Positions 1 to 64,000 of a DNA stretch of 64,000 nucleotides are shown here, piece after piece. Both the position numbers and the translations under genes were made by a program. Origin of the DNA: Chiloscyllium plagiosum. Taxonomy: Eukaryota. Below the pieces are notes generated by a model, which saw only the letters and a list, made by a program, of their open reading frames with translations, had not been told where the DNA came from and made no database searches. Where the stretch lies: assembly GCF_004010195.1 (NCBI RefSeq), contig NC_057718.1:78666935-78730934 (forward strand), given 5' to 3'. The stretch's first letter is position 1, and the number at the start of each line of letters is the position of its first letter.

Positions 1-399
1 AGGGGATGTCATAGAAACCAGTAAGGGTGTACTTAGTTTCTTGTATAAACTGCATACCTGCTGTTAAACTTTTCCTAACCAAACAGTGTGAATTTTATTC
101 TGTTTTTAACTAGACTAATAAAGCTGGTGGTTAGCTGATACAGTTTTGACTGTTATCCTCTTTGTGCCAACTCAATAACTGTTGTGGTAACCAGACAACA
201 ACTGTATCTGAGCAGTTGAAACTAGGTGACTTTGCTATTGAAGTCTTGGCTCTTTTATGTTGTCCTGTACAATTTTAACCACTTGCTCGATTTTTCAAAA
301 TCTTTGAGAATGGAAGGGTTAGTATTGCTCATGACTTTTTCCATCACGATGGTTCCACTTTACGAACATTACATTGCATCTAAAGCACAGAAACAGACT

Positions 400-1370
400 G
401 TTTGACCTTACTGTTCTGTACAAGAGTTTATGCTCCAAGCCAGCCTTTTTCAACTCTCTTCCATCTAACCATAGTAATATATCCTTCTCTTCTTTTGTTC
501 CTTATTTTATCTAGCTTCATCTTAAACATGTCAACACTATTCGCTTCAAGCACTCCTTGTGGTTGTGTATTGGTGCCATTGTTAAAGTAGAGATATTCGC
601 TCCTGAATTCCTATTAGTTATTACTAGATGTTATATGACCCCTTGCTCTGGTGCACAACACAAACAGAAGCATTTTGCCTATATATCTCCCTGTCAATTA
701 TTTTTAACGAAACTTAAAGATGTCTACAGTGTCATCCCTCTTAAGTAAAGCATGATAGCTTATCTATCTTTTCCTGAGACATATGACCTCTTATTTCTGG
801 TATCATTCTTTGAATTTTGATTGCACCTTCTCTAGTGCTTTCATATTGTTTATTATATGGTGACCAGGACTGTCTCAGTATTTCAAGTGTAGCCTAAACA
901 AGACTCTACAAGTTCAGTATTCTTCTCTGCTTTTCAATTCTGTCCACCTAGAACTGAACACTAGCACTTGGTTTTCCTTTTTTTCCTGGCATGCATCACT
1001 ACTTTATTGATGTGAGTATTTGTACACTTGGCTAACATTGGCGCTGTACTCTCATTTAGGCTTCTGCTTTTCAAACACATGGCTTCTTTCTTGTCCCTCG
1101 CATAACCCAACATGCTCTGCTTACTATTTTGCAATTAATTTGATAATTATTTGCCTTTTCTGGATGTTTGAATGCCTTCATGGTATTTATTTTATTGCTC
1201 CTTTGTATTAACCAAACAATTTGTTGCCACCTAAAAATTTACAGTTTGTACTGACTTCCAATTCCATGTTCATTACATAACTAATGAATAATAGTAACTT
1301 CTGCACCGGTCTTTGTGGAATACCACTATACTTTCTCAATCTGAGTAGCTACTCTTAACTTTGTTTCCCA
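400..1370 (-). mobile_element. Old degenerate CR1-like LINE fragment (RT C-terminal region)
   Basis: Decayed similarity to the CR1 3' regions elsewhere in the window (e.g. ggtgaccaggactgtctcagtatttcaagtgtagcctaaac). Confidence 0.5.
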
Positions 1371-1851
1371 TTTTATAAGGGGAATGGGATTCCTTTCCAT
1401 GCACAACTCCTCCATGTATAGCTAAAGAGGAGAACGAGCTAGGTATTACGATAAATAGGAGAAGAAAGAAGAGGCATTAGAGAAAAAAGCTAGATAAAGA
1501 AAAAGAGAGGCAGAGTGCAAACCAAATTAAGAGAGAAAAATGAAGTGAACAATTGCTGAGAGTAGGACCATTGATATTTGGACCTACATAAACCTTTAGG
1601 ACAAGGAACCATTCAACAGAGTTAAGAGGTGCAAGAAGTTCATCGCAATTTTATTAAATCACCTTCATGTTCCACAGTTTTAGCATTCTATTCAATCCTT
1701 TCTCCCTCAAGTGTCAACATTACCAAATTAATGATCGAAGTTTAATATCAGAACCAAACTTCACAGACAAAATATATTTGTTTTTTACTCCAAATGGAAA
1801 TTAATTAAAGAACAATGAAAGAAAATACAGATAGTGAATTCTCTTACTTAC

Positions 1852-1972
1852 ATGCTTGGGCTGTATCCATGAAGATGAGGTGTTTGTAAATCCCAGCGCT
1901 GACATGTGGTACCATCCTCTGTTTGGGAAATTTTGCCACGATAATTCTCGCCACTGCAGAACATACACTCCT
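1852..1972 (-). CDS. plg: Plasminogen exon 6 (kringle 2, first half), 121 bp; gene continues beyond window start
   Basis: ttgattgcag|...|gtaagt. Encodes [40 protein letters not shown] versus human [40 protein letters not shown]; the extra early Cys pair is typical of kringle 2. Confidence 0.97.
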
Positions 1973-3592
1973 CTGCAATCAAAATTTCACATATCCCATG
2001 GCATTACTGTTATGCAACAAAAAAAGAGCAGAGTTGTGCGAAAACATCACAGAATAGAAAGAACGAATTATTTATTCAAATCTAGAGGTGTGCATTTACC
2101 CAGTGCCATTGATGGGAAAACAAGTCTCTCGATTTTAATTTGGGAGAGATCAGTCCAAAGCTTCACAGAGTAGGCTGGTTCTCACTGAACTAAGGGGAGC
2201 CCTTAAAGTTCTTGTAAAAACAAAAGAGAATTGGACAGTTCAACAATGTGAACAATGCCAATATCAATTAAATCATAGAGGGTATATTTCTCAATTCAAT
2301 TTATCTGCTTGATACCAGAAATATTAGTAACACAATCTGCTAATATCAGTTTGAATATTTGAATTAACCCAGTGTCCATAGCTAGTTTGCAGAAGAGAAT
2401 TCCAGATTTTCACTACTCTTATGTGTAACCTGAAATTATTCTGGAATGGCCAGCTTTAATTTTACGGTTATGTCTCTTGCTCTGTTTAACTACCCGAACT
2501 TTGAATGTAACCCGAACCAAGAGTTTGTGGTGATATTAAGATCAAATGCTGGAACTATGCATATGGATATAATGAAGTTTGTTATCATGAACAAATAGAA
2601 GGAATAACAGTTTGCAATTGATATTTTTTTCAAGGAAATAATGTGCATTTAAAAATCTCAGTTTTGACTTGCTGGTGGAAAGGGCTGTTGAGAAATGGCA
2701 CTCACATTCTGGTTTAAAATGCAAGCTTTGTTGCTGAAATTACTCTTTAAAATAATAAGCAGGGTCATATTTATTTGAAGAGTTCTGCAATCCATCACAC
2801 ACACCTAGATCATAAATACACCTCTCAATGCTGACAACCCGATGAAAAATGGAGTCAGGTTAATTCCCTGTCAGTAGATAGGGATTAACACAGAGCCATA
2901 GGCCTGAACAGTTGGTGGAACCTGATATCAGGATTCCTGCCTCTAGTCCTGTCATATAGAAGTGTTATAGCCCCAGGATAAATATTGTAGCAGTGACTCT
3001 GCACACACCGATCCTGCTCTCACCTAGTGCTTTGCAGAAATAAATATTTTAGAATGCCAATGTTTCCATGGAATCTGGCCTGTTATGAGAGGAGACAAGG
3101 CTCATAGCATCTCAGTATATAGAGAAAGCTAGTCTGAAGTCAGAAATATTTTGATAGGTAAATTCAAAACTTGTTGGCAATTTCATATGTCGTTATGTAA
3201 TTCTATATGTTAGCGAAAAAATCTTTTAATACAGGGATGAATGATAGGGCTTTGATTTGAAAATGATCTTGAAGTGGAATGAGGTGAAGAAACATTTCTT
3301 CACTTTGGGAAAGTTGTGACTCTCAGTTGTTCAGTCTTTTCAAAATTGAAATTGTTGTACTGGTGTGCTGGCTCATTATTATATAAATTGCAACACATGA
3401 TGAAATTTGCTGCCATTGTCATCTTTAAATGTAGGAAGTACAGGGCCTGCATGATCTGGTGTAGTAGGAGAGGAACCATTTTCCAGTCAACTAGAAGAGT
3501 CTTTGTGCTTATCAAATTGGAGTTTATTTGATGTTAGCAACTAGTTATAGCGATGAAGTTATTACGGAGACTTTGTGGGGGATAAGAAATTT

Positions 3593-3914
3593 GTTTTTAT
3601 TATTCATTCATGGGATGAGGGTGTTGCTAGCTCAGCTAACAATTATTGCCCACCTCAGAAGGCAATTAAGAGTCAACCACATTGCTGTGGGTCTTGAATC
3701 ACATGTAATCCAAACTGTGTCAGAAGAGCAGCATCCTTCCATAAAAGGCATTAGTGACACTTTCCTGACAATCACCAAAAGTTTCACAGGCTCATAATTC
3801 TAGATTTTCATTGAATTCTACCATCTGTCATGGCAGGATTGAAACCCAGGTCTCCAGAATATTACCTGGATCCCTGCACTAACCGTCTAGCAATAATACC
3901 ACTAGGGCATTGCC
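3593..3914 (-). mobile_element. SacSINE1/DeuSINE-like tRNA-derived SINE
   Basis: Minus strand has a tRNA-like head (tagtggtattattgctagac...gggtttcaatcc), a central acccacagcaatgtggttgactcttaattgcc block and a tgaatgaataataaaaa tail; homologous to 46670-47343. Confidence 0.72.
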
Positions 3915-5804
3915 TTCTTGCACCTTATCACACACCTTTTCAATTGTTCTACCCACAAGTCCACATGACTCATCATAGTGCATTGTGCTTATGGCACTCC
4001 TCAGTATTAGCTCTTTTGGATCTATATATATTTCCCCCAGTTATTTTTCATCTGTATTAAGATTATACATTTGCATATATAATTACATTAACCACTAGCT
4101 CATTTCTTCTGATGACTGACTTCATAAACTGAAGCAATCTGGAGGTTTTATTCTGCTCTAAGATGCTGTCATAAAACTTGGAAGACTGCCTTTGATTCCC
4201 TGCTTGCTAATCTGAAGACTGCAGATCCTATGAACTGGAGGACATGTAACCTTTTAGACTTCCTTCATGTATCTGCTCTGCTGAAACAGACAATTTTCTG
4301 CAAAATCTGTGCAGCATTGATCATTGGTCATCTCTTCTCAGTGATGGCTTTCATGGAGTCTGCAGATTTTCATTCCCAATAGATTTGTGCTGAAGTACGT
4401 GAACCTTTTATTTCAACATGTTGTCTGGTTTGGACCCACAACTATTGTGTTGTTGGTGAAACCAGCATGTTCACTTCTTCACTTATACTATTTGATTATT
4501 GCACCCAGTTTAGCATAATCTCTGTCACAGTTGTTGAGGATTGCCCTTGGGAAGATAAATCAATATTCATGCTTGAATTTGATTCAGCCTAGTCATCTCA
4601 GTTTCTCGTTAACAGATCTGAATCTGTCAAAACTACTTGTTCACAAAGTTGTGTTGGACTCCCCATTTAATCAATTATAGCTTTGTAAATTTGTTCAAGT
4701 GGGGCATAGTGTTCATTGACTATCTCATGGTTTTCTCCTTACAAACTTTGTTGTCTCTTGCAATCTGAGTGTTCCTCAGTGTTGATAGCTGTGGAAAACA
4801 TTTGTGCCAAATTAGTATAGATGCAGGTTACCAAATTATTGGCAGATCAAAACAGTTTTCTTCTTCCAGTTTAACTAATCTCAATGGATTCTGATTTATT
4901 TTGTTTGGATTCCATCATGCAATAATCCATACCATTGCTCATCATGTTGTTTACATTCTCTTTATTATCACTCACTAAAGTGTGGATTTGCTGCCTTCAT
5001 CTTGTTTAACGTGTAAGGGCTGCTTGGCCTAGTCTGGTAGGGGAAAATCATTTGGTCATCTAATGAGAAGAGGCTCTTAACTCAATCAAAATGTAGCTTA
5101 TTGCATTATAGCAACTATATACAAGATATATTAATATAATAGTCTTTGTATGAATGCCTGTGACGAAAACACATGATGGGCTTAGACTTTTGAGATTTTA
5201 TGTTGTTCTCCCACCAAGCCCTGATGATATAATCATAGTGATTGGGGCTTAAGGCACTCCTCAACATTAACCCTTTCAGGTCCTTAAACCCTTATACAAA
5301 CAAAGGAACCCTTCTATCAGGTGTTCTTTGACCATTTTTGTTTTAACTGAGCATGATGGTTGGTTATTCCTTTACTGACTGTTCCTTAACTTATAGTTTA
5401 ATTCTTTCCCCCATTTGACAAAGATTGAGTCGAAGACATTCAAGCTAGAGAATTCGTGATTGTGAGGTATGTTTAGGTTTTGCACTTGTTGTCATCCTGT
5501 TTCTTGGAAAGATGCTTGTGGCATGTCTCTGATCATGAATATTATGGCTTCTAAACAATTGTTTGCATTGTTTTCATCTGTAGATTGTATTTTTAACCAT
5601 GGTTCATTATCTAATAATGTAGTGACACTTGCCCTGGTATCTATCCTGAACTCTTTGTCAACCTGGATTACTACTCCTTTTTTAAATTTCCAAAACCATT
5701 AAGGACTTTAAGCTTCACTCATGGGGCTGCTAATATCTGCTCACTTACCACTGAACATCAACTTTGGATCTCTCCCACAGACCATCACCTTATGAGGCAG
5801 GCTG

Positions 5805-6285
5805 TATCTGATTTGGAGTTACTAATTGTGGTGAGACCACAAATGGAATATTGTGAGCAATTTTGGTCCCCTTATTTAAGGAAAGATATCACTTCATTGG
5901 AGGTAATTTCGAGAAGATTCACAAGGATGATCCCTGGTGTGGAGGGTTTGTCTTATGTGCAAAGGCTAAACTGGTTGGGACTCCACTATTGGAGTTTAGA
6001 GGAATGAGAGGTGATCTCACTGAGATATACAGATTCTCAAGGAACTTGACAGGGTAAATGCAGAAATGATGTTTCCCCTCATGGGAGTGTCTAGGACCAA
6101 AGGACATAGTCTCAGAACAAAAGGTGCCAAATTAATACAGAAATGTGGAGGAATTTCTTCTTTCAGAGGGTTGTGAGTCTTTGGAACTCCTTGCCACAGA
6201 GATCTGTGGGGGCAGAGTCCTTGTATATACATAGGGCTGAGATAGACAGATTCATGATTAGTAGGGGGACAAAAATCACCCTGTA
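5805..6285 (+). mobile_element. CR1 LINE fragment (ORF2 C-terminus)
   Basis: Translates to VRPQMEYCEQFWSPYLRKDI...RGDLTEIYR, CR1 ORF2 C-terminal motifs, with frameshifts. Confidence 0.85.
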
Positions 6286-6879
6286 AGTAGGGGAGCTGCT
6301 GCTCTGAGCACAGGTTGTTTTGTTCTTGTGTTTGCTGCCGATTCACTAGTGAGCGGAAAAGATGGGAAGGAAATGGTGTTGATTGAATGAGCAATGAACA
6401 GTTAGTTAAGTAAGTGCTGGCATTGAAGTAGTTGCTGGGGAAGACTTTTGCCAGTGCCACAAGGTAGACCCTGGGAAGGAACTGTCTTTTAACACTAGTT
6501 GGTCAGAGTGGGTTGATAGGATTTATTTGCCAGGTCTGGAAGTTCTGTTTACTATGGGATGGGGGAGGTGTCTGGGATCAATGGAACTGGGAAAGGGTGG
6601 ATGCAAAGCAAAGAGAACAGTTTTAAATCTAGTTACAAGTGGAAGTAGCAAAGTTAACTGGGAGCTAGAAAAATTGGAAATCTCCAAAGTACTTAATTTG
6701 TTGTAAATTAATGAAGAACCTCTAGCTTAAAACTAAGTAAGTACAAGAGTTGAATGGAGAAAAACGTAGTAGATGCTATTACTGAACCCTGTGTAAACTG
6801 CTAAGTTTAAATCAGAGATTGAAATTTGAGATGCTGTAAGAAGAATAGATGCTGCCTAGTTAAAGTGTTCCAACTTTGT

Positions 6880-7775
6880 GCATCTGTGTGGAACGATACT
6901 TACTATGACTTCGCCAGTCAATGGAAGCATGTTTATGGGGTGTGGGCTGTTTCTGTCCTGGAAGCAAGTAGAGGCAGGCAATAAGGGAGATGAAAATGGA
7001 AATACAGCTGTAATTTTGGTAAAGGTGAGGCAAAGTTCTCGGTGAGTGAGTGGGCAGCGCAGAAGGCATATAGGTTTAGTGATGTCAGATGTCGAGGATA
7101 GATGATAGTGAGTGAGGAAAGATGTTACTGTCAATAGTGAGAGTGGTGGAACATGGGCCTTGGTAGGAGATGGGTTCAGCAGCAAATATAAAGTGAGGAT
7201 GAGGTATTGGAGAGAAGATGGCAGCATTTGTGCTGGCAGCATAGAGACAGTCATTGACCTTATTCTTAGATTGCTCTGTGTTCCTCCAGCCAGCTGTGGC
7301 CGCACTGACCTAAAAGGCAATCTGGATCGGGCTGGCTTGGTCTGGTGCTACGGCATTTTCTGCAGGTCCAGGGGATGAGGATGTCCCCGGTCTGCAGCAC
7401 TGTGTGTGTCAAGGTTGACAGATGTCTGCCCACAAAGTGAAGTACGAACTTTCCCTTGCCTTCCATGCTCAGGGAAAATATCAGGTACCATAGAGGGCAG
7501 CTCCAGACTGACCATGCTTGTCAGGGTGCACAACAGCCTTTTAAATATGGTGTTGGTGCCGGGGATTCTGGTCCATTTTGTGTTATTCCAGCAATGGCGA
7601 GTTGTTCTGGGATAATGAGTGGTAGAATGGAACTACAATTTAGGATGGGTTTGTAGTAAATTAAATAAATCTGGTAAGATATGGTGAGAGATCTTATTAA
7701 GCCTTTCAATGAGAAACATTCCACGAAACTTGATGAAACTGACACTAAAGTTAAAAAAAACGTAAAATTCAGTCC
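6880..7775 (-). mobile_element. PIF/Harbinger remnant: Myb/SANT-like gene fragment and possible TIR
   Basis: MEGKGKFVLHFVGRHLSTL...WRNTEQSKNKVND resembles the Myb/SANT copies at 45.1 and 50.1 kb. Shares upstream gtcagtctggagctgcc with 50022. gtaaaattcagtcc at ~7762-7775 is TIR-like. Confidence 0.5.
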
Positions 7776-7914
7776 ATAAAATCTGCATGGTAACATTATC
7801 ACCTTCTCCACATTTCCACTGAATCATGCACTATACTAAATTGGAAATATATTGATGATCCTGCATCATGGCTGGTTCAAAATCCTGGAACTCCCTACCT
7901 GGTATACTGAAAGT

Positions 7915-8944
7915 TGTATCATTTATATGCATTAATACTATTTTTGGAATCTTGTTTTCAAAATAGCAGCAGTTGGTTACTTTTGTGAAGGTTTTTGTTA
8001 AAAAATATTTATGAAGTCCCTCCAGAACAGTAACTACAAATCCTTGTGGTATTACTGCAAAGATGCTTACACTGTTGGGTTTATAACAGGTAAAGAAAAT
8101 GTGTACATGTTATCCTGGTTTTCAGTTGAAAAGAATCTTGGATGTGCAGTTTTTAAAAAGAACATACCGTTCAGAGGCAAAATTTCCAGTTCAGTTGAAA
8201 TATGTTGATTTTGTCAGAATAGTTTCCCTCCTTCGAAGAAGGATTTGTGATTTCTTCAGGGAATGATTTCCTCAGCAGAAGGATATGTCATGAAGCTCCC
8301 AAACCAGTAGAGTTTGGTCAGAAATCTTCAGGTTAGTAGAACTCGGAAAGTTTAGGTTCTCAAGTTTGTGAAAAGTCTGCAGATTTGGAGAAGACTCATC
8401 CAACTGTCTCCATGACCCAAGCAAAAAAACCCGGAATGAGTCAGTTAAGCAGAACTCCAAAGAGTATAACTTCTCTGGGCTGACATCTATGTACTGAATT
8501 ATATCTGGAACCAGGCTGAAACTTAATTTTAAAATGGTATAAATCAGAAACAAAAACAGACATTTGCTGTAAAAGCTTAGCAGGTCTGGCAGCATCTGTG
8601 GAGAGAAATCAGGGTTAATGTTTCGGGTCGAGAGACCCTTCCTCAGACCCCCGTTCTGACCCGAAACATTAACTCTGACTTCTCTCCACAGAGGCTGCCA
8701 GACTTGCTGAGTTTTTCCAACAATTTCTGTTTTTGAAACTTAATTTTGCTGTATGTTTTGTAATTTTTAAAATTTGTTCTGTGTAATAAACTTCTGTTAA
8801 AGAAAAATCTGCAGTCTCGTATATGTATGTTTCAATGACTAATTACCACATTAATGAATTATACGAAACAAAAATAAATGTATGCAAACTAGGTTTAAGC
8901 TTTGGCATCTTATGTATCCTGTAGTTTCAGCCTAGATCATAATA
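7915..8944 (+). mobile_element. Possible solo LTR splitting an old LINE 3' end
   Basis: Starts TGTATC, has aataaa near 8785, ends gatcataata. Flanks (7860-7910, 8960-9070) look like two halves of the LINE tail seen at 17.5 kb. No clear TSD. Confidence 0.33.
8531..8733. mobile_element. Penelope-like palindromic insertion, family C, in plg intron 5
   Basis: Inverted arms (gcaggtctggcagcatctgtggagaga / tctctccacagaggctgccagacttgc); 14 bp TSD TGAAACTTAATTTT at 8517-8530 and 8734-8747; hammerhead-like core on minus at 8614-8648. Confidence 0.8.
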
Positions 8945-9584
8945 TCAAAGCTATCATTTGGGAACATCTTCACAACACAGTGTGCACCAGATGATGAAGG
9001 CAGTTTACCAATACCTCAAAAGGCAATTAAGAAAGTTCAATAAATGTTGGTCTTACCAGAAATGGAAACATTTCCAAGAACGTATACAGGACATTCAGAC
9101 CAACTAATCTAATCCAGTGGTTATACTCTACACTAACCTCTTCCTCCAGCCTTCATTCGTCTAATTATTTCAATGTATTCTTCAATTCCTTTCATTGCAA
9201 TATGCTTGGCTGGCCTCCTCTTAAATCATCTATGCTTGGGTAAAGAGGTTTTCCTGAAATTACTGAACATATTGAAATTAACCTGCTAACTGTATGAATG
9301 TTTGCAAGTTTAATAATTTCTCCCTGTAACTTTTCAGCATTTGCCATTTACAATTTGATGCCAGCTGCAAGTTTAGAAATTGTACTCCTGATTTCAAAGT
9401 TCACATTGTCAATGGAAGGGTAAGCAACTAGTGCAATGTCACATTGTTTCTAGCCTTTCAACAGTCTGAGTAGCTTTAATCCTGGGCTGTGTGTATTCTG
9501 TAGGCCAGCCAGTTCGCTATTTTTCTTTTGTCATGGCTGAACTTTCAGACATTCTTTCAAAGGTCAAACTCCACATGACAATAC

Positions 9585-9724
9585 CTTCACAGTTTGATAT
9601 CAGACAGTATTCCCAGCGTTTATTCACATCTTGAGTGTAGCACCAGGGCCCTGTGGAATCATTGTCAGGATTTCTGCAATAGTTTTCTTCCAGGTCAGCA
9701 TGTGGGCTATTCTCTGGGGTGTAA
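9585..9724 (-). CDS. plg: Plasminogen exon 5 (kringle 1, second half), 140 bp
   Basis: ttttcaattag|...|gtattg. Encodes [47 protein letters not shown], with the NYCRNPD and PWCY kringle signatures. Confidence 0.97.
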
Positions 9725-10609
9725 CTAATTGAAAAGAAACAGTGTCACTTTAAAAATGTGTTCATTTGAAGGCAATACATGTTTGGCAATAGACAAATGG
9801 AGTATTGAAAATTTAAACACAATGCAGTCAAGATTTTGTACATTTATATATTGTATTTCAAAACTCAGACACATCCTAAAGTGCTTCACAGCCTGCAAAG
9901 TACTTTCAAAGTGTAATCACAATTATAATGATCTATTTCAGTTCCTAATTCTTATGGTCTTGATGTGGCCAAAACAGTGAATGTTTTTAAGAAGTTACAT
10001 ATTGTCCTTCGGGCTAAGGAGTCAAAGGGTATGCTCAAAGAGAGAGCAGGAACAGGATACTGAACTCGATGATCAGCCATGAGCATTTTGAATGGTTGAG
10101 CAGGCTCAAAAGGCCAGGTGGCCACCTTCTGCTCCTACTCTCACAGTTTCTATAACAATTTGGTCCATTATACGAGTGTTGACGTTTTGAAAGAATTATG
10201 CAATTAGCCCCACTTTGGCTCCTTTTTCCATATCAAATGGAAACTTTAGCTTTGACGATGTATATCTAATTTGTTTTAGAAAATTAGTATTGAATATTTC
10301 CATCAACCTTTCATGTAGTGCTTCCCAGATTAAAGTAACGCACTAAATAAAACAAATTTCTTCTTATCTCCTCTCTGATTCTCTGGTTGTAAATTTTTGT
10401 CGTGTCTTTTCTGAACCCTCAGCCAATGAAATTGTTTTCTCTCTATTTATTGTATCAAGATCCTGTTTAATCTCTCCTTAATATTCTCTGAAGTGAGGAA
10501 CAATCCTAGCTTCTCCAGTTTCTCTACGCAACTGACATTCCACGCCCATAACCGTTCCAGTAAGTCTCCCCTTTACCCATTCCAAACATTGCTAACCTTT
10601 CTAAAACTC

Positions 10610-10831
10610 GATGCTGAGAATTGGATGTGAAAACGTTTATCATGAATCATGAACATTAGCAATGTCCCTTCAACTGATATTCTGTTTAGCTTAGAGAGTC
10701 ATAGAGCCATAGAGATGTACAGCAGATGCTGAGAATTGGATGTGAAAACGTTTATCATGAATCATGAACATTAGCAATGTCCCTTCAACTGATATTCTGT
10801 TCAGCTTAGAGAGTCATAGAGATGTACAGCA
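10610..10831. repeat. Tandem duplication, 115 bp + 107 bp units
   Basis: gatgctgagaattggatgtg...gatgtacagca occurs at 10610-10724 and again at 10725-10831. Confidence 0.95.
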
Positions 10832-11200
10832 TGGAAACAGACTCTTTGGTCCTACCAGATATCCCAACCCAATCTAGTTCCACCTGCCAGCACCTGGCCC
10901 ATATCCCTCCAAACCCTTCCTATTCATATACCCATCCAAATGCCTCTTAAAATGTTGCAATTGTACCAGCCTCCACCACTTCCTCTGGCAGCTCATTCCA
11001 TACACGTACCACCCTCTGCGTGAAAAAGATGCCGCTTAGGTCTCTTTTATATCTTTCCCCTCTCACCCTAAACCTATGCCCTCTAGTTCTGAACTCCCTG
11101 ACCCCAGGGAAAAAAACTTTGCCTATTTACCCTATCCATGCCCCTCATAATTTTGTAAACCTCTATAAGGTCACTCCTCAGCCTCCGATGCCCCAGGGAA
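10809..11200 (-). mobile_element. CR1 LINE 3' end (5'-truncated, young)
   Basis: agtcatagag microsatellite-like tail plus CR1 3' UTR and ORF2 end (accctctgcgtgaaaaag..., ctctataaggtcactcctcagcctcc). Confidence 0.9.
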
Positions 11201-12095
11201 ATTTCTCAGTAACATTTTCCATCTGTACTATATTAGGAAAGAATAATGCTTTTTCTAAGCATTTTTTAAAATGTAAAGTCAATCGTATGTAACAAAAATA
11301 TATTGCAGTTAAGATGGTTGTAGTTGTTTTATTTTGCCACTAAGGAGAGCCATTTTACTAAAAACTGTACTTGCCTTGCCAAACAAAATATGGAGTGATT
11401 ACTCCGAAAAGAGCACCCGTTCATGTGCAGAAACAGGTTGTGACGTGAGCTGTAACAGACTGCAGGAAATATCTGTACATGCCTCACTGACATCAACATC
11501 TGCATGGCACCTATTGTGGCTACAAGCCAAGGAAGAGCTGAGGAGGAGACTGGGAACATGCTGGCTGGGGAAGCTGGAAATGAGGGGTCTGGGGAGACAG
11601 TGAGGATGCAAAATATTCCCTCCCTGGCAAAATAATTATCTGCCACATTGCCACCCAGCTATCATCTACTGCAGCGGAGGGCAACACACAGATGCAGTAT
11701 CCAACAGTGCTTGGAGCATGTGCATAAAGTGTGCTGGTGATGGACAGTTCTTTGTTTGTCAGACTCACAAACAGTGAATTTTTGGCCAAGTGGAGGAAGC
11801 AACTGGACTGGGCATCTCTGGAAATATATTGTGTAGACCACAAATCCCAGAAAATAACTTCAAATAGGAAACACAGATAACTTTGCAGACAAATGCATCA
11901 CATTTTGTTTGTTACAGTGACAAGGCACCGCAAATGCATGTTCTTGTACATATGTGGGCTCTCCACCAGTGTTCACAATAAACACAGCCAACAAAGTAAG
12001 AGGAGCCTAACTAGATCCAATAATGGATTTTGCTCTTTAAAATAGTTTGTAATAAGGAAGCTAATTAAAATCATTATATTTGAAACAACATGAAC

Positions 12096-12192
12096 AGTTC
12101 TGAAGAAGGATCACTGGACCTGTAACATTAACTCTGGTTTCTCTGCACAGATGCTGCCAGACCTGCTGACTTTTTCCAGCAAATTCTGTTTG
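12096..12192 (+). mobile_element. Penelope-like family C single arm (decayed)
   Basis: gttctgaagaaggatcactggacc...gatgctgccagacctgctgactttttccagcaa, homologous to 8531-8733. Confidence 0.7.
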
Positions 12193-12667
12193 TAGGTTGT
12201 AAAGTTTGGTTACTAGGACCAGAGGATTTATACAATTGCGGCTTTAGGTACACAAATATAGTAATCTTGTCTGCAATGTTCTTGCATTATGTCTGAATAG
12301 CAATGGGCTAATTCAGTGTAGTGTTCTGGTGTCTTATTATTAATGCAATAATAACAATTGTTTGGCATGTCATTAGTACACTTTTAGCAAAAAGCAACAC
12401 ACACTTGAATGGAGGCGAGTTCTGAATTCTTCAAAGTCCTTTCGTTTGACCCTATTGAGCTCTTCTTTAAACATAATCTTGCCTGCTTTCAATACTTTTG
12501 TAATTGTTTACACATTGAGAGAAATTATGTTAAATACAACAAGAAGCCAATGAATTAAGTACACAATATGGTCCAAATATATTTATCAATTACTTGTAAT
12601 ATTATTTAGTGCGTTTTTAATCCTGAGTCAAGTTAAACATGTTAAATGAAGAAGATTAAAGACTGAC

Positions 12668-12782
12668 TTTGGATTGTGTGGTGTGTTGCTATCCCATCTT
12701 TGACAGGCTCTATTAGAAATGGTTTTTGTTGCTGTTCCTCTGTATGTTTCACCGTTGCCGAACTTGCACTCCAACAGAAAAG
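12668..12782 (-). CDS. plg: Plasminogen exon 4 (kringle 1, first half), 115 bp
   Basis: ttcttccttag|...|gtcagt. Encodes AFLLECKFGNGETYRGTATKTISNRACQRWDSNTPHNP, with the kringle motif C..GNG..YRG...T.....CQ.W....PH. Confidence 0.96.
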
Positions 12783-13494
12783 CTAAGGAAGAAGAAAAGA
12801 AAGGAATTGGTAAATTGTTAAATAATGTTAAGCTTTGGAAACATTTGAACCAATAGAGGCTGCAAGTTTGGCAAGATTTGGTAAATCAATGAGTGGAGAC
12901 AAGGGGAGAGAGAAGGGTATTCACCTGAGAAATGAGAAATAAACAATGTCAGGATGCGATAGACAGTACAAATTCAAAAGTGAATCAACAGGGATTATAG
13001 CATTTACTATAATAATAAAAGGAAAAAACATCTTGTATCTGAATTCACATAGCATTCAAAACAAAACAAATGAACTAGTAGTGCATATAGCATCAACGAC
13101 GTACAATCTGATAGCCACTCGTAAACGCATGGCTGCAGGATTACATAATATGGACCTAAATATGAAAGAATACGTGTCACTTCAGAAGGACAAGACGTTT
13201 GGAAAATTTGGAGTGGAAGTCCTGTTACCTAATCATGGGGTTAGCACAACTGATTGGGACGGCCTACGTTCTTGAAACCAGGATGTAGAAACAACTCATT
13301 GAGTCATAAAGTTTTACAGTATAGAAAGAGGCCATCAGCCTATTGTGTCCACTCTTGTCATCAAACATCCGTCTATCTTAATCACATTTTCCTGCATTAG
13401 TCCACATCCTTGTACGTTATGATGTTTCATCTAAATTGTTCTTAAATGTCATGAGGATTTCTGCCTCTATCATCCTTTAAGACAGTGAGTTCCA

Positions 13495-13826
13495 TAGAAC
13501 ATAGAAGAACATAGAAAAATACAGCGCAGTACAGGCCCTTTGGCCCTCAATGTTGTGTCGTTCCAAGCCCACCTAACCTACACTAGCCCACTATCCTCCA
13601 TATGCCTATCCAATGCCCATTTAAATGCCCATAAAGAGGGAGAGTCCACCACTGCTACTGGCAGGGCATTCCATGAACTCACGACTCGCTGAGTAAAGAA
13701 TCTACCCCTAACATCTATCCTATACCTACTACCCCTTAATTTAAAGCTATGCCCCCTCGTAATAGCTGACTCCATACGTGGAAAAAGATTCTCATGGTCA
13801 ACCCTATCTAAACCCCTAATCATCAT
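13495..13826 (-). mobile_element. CR1 LINE 3' end (tail end of chimeric insertion)
   Basis: ORF MIRGLDRVDHENLFPRMESAITRGHSFKLRG...FFTQRVVSSWNALP; tagaacatagaagaacatagaa tail; left TSD copy AGTGAGTTCCA at 13484-13494. Confidence 0.92.
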
Positions 13827-16140
13827 GTGACATACATGTCAAAAATGTTGTAAGGACAGTATCAAACTCATTTTTTTTCAATCGTGGACTATTTCCTCTG
13901 GTGGATGTTGATCATCTTCGAATAGTCACCAACCGGCAGCTCAATCCCATCCTCATCTTCCTGTAGGAGTACAGCTCCAACTCCTATGTCACTAGCATCG
14001 ATGGCGACTTTAAAAGGTTTTGAACAGTTTGGTGTTAACTAAAACTGGTTTGGTGGTTAATATTGATTTCAAATGGTCGAATGCCTCCTGGCATGGTTCT
14101 GTTCACCGAAACTTTGTCTTCTTCTTCGGTAAATCGGGTCATGGTCCCACTACATGGCTGGCGTTTAGAACAAACTTCCGAGAGAATCCGCAGAGTCCAA
14201 AGAATCGAAGCACCTCTTTCTTCGAGGTTGGTTGTGTGTGAATTCCTCGCGAGCCTTTGTCTTTGTGTTCTGTGCAGTCAGCGTTCCATGACCAATGTTC
14301 TGACCCAAGAACGTCACCTCTCCTTTCGTGAATTCCATTTTGTTTAAGTTTATCACCAGTTTTGCTTCTCATAGTTGTTGAAAGAGCTCTGCCAACTGTA
14401 CCATGTGATCTTTCCCGGACTTACTAAAGATCACTACAACGTCCAAATAGACTACACAGTTTGTTAACCCAGCCATAACTCTGGTCATGGGTCTTTGGAA
14501 TGTGGCAGGTGTAATCTTCATTCCAAACAGCATCACTTTAAACTGATATAGCCCATTTGGGATGACGAACACAGAAATTACTTTCACCGTCTCTGATAAA
14601 GCTACCTGCCAGTAAGCACACATTAAGTCCAACTTTGTCACGTAACTGACTTGTCCAACGTTCTCGATACAGACCTCTAATCTAGGAATTGGATGTGAGT
14701 CCGATTTTGTAACAGCGTTGACCTACTGATAATCCACGCAGAATCGTTGAGTCCCGTCAGGTTTGGCAACTGAGACAATCAGCTAACTCCGTTTACTCTC
14801 TCTTGGTTCGATAATGTCCTTGTCGAGCATGGCCTCCACTTCCATCTGACCTGGCTGGCTTTGAAAGGTTTAAGCCGATAGGGGTGTTGTTTGATTGGAG
14901 CAGTATTCCCCACTGAGCTGAAAATTTGTTGCTGGAAAAGCGCAGCAGGTCAGGCAGCATCCAGGGAACAGGACAATCGCGTTTCGGGCATAAGCCCTTC
15001 TTCAGCCCTTCCTGAAGAAGGACTTATGCCCGAAACATCGATTCTCCTGTTCACTGGATGCTGCCTGACCTGGTGTGCTTTTCCAGCAACACATTTTCAG
15101 CTCTGATCTCCAGCATCTGCAGACCTCACTTTCTCCGCAGTATTCCCCACGTCTACTTCATGTATAATATCATTAGTCCTCCCCATCTGATTCTTACATA
15201 TGTCCTCATACTGGAAAAGCAAACCTCTCAACTCCATTTCATGTCCTGAGACACATAGCTTACTAACCTATCCCACTCCGCAAAGACTTCTGCATTTTTA
15301 AAATCTGCTTTGAGGCACATCAAACTCCACGACACCTGGATTTGATTCCTCACCCTGTGGAACAGTAACTATTACCTGTTTCTCCAGTTCCCTGTCTCTA
15401 TAAGGTTTCAACATACTCACATGAGCTACCCAATACAGGTTTTTTCCATCAGACATCTTTACCAGATGGTTTACCTGACTTAACTTTTTCTCAGTTTGAT
15501 AGGGACCATGGAACCTAGCTTTGAAGGGAGCCCCTTCCACTGGTAACAGTACTAACACATCATTCCCACGGGAAAACATCCAAACTTAGGATTTTGTTCT
15601 GCTACCTGCTTCATTCTATACTGTGCCCTCTTCAGGTCCTGTTTAGCTAACTCACCCACTTGCTTTAGTCTCTCCCTCACCTCCGATACATAATCTAAGT
15701 GTGACATTTCCAACGTTGGTCCTGTTAATTTTTCTTTCATTAATGTCAAAGGGCCTCGCACTTCATGCCTGAATATTAACTCAAAGGGAGTGACCCGAGG
15801 AGATTTGTTTGTGGTATCTCTAATGGCAAACAATACAAATGGGATACATTTATCCCAATCATTCGGGTAATCCTGACAGGACACTCCCAACATGGTCTTC
15901 AGGGCCTGATGTCTCCTTTCTAAAGCTCCCTGGGATCCAGGATAATACACACTGGATTTAAAGTGCTGTATACCTAAGCTATCTATAACCTCCTTAAACA
16001 GCCTAGCAGTAAAGTTAGACCCTTGGTCTGACTCGATCTCTCTGGGTAGCCCATACCGTGTGAAGAAAACTACTAACTCCTCTCCCACCCTTTTCACCGT
16101 AATACTCTGTAATGGGATTGCCTCTGGAAATCTAGTACAC
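13827..16140 (-). mobile_element. Gmr1-like Ty3/Gypsy pol fragment (integrase - RT - RNase H), no LTRs, frameshifted
   Basis: Integrase RFPEAIPL...SDQGSNF...GALER and GPY motif (16148-15298), then RT KLDL..AYWQ...PATFQR...YLDVVVI (14641-14369), then RNase H FKVAIDASDIGVGAVLLQE (~14020-13870). Confidence 0.9.
14914..15136. mobile_element. Penelope-like palindromic insertion, family A
   Basis: Inverted arms gctggaaaagcgcagcaggtcaggcagcatcc...; 14 bp TSD GCAGTATTCCCCAC at 14900-14913 and 15137-15150; hammerhead-like cores on both strands at the centre. Confidence 0.88.
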
Positions 16141-16793
16141 ACACCCACAAGTATCCAAAACGGTATACTTGTTCTTGAGGGGAACGGCCGCAGGGGGTCC
16201 CTGCACTGGCTGCTTCCTCCCAGTCCCCCTCACTGTCACCCATCTGTCTGCAACCTTTGGAGTTACTACTTCCCTAAAGCTCCGATCTATGACCCCTTTT
16301 GCCTCCCGAATGATCCTAGGTTCATCCAACTCCAGCTCCAGTTCCCTAACACGGTCTGGAGGAGCTGGAGATAGGTGCACTTCCTGCAAGTGTAATCAGC
16401 AGGGACGACCATGGCATCCCTCACCTCAAACATGTTGCAAGAGGAACATTGCACTGCCTTCACTGCCATCCCTCTAAAAGTAACTTTTTTAAAAAAAACT
16501 AGGTCCAAGAATAGAACAAGCAAAATGCAGCACTTACCTACTTACCACAACGGGTCTTATTATTAGGTTAGAGGAGGAGGGAGGGTGGGAGGCACTACCT
16601 CTGTAGTGCCTCGGTTCCTCTCCTGCGCGCTTTCATAGGGAAAAAAACCTACCCAGGTAAGCTTGCGCTACACCAGCTTCCGGGTCCGCGCCGCACTTTT
16701 TAAAAAAAAACTTTCAAATTTAAACCGTTAAACAAACGTCACCGAGCCTTCCAGCAGCCACTGCCAAACAGCGCTTACCTGCTCCACTGAGAG
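16141..16793 (-). mobile_element. CR1 LINE 5' UTR and ORF1 N-terminus (head end of chimeric insertion)
   Basis: CpG-rich 5' UTR; ORF1 MAVKAVQCSSCNMFEVRD...YTCRKC (Cys motif) and RVRELELELDE (zipper), ending at KNKYTVLDTCG; right TSD copy AGTGAGTTCCA at 16794-16804. Confidence 0.88.
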
Positions 16794-17489
16794 AGTGAGT
16801 TCCAGATGCCCACAACCCTTAGTGAAACAATTTTTCCTCAACTCCCCTCTAAACATTCTGCTCCTTGCCTTTAAAGTGTTTGTCCTGTTTATTGAACCCC
16901 TCTACGAAGAGAATGGTTTCTCCCGATCTACCTTGCCTACATCCATCACATTATACTATAGGAAACCAAATATATTATAGGGAACCTTCCAGAACCAGGG
17001 ACCAGGAGGATGCTGGGAAGGTACGTTTCCCATTTTAAGGTTTGTTCCTATCTGTGGTTTCAGGCTTCTGTGATAGGTCCTGAAACAAACCCCTCGGGGG
17101 TAAGGGGGGACTACTGTATATAGATATTATAAAAAGAACTATTCATGAAGTGAGTATTGGTCCAATAAAAAATACTCTGGTGAATTAGTAATGGAAAATA
17201 ACGGTATAGCTGAGGAATTGAACAAGAATTTTGTATCAGTCTTCACCGTAGAGAGTACTAATCATTGTATAAGCCAAATAGGACTTGAAACACCTAACTA
17301 ACATCACTAGAAAAGCTCTTCCATCTGGAAATAAGGGACTTTCTTGAGGGTGCTACCCAGTTTTTGGTAGTTGCCCCTAAGAGTGTTATCAGAATGTTTC
17401 ATAGAAGTAATACATTCTTAATCTTAAAGTGAATTTGATTTCTCACATGAGGGAATCATGCATTTCAGATGTAATGTAACTAGCTATTG

Positions 17490-19915
17490 AGTATTTTTAT
17501 TCACTTGTGGGATGTGGACGGCACAGGCTGACCAGCATTTGTTGCTCATCCCCAGTTGCACTTGAAAAGGTGGCGGTGAGCTGCCGTCTTCAACCACATA
17601 CTGTGAGTTTACCCACAATGCCATTGGGGAGAGAATTCCAGGATTTTGACACAGCAATAGTGAAGGGAATGCAATATTTTCAAGGATGCTAAATGGCTTG
17701 GAGGGGAACTTGCAGATGACGCAATCCCCAGTGTCTGCCCTTGTCCTACTAGATAGAAATGTTCATGCGTTTGTAAAGTACTGTCTAAGGATCTTTGGTA
17801 AATTTCTGAATTGAATCTTGTAGGTAATATACACTGCTGCAGCTGATTATCAGTGGTGGAGGGACTGGATGTTTGTAGATGTGGTGCCAATCAGATTGCC
17901 TGCTTTGTCCTGAATTGTGTCAAACTTCTTGAGTGTTGTTGGAGCTGCACTCATCCAGAAAAGTGAGACATACTTCATCACACTGTTGACTTTTGTCTTG
18001 TAGATGATGGACAAGCGTTGCGGCGCCAGGAGGTGAGTCACTCACTGCAGTATTCCTAGTCTCTGACCTGCTCTTGTAGACACTGTATTTATTCTAGTTA
18101 AGTTTCTGTTCAATGGTAATCTTCAGGATGTTGATAGTGGTAACAGCATTGAACATCTTAATTGAGATGGTTTTTGCCTGGCATTTGTGTGGTGTGGATG
18201 TTTCTTGCTACTTGTCAGACCAAGCCTGGATTTTATCTGGATCTTGTGCATTTGAGCATAAACTGCTTCAATATCTAAGGAGTTATGAATGGCACTGAAC
18301 ATTGTGTAATCATAAGCAAACATCCCCACTTCTGACCTTATGGTGGTGGGGAGGCCATTGATGAAGCAGCTGAAGTTAGTTGGACCTAGGACACTAACCT
18401 GAGGAAGTCCTTCAGAGATGGAATCATAGAACCTTTAAAGAGCAGTTGGAGGCCATTAAACTTGTCTAGTCTGCAAAGACCCTCTGAAGAATATCGCAGC
18501 CAGACCAACATCCCCACTATACCCATACTTACCATCTAGCCTGCATAACCTTGGATGCCATGGGGCAATTTAGAATGGCAATCCTCCTAATCTTTGGACT
18601 GTGGGAGGAAACTGAAGCACCTGACGGAAATGCATGCAGATACAGGGAGAACATGCCTGAGATTAAAATCCAATCCCTGCTATTGTGAGGCAGCAGTGCT
18701 AACCACTGTGCCACACCCCAGATCTGGAGCTGGGATGACCGACCCCTAACAAGCACAATCATCTTCCTGTGTGCCAGATATGACTCTGACCAGTGGAGAG
18801 TTTGCCCTTATTCCCATTGATTCCAGTTTTGCTAAGGCTCCTTGATGCTACATTCAGTCAAGTGCGATCTTAAGGTCAAGGGCTGTCGCTCTCACCTCAC
18901 CTCTGGAATTCAACTCTTTTGTCCATGTTTGAACCAAGGCAGTAATGAGATCAGGCACTGAGTGGCTCCAGCGGAACCCAAGTGGGCATCAATGAGCAGG
19001 TTATTGCTGAACAAGTGATGCTTGATTGCACTGTTAATGATATCTTCCAGCACTTTACTGATAATCAAGAATAGCCTGATAGGGCGGTAATTGGCATGGT
19101 TGGATTTCTCCTATGTTTTGTGTACAGGACATACCTGGACAATTTTCTATATTGTCGGCTAGATGCTAGTGTTGTTAACTGTCCTGGAACAACTGACTAG
19201 AAGTGTGTCAAGTTCTGAAGCGCAAGTCTTTATCACATTGCTAGAACGCTGTCAGGACCCATAGCTTTTGCAGTATCCAGTGCCTCCAACTGTTTCTTGA
19301 TTTCACATGAAGTGAATCAAATTGGCTGAATGCTTATATCTGTAATGCTGGGGACCACTGGAAGAGGTTGAGATGAGTTATGTACATGGCACTACTGGCT
19401 GAAGATTGCTATGAAAGCTTCAGCCTCATTTTTTGCACTGACATGCTTGGCTCTTCCATCATTGAGGATGGGAATATTTGTGGAGCCTCCTTCTCCAGTA
19501 AACTGTTTAATTGTTCACCATCATTCAAAACTGGACATGGCAGGACTGCGGAACTTGGATCTGATCTGTTGGTTGTGGGATTGCTTAGCTTTATCTATGA
19601 CTTGCTGCTTATACTGTTTGGCACGCAAGTAAACCTGTCTGGTAGCTTCATTTTTTTTAAAAGTATGACTTGTACTGCTCCTGGCATGTCTTCCTGCACT
19701 CTCTATTGAACCAGAGCTGATCCCTGGTTTGATGATAATGGTTGAGTGGAGCCATGAGGTTACAGATTGTGCTGGATTACAATTCTGCTGCTGTTGATGG
19801 CCCTGCTGGTGATGAGTGTCTCATGGATGCCCAGTCTTCAGTTGCTATATCTGTTTGAAGTCTATTATATTTTGCACAGTGATAGTGCCACATATCACTT
19901 TATAGAAGATTCTCA
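17490..19915 (-). mobile_element. CR1/L2-group LINE (RT to 3' end), degenerate; tail resembles the SacSINE1-like SINE tail
   Basis: ORF2 remnants MFAYDYTMFSAI (YADD-like) and HLLAPQRLSIIYKTKVNSVMKYVSLFWMSAAPTTLKKFDTIQDKA; 3' tail at 17490-17560. Confidence 0.75.
18420..18718 (-). mobile_element. HE1/V-SINE-like SINE (degenerate), nested in LINE
   Basis: gtggcacagtggttagcactgctgcctcac head and ggtttcctcccacagtccaaaga-like core, as in 43245 and 50742. Confidence 0.8.
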
Positions 19916-20125
19916 GATGGTAGATTACCTTCCCTGAGGAGCATTCATGAGCTAGATGGGTTTTTCTGACACTCAAAATCATATCATGGTCATCAGTAAG
20001 TTCTTAATTTGAGACCTTTTAAAAATTGAATTCAAAGTCCACCATCTGCCGTGGTCAGATTCAAACCTGGCTCCCCAGAATATCAGATGAGTTCTGGATT
20101 ATAGTCTAGCAATAGTACCAAGAAG
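19915..20125 (-). mobile_element. SacSINE1-like SINE, 5' part
   Basis: Homologous to 3740-3914 (ccaccatctgccgtggtcagattcaaacctgg...tagtctagcaatagtacca). Confidence 0.6.
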
Positions 20126-20369
20126 CTGTACCCAAGAGAATAATAGAGGACTGTTCCTGCATAAAGATGACCAGTTTTTGGTATTTGGCTCTAAGTATTT
20201 ACATAGACATATTAAGTAATATGTAATGAATAAATTCTATGTCAAAAACAAAATCTATCTTTTATCTAAGATCTCATGCGGGCATCCATCCTCACTTGGT
20301 ACCAATAACACTGACAGATATCCCACATGATTCCAGCAGAAACAAACACATACAAACAAAGTAACATCA

Positions 20370-21430
20370 CTGAAACAGCTGTAAATCAGGAAATGGAAGC
20401 AAGGAACTTAAAAAAACTACAATCAACAGGGATTTGGTACTGAGCAAATTATTCAAGCTGTGCCTGACAAACCCTTTGATCCTGATGGACTTCAAAAGAG
20501 GTGGCTGGTGAGATAATTAATTTTCCAATATTCCTTTGACTCAACATAAGTTCCATTCAACTGGAACGCAGCAAAAGTAACTTCTTTCTTCAAAAGGAAA
20601 GGAGAGAGAAATCAGGAAACTTTAGGCCAGATAGCTTAGCATCTGGCATAAGGAAGATATTAGAAGTTATTTTTAAAGACATTGGGAGAGATTTAATGGG
20701 GAATGACAGTCTCATTCAGAGATCACACTCAGGGGCTCAGAAATGTTGAGCTTTGCTTCCATTCTGACAGTTGTTTTGTAGCGCAGAACAAGTTGTTGGA
20801 GATAAGTAGTGTAACTGATCTGGGGAGAAGTAGATTGGGGTGTGTGAGTTGAGTATGGGGTCTGCTTAATATTTATCAGGAGTTAGGTCATGTATTTAAT
20901 AGTCTAATTTTTCCTAAGCAACTATTTTACATAATTTCATTAGAACCATCGGAAGTCTCCAATTTAAATGGAGAATTTCAGAGGGATCACAGCACAGTGA
21001 AATTATCAAATAGAAAATTCAATTTCCTGGGCAATTCCTTCTGAGTGGGCTGTGATGGGGATTCTGCAAGGATCCCATGTACAATTGTGATCTATGCTGG
21101 CATAATGGCTGCCTGGACCAGCAGAAAATAACAAGGCACTTAGAAAGCTTCATGGCAATCCAGCAGAGCCAACCTGGCTTTATGAAAGGGAAATCATGTT
21201 AACCAATTTGTTGGCATTCTTTGAGGAAATAAAATATGATGTGGATAAAGTGGACTCAATAGATGTACTGTACTTAGATTTCCGGAAGGCCCTTGATAAG
21301 ATACCACATCAAAGGTTATTGGGGAAAATAAAAGCTCATCTCATAGGGGATCATAAATTGCCATGGGTGGAGGATTGTGTAGCTGGTAGGAAACTGAGAA
21401 TAGGTGCAAATAGGCCTTCTTCTGACAGCT
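20370..21430 (+). mobile_element. CR1 RT fragments (interrupted ~20690-21130)
   Basis: MLTNLLAFFEE...DVLYLDFRKALDKIPHQRLL is a CR1 RT motif; upstream remnant resembles GPDG...DW..A.V. Confidence 0.75.
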
Positions 21431-21599
21431 GAAGTGTGCCAAGCACAGATATATAGCCACATGCCTGGAAGGAAAGCATCAGCAGGCAATGATATAGCGA
21501 CTGTCAGATCTTGGACACAGTAGCATCAAGGAGCAATATCCTCTGTAAGAAGATTGAATCAAGTGATTGGGAGGGCACAGGATAGGATGGGGGAGCAAG

Positions 21600-22570
21600 A
21601 AGGAAATGGAAGCCAAACACTCAGCATATCATCCACCACTGAAGACCTGGAAATGATCAAAGACGAGTGCCGCAGGAGACTACAACTCCTTCGGTGGACA
21701 ATCACCAAGATCTGTGTCCTTGCCATAAAACACATTACACCTCCCTCTAGTGGCCACCATCCCATTCCAGTAGCTATTAACTTCACTGGGTCCTTGAATC
21801 TTTTCACCTCTGACTCCCTTCAAGAATCAACTGTGGACCTTAATAGCATCGTGAAAACAGCTACACGTCACAACAATTTGCAGGTCACTAATGCTGTCTG
21901 GTAGGACTGGAATACACATTTATATACTGAAAGGCATGGCCTTGTAATTGCAGGGAACAGTTGATTCCACCTCAAACACTGGAATCCACAAAACACATTA
22001 TTGGTTGCACCCACATAGCCTTCAACATAGCCTTCAACATAGCCTTCAACACCTCAATCTTGACCCAATCAGATTCATCAAGAGGGAAGTATTCTTCTCC
22101 CTCAACATTCAACTTGTGCTCATCTGCTATGTTTCTGGAAGCTCATATAGCCTTCATCCTGTTCCATCATCCTCAGCTAGTCCAAGCTGCCTCAGCCCAA
22201 GGCAGAAAGGCAGTTCACTCTCTGCGGATGTACAAAGGTGATAGAACAGATGCTACCAGTTCATTCTGACAACTATTAAGTAGGGCATTGGATTTCTCAA
22301 AATCGGTTGCTTAAATCAACCAGGTGTCACCATCAAATGCCTTTCTCCAAGGATTTGGGGCATTATGGTGACATGTTGTGCTCTCCTTAATGTGGCCTTG
22401 GGAGATGTACGTGATTTGAGGGTGGTGAGACCCCTATCAGCAGAGAAGCTAAGAGAGGAAGCAGAGGAGAAAGACGGGAATGAACAGAGACATGCACCTT
22501 CTGCACAATTAAGTGACTGCCTTCTGCCATCTGATAAGAAGAGGACCTCTATCTTCTCTCTCATAACCTA
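21600..22570 (+). mobile_element. PIF/Harbinger transposase pseudogene with convergent Myb-like fragment
   Basis: ECRRRLQL...HPIPVA...LNLFTSDSLQESTVDL (HTH region), IIGCTHIA and RFIKREVFFSLNIQLV (IDCTH / NRKGFHSLNVQLV-like), IMVTCCALLNVAL (C-terminal CC.LHN motif). Minus-strand MREKIEVLFLSDGRR at ~22510-22564. Confidence 0.7.
22013..22048. repeat. 12 bp tandem repeat x3 (ACATAGCCTTCA)
   Basis: Three perfect units inside the Harbinger transposase remnant. Confidence 0.95.
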
Positions 22571-22959
22571 CCTGCCTCGAGTTCAGACATCCTGCCTCCT
22601 GTGGAAAGCTTTAGCAGACCTCTCCCTTAAAACAGCAGCAGTCTCAGTGATATGTGTTACAGAGTTTCTTAAATTCATTCAACTTGGCTTTGTTTCTGTC
22701 CCTGGCTCTAATTGGATAGATATCTTGTCTCCATATCGATTAAGGGCTTCCCAACATGAAAATCTTAACATATTCTGTTTTCCACTGCAGTCCCAAAAAC
22801 AGATCTAGCTACTGTCTACTGCCTCCTTGGTGAAAGTATCGTACATCAGATCTTCTCAGCTTCCTGTGATCGAGAAATGCAATGAATGGAATGAAAAGAA
22901 GTTTAAGAAAGACCTGATGGGCCTATAGCTTCTGATGAGTGGTGCCTTCAGGCAGGGAA

Positions 22960-24242
22960 TAATTGCCTTCTATGTTGTTAAGAAACATTGTAAGGAGACC
23001 TGGTGAACTATAGACCTATGAGTCTGACTTTGGTTGTGGATAAACTGTTGGACATGATTTATGGGCATTTTGAGGGGCAAAAATTGATTAGGGATAGTCA
23101 GTATGGTGTTGTGTGAGGAAAATTATGTCTCACAATCTTAATTGAGTGCTTTGAGGAAGTCACCAAAAAGATTGATAAGGGCAGAGCAATAGACGTTGTT
23201 TACTTGGACTTCAACAAAGCCTTCAACAAGGTTCCGCATGGTAGACTAATTAGTAAAGTTAGGTCATGTGGGATGCAGGGTGAGCTTGCCAATTGGATAC
23301 ATAATTGGCTTAATGGCAGGAAACAGAGAGTGGTGGTGGAGGGTTGCTTTACGGACTGGAGCCCTATCATTAGCGGTGGTCCACAGGGATCAGTTGTGGG
23401 TCCTCTTTTGTTTGTTGTTTATATAAATGATTCAGATGAGAATATAGAAAGCATGGCTTGTAAGTTTGCAAACAACAGCAAAAACGGTGACATAGTAAGC
23501 AGCGGAGAAGATTGTCTAAGATTACAAAGGGATCTTGATCAAATGGGCCAATGGGCTGGAAAATGGCAGATGGAGTTCAATCTGGATAAATGCAAGATAT
23601 CGTAATTTGATTCAATAAACAAGGGTAGGGCTTATAGAATTATGGTAGAGCCATGGCTAGTGTCGTAGAATGGGGGAACTAAGGCTTTAAGTACGTAATT
23701 CTTTGAAGCTTGTGTTACATATAGACAGGTTGGTTAAAAAGGCATTTAGCATGCTTGCCTTCAATGTTCAGTCCTTTGAGTACAGGAGTTGGGGAGTCAC
23801 TCTGAGGTTGTACAGGGCATTGGTGAGGCCTTTTCTGAAGTACTGTTATATGAAGGACATAGGTTTGAATCATAAAGAAAGGCTGGATAGGCTGGGACCT
23901 TATAGACATTTATAAAATAATAAGGGATAAAAATAAAGTAGTTGTCTTTTCCCTAGGATGGGAAATTTCAAGACTAGGGGGCACATTTTTAAGGTGAGAA
24001 GAGAGAGATTTAAAAAAGACATGAGGGGCAAATTCTTCACACAGAGGGTGGTTTGCATGTGGAATGAACTTCCTGAGGAAGTGGTGGATGTGGGTCCAAT
24101 TACAATGTTTAAAAGACTCTGGATTAGGAAAGGTTTGGAGGGATTTGGGGGCCAAGAGTAGGCAGGTGGGGGATTATGTTTAGCATGGACTGGTTGGACT
24201 GAAGGGTCTGCTTCCATGCTGTATGACTCTATGACTCTATGT
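22960..24242 (+). mobile_element. CR1 LINE (RT to 3' tail)
   Basis: DFNKAFNKVPHGRL...GGPQGSVVGPLLFVVYIND...KFANN; (tatgactc)n tail. Confidence 0.92.
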
Positions 24243-25918
24243 CATATCATTCAAGAGGTTTCCATCTTAACCTCCTCCTAGTCTTCATCATCATCCTTTT
24301 CAACCCCAGGAATAGATTGCTGATTGGAAGTACAAGTTCCAGTATCTACCTTCTCCTGACTGTAATTATTGCAGATGAAATGTTGAGTGTAGCACCAGAA
24401 GCCTAAGCAGATGTACACATGAAGGCAAAATGAAGTAAACATCCTACTTAAGCAGACAAAATTATTTCCTCAATGTAATAGCTCCCTTGTGGATGTTTTT
24501 CACTGTTTACAGTACCATTGACATGGTGACAGTTTTAATTAGAGTCAAGTTTGGTACGAGGCTTGGAGAATACATGCGGGAATATTAACCACGCACTACC
24601 TAATCTCATTTAAACATGACAGAGCAGGTTCTTGTTGGGCATTAAAGGGTAATGACATATTTTTCAGGTACTAACTCAGATGGCAGTTTTTGAAGTGAGG
24701 GATAAATATACAAAGAGCTGCTCCCCAATAGCTTTATTTTACATCTGAGGCATCCTAATAGTTACAACATTTTAATATCCATGTGTAAAACGAAGCAAAC
24801 TGTATGAAATTTTGGACTAATATTGAACACTAATGAAAATTCTGGCAGATTCAAAATTACTATTGCATAACGAATAGAAGATAAAAAAATCGGGCCAGTT
24901 ATGTCAGTGTTCTGTGCCATGAAAACAAAGTGTTTGAAATGCGCAATGTGCTGACCAAACTATTTTTCTATTTGTAAAATTCTATTTCATATTTGCTTAA
25001 CCTCTCTGTGTGCAAATAGTCACCCTTTGGTCTAACTACAACTTCTGTCTGGTTAAAAATTTATAATCCACTGTGCATTTTAGTGGAATGAGTGGGAGTC
25101 AGAGATAAGACATTTCGATGGGGGAAGATGAGAGCTCCCTATATGGATTCCTTAATTTCTTTATCATTTAGAATTCCTGAAAGGGCCTTAAAAATTCTAT
25201 GCATGGTAAACTTACAAAAGGTACTAAGACCTGTAAAGTAAATCCATATATTTTCTGTCTCGACTATATTTCTGGCCCTGTGAAATGAAGTGTAAAAGAT
25301 ATCCTTAATGCATTTTAATCATACTGTTAATCCCAAAAATATCTAGGACACATAGCCTCCACATTGACAGTGGATGCTATGAGTTATTCCATACACACTG
25401 TCAATAATATTTCACAAGTTCATTAATTTTCTCAGCAGTAGCACATGAACTCCAGTTTAAGTGACCTGGTGATATTGGACTGTTCATACAATCCTTTACA
25501 TCCATCACAGAGGACAAACAGATAAAATATATTCTTCTAGATAATATCTATAAGACAGCACAACCAGAAATGCAGCACTCCTTCAGTATTGCACTAGAAT
25601 TTCAGTCTGGATTATGTGCTCAGGTTTCTGATGTTTGGTGTAGACCCAGGGTCTTCTGACTCAGTGAGCCATAGCTAACGGTGAATTTGAAACATTTTTC
25701 CATTTGAAGTAATTAAAACGGCTTTTGTGCCCATTTCTAAACATTCACAGAACACCACTATTCACAGGACTTTACAAATTTAAATTTGTTTTTGATTAGA
25801 TAAGATACCCATAATTTGGATTTGGTATTTTTGCATTTCTAATTGATGTAACATTTAACAAGATTGACTGTATCACTCTCCTAATCCTTTACTTAAATGA
25901 GTTAAGATCTTAAATTAC

Positions 25919-26025
25919 CTTGTTTCTCATAAAGAATGACATTTGGTTTTCTCACCACTGATTGTGTATGACTATTATCTGCTGTAGTGATACATTCTTG
26001 ATTCTTCTGAGTGAAGAGGAATGCT
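25919..26025 (-). CDS. plg: Plasminogen exon 3 (PAN domain, second part), 107 bp
   Basis: tttgtcag|...|gtaatt. Encodes AFLFTQKNQECITTADNSHTQSVVRKPNVILYEKQ, colinear with human [35 protein letters not shown]; phases match neighbouring exons. Confidence 0.96.
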
Positions 26026-27371
26026 CTGACAAATAAAACATACAATGAGAAATATTATGAGATAAAATGCAATATGAATAATTCTGACTTTAGTGTAAAA
26101 AATGTGATATTGGATCAGCACCCATCATACGTCCCCTGGTTTCACTTTAAGTGAAAACAAACAATCGGCTCTTGACCCAATATTAACATTCATGAAAACG
26201 ACTCCCAATAATATAGCTGAGGCTAAACCAATCCAAGCCAACATAATTAGATAATGAAGGAAACTTAAAATTATCAAATTTAAAACACTATTTAGCAGAA
26301 ATCAAAAATTAATTTTAAAGCACTAGTATGAAAAGCAATAGGTTTACTTGCTAGTTCAGAACTAAGTTTACTAGATTTGCAATGTACTTATTTTCGCAAG
26401 ATATACTTGAGGACTAGAAATGACTCCATTTTAATAGTCTGCTGCTTAGCACCAATTTTCAGGGAATTTCCATTGCTTCAAAGTAGTGTTTGACTGGCTT
26501 AAAATTAATAGTTTCAAATGTCTCCATTAAGAGACAAAATAATGATACAGAGATGTGCTAAGTACTAGTTAGTTTATATTGGTAAATCATCTTAGTCCTT
26601 CACTCTCAGTCCAAGAATTTAGGGCTGTTATGTCCTTTTTTGGTGACAAAAATCTCTGAAAGTTTGGAGACAAAATGCTTATATTTACTGATTAGCCCTT
26701 TCAAAAGCATGGTTCAGTAAACCTATATAGGTTACTTGATGAAAACAGGTCATTAAGCAGTGTCTGGGTAACATTTATCTGCCATGTTTTAATAACCAAT
26801 CTAAATTTCATGTAATGCAGAGCTATGTCAAAAACTAAATGAACAGTGGACTATTCTGCTTGGTCCCAGTTCAGACAAGACATCTACAATCTAAGTATGA
26901 ACCTGGTTTCTGCTTTAAAGAAAGACTTGTTCCTTTCATCTCATGAAGTACGAAAATGCATTACAGCCAATTAAATATTTTGAAGTGTAGGCAGTTGCAC
27001 AGCTACTCCTGCAAGTAGCAATAAATTGCCAGATAATAGATTTTTCTTGAGGGAGATTGTCAGGACATTGAGTAAGAACTCACTTGCTGCACAAAATTTG
27101 TGGCAAAGACTGTTTCATTAATCTGAGAGTAAAGATGGAGTCCTGGTTAAATGAGTCAACAGAAAGGTGACATCTCTGACAGTGTAGCACAACGAAAAAC
27201 TGGACTGGAGTGTTAATGTAAGATTTTTGTGTTCATGTTTCTGGAGCAAACCCACAATAATTTGAGTCCCAGGCAATAGAATAACAGCTAATTTTTTTTT
27301 ACAAATATGCTGATAGTCCGTTATGTACTTCAATCATTATCTATATTCTATCAATAAAGTGAAAAATATAC

Positions 27372-27507
27372 CTGCAAAGAAATTGGCTTTCTGAATTACA
27401 TTTTTGTGCACATTTCTCTACATTGACTGCTGGATATTTTGACTCTCGTGCAGAATAAATCCAGGCCCCTTGTGTTTTTACATATTCAGTCAGTATATTA
27501 CTTCTTA
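27372..27507 (-). CDS. plg: Plasminogen exon 2 (PAN/apple domain, first part), 136 bp
   Basis: ttttttgtacag|...|gtatat. Encodes (V)RSNILTEYVKTQGAWIYSARESKYPAVNVEKCAQKCNSESQFLCR, colinear with human [43 protein letters not shown]. Confidence 0.96.
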
Positions 27508-27600
27508 CTGTACAAAAAAAAAGACATTTTGGTAATATGCTTTCTTTATAAAAATATGCATTATACAAAACCATCCGAACGAATTATTAGTTTCACTTAC

Positions 27601-27646
27601 CAAAACATAAGAAACTGAGAAAAAGGAGCCCTGTGGAAATCAGCAT
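27601..27646 (-). CDS. plg: Plasminogen exon 1 coding part (signal peptide)
   Basis: Minus strand ATG CTG ATT TCC ACA GGG CTC CTT TTT CTC AGT TTC TTA TGT TTT G|gtaagt = MLISTGLLFLSFLCF, a hydrophobic signal peptide with a strong donor. Phase 1 joins exon 2 in frame across a 93 bp intron. Confidence 0.88.
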
Positions 27647-27790
27647 TTTAATCCTGATTTGAACCACTTTAGAAACCCCTGGTATGGCAATGGGTCTTAT
27701 TTACTGACTGAGGACTTTGCATCACCAAATAAATAAGCTTGGGCCAAAAGAGCAACTTTACATGTTGAGGTAGTAAATCATTCTCTAAGC
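27647..27790 (-). promoter_or_regulatory. Putative plg 5' UTR / proximal promoter with liver-factor-like motifs
   Basis: Directly upstream of the ATG: TATTTAC (27698-27704, FoxA-like), GGACTTTG (27712-27719, HNF4-like CAAAGTCC on minus) and a weak HNF1-like GTAAATCATT near 27773. All are short motifs and chance matches are possible. Confidence 0.35.
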
Positions 27791-29529
27791 AAAGGTGGCA
27801 AATACTTGCCAACATTACCTGAGAGATTCAGAAAACTTTCAGAAATCTTGCTCATTTTAGGAGAAGGCATTAATGTTTCAGTTTGATTGTCTTGTTATTT
27901 TCATTTGACTTTCATTAATTCAACAACATCTCTTCTTTTTGAACACTTTTAAGAGCAAATAGAGACAAATGGTCATGATGTACATGCTGATTGGGTAGCA
28001 TTGGACCTAAAGTCCTACCTTCATTTCATAAAGGGAAACCACAAAAACAAAGCTGTACCATGCCAGTGGTAGAGGTAGATACATTCTCATAAATCTGTGC
28101 AGAGATATTATTACACAGCGCTGGGGGAGGTGGGTCTCAAAGCCAGGCTTCCCAGCTCAGAAGTGGGGACACTACCACTGTGTCACGAGAACTCCACCTG
28201 CTGCTGCTACTACTTGAAAAGCCTAAAATGGCATCATCTGTGCTTCCAGTCACTTTCAACCTCCTGATGTGAAGAACACTAATGCAGGAGATGGCACCTG
28301 TGCATCAGAAGTAAACAAAATGGAGAATATGTTACAGCCAATCCAGCTGATGGTCTGTTTATTCTTAACTTGGTCTATGCAAGTTTACTGAATACCAGTG
28401 CTAATCACTTACAACAAATCATGTATTCAGCAGCATCAGGAGTCTGCCACCAATATTGTTTACAGGACCAATTATCAACTTGTAGGTGACGTACTTCTGA
28501 TATATTGATGTTTAGGCAAAGATAATGGAAGTATCGTGGATTGTATTTCGAGCTTTGTTGATGAGCTGCTGCATGCTTTTTGGGAAGGCAATGGGTTTTG
28601 GTGGTTCAACTCTGCATGAAGTATGGGGACTGTATTTCCAGTGTCTCTGGATCTGGTTGGAGGAGCTGGACTCTCCACAGAAGTCCCTAGCTACTAAGAG
28701 TTTATCAAGAATCCTTCTTCTACCGTCACTTGACACGGGAGCAATTCCTCAGGCATCTCAGGTTTACTAAGGAGGTGGTTGCATAACTGTGTCATTTTGG
28801 CAAGTTGCTGTCTGCAAGGTTATGCTAGCTTAGCAAATTCACCTCATCACCCATGCATCACATCATTATGGTATCCTAGTCATCCTATTCTCCCACTCAC
28901 CGTTATGCAAAATATTTACACTACCAGGACATTCCAAGATCCCTGGTGCAAGGAGCCTGTTTGAAGACCAGTTGTGCACATAGTCTAGTGTTGGCAGTCT
29001 GGAATTGCCCTTCACTCTGCATGTAGTGGGAGACCAAGCATAAACCAACACTTCTCAGGGCACATGGGTGGGATGGCCAAAGTTCCATTGTGCACACAGT
29101 CCTACATCTATCTCTATTTAGGAACCAAACCGCATAGATTACACGGCCTTAGCCATATCCTAACTCACAACCCTAAGTCAGAATTATTCTTTGTCCAATG
29201 TCAGTTGTGGTCCAGTATCAACTCATTGTTCAATATGGAAGCGTCACATATAGAAAAGCCTTCAAACAGTTCAGAAAGAAATAATATAACAAACAGAAGC
29301 TACTTTAGGGAAGAGTCAGGGTCCACTTGCCCTTTCAGCACCAACAAATTTACCATCAATGAGTGATCACTACACCCAGCTCTCAGGTGTGTGGTGCAGG
29401 CTCAAAGGGCAGAATGGCCTACTCCTGCACCTATTGTCTATTGTCATCTATTGGAATTGGCTGTCAATTCAACCCTGTTTGGCTTGTGCCTGAAGTTGCT
29501 GCGTTGAATCATATTGAAAATAAAATGTT

Positions 29530-30683
29530 GACAAGATTTCACAAGGTAAACTAATTAGTAAAGTTAGATCATGTGGGATTTAGAGAGAGCTTGCCAGCTG
29601 AATACAAAATTGGCTTGACAATAGGAGGCAGAGGCTGATGGGGTGGGTTGTTTTTCAGACTGGAGGCCTGTGACTAGCTGTGTTCCATAGGGATCAATGT
29701 TGGGTCCACTTTTGTTTGTCATTTACGTAAACAATTTGGGTGAGATTTTAGGAGGCATAGTTTATAAGTTTGTGGATGACACCAAAACTTGTGGCGTAGT
29801 CAGTAATGAAGAAGGTTATCTAAGTTACAATGGGATCTTGATCAATTGGGCCAATGGACTGAGAACTGGCAGTTGAAGTTTGATTTGAATAAACATGAAG
29901 TATTGCAATTTGGTAAAACAAACAAGGGCAGGATGTGTATAATTAATGGTCAGGCTCTGGGTTGTTGAAAAGAGAGATCTGGGGGTTCAGGTACATAGTA
30001 CTTTGGAAGTTATGTCTCAGGTAGAAAGGGTGGTTAGGAAAGCTTTTAGCACACTTGCCTTTATTGCTCAAATCATTGAGTGTAGGATTTGGGACGTCAT
30101 GTTGCATTTGTATAGGATGTTTGTGAGACCACTTTTGGAGTATTGTGTACAGTTCTGGTTGCCCTGCTATAGGTCAGGTATTATTAAATTTGAGACAGTT
30201 CAGAAAAGATTTGCCAGGATGTTGCCAGTTCTGCAAGGTTTGAATTATAAGGTGAGAATGAAATGCTGGGACAGGTTTTCCACTGGAGTGTAGGAGGTTG
30301 AGGGAAGACCTTATAGAGGTTTATAAAATTGTGAGGGGCACAGATAAGGTGAATAGCATCGGTCTTTTCCCTAGGTTGAAGGAATTCAAAACTAGGGGGC
30401 ATATTTTTAAGGTGAGAGGAGAAAGATTTACAAGGGACTTGAGGTGCAACCTTTTCAAACACAGGATGGTTCTTATGTGGAGTGAAATACCAGAAGAAGT
30501 GATAAATGCAAGTACAGTTACAATATTTTAAAAACATTTGGACACGTACATGAATAGGAAATATTTAGGGGGATATAGACCAAATGCAAGCAGGAGGCAC
30601 TAGGTTAGTTTGGGAAACTTTGTCGGCATGGATGAGTTGGACTGAAGGACCTGTTTCCATACTGTACGATTTTATGACTCTAT
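29530..30683 (+). mobile_element. CR1 LINE (RT to 3' tail)
   Basis: CR1 ORF2 motifs VRPLLEYCVQFWLPCYR and REDLIEVYKIVRG; tatgactcta tail. Confidence 0.9.
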
Positions 30684-30684
30684 T

Positions 30685-31590
30685 AAGTGAATTGATTGAA
30701 TGATTTTTTGTCGACTGCGTTTTACAGTGAATAATACAGCAACTGTTGCTCAATCGGATACCATTTTAAATTGTTTAAGAATAAAAAGATTAAAAAGATA
30801 TGACTGAAAGAGAGTCTATCTTCATTCTACTCCCTCTGACAATGGGTTCTGAGCCAGCTCACCAACAACACTTGCGCCTCCAGTCTTTCTCCAATGCCTC
30901 ACTGCTGCCTGCCTCTGACCCAGCAAATAGGAGACACCCCTGTTTAGACACCATCTCTTCACCACTGGACCCACTATGCTGTTGCTGCTGCTGATGCTGG
31001 GTCCCATATCAATCCCACACCTGCCTTGCAATCAGGAGTCTCAGGCACTATTGTCGCCTCGCCAATACTTAGTAGTTATCAACTCTGGGCCTACTGCAAC
31101 CAGGAGCTACTATCACAACCTCGCCAATAATCAGATGTTCCCTGGCTCCTCTGCCAGACCAAGCCAGGCTGCCGCCTTGTCAAGAATCCCGCTCTGGCCG
31201 CCCTCCTCCATGATGTCACTTTGCCAACACACTGCCAGCTTGAAAGGTCCACTGCCACCACTGGGGCCTCCAATCTTTGGAGAAGCTTTACCACTGCTGC
31301 CGCCCTCCAAGGCTGGGAGGACATCCTTGCTGCCACTGTTGCTGCCACTGCCTCCAATTTCTGGGAGGAGCCGTGTCTGCCACCATCATCTCCAACCACT
31401 GGGAGGCTGCCCCATTCGGCACATGGCCTACTCTTGCTGCTGTGCCAAAAATAGAAAAACAAACAAGAAAATGAAAGAGAAAAAAAAAGGAGTAGAAATA
31501 AAAGAATAAAGAAAGAAAGAAAGCAGACGGGAGTGGATGAGCCCTGGACTCAGAGCTCACACACAACCCTGCTACTCCTCCACCACCTTG
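30685..31590 (-). mobile_element. Possible non-autonomous LINE-derived element (5' UTR-like GC-rich body plus short tail)
   Basis: Minus strand starts caaggtggtggaggagtagc, has a pyrimidine tract and GC-rich body, and ends cactgtaaaacgcagtcgacaaaaaatcattcaatcaattc. Family assignment is uncertain. Confidence 0.3.
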
Positions 31591-31609
31591 AACAGGACAG
31601 AAATGTCTA

Positions 31610-32225
31610 TGACTAGTCTGACCAAGGTCATTGGTTCCAATGTGAATGGCGACTACTGGAACCCTCCCTTCCCTCTCCAAGACCTCCTTCAGCCCTGTTT
31701 AACTCTGACACTGGGAGAAAGTGAGGACTAGAGTTGGAGAGTTGGAATCAAAAAGTGTAGGCCTGGAAAAGCACAGCAGGTCAGGCAGCATCCATGAACG
31801 TTAACTCTCCTGCTCCTCGGATGTTGCCTGACCTGTTGTGCTTTTCCAACGCCACACTTTTCGACTCTAACTCTGGCAGTGGACAGGCAATGTAGCTTTG
31901 CGATTCCTGTTTACCATGGCAGAAAACATTAGCTATCCCTTTGATCGTACTGTGCCCAAATACAACTACACTCCTATTCTCTGCTCCCACTTGAATGGCA
32001 CCCTGCCTGTAGTTCCCACTCTTGACCACACAATTGTATTGGCCAAGTCCCCTCAATTTTTACCTCCTGTGCCCTCATATCGACTTCAGACCGTCCTGAT
32101 CCTGATCAAAAACAAATGTTGAAATGACGTAAAGTGCAGGGTGTCACCGTCCTCTGGAGCAAAGTGACCAGGCAACTTTTCCATTCCCTAATATCACACA
32201 ATATCTGCAGCACCAACTCCAGCTC
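31610..32225 (-). mobile_element. CR1 ORF1 remnant (SGNH esterase-like)
   Basis: RSVVVFGHSTIKG (G.S motif) and PVVAIHIGTNDLG (GTND motif). Confidence 0.65.
31714..31867. mobile_element. Penelope-like palindromic insertion, family A (older, centre deleted)
   Basis: Inverted arms; degenerate TSD TAACTCTGACACTG (31700-31713) / TAACTCTGGCAGTG (31868-31881). Confidence 0.75.
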
Positions 32226-33954
32226 CTTTTTATAAATTACAAGCTTTGGTAAACCCAGATCTGCTAAAAATCGGTTCACATGTGTTACAAATTCCTAAAG
32301 GTCACTGTCTAAATTAGTTCCCTCAATGAGCAGGGCCCAGTGGGGTCCCTTCTTGCAGACAGCATGGTGGCTTCTTTCCAGCCAGTAACTGGGCGGGGGT
32401 CCAAGGCACACTCTTAACAATCACCTGACTTAAGATCCCAGAATTCATCAAGCTCCAATTTCAGTCATGTGACAAAGAAATACATTGTAGATGCTCATGA
32501 CCTCCTGGCCTCCCATCACCCCTTCCAAGCCAATTGGAAAGTCATTAAGATAGTGTGCTATTGCTTCCTGTATCATATCAAAGTTTCCATTGCGAAAGAA
32601 GGAGTTAAACTAAAGCATTGGCACCCCTTCTTATCATAATGAGTCTTGATGTTTATTCTTCTGTTCAGAGCTGGATGGAGGCTGAGCCATTTGTCAGCTT
32701 TAGCTGGGATAACTATACAATATGTGAGAGATCAGAAGCTTCTGGAAATATGATCCTGTAGTTAGCTTTTGCCATTTTGAGTCCATCAAGATTGCCCATT
32801 TTTAAAAGGAATAGGACTTAAGCCTGAAAATATCGAAAAGAATACATTTGTCTTTGGCATTTTCCTTTGTGCCCTCTGGCCTTGATAAAACAAACTGAGT
32901 ACAAATAGAAATAACTTCAATCTGGTCACTTATACAGACATAGCTGCAGGATGACATGGAGCGAGACCTGAATATTGAAAAGGTATAGGACATAAAGCAG
33001 GAAAAGGAAGCTTGGAAAAGTGGAGGAGTGGCTTTGTTAATGACATTAGAACATTGGACAGAAATTACCCAAGTTCAGGAAACTAGGATGTGGGAATAGG
33101 TGTGGGTACATATGAGAAAGGAAGGCTATAACTCACTGGTAGGAGTGAATTGTAGGCCCCTAAAAGTAACGATATCGTACATATAATATCAATAGGAATA
33201 ATGAGAACTTGTCCGAAACGAGGTGATAATCTTTTGAGATCTTAATCATTTTGCAGACAGTGATCATGACGGATTGTTATGGAAAGGGACAAGGATGGGC
33301 CTGAAATCAAAGTTCTCAATTGAGGAAGGCTGATTTAATAGGATCAGATATGATTTGAGATCAAAACAGCAGAAGTTGTACAAGAGGGAATTTAAAAAGA
33401 TGATTAGGAAAGTTAAATGTGATCATGAAAGGATATTGCGGGTTAAATAAAGGAAAATCTTACGCTATTTTACAGGTACATTAAGGGTAAAAGGATAACA
33501 AGGGAAAATGTAAGGCCCATTAAGAACCACAGCAGTAATTTGTGCATGGAGCCAGAGGATGTAGGTCGGGTTCTAAATGAATACTTCAGGTCAGTGTTCA
33601 TTAGTGAGACGGATGTTATGGGTATAGAAGTCAGGGAGGACTGTGATATAATTACAGAAATTAGCATAGACAGAGAGGAGGTTCTGAGTGTTCTGGTAGA
33701 TTTAATAGTAGATAAATCTCCAGGGCTGCATGAAATATATCTCAGAGGTGACCAAGTGTGTAGATGACAGCAATGCTTTTGATGTAGTCTACTTGGATTT
33801 CAGCAAGGCTCTTGATAAAGCTCTGCATGGGAGTCTGACTGCAAATGTAAGAGCAAATAGGATCCAAGGAAATAGACAAACTGGATCCACAAATGGATGA
33901 ATGGCAGGAAGCGGATGGTGGTGGTTGAGTGAATTATTTCTGACTGGAAGTCTG

Positions 33955-34070
33955 TGCTTATGCCCGAAACTTCGATTCTCCTGTTCCCTGGATGCTGCCT
34001 GACCTGCTGCGCTTTTCCAGCAACACATTTTCAGCTCTGATCTCCAGCATCTGCAGACCTCACTTTCTCC
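33955..34070 (+). mobile_element. Penelope-like family A single arm
   Basis: gcttatgcccgaaacttcgattctcc...gacctcactttctcc, same family as 15010-15136. Confidence 0.85.
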
Positions 34071-34219
34071 TCCAGTGAGATCACACAGAGAGTGTGAGGA
34101 CACTCACTATTTGTAGTTTATAGAATTGATTAACACTTGAATGTCAGAAGGTTGATCAGTAAGTTCGCAGATGATACAAAAATGGGTGGGGTAGTAATAA
34201 TGAGGAGGATAAAGAGATG

Positions 34220-34440
34220 GAAATGTGTTGCTGGAAAAGCGCAGCAGGTCAGGCAGCATCTAGGGAACAGGAGGGGAGGGGAAATGAGGGAACTGGTGAA
34301 ATCCGAGTTCATCCCTTGTGGTTGGAGGGTTCCTAGCCGGAAGATGAGGCGTTCTTCCTCCAACCGTCGTTTCGCTGTGTGCTGAATTTGATGGATTTGA
34401 CTGAGACAGGCTGGGGGGAGGGGAAATGAGGAAACTGGTG
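34220..34440 (-). mobile_element. Penelope-like family A fragment with GIY-YIG endonuclease C-terminus
   Basis: RRLEEERLIFRLGTLQPQGMNSDFTS, the L.P.G(L/M)N C-terminal motif of PLE GIY-YIG domains, fused to the family A repeat. Confidence 0.78.
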
Positions 34441-36320
34441 CTGAATGAGGAGGATAGCCTTGGATGACAAAAGGCTATAAATGGGCTTGTCAGGTGAGCT
34501 GAATAGTGGCAAATGGAATTCAGTCTACACAAATATGAGGACACTTGGACTTGGACAAACAAAGGAAGGGAATACATGAAAAACAGTAGGGCCCTGAGAA
34601 ACGATGAGGATCAGAGGAATCCTGGTGGCATGTACACTGGTTCCTCAACTTGTCAGGACAGCTGGATAAAGTGGTTATGAAGGCATATGGGATCCTTGCC
34701 CTTAATAGCTGAGGCACTGAGTTTAAGAACACAAGGGTTATGCAGGAATCGTACAGAACATTAGTTAGGCCATGGCTAGCACATTATGTGCAGATCTGGA
34801 ATCCACATTATTGGACTGATGTGATAGCATTGGAGAGGGTGCATGGGAGATTTATCATGATGTTCTCTGGGCAGGAGAGTTTCAGTTATGAAGAGAGATT
34901 GGATAGACTGTGGATGTTTTCCTTAGAGTAGAGGAGATTGAAAGGAGACATGACTGAGATGTATAAAGTTCTGAGGGCAGAGATAATGTAGACAGGAAGA
35001 AAATATTTCTTTTGATGGAGGGAACAATGACAAGAGGCATACATTTTAATGTAAGCTGCAGAAGGTTTGGAGGAAATTTGAGGAAAACGTTTTCACCCAG
35101 AGAGTGGTGGGGATCTGGAACTCACTGCCTGTAAGGGTAGTGCAGAAATTCTCATAATATTTAAGAAGTATTTACTTGTTCACTTGCGATGCCAAGATAA
35201 ACACAACAAAGTGCTGGAAAATGGGATCATAATCATTAGATGGTGGTTTTTGACCAGCACCAACTCAATAGGTCAAAGGGACTTTTTCTGGTTGAGAGAT
35301 CTCCAATCCACGTAGACATTGTAAAAGTAAGATGGGCAAAAATTGGCCTAGATGAGAAATGCATTGAGTGTATTTGGGATCGTTTCTTAAAAGGGCATCT
35401 TCTGGGCCAACCAGAGAGCTGGTTACATTTAAGTTGTTTTATGCAGTAAGTTAGAACTAATTAATAACCTCACGGTGAAGTCACCCCAAATTAAAAGTAA
35501 CTGTAATATGATTGAATTTTACATTCAGTTTATGGGAGAAAAGAATGTGTCTGAGATTATTTTTGAAAATTTAAATGAAAACAATTGTGTGATTATGGAA
35601 TCAGAACTGAATGAATGGAGTATTAGGCTAATTGGGTTAAAGAATAAGTCCGTACAGATGCAGATATTGAAAATAATACCTCAGAATACTTATATGTTCT
35701 TGATGTAATGAAAAAAAAGTACTTTATATGTAATCATCAGTAGATATAATTATATATTCATATATTTCAAAATGTAGAAATCTTTGAACAGTATTCAAGA
35801 TACTTTCAAAGAGTAAGAAAAAAATTCCCCAGAGGTCAAACTGTAATTGTGCAAAACAGGTGGCAGGTCAGAATAATAGACAGAATATAAAGATAAAAAG
35901 AAAATAATTAGGAAAGGGGGAAAATTAAATTGCAAGTGAAAGCTAACCAGAATACTCAAAATGTACAGTAAGCATTTCAATAAACGTTTAAAGAAAAGGC
36001 AAAAGCTGACTGAATGTTATATAAAGTGAGATTGGAAAATTAATAATGTTAAGTGAATTGAACAGGCATACTATATCAATCTTTATTATAGAGGATGCAA
36101 GTAACATGTTAGAAGCAGTGATAAAATAGGAAGTAGAAGGGAAGGAATACCGCAGGACAATTATAATCACCAGATAGTTGGTGCTGAGTAATTGATTGGA
36201 GCTGCAGACTGACAAGCACTTGGGCTGTGATGAACTTCACAATGGAGTCTTAAACTAAATGGTCAGTGACATAGTTGATGAATTGGCTTTAATTTTCCAA
36301 ATCTCTTTATTTGGGAATGG

Positions 36321-36606
36321 GTTGAAACTTGGAGGCTGGTACAATTACAGCATTTAAGAGGCATTTGGATGGGTATATGAATAGTTGAAACTTTATTGCT
36401 GGAACAGCACAGCGGGTCAGGCAGCATCCAGGGAACAGGAGATTCGACGTTTCGGGCACAGGCCCTTCTTCAGAATCATTCCTGAAGAAGGGCCTGTGCC
36501 CGAAATGTCGAATCTCCTGTTCCCTGGATGCTGCCTGACCTGCTGCGCTGTTCCAGCAATAAAGTTTCAACTTTGATCTCCAGCATCTGCAGACCTCACT
36601 TTCTCC
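36321..36606. mobile_element. Penelope-like palindromic insertion, family A variant, with captured CR1 fragment
   Basis: 14 bp TSD TTATTTGGGAATGG at 36307-36320 and 36607-36620; near-perfect inverted arms 36384-36571; hammerhead cores on both strands at 36442-36513. Confidence 0.88.
36478..36513 (+). ncRNA. Minimal hammerhead ribozyme motif, family A
   Basis: auuc CUGAAGA A GGGC cugu GCCC GAAA UG UC gaau, with a 4 bp stem I (auuc/gaau). The minus-strand twin (36442-36476) keeps the palindromic ACGU. Confidence 0.68.
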
Positions 36607-37578
36607 TTATTTGGGAATGGTCCAATTAGATTTGAAAATACCAGAAGTAGTACCTTTCCTTAAAAAGAAAGGGAGCTGGAAAGTAGGAAACTGCAGGCCT
36701 GTTAGCTTAATACTGGTCAGAGGGCAAATGTTAGAAATTATTATGAAGGATACAACAGGAAACTTAGAAAGTTTCAAGGTAATCAGATAGAATCACTGAG
36801 GTTTTGTAAAAGGGAAATCATGTTTAACTAAACAACAGGAGTTCTTTGAGGAAATAATGTGCCATGGGTAGGAGAATTGGTGGAAGTACTGCAATAGGAT
36901 TCCCAGGTGGCATCTGATAAAGTGCCACATCAAAAGTTATAGTAGAAAGTAATGGATCTGTGGATGGCACACAGTCGATAACATTTGTTTATTCACCAAA
37001 CCAGTGATGAATTCTTGCATTAGTTTTGACATTAAGTTTGATCACTAATCAAATTGTACTTCCATTAGTAGACCATAAGTAAAAAACAGAGTTTTTCCAC
37101 TACCAGTTTAGCTCTGACTGTTCTTAAGGGAATTTATATCATGATTTATATAAATTATTTGGATGTGAATATAAGAGGCATGGTTAGTAAGTTTGCAATT
37201 GACACCAAACTTGGTGGTATTGCAGATGAAGAAGGTTACCAAGGAGTACAATGGGATCTTGATCAACTGGGCCTATGGGTCAAGGAATGGCAGATGGAGT
37301 TTAATACAGATAGATGCATTTTGGTAAAACAAATTAGGGCAAGACTTACACAGTCAATGGCAGAGCCCTAGGGAGTGTGGTTGAACAAAGAGACCTAGGT
37401 TTGCAGGGACATAGTTTCTTGAAAATGGCATCACAGTTAGCAGAGTGGTGAAGAAGACATTTGCCATGCTTGCCTTCATTGATCAGTATTTTTTGGAGAT
37501 ACCGGTGTTGGACTGGGGGGAACAAAGTTAAAAATCACACAACACCAGGTTATAGTCCAACAGGTTTAATTGGAAGCA

Positions 37579-37613
37579 CACTAGCTTTCGGAGCGACGCT
37601 CCTTCATCAGGTG
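37579..37613 (-). ncRNA. Minimal type I hammerhead ribozyme motif (antiparallel copy)
   Basis: Exact reverse complement of 37889-37923. Confidence 0.75.
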
Positions 37614-37888
37614 ATAGTGGAGGGCTCAATCCTAACGCACAGAATTTATAGCAAAACTTTACAGTGTGATGTAACTGAAATTATACATTGAAAAATTGAT
37701 TGTCTGTTAAGCCTTTCATCTGTTAGAATACAGTGATAGTTTCACTTCATGAAAGAAGTGAAACTATCGCTGTATTCTAACAGATGAAAGGCTTAACAGA
37801 CAATCAATTTTCAATGTAAAATTTCAGTTACATCACACTGTAAAGTTTTGCTATAAATTCTGTGCGTTAGGATTGAGCCCTCCACTAT

Positions 37889-37923
37889 CACCTGATGAAG
37901 GAGCGTCGCTCCGAAAGCTAGTG
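37889..37923 (+). ncRNA. Minimal type I hammerhead ribozyme motif (PLE-associated)
   Basis: cac CUGAUGA A GGAGC guc GCUCC GAAA GC UA gug: conserved core, 5 bp stem II, palindromic AGCU in place of stem III, 3 bp stem I. Confidence 0.75.
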
Positions 37924-38639
37924 TGCTTCCAATTAAACCTGTTGGACTATAACCTGGTGTTGTGTGATTTTTAACTTCATTGATCAGAGTATTGAGTACA
38001 GGAGTTGAGATGTCATGTTACAGCTGTACAAGCCACTGGTAAGGCCACATTTGGAGTACTGTGTGCAATTCTGGCCTCACTGCTACAGGCAGCAGTTATT
38101 AAACTGGAAAGAGTGCAAAAATGATTTATTAAGATGTTACCATGACTGGAAGGTTTGAGTTATAAGGAGAGGTTGTTTAGGTTGAGACTTTTTTCCCTGG
38201 AGTGTAGGAGGTTGAGGGATGATCTGGTAGAGGTTTTATAAAATCAGAAGGGGCAGAGATAAAGTGAATTTCCAAGGGACTTTCCCTGGAGAAGGGAAGT
38301 CCAAAACTAGAGGACACAGGTTTAAGATGAGAGAGAAGATATTTAAAAGTGAGGGTCAACTTATTCACACAGAGCATGGCGCATATGTGAAACAAGCTGG
38401 AAAAGCAAGTGGTAGCAATGGCTACACTTAGAACATTTAAAATACATTTGGACAGTACATGGGTAGAAAAGATTTAGAGGGATATAGGTTAAATGCAGGC
38501 AAATGGGACTAGTTCAGTTTAGGAAACGTGGTCAGCATGGTGTTTCCCCAGTGTCTGACTTTATGACAAAATCAAGTAATCATATGCATAACTGTAAAGA
38601 AGTGTTTATTTCCTGCTTTTTAAAAAAATGATGGTCTTA

Positions 38640-41620
38640 CAGAATCTACTAGAACACGACCGAATGGCTCCTCAAATACTGATAGAGGAATCAGAGATGC
38701 TGGTTTAATCACATGTTGAAGTTTATCTAAACTTGACAAGTATGACATGTTTTACAAAACTGTACTACACCTTTATGTTCAGGTAAAATACCCGTTTATG
38801 GGCATCTGAGTTTTTGAAACCCCCTCCCATGTTCTGCCCGAGGAATCTCATGAGCTACTCAGAATATCTCTTCATGATAGCCGGATCATGCAACTATCTG
38901 ATGTACAACCACTCATTCTTTATCTTTGGTTCACTTCTTCATCAGCACTCCATTCTTAAGAACTAGTGCTTTGTAATTCTTTCAGCCTCTATCTCAGTTT
39001 GAGATGACTGTGCTAATTTATTTAATTCAGGGTCTGCTTTTTGTGCCATAATTGGGCACATCATAGCAAACACACCACCTGGATTATCTTCACCCTTTAG
39101 GAAAGTATCAGTTACACTTTCACTTGGTTGTGGTGTCACATCAACCCATATTGATGGATTTTATTTAACCATTGCCCTGGTAACCACACCAGGGAAGGAA
39201 AAATACCAGGAAGCTGTTCCTGTAACTGTCCTGCTTCTTGCAGTTCCTTTTGACATTCTGTAATTTTGGGTGAAGCTACTAACTTTAGTCCTGCCAAATC
39301 ATTATCCAGAAGTAAGTTTACTCCTGTAACATTAATGTTTTTACTACTTCCCTTGATAACAAATCACATTTTAGTTGTACTTTATAAAATGGCATCAGAA
39401 TATATTCTCCATCAATCCCATTTATTAATACTTTAGCTATCACTGCAATCCCTTTCTCCAGTGAAAGTGATTGTGTTGCCCCTATACCTTTTAGTATGGT
39501 TATGGGTTTAGCTACCTCACCTGAAGAAAGAGCAGTCACCTTCTCTTTTTACAAAAATCCTGCATCCTTCTCATCTACCTTATACATCTCTTTTGTAATG
39601 ATAGAATTCACCAGGGGCCTTTTTGTTATAGTTACAATCTGGTCTGTGGTGCTATCCTTTTATGTTCCTTGTTTAACTCATTTTTACTGACTTCTATAGT
39701 CCCACCTGAATGCACATGGCCCAAATTATTACAAGAGAAATATTTAAGCTTCTGAACTTCACCTCCACTCTCAGCCATTTTCTTTCTAATCTGAGGAGGA
39801 GTTCTTGGGACACTCCCTACTGTCCCCTCCCTCCCTGCCTTCCTTTCATTCTCCCATTTTTTATTCCTCTTGAACATCTGAAGATGATGGAACAAAGGTT
39901 CATGGATCAGTTCATAATCATCAGCTGTTTGTCTGGCCTTTACTACCCTTTGACCTTTTACATGAGTTCTGATTGCAGAAGGTAAGGAAGGTTTAAATTA
40001 TTTGAAAAGAATAATTTCCCTGACACTCTTCCCAGCCTTTAACATTCATATCCACATATAAAAATTATATTCTGTTTAACTTTTTCAAACTCACTATAAG
40101 TATGTCCAAGTTGGTCCCCTATGTTCCGAAACCTCTGCCTGTACGCTTCTAGGACCAACTCATATGCACCTAGAATTGGCCTTTTCGTTTCATCGTAATA
40201 CCCAGAATATTCTTCTGACATGGATGCATTATTCTCTTGTGCTTTACCTTTCACTTTTCATGGGCAAGACCTAATCTGCTTTTGACCACCTCATTTCTGT
40301 TGCTATATCCTCAAATGACATGGATTAGCCGGGCCACTGCACAGAGAGGAATCAGTTGGAGACATGCTTCTGAAAGTGAGATGTTAGCCAGGAGGCTGCA
40401 GAGACATGGAGGTACCAGTTGCTGACAGGGGCTAGGAATGGTCAATATATAAAAAACTGCTAACATGCAGGGGAAAACAGCTTGTGAACTAAAAATGAGC
40501 AGAGTCCAGGTACTGTTGGATGCCAATCATATTGTTGAGAAAAAAAAGTAAGAAAGGAGGTAATGCAGAAGCCTTATTTGGATGAGGGGCAATGAGGTAG
40601 TGCTCCCTAGCTCCTTGATCCAGAGTCAATAAAGTAAAGACAAACAAAAGTGAATGAACCCTAGTCAATGGGAAAAAGACACCATGACTCGAGAAAGATA
40701 AGGAAAGAGGATAAAAGAAGACCCTCGAGGTATACAGGCAGCGACAACTCTGGAGATCCACCATCGGTGCGGTGCGGTGTGAAAGCAGCCTGTGGCCAAT
40801 GTCAGTTCTCCTCAGCAGCAGCCAAACAGTTATCCAGATCGGGTATCATCAGGTGACTACTGAAGGAGTGTCAGGGGACTCGAGAGGGTGTATAAATAAG
40901 TTTTTAATACAGTTTGTGTGAAAATATATAAGCTGCAGTTTGTAAGAGAGCATATAAAGAGTGCATAGTTTAATACATTAATAACGTTACTTACAAAGCT
41001 AGAAGAATTGACTCTTCTCCTTTGTGGCTGCACACACCAGTAGCTGCAGCCAGCTCAAACAGGCATCAACGCATGAAAAAGGTTTCCATGTCATTCTGTT
41101 CAAATTTTGGCAAAGCCTGCACAACCTTAAACATCTCCAGACTGAACTGTGGATTTTGACTAAAAGGTTCCTCTTCCAAGTCTTCCCTATCATTTGGTTT
41201 AGCTTACCCAAGCTACATCATTTTAAATTTAAATTCCTGTTCTCTCTCTCTCTTCTTCCTCTCTTTCTTCTCTTCTGCTCTTTCTCTTTTTCTTACCTCT
41301 CTTTCTCTTTTATGTACTTTGGGATTCCAGTTCTTTAAGTTCTAACTCTCTTTGGAATTTCATTCTCAATTTTCTAATTTCCATTTGCCTGAACTGCAAG
41401 TCAAGGTTCATTAATGCATCTGATAAACTATCTGTCCCACTCGGCCTCTCTACTTTCACTAAACCCAACTGTCCCATTATTAAATGTTTTTGGCTTGATC
41501 TGTCACCTTTAATCGAGTCTGCTGGCTATCTTTATTATTTTATCTTTAGTTAGACTTTGCAACCGCACCAGGGAAATTTCTGACATTTTCAAAAACACTT
41601 TAACAATTTCCAGTGCCATC
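38640..41620 (-). mobile_element. Gmr1-like Gypsy gag-protease-integrase(N-term) remnant, interrupted ~40298-41071
   Basis: gag MALEIVKSVF..., E/K/R-rich coiled coil, FKVVQALPKFEQNDMETFF, ILGAYELVLEAYRQRFRN; protease-like PITILKGIGATQSL; then an integrase Zn-finger-like remnant (~38900-38640) with no RT in between. Confidence 0.72.
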
Positions 41621-41730
41621 TTAAATCTGGGTACAAACCTGATGTCTCATTACCCACCTTATAACCAAAATCCAAATCCAGACCTACCTTGTCTGTGTTT
41701 CAATATCCTGGACTGAAACCCTTAATGTAT

Positions 41731-43172
41731 TGTGACACAAAGACAGACACCCAAACTAAATCAGCCTTTCCATTTCTCTATTCACAATGCAGTCAAATTA
41801 CATGAAAACTGAAAAAAAACTGTAGATGCTGTAAATCAGAAACGAAAACAGAAATTGCTGGAAGAGCTCAGGAGGTCTGGCAGCATCTGCAGAGAGAAAC
41901 AAAAGTTAATGCTTTGGGTCCAGTGACCCTTCCTCAGAAATGATGGCAGCTAGGAAAAGGATGGCTTCTGTGTAAAAGCTGGGATAGGGGAAGGGGATAA
42001 GGAGTAAATGATAGGTGGACATAGAGCTTAAAGGGAATGAGGAACAGTTGGACAGACTAAGGAGTGGATAACATTCAAGCTAGAAGAGTGAATAGCTGTT
42101 AGTGATTGACAATCCCAATTAACAGCCATTTACCTGTCTAGCATAATAACCCGATAATCCTTATCCATTCCTTTGTCTGTCTCTCCTCTCCTTTCCTTCT
42201 CTCTCTTTGGGCTCTATACCCACCTATTGTTTATGCTTTTCCCCCTTCCCCGTCCCATCTCCTGCATAAAAAGTAATATTTTCCTAGCTGCCATCAATTC
42301 TGAGGAAGGGTCACTGAACCCAAAATGTTAACCCTGATTTCTTTCCATGAATGCTGCCAGCCCTGCTGAGTTTTTCCAGCAATTTCTCTTTTTGTTGCAA
42401 TAAAATTAAAACCTTCAAAGTTCCTCAAAATTGACCCCAACTGTTCCTCACCAGACATTTGAATAACTGCTCCCAGCCTCTGCAAATAATCAGTTTCAGA
42501 CACTGATATGTATCCGAAACAATTGGCTTAGCAATTTACTAACAATAAAGTAGCTTTAGCAGAGTAAAATTAAATAACAAAGTAATCTAATTGGTCCATG
42601 TTATAAACCCAAGAACTTTTGGTTCCAGCACCATTCTCACAAAAGGCAGACTGACAAACACTGGTAAGAGATAAATAAAAGAAAATAACAAAACTGTCCA
42701 AAGTCTATTTAGGTGGTCTTCGTAATATGTTCTTCCACAGGCATAAGTAATGATTTCTTGGTTTATTTTCTGAAAGTGTTGATCAGGTCACCTGTACAGT
42801 TCACCTAGATAAAGGCAGTAATGCTTAAAATGTAATTCTTTATTCTCTGAGATTCTAAGAGATTCATGGGAAGTAGGCAGGGAGCTTTCAAATCTTCATG
42901 CTGTAGCATTTACTGCCAGATTCCTTTTTGTTTCAGAAAACATGGTCCAAAACCCAATTCAAAGTCTGACCACTCCCTGACCTACTGACTGTTGTCTTCA
43001 CTGGATTCCAGTTACCATTCAACATCTGTCATCTATTTGAGCATTAGATCTTTTCCAGACTTGCTGGAACCAATTCCCAGAGACTGACCTTGTTAACAGC
43101 CAGCCTCTGCTAAAAGTCAACCGTAGTCCAAAAGTTCAAAAGACATCTTTAGCTCACAGTTCCCCGTTCACA
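41731..43172 (-). mobile_element. Probable 5' LTR of the Gmr1-like element
   Basis: Bounded by TGTGA...TCACA. Followed on minus by aagggtttcagtccaggat, a decayed match to a tRNA-Pro type PBS, then the gag start. Confidence 0.4.
41810..42398. mobile_element. Penelope-like family C inverted-repeat insertion (long arms, diverged)
   Basis: Inverted arms including gtgacccttcctcagaa / ttctgaggaagggtcac hammerhead-like cores. Confidence 0.78.
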
Positions 43173-43244
43173 TCTCCAAACCAAAATTGGTAAAAGAATC
43201 ATGTTGGATGGTGTGGTGCTTGTCATTTTAATCCTCATCCTTTA

Positions 43245-43553
43245 TTAGATTACTTACAGTGTGGAAACAGGCCCTTCGGCCCAACAAGTCCACACTGACC
43301 CGCCGAAGCGTAACCCACCCATACCCCTACATTTACCCCTTTTACCTAACACTACGGGCAATTTAGCGTGGCCAATTCACCTGACTTGCACATCTTTGGA
43401 CTGTGGGAGGAAACCGGAGCCCCCGGAGGAAACCCACGCAGACACGGGGAGAACGTGCAAACTCCACACAGTCAGTCGCCTGAGTCGGGAATTGAACCCG
43501 GGTCTCTGGCGCTGCGAGGCAGCAGTGCTAACCACTGTGCCACCGTGCCGCCC
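43245..43553 (-). mobile_element. HE1/V-SINE-like SINE, full length, young
   Basis: Pol III A box tggcacagtgg, B box ggttcaattcc, conserved core ggtttcctcccacagtccaaagatgtgca, tail ctgtaagtaatctaa. Confidence 0.9.
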
Positions 43554-43621
43554 ATACTGTGCCACCGTGTCGCCCATACTGTGCCACCGTGCCGCCCATA
43601 CTGTGCCACCGTGCCGCCCAT
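43534..43621. repeat. 22 bp tandem repeat x4 formed from the SINE 5' end
   Basis: ACTGTGCCACCGTGCCGCCCAT x4, one substitution. Confidence 0.95.
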
Positions 43622-44549
43622 ATGAGGAGAGGATTCTGACAGCCCTGAACAGAGATTGGACTGCTATCAGAGACTGCCCTTGACTTACTGTGCTAGTCTC
43701 CACTGAATGAAGACTATATCCCTTCACTTGACGGAGGCCAGCTGTCAACTACAACAAGTTTCCTGGTTTGTGTCTGCATTAAATGGCACGAAGCTACAGC
43801 AGTGACCTGAAGTTGGTATTTCTGGCTGAGAAGACAAAGTGCAAGTTGCTAAGTCAAGGCAGGCATACTTTGAGCATTCAGGTAGGCTCACAGTGATTGA
43901 GCACCATGAGAGCAAAGAGCCCAGAGATGCAGCCGGGTTCAGCCCACGAACTGGGTGCACATACCTCAGCATAGCTGCAGCATTATAATGAAAGCCTGAG
44001 GTGCATTATTAATTGCAGAATTATCCTGAATGAGGATTGAAGTTGTGCCATGAAGCTGCTTAAAGGCTAGCATGTGTTAGGTATCAATCTCCATGGACAG
44101 GCAGTATTGTAAGGCAGGTCCTTATGGATCATGTCCTGAGATGGAGATGTCCAGTTTCAATTCAGATATTGTTGGGAACCTGGGGTGAGTTGATCTGCTG
44201 GGTGCTCACGCTGGTATCCTTGTTGCATTTTCCTGCCATTGAGCTTGTTTGGTGAGTTGGGAAGATGGGAGACTGAAGGGCAAAGGATGTTGAGGGCTAT
44301 AATGACAGAGAGATGGAGGCAGCACCACAAGCAGAAGACTTGGGAACTTACTTGTGGGCATTGCTGGCCAGGGAGATGGGGGAATGGCAGTTGTGAAGGA
44401 GAGTAACTGTATTTGTAAGGGTGAAATATGGTAATGCATAGATAAGAACAAAGTCATGTGGGGAGTGAACAATGTATTGACCACACCTAGCATGGTCACT
44501 ATGTATGCTAGGGCTAAAAATAGACGAAGGTGGGCAGGAGCAGGTTCAC

Positions 44550-45200
44550 GGAGATGGTTGGACAGGTGTGGAATCTCTGGAATGAAGAGTGGCTGTTATT
44601 CACTCCCTGCAGGAGTGGCCCCATTCTTTTCCAGCAAGGGGCAGTATGCTCTCCTCGTTGTGGGTGAGGAGTCTGTTGTCAGTCCTGGCCCTTTGATTGT
44701 GAACTGTCCTCTCCTGGAAAGAGAAAAAGGGAGGGATTCAGAGAGTGGCACAGCTATTAGTTCTGGTAAAGGTAGTCAGAATGTGTGAGGTGGCCCTGGT
44801 GAGTGAGTAGGTGGCGCAGAGGCCATAGAGGGTTAATGGTGTGGGAGGTTCAAAGGGTGATGAGTTTGAGTGAGGGAAGATGTTGCATGCAATTGTGAGA
44901 GTAGCAGAACAAGTGCCTTAGTGACAGAGAGGAGCCTTAGCAGGTACAGTGGGAATGTGTGGTAGCAGAGAGAAGAGTGTAGTACTCACACTGGCAAAGC
45001 AGAGGTTGTTGACCTTCTGCTGTCCATTCCTCTGCACCATGGAGACTGTACTGAACTCAGACTGGGCTGTCGAGATCTGCTGTTGTGGTCTCCTCTGCCA
45101 GTCTTCCTGAAGGATGGCTCCTTCTCCACATTACCTTCTTCATCAGGATCTTCAGATCCTTATCAGAGAATTGGGTTGTCACCTTCCTGTTCTCTGACAC
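44550..45200 (-). mobile_element. PIF/Harbinger Myb/SANT-like gene remnant (two exons)
   Basis: RKVTTQFSDKDLKILMKKV...TVSMVQRNGQQKVNNL, then a gtgagta donor (~44985); second exon after ttccag encodes ERTVHNQRART...LLTHNEESILPLAG. Confidence 0.55.
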
Positions 45201-46701
45201 CTTGACAGTACTTGTCAGGGTGCAGAATGGTCTTTACAATAGGGCAAAGGCACCAGGAATACTCCTCTGTTGGTGGATATCTGCTGAGTGGTTTAGTGAA
45301 ATACAGACTTTAAAAGAAATATGATTGAAACTTATAAAATGTAAGAGGGATACTCAGTCTTGATAAATAACTTATTTGACTGGGATAGGGACAGTCAGAC
45401 TTTAAGTCATGTCTACAAAGTCCAATGGCAAATGTTGGTTTGCCTGTCAGAATTTTTTTTTTGTGACTGGGATCACTTTCTGGAACAAACTGCAGAGACA
45501 TTTAGTAATCATAGAATCATTACTTTGAAACTTGAGATTGCATTGCCAGTTAGAGTAAGTGACATTCAGTAGCAGTTATAAGAGCAATGTGGAATTGCTG
45601 ACACCTGGACCTTGTTTAGTTGTCTTGGGAAGTTCCTGAATTGGCTCCATAGGTGATAGTGCTTTTAATAGCTCAGGAAGCTGATGTTGACCAGCTGAGG
45701 TGGGCTTGAAATGTTAGATTTTAAGGCTAGTTGTTGAAATTTTAAAATGCAAAGTCTCTGTACAGCCTGAAAATGTGGGAGACATGTACTTTATAACCTC
45801 CATGAACTTTGTTTACAAAAGTTAAACTTGTTTGCAGAACTGAAATCACTGAAACAAACTTTGGCTCGCTCACCTTTACTGGAAAAGTTTTATCAATAAA
45901 ATTGATAAGCGGAGTAGATCAACCACTAAAGTCTCAGCAGGATGTTGGTCTTCGAGGGGTGGAGGTTCTTCAAAGCATTTCATTGCAAAACTTGGAGGCA
46001 GACTCACACACTCTATTATTTAAAGAGTTTCCAACACAGAATCACAATATATGTTCCCTATCCAAGGGCTTTCCAGCTCATTGTAGGATTGTAGTTAGTA
46101 ATTGTTAATTGTTGATTTGCGGCAACATTTGTAATTGCTTTACAATTGCTAAATTAGCCATTTAACATGGTTCCATGACAGTATGAAAGATCAATAGCAG
46201 ATCCTATTCGATAAGGTAGCAGAATAGTGTCATCTGTGATCAGGTAGTATTTGTTTCAAATATGATAGTTAGATTTATGGTGCTATGTTTTTAATGTATC
46301 ATAAAACTAAAGCTGTCATGCCACTTTTCAGCATTCTGTCAAGATCAAGCCTGGATAACGTGTTTGCTATGGATTTAAGGTGGGGTTGATTGGAGTGTGG
46401 GGACACGTGTTATTTTACTGGGAAGATTTTGTAAGGTGCTCACACTTGTAGATAATAGCAGAAATATCTCAGTTGACAGTAGATAAAGCTGTTAGTCTCC
46501 CAAGTGCAGGGAGATATTAAGAATGCCAGATCGTACTTTAAAACATTAATTTGTTTCTGAGATAGAATAAAGATACCTAATGTAGCATCGGTGAACACCC
46601 CCGACCCCCTGCTAACATTTCTATCTGCATACAAGACCCATATGATTCATATTCCCATGAAAATGGGGATGCAATACCCTAATGGTATTACTATTAGATT
46701 A

Positions 46702-46812
46702 GGAGAAAGTTAGGAGATTCCTGAAGAAGGGCTCATGTCCGAAATGTCGATTCTCCCGCTCCTTGGATGCTGCCTGACCTGCTGCGCTTTTCCAGCAACG
46801 CATTTTCAGCTC
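46702..46812. mobile_element. Penelope-like family A insertion
   Basis: TSD TTACTATTAGATTA at 46688-46701 and 46813-46826. Confidence 0.85.
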
Positions 46813-46838
46813 TTACTATTAGATTATTAAAGTAGACA

Positions 46839-47058
46839 AGGGAAATTGGGGACTGCAGATGCTGGAGATCAGAATGGAGTGTGTGGTACTGGAAAAGCAC
46901 AGCAGGTCAGGCAGCATCCGAGGAGCAGGAGAATCGACATTTTGGGTATAAGCCCTTATCAGAATTCTTGATGAAGGGCTTATGCCCGAAATGTCAATTC
47001 TCCTGCTGCTCTGATACTGCCTGACCTGCTGTGCTTTTCCAGCACTACACTCTCGACG
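46839..47058. mobile_element. Penelope-like family A palindromic insertion
   Basis: TSD ATTAAAGTAGACA at 46826-46838 and 47059-47071; inverted arms with central hammerhead-like cores. Confidence 0.85.
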
Positions 47059-48298
47059 ATTAAAGTAGACACCCAGGTAATGTTCTGGTAGAATTTTGAA
47101 ATTAAAAAAAATTGGAAATAATGTTCTAATGAAAACATGAAACCGTTGTCAATTGTCGGAAAATCCATTTCATTCACTAACATCCTTTGCAGAAGGAAAT
47201 ATGCCATCCTTACCTGGTCTAGCCTACCTGTAACTCCAGACCCACAGCAAAGTAGCTCACTCTGAACTGTCCTCTTTGCAATTAGGGATTGGTAATAAAC
47301 GCTGTTCTATCGAGTGATGCCCACATCTGTGAATTAATTTTAAAGCATATGCCTAAAGGGGAGGTTGCAAAGGATAAAATTACTAGATTTTCCTAAAATA
47401 AATCCCTGATTTTCACAGACAAGGCAGCCTGCCAAAATTGAAGAGAAAGGGAACAGATAAAGATGACATGTTTCTCTGGTTCACCAGGCAGGAATGAGAG
47501 TGAGAGGTTGGCTCTGACTGATCAGACAAAATTCGAGAGGATTGAAAATGAGGCTGGAACATTCACTTAGCTTGAATGAGGGGGTGCTTTCAAGAAAATT
47601 CTTATCTTTTAAAAGAGTTCTGGAGTTACCATTCTGGATAAGAGTAGAAGTAAACCATCAAGAAATATTATGAATGGTTTCAGATTGATTCTGGGAGAAT
47701 TCAGTTTTACAGTCCAAGTGGAATGCAAGGTATTAGTTTGTTTGAATTGTTAATCGACAAGTTCTGTATTGTAATTTTAAAGTATCTGTTTCCAACAAAA
47801 ATGGTGTGTAATCATCAGTGAACACACTCCACCCCACCTCCCCGGTTCTGTTCTTGTGATACAGGGAAGGTCATTGATAAAACAGGCAAAAATGGTTGGC
47901 CCTAGGACCTACCAAAATTTTTTTTAAAAGATATGGAACTCAAAAGAGAGGAAAAGAAAATGTGGAAATTTGAATTAGTACACCAAAGAAAGCAATTTAA
48001 AAAAATTCTTGAATTTCAAAGAGTAAAAGAAAGGCAAATATTTGACTGCATGGGAGTATTGCATTTTGGTAAACAAGCAAGAGCAGGTATTATAGAATTA
48101 AAAGTAGGGCCTTGGGTCGTGTTGTAAAACAGAGAGACCTAGGGGTTCAGGTACATATTACTTTGAAGTTTGGATCACATGTAGACAGGGTTATTCAGAA
48201 GGTATTTGTTGCCTTCATTGCTCAGACCATTGAGTATAGAAGTTGGGAAATCATGTTGAGGTTGTACAGGATATTGGTGTGACCACTTCTGGAGTACC

Positions 48299-49071
48299 TA
48301 GGAGAAAATGAGGACTGCAGATGCTGGAGATCAGAGTTGAAAAATGTTGTGCTGGAAAAACACAGCAGGCCAGGCAACATCCGAGGAGCAGGAGAATCGA
48401 CGTTTCGGGCATAAGCCCTTCTTCAGGAATGAGGCTGGTGTGCCAAGCGGGCTGAGATAAAAGGTAGGGGGTAGCGGATTTGGGAGAGGGGCGCTGGGAA
48501 TACGATAGGTGGAAGGAGGTGAGGATGAGGGTGATAGGCCAGAGAGGGGGTGGGGGCGGAGAGGTCGGGAATAAGATTGCATGTCAAGAGGGTGGTGCTG
48601 AATCCGGGGCGCTCATCTTCCGCCTAGGAACCTTCCAACCACACGGGATGAATGTAGATTTCTCCAGCTTCCTCATTTCCCCTCCCCCCACCTTATCTCA
48701 GTCCCAACCCCCGGATTCAGCACCGCCCTCTTGACCTGCAATCTTCTTCCNNNNNNNNNNNNNNNNNNNNNNNNNNNNNNNNNNNNNNNNNNNNNNNNNN
48801 NNNNNNNNNNNNNNNNNNNNNNNNNNNNNNNNNNNNNNNNNNNNNNNNNNTCCGCCCCCACCCCCTCTCCGGCCTATCACCCTCACCCTCACCTCCTTCC
48901 ACCTGTCGTATTCCCAGTGCCCCTCTCCCAAATTCCCTCCCCCCTATCCTTTATCTCAGCCCGCTTGGCACACCAGCCTCATTCCTGAAGAAGGGCTTAT
49001 CCCCAAAGTGTCGATTCTCCTGCTCCTCGGATGCTGCCTGGCCTGCTGTGTTTTTCCAGCACCACATTTTT
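48299..49071. mobile_element. Penelope-like family A element with inverted pseudo-LTRs and GIY-YIG C-terminus
   Basis: 15 bp TSD CACTTCTGGAGTACC at 48284-48298 and 49072-49086; central LIFRLGTFQPHGMNVDFSSFL (48610-48680, +); hammerhead core intact on minus at ~48397-48429. Confidence 0.87.
48751..48850. other. Assembly gap (100 N)
   Basis: Run of exactly 100 N. Confidence 1.
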
Positions 49072-50021
49072 CACTTCTGGAGTACCGTTCTGGTTACCCT
49101 GTTATAGGAAAAATATTATTTACCTGAAGAGGGTTCAGAGAAAGATATTGCTGGGAATGAAAGTCTTGAGATTTAGGGAGAGGCTGGATAGGCTGGGAGT
49201 TTTTTCACTGGAGAGTAAGAGGTTGAGGGGGGAGCTTATAGAGGGGTATAGGTAAGGTGAGTGTCAGGTTTCTTTTTCCTATGGTGGGGTTTTTAAGACT
49301 AGGGGACATATTTTTAAGGTGAGAGAAGAAAGGTTTAAAAAGGACACAAGAAGCAATTTTTTTACACAGAAAGTGGCTTATTTGTGGGATAAGTAGTTAC
49401 AATGTTTAAAAGATATTTGGATAAGTACATGAATAAGAAAGATTTAGAGGGATATGGGCTAAGACAGTTGGGAACTGGTTTGTTTCAGATTATGGTTGGC
49501 TTGAACTAGTTGGAGTGAAGAATCTGTTTCCATGTTTTATGCTTCTATGATCTATTTAAACTGGACAGAGAAAGACTCCGACTATATAAAGCATATTTCA
49601 CTCTTGGTTTTGATTTAGCAAGAAATATTTGCCTATTGTACAAAGGTAGTGAGAAAGGATTTGAAATGTATTTTCACTCAATTTTAAAATTACTGCAAAG
49701 TTACAATGCCCCAGAGAAATTTGAAAAATTATGTTAGTGTTTTGCTAGGAAGAGCATTATAGGTTAATTCAACACTGGGGTAAACAGGTTCAGATTACCA
49801 GCTGAATGTTATGTTTCTTTTGGCTAAGTCTGGGTTGTGTTGAGCTGTTTAGAGAATTTGCCACCGTGAGGCCCAATGAACTCCCTCACCTGACTTTCAT
49901 GTCATTGTACCATGCACTGATCCCACAACAACTTGCTACTTACCAGATACCCTGGAAATCACTGACATCCCTTGTATCTGCACCATCTCTAAAAGCCCAT
50001 TGTGCACGTGGCCAGGCACTG

Positions 50022-50295
50022 TCAGTCTGGAGCTGCCATGCACGGCTGCTTATGTTTGCACTGGACATGGTAGACAGGGAGAAATCAGCAACCTGCTCTG
50101 GGGACAGGGTCCTTGAGGTCCTGCTGCATGAAATGGTGCCAAAGTGAAATTTTCTCTTCCTCTACAACCAGCAGATGAGGTCATGGCACCAGACCATGCC
50201 AGTCTGGTTTCAGTTTTCACCCAGCTTAAAGCAGTCTTAGCCAATGCACTGAACCTTAGGAAGAAAGTTAATGTCCTCCTCTCTGCCAGGATAAG
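50022..50295 (+). mobile_element. PIF/Harbinger Myb/SANT-like gene remnant
   Basis: MVDREKSATCSGDRVLEVLLHEMV...LRKKVNVLLSAR with stops; same upstream motif as the 7.5 kb copy. Confidence 0.55.
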
Positions 50296-50596
50296 TGCCA
50301 CCATCTTCTTTCTGATACCTTACTCAATTTATCTCTGCTTCTGTGCCCACTTCCCACCAAAACCCATGCTCTGCCACTCTCACAGTTGCCTGCAACATCT
50401 TCCTCATGTGCTGTCACCAACCCCAATCCCTAACACCACTAACCAGCCCTCTGCAATGCCTGCTCACTCACTTGGGACACCTCCCAACCTGCACCAACCA
50501 TAATAACTCTGCCACCTACTTTCATCTCCCATAATATTTGCCTCTCTCTCGTTCCATCGGGAAAATCCACTGTAGGGCACCTTTCCTAACAACTAC

Positions 50597-50697
50597 CAGT
50601 TCCGAAGAATGGTCACTGAATTTGAAACGTTAATTCTGCTTTCTCTCCACTAATGTTGCCAGACCTGCTGACTTTCTCCAGTGATTTCTGCTTTTAT
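50597..50697 (+). mobile_element. Penelope-like family C single arm (decayed)
   Basis: gttccgaagaatggtcactgaatttgaaacgttaattctg...gccagacctgctgac. Confidence 0.65.
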
Positions 50698-50741
50698 CCT
50701 GCGAAGGCTCATGTTTCATCCCTCTCACTATTATATACAAC

Positions 50742-51047
50742 ATGGTGGCACAGTGGTTAGCACTGCTGCCTCACAGCGCCAGAGACCCGGTTTCAATTCC
50801 GGCCTCAGGCTGTGTGGAGTTTGCACATTCTCCCCGTGCCTGCGTGGGTTTCCTCCGGGTGCTCCGGTTTCCTCCCACAGTCCAAAAATGTGCAGGTTAG
50901 GTGAATTGACCATGCTAAATTGCCCGTACTGTTAGGTGAAGGGGTAAATGTAGGGGAATGGGTCTGGGTGGGTTGCACTTCGGGGGGTTGGTGTGGACTT
51001 GTTGGGCCAAAGGGACTGTTTCCACACTGTAAGTAATCTAAGTAATC
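50742..51047 (+). mobile_element. HE1/V-SINE-like SINE
   Basis: Same head, core and aagtaatct tail as 43245-43553. Confidence 0.9.
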
Positions 51048-51611
51048 TCCTCTGACTCACTCTCACCTACTCCAAACCCCTACCTTCCGAACCTTGCATG
51101 GCTTCTGTGCTGCATACTTACCACCTTTCCCCACCAGCATTAGCAGTAACAGGGCTGCTGCCCACTTTCAGCTCAATCAATTTGTCCCTTCTTCTCATTC
51201 CAGAGGAAACAAGCTCTGCTGTTATTTATAGGTGACCAGTCATCTGAACTGCTGCTCACCTATAAATATCAGTAACTACATGTTTTTTCCTCAGGTTCGA
51301 TGAGTTCCCTAACTTCTCTAGCTAACCACAGATTATGGGTCCTGTCCTAAGAATATTCTTTATGCCAGGATGTATTTATTCTGATATATTTCTTTGAATG
51401 TCTGCCATTACTTTTCTACTGACCTATCTCCTCTCCTAATATTCTAGTTTAATTTAGCTGGTTCAGCTTTCATACCCGATTGTTGCCCTTATTTAAAATA
51501 CACTCTTACATCCACTCTTCCCCCTTTCAAACTGAATCATATTCACAACTACAATAATGCACCTTTACTTTGAGGTCAATAATTCATCTTATCACAATAT
51601 CTCATCAATTC

Positions 51612-51765
51612 CGGTGCCCCAGTGGCTCAGTGTTGCCTCACAGTGCCACGGATTTGGGTTTGATTCCACCCTTGGGTGATTTGGCTGTGTGGAGTTTACA
51701 CGTTCTCCCTATATCTGCATGGGTTTCCTACCAGTGCTTTGGTTTCTTTGCACAGTCCAAAGATG
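51612..51765 (+). mobile_element. HE1/V-SINE-like SINE fragment
   Basis: Degenerate head and gtgtggagtttacacgttctccc...cacagtccaaagatg core. Confidence 0.7.
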
Positions 51766-52439
51766 AGGGTAAAAGTCACATGACACTATGTTATGAGTAA
51801 GGTTATAACCCAAACAAGGGAAACCATATTGATCTAACACTGTGCTCTACCGGAGAGTTTGTTTAAGTCTATAATTTTGATGAGTTTGCTACTTAAACAA
51901 TCTAATCTTTGCATTCTGCAATTTGCAGGTTAAACTGAGAAGGACTAAACCCTTACCGTCACAAAAATCTATGAAATCCCAGCATTAAGCAAGTTCCCAA
52001 ACAGCTTCTACGATCACAAGAGCATTTGTCAGTTTCCATGAACTCAGTTTCATGACAGAGAGACAGAAGCACTGCCTCGCACATACATTTACTTTCGTGG
52101 CCATTTTATTCATGTATTTTTTAAAATGGTGTGAAACATCTACAGACTGACATTCATAGAGAACTTATGAAAGAACAGAGAAAGCTGACATGCAACTCAC
52201 TTGTGCTCCCTTATTTCAGGAAGACAGAAGCACTGCCATCCCAGCCATCTTTGTCAACGGCCCGGCAAAATGACAGGAACACCCTGTAAAGCAATTGCTT
52301 TTGCTAAGGGCTCTGTAACTAGCCCTGAACCTAAAAAAAATCCAGTCGCTGATGATTGAGGTGCTTGTGTTTCTTTGTTTTTTCCAGCGTTTTCACGTGT
52401 TCTTCAGTAGAGGTAATCAGAATACACTTACCTCTTTGA

Positions 52440-52527
52440 TGTAACGTTTTTGTGGGACCTTGAGATCTTCTTCAGACAATCCGAAATTCAGATAATTGAT
52501 ATTTGGATAATCGAGGTTCCTCTGTAT
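52440..52527 (-). mobile_element. Pogo/Tigger-like DNA transposon end
   Basis: Minus strand TA-CAGAGGAACCTCGATTATCC followed by subterminal attatc repeats; partner TIR not found. Confidence 0.5.
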
Positions 52528-53550
52528 ACACAATACTCCAGCTGAGGTTGAACAAGTGTATCTTTTTCACAAGTTCAACATCACCTTGCTCTTGTATTGT
52601 GTGCCACTATTAATGAAGCCAAGAATACTGCATTGTTTATTTACTGCTGTCTCCATCTGTCCTGCCAATTTTGTTGATGTGTCCATATATACACCCAGGT
52701 CCCCTGCTCATGCACTTTGCTCAGAATTGAATACTTTATATAGTATTATTTTTCAGTGCTCTTCTGGCCAAAGTACAACACCTTACCTTTCTCTGCATTG
52801 AACATCATCTGCAACCTATCCTTCTACTCCACCAACTCGACATAGTGTCATCGAGTAATACAGTCAAACAGCAAGGAAACAGACCCTTAAGTCCAATCAG
52901 TCTATGCTAAAAATGTTCTCAAACTAAACTACACCCACTTGCCTGCCCTTGACCCAGATCCCTCTAAACCTTTCCTATTCATGAACTTATCCAAATGTCT
53001 TTTAAATGTTGTAACTGTACCTGCATCCAGCATTTTCACTGGCAATTCATTCCACACATGCACTAGTCTGTGTAAAGAAAAGTTGCTCCTAATGTCCTTA
53101 TTAAATCGTTCTCCTTTCTCCTTAAAAATGTGTCCCCTACTTTTCAACTCCCCCCACTCTAGGGAAAAAACCCTTGTCCTTTGCCTTATCTATGGCCCTC
53201 ATGATTTTCTCAATCTCAACATGGTCACTCCACAATCTCCTAAGCTCCAGTGAAAAAAAGTCCCAGCCTTTCCAATCTATTTTTATAACTCAAACCCTCC
53301 AGTTCTGACAACATCGCGGTAAATCCTTTTTGAGCCCTCTCTCATTTCATACAATCCTTCCTTTAGCAGCGTGATCAGAACCGGACAGTACTCCAGAACA
53401 GGCTTCACCAACATCCTGTACAACCTCAACATGACTTCCCAACTCCTATACTCAAAGGTCTGAGCAATGAAGGCAAACGTGCTAAATGCCTTCTTAATCA
53501 CGCTGTCTGCCTGTGATGCAAAATTTAATGAATTATGTACCTGAACCCCA
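52528..53550 (-). mobile_element. CR1 LINE fragments (two adjacent pieces)
   Basis: SRGHIFKEKGERFNKDIRSNF...WNELP and FEYRSWEVMLRLYRMLVKPVLEYC. Confidence 0.85.
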
Positions 53551-53667
53551 ACTGACAATTTCTTATGGATTCCCATAAATGACTTCATACCCGCACTATT
53601 CCCCAACTCTACTCAAACTGACATTCTACATTCTGATCTCCTGAAATGAGGTCACTTCTAACTATTA

Positions 53668-53827
53668 GGAGAAAGTGAGGACTGCAGATGCTGGAGATCA
53701 GAACTGAAAATGAGTTGCTGGAAAAACCCAGCAGGTCAGGCAGCATCCAAGAATGCCCGAAACGTCGATTCTCCTGCTCCTTGGATGCTGCCTGACCTGC
53801 TGCGCTTTTCCAGCAACACATTTTCAG
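53668..53827. mobile_element. Penelope-like family A palindromic insertion
   Basis: 15 bp TSD CACTTCTAACTATTA at 53653-53667 and 53828-53842. Confidence 0.87.
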
Positions 53828-54319
53828 CACTTCTAACTATTACACAAATATCATTTTTCATGAGGATCGCTCTTTCTTCTCTTTCTCTAGCTTCCATTTC
53901 TTCTTGAATATTGTGTAATCCACAATATTCAGAAGCTTGTCACACTAGAGTCATGTCATGATAATGGCTATCACATTATGTTTATTCACATCAATGTGCA
54001 TTATTGATTAACTTACTTTGAATGTTAGTTTGTTTTTGTTATCTTCGTCACATCTGATCTTGAGTACTGGTAAATTCTTAGTTTTTTTACTCTGTTCCTT
54101 CTGCCATGTTTGGACCTCCATGTTCAACATTAGTATTTGACTGTCCTGTCTTGATTCTATCCCTTCATTTGTTACATTCATCCAAGTTTAATTCCTCACG
54201 TTGCTTCTTTAGTTTAAAGCCCTCTCTAGGTTCCAGTTCAGAACCCTCCGATCGCACACCATTCTTTGAGATATATTTATCTCTCGAATCTTACTCGTCC
54301 TGTACCAATTTTCAGGTGG

Positions 54320-55030
54320 TTGAGGTAGCAATCTAGAGATTATTAGCTCTGAGGTTCCACTTGTCAATTTAGCACCTAAATGCTCATGTTCCCTCAGCAG
54401 AACTCAATTCCTGGTTCTAATCTGGCATTGGTACTGACGTGGAGCATGACCAGTGGATCTGTCCCTTTCCACTGCAGCTTCTGTTCTAGCCCAGAACAGA
54501 TATTCCAAACCCTGGTACCAAGCAGGCAACATACCCATCTGGAATTGCAATCTTTGCTGTAGTGAACAGTGTCAATCCCCCTCATTATAATGTGTTCCAC
54601 TAGCATGGCATTTCTTCTCTTGAATGGCTTGCTGTATCATGGTTCAGGCTCATCCACCCTGCAGCCCTCACTTGCATCCACACAAGCTGAGGAAAACCTC
54701 AGACCTGTTTGACAATTGCAAAGACTGAGGCTCCTGCACCTCTGCTTTTTAGGTCCCTGACTTGCCTCATTTGCAGTCACACCCAGTTTTCACTGACCAC
54801 TGACCAAATTGGAAGACTCTGCCCTAAAGGTTTGTGACCACCTCCTGTGCTAAAGGATCCTGGAAACTATCCCCTTTCCTGATACATGACAGTGCCCACT
54901 ATTCAGCTCACTACCTGAGCTGAAACTTCTACAGTCACGAGCACTAACTGCAGATGTGTTTGCCCTGGATCACACAGCACTTAGAAGCCCCTGTATTCTT
55001 CACTCACAGCACTTCACCTGCCTTACCATC
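54320..55030 (-). mobile_element. CR1 ORF1 remnant (esterase-like)
   Basis: RWVCCLLGTRVWNI...DPLVMLHVSTN, homologous to 31610-32225. Confidence 0.6.
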
Positions 55031-55819
55031 TCTAGGTGTTTATTAATTAGAATTGCGGATTGATTAATTTGTAATTAATAAAGCCAACATCTCTGAAAAT
55101 ATCTTAGCACTGCCACTTAACTTTACAATGCTGATGAAACAATACAACACTTAAACTGTAAGTTTCATCAGTATTGTGAAGTTTCTAATAACGCCAATGA
55201 CCTGGTCCTTCTGGGAGAACAGGAGTTTATCTCTTTCTGCTTCACAACTCTAAGCAAATGGGCTATTTCCTTCCTTGCCTCCTCAAGGGCATCTCTTTCC
55301 AATGCTATAATGTTAGAGTTATAGACATACGGCATGGAAACAGAGTCTTCGGTCCAACTCATCCACTCTGACAAACATCCCTACCATTTCTGCAACCCCA
55401 CCTCCCTTTTGTCCTTCACAACTTTTTTCTGAACATTTTATTTCCTTGAATATTAAGCATCCAGTTCACATCATTTTTCAGCCACCTTTTATATATTAAC
55501 ATGACCTCATATTCCCAGTTACTTCTCATTTGTTCCTCACCTAATCATTGGATTAGTTCAAGATTAGGCATTGCCACTAGAGGTCAGTATATAGTTATTA
55601 AAATGACATTTATTTGAAAATGTTAAGAAAGATTTCTAAATATTGTGTGCTTTGAAACTTGTGTGTCCAAAGTTGACATTCTGAGCCTTGAATATAAATG
55701 TTGTGAATAGATTGACTGTTTTTTATAGAAGTCACTCCATAGAGGCTGATTTCCTGTAACCAAGTCACCATTTATTTACATGTTGAGAGTCCTTCACACA
55801 GATCACCTTCCTCAGATTT

Positions 55820-57940
55820 ATTTCTTTTTTTTTCTTTTTTTTTCTTTTTTTTCTGTATGTGTAGGTGTGGGATACAGTGAAAGACACAAGGTGTACAAAT
55901 CTTTATTCAATTTCCACCACCAGGAAGAAAGGAAACACCCAAGTGCCCAACGACCAGCAGTGCCCTTCTTAGGCAGCAATGCTGTGTGATCAAACAGAGA
56001 AGGGGAGGGCAGGGATTAAATCAAAATACAGTTGGAACTGGAAATAATGCACTCCACTCCCTGCGGTGCCCACCTCCCCCTGAACAACACAAGGGTGTTG
56101 GTGGACACTGCGTGTTCCTTCTACAGAGACACCCGGGCTTTGACATAACCACTGAAGAGGGGCAGGCAATTGGCCCTAATGACCCCCTTCACAGCCCGCT
56201 GTTAGATCTGTTTGTGATTAATTTGGCCAGGCCCAGGAGCAGACCCACGAGGAGATCCTCAGACCTGCCCTCCCTCCTCCGCACCGGGTGCCCGAAGATC
56301 AGGAGCGTGGGACTGAAGTGCAACCAGAAACAGAGAAGAAGGTTTTTAAGAAAACCAAAAAGGGAGTGCAAACACCCACACCCAATATACATGTGGTCCA
56401 CAAACTCCACAGCACCACAGAACAAGCAGTTGGGCTGGAAGTCTGTGAACCACTGCAATCTGCGGTTGCAGGGGACCGCTGCGTGCAGCACCCTCCATCC
56501 CAGATCCCCGAGAGAAAGAGGGAGGACTCCCGCGTAGAGAGCCCTCCACTGGGGATCCCCGTGGTAAATGGGCACGCCAAGGCGTGTCCGGGCGGTGGGT
56601 GAGGGGGAAGAGGTGGACGGTGTGCAGCATCAGTCGATACAGGGCCCACCGTGATACTTCCTTAAAAGGGACAATACTAAAATTCCGGAGGCGGCTCAGG
56701 TTGTGGGGCACAAGTTCCCGGGGGAAGTACGGGACCTTGGGGCCAATGTGAAATTCCATCTGGGCTGGGGTGAGCGCAGACGGGATTCCACCACACACCT
56801 AAGCATTCTCCAACTGGTGCACTACGTCGGGTCTTGAGGGCGACCTCCAAACCGTCAGGGTCGACGAACAGGAGCTGCGTGTTGTAGTTGAGGTTACACA
56901 CCTGACGGAAAAAATACGTCGCCAGGGCGCACCACCTAGGAGGAGGCTCGACGTAAAGGTATCGCTGCAAGGTCTGAAGGCGGAATGTTGCGACCTGGGT
57001 GCGAACGCACACCAGCGACTGACCGCCCTCCTCAATAGGGAGACTCAGAACCTGCGCAGCGACCCAGTGCATCTTTTTGTCCCAGAAGTCGACCAACGTT
57101 CACTGGATGTCAGCGACAAAGCCAGGAGGTGGAACCAAAGTGATCAGCCGGTACCACAGCATGGCGGCCACCAGCTGGTTTATGACCAGCACTCGACTCC
57201 TGTAAGACAGCACCCAGAGTAGTTCTGTCCAGCGGCCTAGGCGGGACGAGACTTTGGCCTCCAGCTCCTGCCAGTTCACCAGCCAGGATTCCTAAGCCAG
57301 GCTGAGGTAGACCCCCAGGTAGAGGAGATGGGTGGTACTCCAGCTGAACCCCCGTAACTCCTCCGGCAGAGAGTCCACCACCAGCACTCGACTCCTGTAA
57401 GACAGCACCCAGAGTAGTTCTGTCCGGCGGCCTAGGCGAGACGAGACTTTGGCCTCCAGCTCCTGCCAGTTCACCAGCCAGGATTCCTCAGCCGGGCTGA
57501 GGTAAACCCCAGGTAGAGGAGATGGGTGGTACTCCAGCTGAACCCCCGTAACTCCTCCGGCAGAGAGTCCACCTGCCACGGACTGACCAGTAGTCTGGTA
57601 TATTTGACCCAGTTGATCCTGGCGGAAAACACTGCCGAGTACACGGCCTGGCACTTGCGCATCCTCCCCAGGTCAGCCGGGTCGGTGAAAGTGAGTAGCA
57701 CATCGTTGGCGTAGGCCAAGAAGACCACCCCCGTGCCCGCGCCGCGCAGAACCAGCCCCGACAACCTCCTCCACAAGAGGCGCAGGAAAGGCTCCACACA
57801 CAAGGAATACAGCTGGCTGGACAGGGGGCAGCCCTGACGTACTCCTCTCCCGAAGCGAAGGGGCTCTAACTGAGACCCATTAACTTTAACCAGACACTCT
57901 GCGACAGTGTAAAAAAAGTTGGATCCGGGCGACGAGATCC
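55820..57940 (-). mobile_element. Tx1-clade non-LTR retrotransposon, copy 2 (starts within RT, rearranged)
   Basis: RT motif mutated to YAND, C-terminal CLFCGAVEFVDHMYIGC zinc motif, aataaa and A-rich tail at 55820-55853; closely similar to copy 1. Confidence 0.9.
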
Positions 57941-58200
57941 TTTTTTTTGTTTTTTTTTTAAAAACAGAACCTCTAATACTCCTGTTTATTTATTTTTTTC
58001 TTCTCAGAGTGAACAGGATGTCTGACACTCCTCGTTTTTTATTACCCCCACACTACCGCCTAACTGCAGTAGGGAACCTCTGCTTTGTTTTCTTTTTTTC
58101 TTGCTCTCAGAGTGAACAGAACCCCTGTCACTCCTGTTTATATATTTTTACCCCACACTACTGCCTAACTGCGGTAGTGCTTATTTTTACCCCAGCACCA

Positions 58201-58234
<34 letters not shown>

Positions 58235-61200
58235 TGTATGAGTGTGAGACACAGTGAGAGACACAAGGTGCACGAATCTTTATTCAAATTTCCACCACCA
58301 GGAAGATAGGAAACACCCGGGTGGCCAGTGACAAGCAGTGCCCTTCACATCAAAGGGCAATGCTGTGTGATCAAACAGTAAAGGGGAGGGCAGGGATTAA
58401 AGCAAAATAGAGTTGGAGGGGGAAATAATGCACTCCACTCCCTACGGCGCCCACCTCTCCCTGAACAACTCCAGGGTGTTGGTGTACTCCGTGTGCTCCT
58501 TCTCCAAGGACACCCGGGCCCGAACGTAACCGCGGAAGAGGGGCAGGCAGTCGGCCCTAACGACCCCCTGCCTGGACCTGTTAATGGCCTGTTTGGCCAG
58601 GCCCAGGAGCAGACCCACGAGGAGGTCTTCAGACCTGCCCTCCCTCCTCCGTACCGGGTGCCCGAAGATCAGGAGCGTGGGACTGAAGTGCAACCAGAAG
58701 CAGAGGAGGAGGTTTTTCAGAAAATCAAATAGGGAGTGCAAACGCCCACACCCAATATATACATGGTCCACGGACTCCACAGCGCCACAGAACAAGAAGT
58801 TGGGCTGGGAGTCTGTGAACCACCGCAATCTGCGGTTGCAGGGGACTGCTGCGTGCAGCACCCTCCACCCTAGATCCCCGAGAGAAAGGGGGATGACTCT
58901 CGCGTACTGGGGATCCCTCCACTGGGGATCCCCACCGCCCGGTGGCAAATGGACACGCCAAGACGTGTCCGGACAGTGGATGAGGGAGAAGATGAGGGAC
59001 GGTGTGCAGCAGCAGTCTTTACAGGGCCCTCCTTTTTATATCCTTGAAAGAGACAAAATTAAAACTCCGGAGATGGCTCAGGTTGTGGGGCACAGGCTCC
59101 CGCGGGAAGTATGGGATCTTGGGGCCAATGTGAAATTCCGTCCGGGCTGGGGTGAGCGCGGACGAAATCCCACCGCACACCTGAGCGTCCTCCAACTGGT
59201 GCACTACGTCGGGTCAGAGCACTGCCGCTTTAAGGCGTCGGATGGCGGTGGCCACGTACCGGATGTCTACCACTGCCCTGCTCGCTACGTCCTGCGGCAG
59301 CGTCCAGCCCAGGCCCCCGGCACCCAGCATATCCCCAACCCTGATCACCTTTGCCGCCACGGCCCTCCCCTCCGACAGCCACTCGAACCCGCGAGTACGG
59401 AGGTGCGGATTCCTGAGCAACGGCTCCCTGACGACAGCCGCTACTCCTGCTGGAGGGTAGGCACGACGCGATACGACCATGTTCCAGACAGTGATCAGGT
59501 CCTGGTAAAAGACAGGCAGCGTCTTGAGGGCGACCTCCAAACCGTCACGGTCGACGAACAGGAGCTGCGTGTCGTAGCTGAGGTTACGCACCTGGCGGAA
59601 AAAATACGTCGCCAGGGCGCACCACCTAGGAGGAGGCTCGACGTAAAGGTATCGCCGCAAGGTCTGAAGGCGGAACGTCGCGACCTGGGTGCAGACGCAC
59701 ACCAGCGACTGACCGCCCTCCTCAATAGGGAGACCCAGAGCCTGCGCGGCGACCCAGTGCATCTTTTTGCCCCAGAAGAAATCGACCAACGTTCTCTGGA
59801 TGCCAGCGACAAAGCCAAGAGGAGGGACCAAAGTGACCAGCCGGTACCACAGCATGGCGGCCACCAGCTGGTTTATGACCAGCACTCGACTCCTGTAAGA
59901 TAGCACTCGGAGCAGTCCTGTCCAGCGGCCTAGGCGAGCCGAGACTTTGGCCTCCAGCTCCTGCCAGTTGGCCGGCCAGGATTCCTCAGCCGGGCTGAGG
60001 TAGACCCAAGTTAGAGGGGATGGGAGGTACTCCAGCTGAACCCCCGTAACTCCTCCGGCAGAGAGTCCACCCGCCACAGACCGACCAGTAGTCTGGAATA
60101 TTTGGCCCAGTTGATCCTGGCAGAAGACGCTGCCGAGTACACGGCCTGGCACTCGCGCACCCCCCCCAGGTCAGCCGGGACGCTGAAAGTGAGGAGCACG
60201 TCGTCGGCGTAGGCCGAGAGGACCACCCCCGTGCCCGCGCCGCGCAGAACCAGCCCCGACAACCTCCTCCGCAAGAGGCGCAGGAAAGGCTCCACGCACA
60301 GGGAATACAGCTGGCCGGACAGGGGGCAGCCTTGACGCACACCTCTCCCGAAGCGAAGGGGCGCCGTCAGGGACCCGTTAACTTTAACCAGACACTCTGC
60401 GGCGGCGTACAAAAGTCGGATCCGGGCGACGAACTGCGTCCCGAACCCGAATGCCCGCAGAGTCCCGAGCAGGTACTCGTGATCGACCCTGTCGGACGCC
60501 TTCTCCTGGTCGAGAGACAGGAAGGCGCTCGGCAGACCAGCCCGTCGACAGAAATGGATCAGGTCCCGGACCAGGTGGACGTTATCGTGTATCCTCCGGC
60601 CCGGGACCGTGTAGGACTGGTCCGGGTGAATCAAGTGGGCCAGCACGGAGGCCAGGCGAGAAGACAACACCCTGGCGAAGATTTTGTAGTCCGTGCTGAG
60701 GAGGGAGACCAGACACCAGTTCTTCAAAGAACGAAGGTCTCCTTTCTTTGGCAGCAGGACGATGACTGCCTTGTGCCAAGAAAGGGGCAGCTCTCCGACA
60801 TTTAGACACTCCCCCAGGACCTGTGCGTAGTCGCTCCCCAGGATGTCCCAGAACGCCCTGAAGAACTCCAGTCAGCCCGTCCAGCCCCGGGGTTTTGCCC
60901 CTCGAGAGCCGGTCGAGGGCGCCAGTCAGCTCCTCTAAAGTGACGGGAGCGTCGAGCCTTCCGGCGTCCTCCGGGCTGAGCTGCGGTAGGTCCTCCCACA
61001 GAACTCTGCGAGCATCCTCGCTGGATGGATCCTGAGAGAACAGAGCTGTGTAATAGTTTCGGACGTGGGCCCTGATGCCCTTTGGATCCGAGACGAGGGA
61101 CTCGTCGTCGGCCAGCAGCACAAGCAGCTGCTGACTGGTGCCACGCCTTTTTTCCAGCGAGTAGAAGAAGGGGGAGCCGCGGTCCAGGTCCTGGAGGAGC

Positions 61201-64000
61201 TGGATCCGCGACCTCACGTACGAGCCCCGAGGAGCTGCGAGCTGCAGGTCCCGGAGCGCGGCCTTCTTCTCTTCGTACACCCCGCGCAGGGCCGGGTCCG
61301 CGTCGGGCTGACCGAGGCGTGACTCCAGGTCAAGCATCTCCCTCTCCAACTCCCGGATCCTGGATTTCCGCCTCTTCGTCGACCCCCTCGCGTACTCCTG
61401 ACAGAAGACGCGGACGTGAGCCTTGCCCACGTCCCACCATAGCCTCAGGGAGGGGAAGCTTCCCCGCTTCATTCTCCAGCCGGCCCAGAAACGACGAAAC
61501 GAGTCCCGGAACCGCTCGTCCTCCAGCAGCAGGTTGTTAAAGTGCCAGTACGCGGAGCCCAGCCTGGCGCCGAACGGAAGGAGTTCCGCCCACACCAGGT
61601 GGTGGTCCGTGCACGACCCAGCAGCACAAGCAGCTGCTGACTGGTGCCACGCCTTTTTTCCAGCGAGTAGAAGAAGGGGGAGCCGCGGTCCAGGTCCTGG
61701 AGGAGCTGGATCCGCGACCTCACGTACGAGCCCCGAGGAGCTGCAGGTCCCGGAGCGCGGCCTTCTTCTCTTCGCATGCCCCGCGCAGGGCCGGGTCCGC
61801 GTCGGGCTGACCGAGGCGTGACTCCAGGTCGAGCATCTCCCTCTCCAACTCTCCGATCCTGGATTTCCACCTCTTCGTTGACCCCCTCGACTCCTGACAG
61901 AAGACGCGGACGTGAGCCTTGCCCGCGTCCCACCATAGCCTCAGGGAGGGGAAGCTTCCCCGCTTCCTTCTCCAGCCGGCCCAGAAACGATGAAACGAGT
62001 CCCGGAACCGCTCGTCCTCCAGCAGCAGGTTGTTAAAGTGCCAGTACGCAGAGCCGAGCCTGGCGCCGAACAGAAGGAATTCTGCCCACACCAGATGATG
62101 GTCTGTGCACGACACCTGCCGCGTGGAGGCCTTCGGAAAACAGGAGGCGTACGCCCACAAAACGTACAGGAGGTCGATTCTAGACGCTCCAACCCCAGGC
62201 CTCACGAAGGTGAAGGCGATGGAGTCGGGATGGAGATTCCGCCAGACGTCCACCAGGTCGAAGGACTTGACCATGTCACCCATCTCCTCCCCAACGCCCA
62301 ACCAGTGTGGGCACCGCCATGGTCCCTGCCCTCGAGGACACAGTTAAAATCTCCTCCGAGGACAGCGCACTGGTTCTGGTCGATGGAGGCGAGATGAGCG
62401 GACACTTCTTCAAAGAAGCTCGCTTGCCTCGGCCCGGCCAGGGGAGCGTTGACGTTCACCAAGTGAAGCACCGCGCCCCCCAGCCGAACCGTCAGGTGAA
62501 GCAAACGGCCTGGCACGGACTCCCTGACCCCCAAGATCTCCGGCTGAAAATGCGGGGCCAACAGGATAGCCACCCCGCCAGATCTGCGGGTGAGGTGACT
62601 CATGTAGAACCCCCCCCCCCCACCTCGCCATTCCAGGAGCCAGGTGGCTTCGTGTCCCGGGGTAGTGTGGGTTTCTTGCAGGAAGCACACCGCATATCTC
62701 CCGTCCCGGAGGACCGAGAGGGTCTGGAATCTGCGCTGTGACTCCCTGCTGCTGTTGATGTTGAGGCTGGCTATAGTTGTCTCCATGTCGGAAGCATTGT
62801 GCAACCACCACCAGTACAGTTAAAAACCTATATACACATTTACTGGGAGGATGAGGGAGGGGCACTGACGTCCCTCGCCCTCACCAGGAGTGTCCCCAGG
62901 AAGTTCCTGACTCGCTTTCGCTCATTCACATCGAGCCCAGGCGCCTGGCGAGCAGCGTGGGCCGACCAGTAAACCCTCTCGAATGAGCTCCAGCGGTCGA
63001 GCGCCAGTTGGGCTCTATCCTGGTGACTCCGAGTTTCCTCGACAAATTCCCGGAGTTCCTAGAGGGGGATGAGGGGGAGATCGGTGGGGGGCACCTGGGA
63101 CTCAAATGTCGCTGCAGACGGAGTCCGCGTTGTCCCCGGTGTCCGCCACCGATCCCGAACCCTCCTCCGGGAGGTCACCCTCGGTCACCGACCCCTCCCC
63201 CACCGAGAGGATGGGGGCTAGTCCGGCGCCACCAACGGGCCTCAAACCCCCGGCGACCCTACCCCCAGGGTCACCGGCGGTACCTTTCTCGGCGCACCCC
63301 TTCCCGAGTTCGGGTCGTCGGGCAGCAGAGGCTCGGGGCCCTGCTCCCCTCCCGACACCGGGACGCCCGGCTCCTCGGGGAAAAGGTCCTCCCCCAGGGC
63401 CAAGGCCCCGGAAAAACAGTCTGGTAGGGAGGAGCGAGAATAATACCTTCCTCCCCTCCGCCGCTCGATGACCCAGCAGAGGGTTCTCCGTTGTCGCCCA
63501 CACCGTGGCCCATGTGGTTATTACGGTCCTCCCCAGGGGCCGGAGAAGTTGAAGTAGCAGGAGGCCCTGCTGTAGCCCCTAGGGGTTTGGGTAGGTCGGG
63601 CCATGGTGCGGGACAGTCGAGAGACACCGTTGGCTCTTCCCCTTGAGAGGGGCAGCGCCACCGGCGCGCTGCTGGAATGTCTCTCCCCTCCAAGGGCCGG
63701 CGCCTCTTCCCCAGAGAGACCGGGGGAATTTATGGGTCTTCCTCTCCCCGCCCGCCTTGGTGGTCATGGGGCCCGAGGTCCCTCCACCTACCTTTCCCGG
63801 AATACGATTGGCTGGGGGAAGACAGGGGGGGGAACGTGGCCAGAGTGGGGAGGGTCAGCCGTGTCACTTCCTGCCCCGCCCCTGGTTTATCAGGTGATGG
63901 GCGGGGCAGGGGCCCAGTTCCCCCTCTGGGGCTCAGAGACACGGTCGCTGCAGGAGGTAGGGCAGCGGTGGTTCCCCCCAGGTTAGTGCCAGGTGTTGCA
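57941..64000 (-). mobile_element. Tx1-clade non-LTR retrotransposon, copy 1 (ORF1 3' part, ORF2 APE-RT-ZnF, 3' UTR, polyA); frameshifted
   Basis: ORF2 from 62786: METTIASLNIN...FLQETH (APE), GGDFN, SLDQEKASDRVDH, RGVRQGCPLSG, YADD at 60200-60211, C-terminal F..C..ESVDH...C remnant. GC/CpG-rich; polyA at 57941-57959. Confidence 0.93.
58203..58246. repeat. (TG)n microsatellite in Tx1 3' UTR
   Basis: tgtgtg... run of about 15 units with a degenerate extension. Confidence 0.95.

Follow-up and report, generated by a model that had tools for sequence, protein, structure and literature searches.

A 64,000-nt stretch of the Chiloscyllium plagiosum genome (here called the window) contains a 3.3-kb insert in which, on the minus strand, a piece of Gypsy-type pol lies between the two ends of a CR1 element. 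How did the pol piece come to lie there, and does the resulting sandwich belong to a mobile family?

Anatomy of the insert and its insertion site

The insert and the older CR1 that hosts it comprise the following parts, given from the upstream to the downstream side of the minus strand.

16805..16956, minus strand: upstream half of the host, an older CR1 3' fragment (alignment with the CR1 copy near 34985-35126)
16794..16804 (16790-16804 under the 15-bp reading), no strand: upstream copy of the target-site duplication (repeat comparison and organism B empty site)
16470..16793, minus strand: CR1 5' UTR (324 nt), preceding the ORF1 start and covered by family contigs
16141..16469, minus strand: CR1 ORF1 residues 1 to ~110, with zinc-finger-like CxxC pairs and one frame change near 16356
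15151..16140, minus strand: Gmr1-type integrase core (starting at the TRF motif), followed by the integrase C-terminus and a linker; the left edge is placed to within ~10 nt
14900..15150, no strand: palindromic repeat of 223 nt (14914-15136), nested in the Gypsy piece, bearing two inverted hammerhead-like cores and bracketed by a 14-bp duplication
13827..14899, minus strand: Gmr1-type reverse transcriptase (RT) and most of RNase H, with 6 in-frame stops and several frame changes
13578..13826, minus strand: C-terminal 81 residues of CR1 ORF2 with the stop codon, in an open frame and 77% identical to P0129
13495..13577, minus strand: CR1 3' UTR with a short 7-mer microsatellite tail at its end (read from sequence; tail contigs in organism A)
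13484..13494, no strand: downstream copy of the target-site duplication (repeat comparison and organism B empty site)
13323..13483, minus strand: downstream half of the host CR1 3' fragment (the alignment carries on from the same 11-mer motif)

An identical 11-mer direct repeat (13484-13494 and 16794-16804) brackets the 3.3 kb, as the first-pass annotation of this locus had observed when it described an insertion into an older CR1. The repeat can be extended to 14 of 15 positions (13480-13494 versus 16790-16804), giving a duplication of 11 to 15 bp. Because the 11-mer is a conserved CR1 motif, with a further exact copy at 35126-35116, its recurrence is by itself weak evidence. When aligned to the CR1 copy at ~34985-35174, in which the motif is present once, the host CR1 is continuous across the insert. 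An empty allele in a relative, which the annotation had suggested seeking, was identified in organism B: a 1479-nt contig joins 12900-13484 to 16795-16995 and holds the duplication once, the flanks in organism B differing from the window at 42 of 1193 sites (3.5%). In organism A, the tail junction is present (~1% different), with flank-plus-tail contigs from two studies. The duplication and the organism B empty site identify a single insertion event, and the insert, absent from organism B and with its tail junction present in organism A, is young.

We take the head and tail to be CR1 from their ORF1 type and their tail type, the insert having no CR1 RT. The interval 16470-16793 was delimited as the 5' UTR and may stop short of the family's true first base; family contigs cover it, and past ~16825 the depth drops to flank level. 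Residues 1-109 of the ORF1 relative P0121 map to 16469-16144, and the ORF1 piece is 84% and 91% identical to its best relatives. It ends at residue 110 of 308 and lacks the esterase domain (a GDSL/SGNH domain occupies 144-291 in P0121). All eight matches of the CR1 head are ORF1-like, the best of them carrying a GDSL/SGNH domain. At the other end, ORF2 residues 860-942 of P0129 (an ORF2 with APE and RT) map to 13829-13581, followed by an 83-nt 3' UTR with 7-mer repeats (one folding run, no shuffled control). An octamer is described in the tail of amniote CR1 elements (PMC4316615).

Between these ends, Gmr1-like polyproteins are co-linear with the insert from 16139 to 13871 (tblastn map), and the Gypsy filler with its nested repeat measures ~2.1-2.3 kb. 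Domain matches were obtained for rve (E 1.4e-7), RVT_1 (E 1.8e-15), and RT_RNaseH (E 2.9e-9), whereas those for Integrase_p58_C and SH3_Tf2-1 were weak and below cut-off. The integrase lies upstream of RT and RNase H, an order shared by 83 of the 84 relatives bearing both motifs and described for Gmr1-like Gypsy elements (PMC3587641). In addition to this domain order, the filler shares with such elements a segment identity of 45-70% (best of 48 long Gmr1-like relatives). It differs from them in being only a decayed pol fragment, with no LTR, gag, protease, or integrase zinc finger; the pol match covers only ~residues 781-1474 of a 1549-aa relative. No close protein relative of its integrase was found (best, 51-58%), and no long direct repeat in 9000-21000 could serve as an LTR pair around it. 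As LTRs, gag, and protease are absent, the filler is a Gmr1-type pol fragment and not an element. The insert product probably encodes nothing functional. Relative mapping and domain matches uphold the part order first read from the letters (CR1 head, Gypsy integrase-RT-RNase H, CR1 tail), and all parts lie on the minus strand, as had also been claimed, with no LTR inside.

A second Gmr1-like element in the window (~36950-41700, same strand) was considered as the donor and rejected, the shared stretch being only 54% identical (102/188). This second element is interrupted within ~15 nt of the pol position at which the filler starts.

The nested palindromic repeat, which the first-pass annotation did not mention, has its own 14-bp duplication (14900-14913 and 15137-15150) within the Gypsy piece. 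Many copies of it occur in the window, and it differs from the majority of them at 8 of 205 positions, a pattern that mildly suggests that it came with the donor. From a hammerhead-like motif, we presume it to be Penelope-derived, which is probably correct. An Rfam search gave seven weak matches, none at the gathering score, and no hammerhead. The Penelope label also draws on published work (PMC6155905).

Decay of the filler relative to the CR1 ends

The Gypsy filler departs from invariant columns at 14 of 92 positions and the CR1 ends do so at 2 of 88 (Fisher p 0.003; p 0.02 with fragment edges trimmed). In a leave-one-out comparison, none of the 48 long Gmr1-like relatives reaches the breakage rate of the filler (maximum, 0.042), and the CR1 ends show no more breakage than their own relatives. 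The filler also carries 6 stops in 600 codons, compared with 1.2-1.7 expected at 1.8-2.2% decay (P 0.001-0.009); allowing 4% time for decay of the insert reduces this excess to P 0.05-0.10. Stops and frame changes combined (14 in 2076 nt versus 1 in 573 nt) do not differ significantly (P 0.13), and CpG observed/expected ratios by part (0.26-0.74) are uninformative. From the greater decay of the filler, we infer that it was already a dead genomic copy when it was captured. This gap between the Gypsy piece and the CR1 ends is absent from the first-pass annotation.

The age difference also argues against the nesting of a live LTR element at this site. In such a scenario, a working Gmr1 would have inserted into a full-length CR1, and two deletions would then have taken the LTRs, gag, protease, and most of the CR1. 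Nesting is common and requires no unusual enzymology, but an element that nests here should postdate the CR1, yet the filler is clearly more decayed, and two large deletions would have to fall within a divergence time of at most ~2%. We thus consider this history extremely improbable. It had been doubted before because both LTRs would have to be lost; a filler older than the CR1 around it is the stronger reason.

Candidate routes to the sandwich

A single recent event that placed a piece of dead genomic Gmr1 between young CR1 ends is probable, and this much is common to three routes: a one-switch copying of read-through RNA, post-insertion repair, and a double template switch. Our preference, tentative and held at less than even confidence, is for a read-through RNA of a dead Gmr1 that ended in a CR1 tail, combined with one template switch onto CR1 RNA. 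Under this proposal, a short, 5'-truncated CR1 tail would have landed elsewhere, in sense, within a dead Gmr1, in its RNase H region. Read-through RNA from this putative source locus would have ended in a CR1 3' UTR, and it would therefore have been a substrate for the CR1 protein; the CR1 3' UTR has been proposed as the RT recognition site (PMC4316615, PMC3747384). Target-primed reverse transcription would have copied the tail (332 nt) and then 2.3 kb of the dead Gmr1, nested repeat included, and a single switch onto CR1 RNA inside ORF1 would have allowed a run to the CR1 5' part (654 nt). In L1 experiments, both same-orientation insertions from two templates and retrocopies of RNAs with a LINE piece at their end are reported (PMC11702581). 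CR1 3' fragments are extremely abundant (in rough terms, a summed depth of ~1.6 million at the tail versus 9-21 for single flank contigs), and tails inside dead Gypsy copies should therefore be common.

The filler itself follows pol co-linearly, with no spliced-out part and no poly(A), and so carries nothing that points to an RNA step. No source locus was seen in the organism A depths or in the organism B pieces among the matches listed. The position of the switch inside ORF1 also weighs against the one-switch route, since it is unlike the described chimeras, in which the 5' part derives from a full-length RNA (PMC2104539). Splicing was considered as the cause of the 5' junction and provisionally set aside, as no fitting donor/acceptor pair was found by eye.

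Repair after insertion is possible, although we place it on the unlikely side. A full-length CR1 would have inserted first, and a break would then have lost ~3.2 kb of its middle and been patched from a dead genomic Gmr1, most easily if the broken end invaded a homologous donor CR1 tail, copied into Gmr1, and joined the ORF1 end. This accounts for the young CR1 ends, for the old filler with its nested repeat, and, via tail homology, for the shared orientation. Patches templated from distant loci are on record as class 2 templated sequence insertions (Onozawa and Aplan 2016, PMC5110952); a patch copied from a distant locus, accompanied by local deletion and lacking its own duplication, would describe the filler. 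These insertions are known from human DNA at random sites, whereas here both ends lie inside one young LINE. In one proxy comparison, a 20-28 nt patch of likeness lies just upstream of the 5' junction and would suit DNA annealing; at three of four settings, its score is reached by at most 2 of 593 other head positions, and at the fourth by 11 of 593. However, this patch was picked post hoc, the comparison used a copy sharing only 54% identity with the filler, and profiles built from 30 and 171 relatives did not recover it (best, 0-5 nt). Protein-derived profiles at both junctions gave 0-5 nt in three tests and 2.4 bits over 30 nt in a fourth, a value matched by 38 of 295 other positions. Repair would also demand a large deletion-insertion, with both ends in one 4-kb element, within a divergence time of at most ~2%.

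The first-pass interpretation, one retrotransposon-type insertion with CR1 ends and a co-oriented Gmr1-type pol filler, stands in these respects, but its double template switch is no longer the simplest route, because one switch suffices with a read-through template and post-insertion repair gives the same product. In a double switch, RT would have left the CR1 RNA after 332 nt, copied a dead-Gmr1 RNA, and returned in ORF1. Duplication-flanked, co-oriented tripartite products are known in a fungus and in mouse (PMC2104539), and stringent LINE clades have also been reported to switch templates (PMC4476161). Nevertheless, two switches would be required, together with a free RNA of a decayed Gypsy copy, which would presumably not be abundant, and tripartite structures may also come from two independent events (PMC4476161). 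We rate this route as quite unlikely.

Copy number and known composite elements

Near-identical interior contigs in organism A differ from the insert at 4 of 334 and 5 of 288 positions, at depths of 17.4 and 25.7 compared with 9.4-20.3 and 5.2-20.7 for the flanks. The near-identical interior is thus present in ~1-2 copies, and one fits at least as well as two. Interior pieces from organism B differ at 11-14% of sites among the matches listed.

An alternative is an assembly artefact, in which real CR1 ends would flank a middle joined in from another locus. Neither inner junction is bridged by a contig among the matches listed (23 contigs, with 227,229 more pieces outside that list), and all parts are high-copy repeats. 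Nonetheless, there is no N gap nearby (the only one in the window is at 48751-48850) and no long homology at the junctions to mislead an assembler, and the near-identical organism A copy of the interior differs about as much as the flanks do. An artefact is accordingly highly unlikely.

A further alternative is a remobilised non-autonomous hybrid, i.e., a sandwich formed elsewhere, transcribed from its CR1 5' UTR, and copied here in trans. Both cis-acting ends are kept, the interior depth is compatible with two copies, and bipartite non-autonomous LINEs exist, including the CR1-derived Ag-Sponge (PMC5786205). Against this, the 334-nt and 288-nt interior contigs are unbroken at approximately single-copy depth, and none of the 281 fetched proteins fuses CR1 and Gypsy parts, a weak test given that the frames are broken. 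We judge such a history improbable and find it equally doubtful that the sandwich belongs to a small, young non-autonomous family in which CR1 acts as a "cargo vector" shuffling dead LTR-element DNA in shark genomes. Raw RNA reads (run X21; 3677 reads, 53 at ≥99%) included family reads and no junction among the matches listed. Metagenome contigs gave one unrelated locus at 37% identity among the matches listed and nothing useful, and no related DNA was found in viral contigs. The mobile hybrid family suggested earlier is not borne out, there being no sign of multiplication in the interior depth or the fetched proteins, though one source copy may exist elsewhere. The insert resembles an isolated accident of copying, of a generally known type, rather than a new mobile family.

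SVA elements contain a retroviral part. SVA, an L1-mobilised composite element (PMC11702581), resembles the insert in that an LTR-element fragment is carried by LINE machinery; it differs in forming a large, active family whose members end in poly(A), whereas the insert is one copy with CR1 ends. The tripartite chimeric retrogenes described by Gogvadze et al. (2007, PMC2104539), i.e., WEIRD-MgSINE-MGL in Magnaporthe and B2-U6-L1 in mouse, likewise occur as single copies flanked by a short duplication and join three parts directly in one orientation, the 3'-most being a 5'-truncated LINE. Their 5' part is a full-length cellular RNA, whereas that of the insert is a LINE piece ending inside ORF1, and the middle of the insert consists of a long stretch of decayed pol from an LTR element that contains a nested repeat. 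The bipartite non-autonomous LINEs treated by Kojima (2018, PMC5786205), such as RIME, NARTc, Bov-A, and Ag-Sponge, likewise keep the LINE 5' and 3' parts and have lost the middle. They are described as multicopy families arising from internal deletion, unlike the insert, whose ORF1 is broken, whose filler is 2.3 kb of foreign sequence, and for which no multiplication is seen.

As one dead copy, the insert is likely without function. No element with a CR1 head, Gypsy pol, and CR1 tail was found described in the literature searched (which lacked most subscription journals and Repbase); if several copies exist, they would constitute such a LINE/LTR hybrid family. The locus is a dated record: together, the empty site and the difference in age between the CR1 shell and its filler show that DNA from a dead LTR element can be relocated within a young LINE. 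If the read-through RNA route is true, each of the many CR1 tails in shark genomes could make the DNA upstream of it copyable.

Organization of the chimeric insert

The insert is about 3.3 kb long, and its parts follow the order proposed in the first-pass annotation (CR1 head, Gmr1 pol, and CR1 tail in one orientation), which protein and domain matches support. The features, including an older Gmr1-like element elsewhere in the window, are as follows:

16793-16470, minus: CR1 5' UTR
16469 to about 16141, minus: CR1 ORF1 start, matching residues 1 to 109 of P0121 (a CR1 ORF1-type relative)
After the ORF1 start, minus: Gmr1-type pol (the filler), with rve, integrase C-terminal, SH3, RVT_1, and RT_RNaseH matches
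14900-15150, inside the filler: 223-nt palindromic repeat with a 14-bp duplication
After pol, minus: last 81 residues of a CR1-type ORF2, with 77% identity to P0129 (a CR1 ORF2-type, APE+RT protein)
After the ORF2 end, minus: 83-nt UTR, then a 7-mer microsatellite tail
About 36950-41700, minus: second, much older Gmr1-like element, with a SCAN/gag-like region, a protease region, and an integrase N terminus

The CR1 middle, with about 200 codons of ORF1 and 860 of ORF2 (roughly 3.2 kb), has been exchanged for 2,313 nt; the later part of P0121 is a GDSL/SGNH esterase. The filler is colinear with about residues 781 to 1474 of a 1,549-aa relative, with strong RVT_1 (E, 1.8e-15) and RT_RNaseH (E, 2.9e-9) matches, an rve match just under the cutoff (E, 1.4e-7), and weak integrase C-terminal and SH3 matches. 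Of the 84 relatives showing both motifs, 83 have integrase ahead of RT, which is the defining order of Gmr1-like elements (PMC3587641, partial text).

The nested palindromic repeat accounts for 237 of the 2,313 filler nucleotides, including one copy of its own duplication, and belongs to a family with many window copies (e.g., 36383-36606). It contains two inverted hammerhead-like cores, and an Rfam search gave no hammerhead match; it is probably a Penelope-type end module. Another Penelope-like fold-back repeat, recognized by eye, is inserted in a CR1 fragment at about 37511-37978.

Target-site duplication and empty site

The insert is bracketed by identical 11-bp repeats (13484-13494 and 16794-16804). 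A longer reading (13480-13494 versus 16790-16804) matches at 14 of 15 positions, and the duplication thus measures either 11 bp, with the additional matches due to chance or microhomology, or 15 bp, with a single position altered. Because the 11-mer recurs in CR1 as a conserved motif, with an exact copy at 35126-35116, the host CR1 alignment served as another test: the old fragment on both sides of the insert aligns unbroken with a copy near 34985-35174, in which the motif occurs once. A 1,479-nt contig of organism B, a relative (one study), covers 12900-13484 with 25 differences and continues at 16795-16995 with 6, skipping 3,310 nt. This contig is an empty site, providing independent support from sequencing runs, and the duplication noted at first pass stands on both comparisons.

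In organism A, contigs from two studies, one possibly the source of the window and the other separate, span 12900-13522 with 8 differences and one gap each; flank, duplication, and CR1 tail are therefore joined in A too. We consider an assembly artifact very unlikely. In its favor, none of the 23 contigs listed bridges an inner junction.

Kringle-coding exons of a plasminogen-family gene (about 12650-12780, 9600-9690, and 1880-1970) lie on the same minus strand as the insert, which probably sits in an upstream intron of this gene. The window also holds a recent tandem duplication at 10610-10821 (97-nt direct repeat, 99% identity, 115-nt spacing) and a single scaffold gap of 100 N at 48751-48850.

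Ages and copy number of the parts

Divergence of the flanks is 3.5% from organism B (42 of 1,193 sites) and about 1% from organism A, which makes the insert at most about 2% old, barring lineage sorting. The CR1 ends fit this age: they break 2 of 88 invariant columns and are at least as well preserved as their 8 and 6 relatives (leave-one-out). The Gypsy piece is too decayed for it, breaking 14 of 92 such columns (3 of them through stops), a rate reached by none of 48 long relatives (maximum, 0.042). Of the ten frame segments, five (600 codons) were used for this scoring, and the five short ones were left out. The two parts differ by Fisher's test (p = 0.003; 0.02 after trimming 8 residues per fragment edge). 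The filler has 6 stops, versus 1.2 to 1.7 expected at 1.8 to 2.2% decay (P = 0.001 to 0.009) and 4.5 to 5.5 at 7%. Against an old filler, the stop excess at 4% decay reaches only P = 0.05 to 0.10, stop counts by themselves do not distinguish the parts (0/190 in CR1 versus 6/600; p = 0.34), and neither do stops combined with the eight filler frame changes versus one in CR1 (P = 0.13). At four of those eight places, length differences also occur in family contigs. On balance, the captured filler came from a genomic copy that was already dead.

The RT/RNase H half (13871-14842) carries all 6 stops and 10 of the 14 broken columns; no stop occurs in the 280 codons of the integrase half (15301-16139). 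CpG observed/expected ratios of the halves also differ (0.69 and 0.26, respectively). The filler itself may combine two Gypsy copies in a mosaic.

Although every part comes from an abundant family, near-identical filler sequence is scarce. Two interior contigs of organism A, of 334 nt (4 differences; depth, 17.4; flanks, 9.4 to 20.3) and 288 nt (5 differences; depth, 25.7; flanks, 5.2 to 20.7), are close, and the remaining listed interior pieces, the four from B among them, show about 10 to 14% divergence. The interior fits one copy, perhaps two; this estimate is indirect, as it comes from the 23 contigs listed out of a set with 227,229 further pieces, and long contigs favor unique sequence. 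No protein among 281 fetched combines CR1 with Gypsy parts, a weak null because the frames are broken. That the locus is a remobilized hybrid is improbable, slightly more so than the double template switch discussed below.

Entry of the Gypsy piece into CR1

The locus is one duplication-flanked insertion of co-oriented parts with young ends and an old filler. How the filler entered, we infer. The route that we tentatively favor starts from a dead Gmr1 copy already holding a short CR1 tail, which would give a read-through RNA; CR1 protein would copy this RNA and switch once onto CR1 RNA in ORF1. The CR1 tail is thought to be the recognition site of the CR1 protein (PMC4316615 and PMC3747384, partial texts), so that an RNA ending in it needs only one switch. 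L1 experiments have yielded both insertions made from two RNAs in the same orientation and retrocopied RNAs with a LINE piece at their end (PMC11702581, partial text). Nearly as good, if somewhat less probable, is breakage of a full-length CR1 followed by repair copied from a dead Gmr1 with a CR1 tail, paralleled by class 2 insertions (PMC5110952, partial text). A proxy copy suggested a 20- to 28-nt homology patch just upstream of the 5' junction; profiles of 30 and 171 relatives gave 0 to 5 nt and did not recover it.

The double template switch first proposed has precedent (PMC2104539, partial text) but calls for two switches and an improbable RNA as partner; it ranks below the single switch, and we consider it unlikely. 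Insertion of a live Gmr1 into CR1 at this site followed by two deletions, already doubted at first pass, would make the filler younger than the CR1 around it, contrary to the ages found, and is the least probable of all.

The second Gmr1-like element, 22 kb away, is excluded as donor (54% identity). About 1.4 kb of other repeats interrupts it within ~15 nt of the filler's pol start position, which is probably coincidence, as the two are only 54% identical.

In construction the insert resembles the tripartite chimeras of PMC2104539; it lacks one of their listed features, its 5' part not being a full-length RNA. Like the bipartite nonautonomous LINEs of PMC5786205 (partial text), it keeps both LINE ends; those are multicopy, whereas it is seen at about one to two copies. 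No CR1-head/Gypsy-pol/CR1-tail element was found in the literature searched (partial coverage, main texts without supplements). The chimeric insertion is real and well dated, and it is probably single copy.
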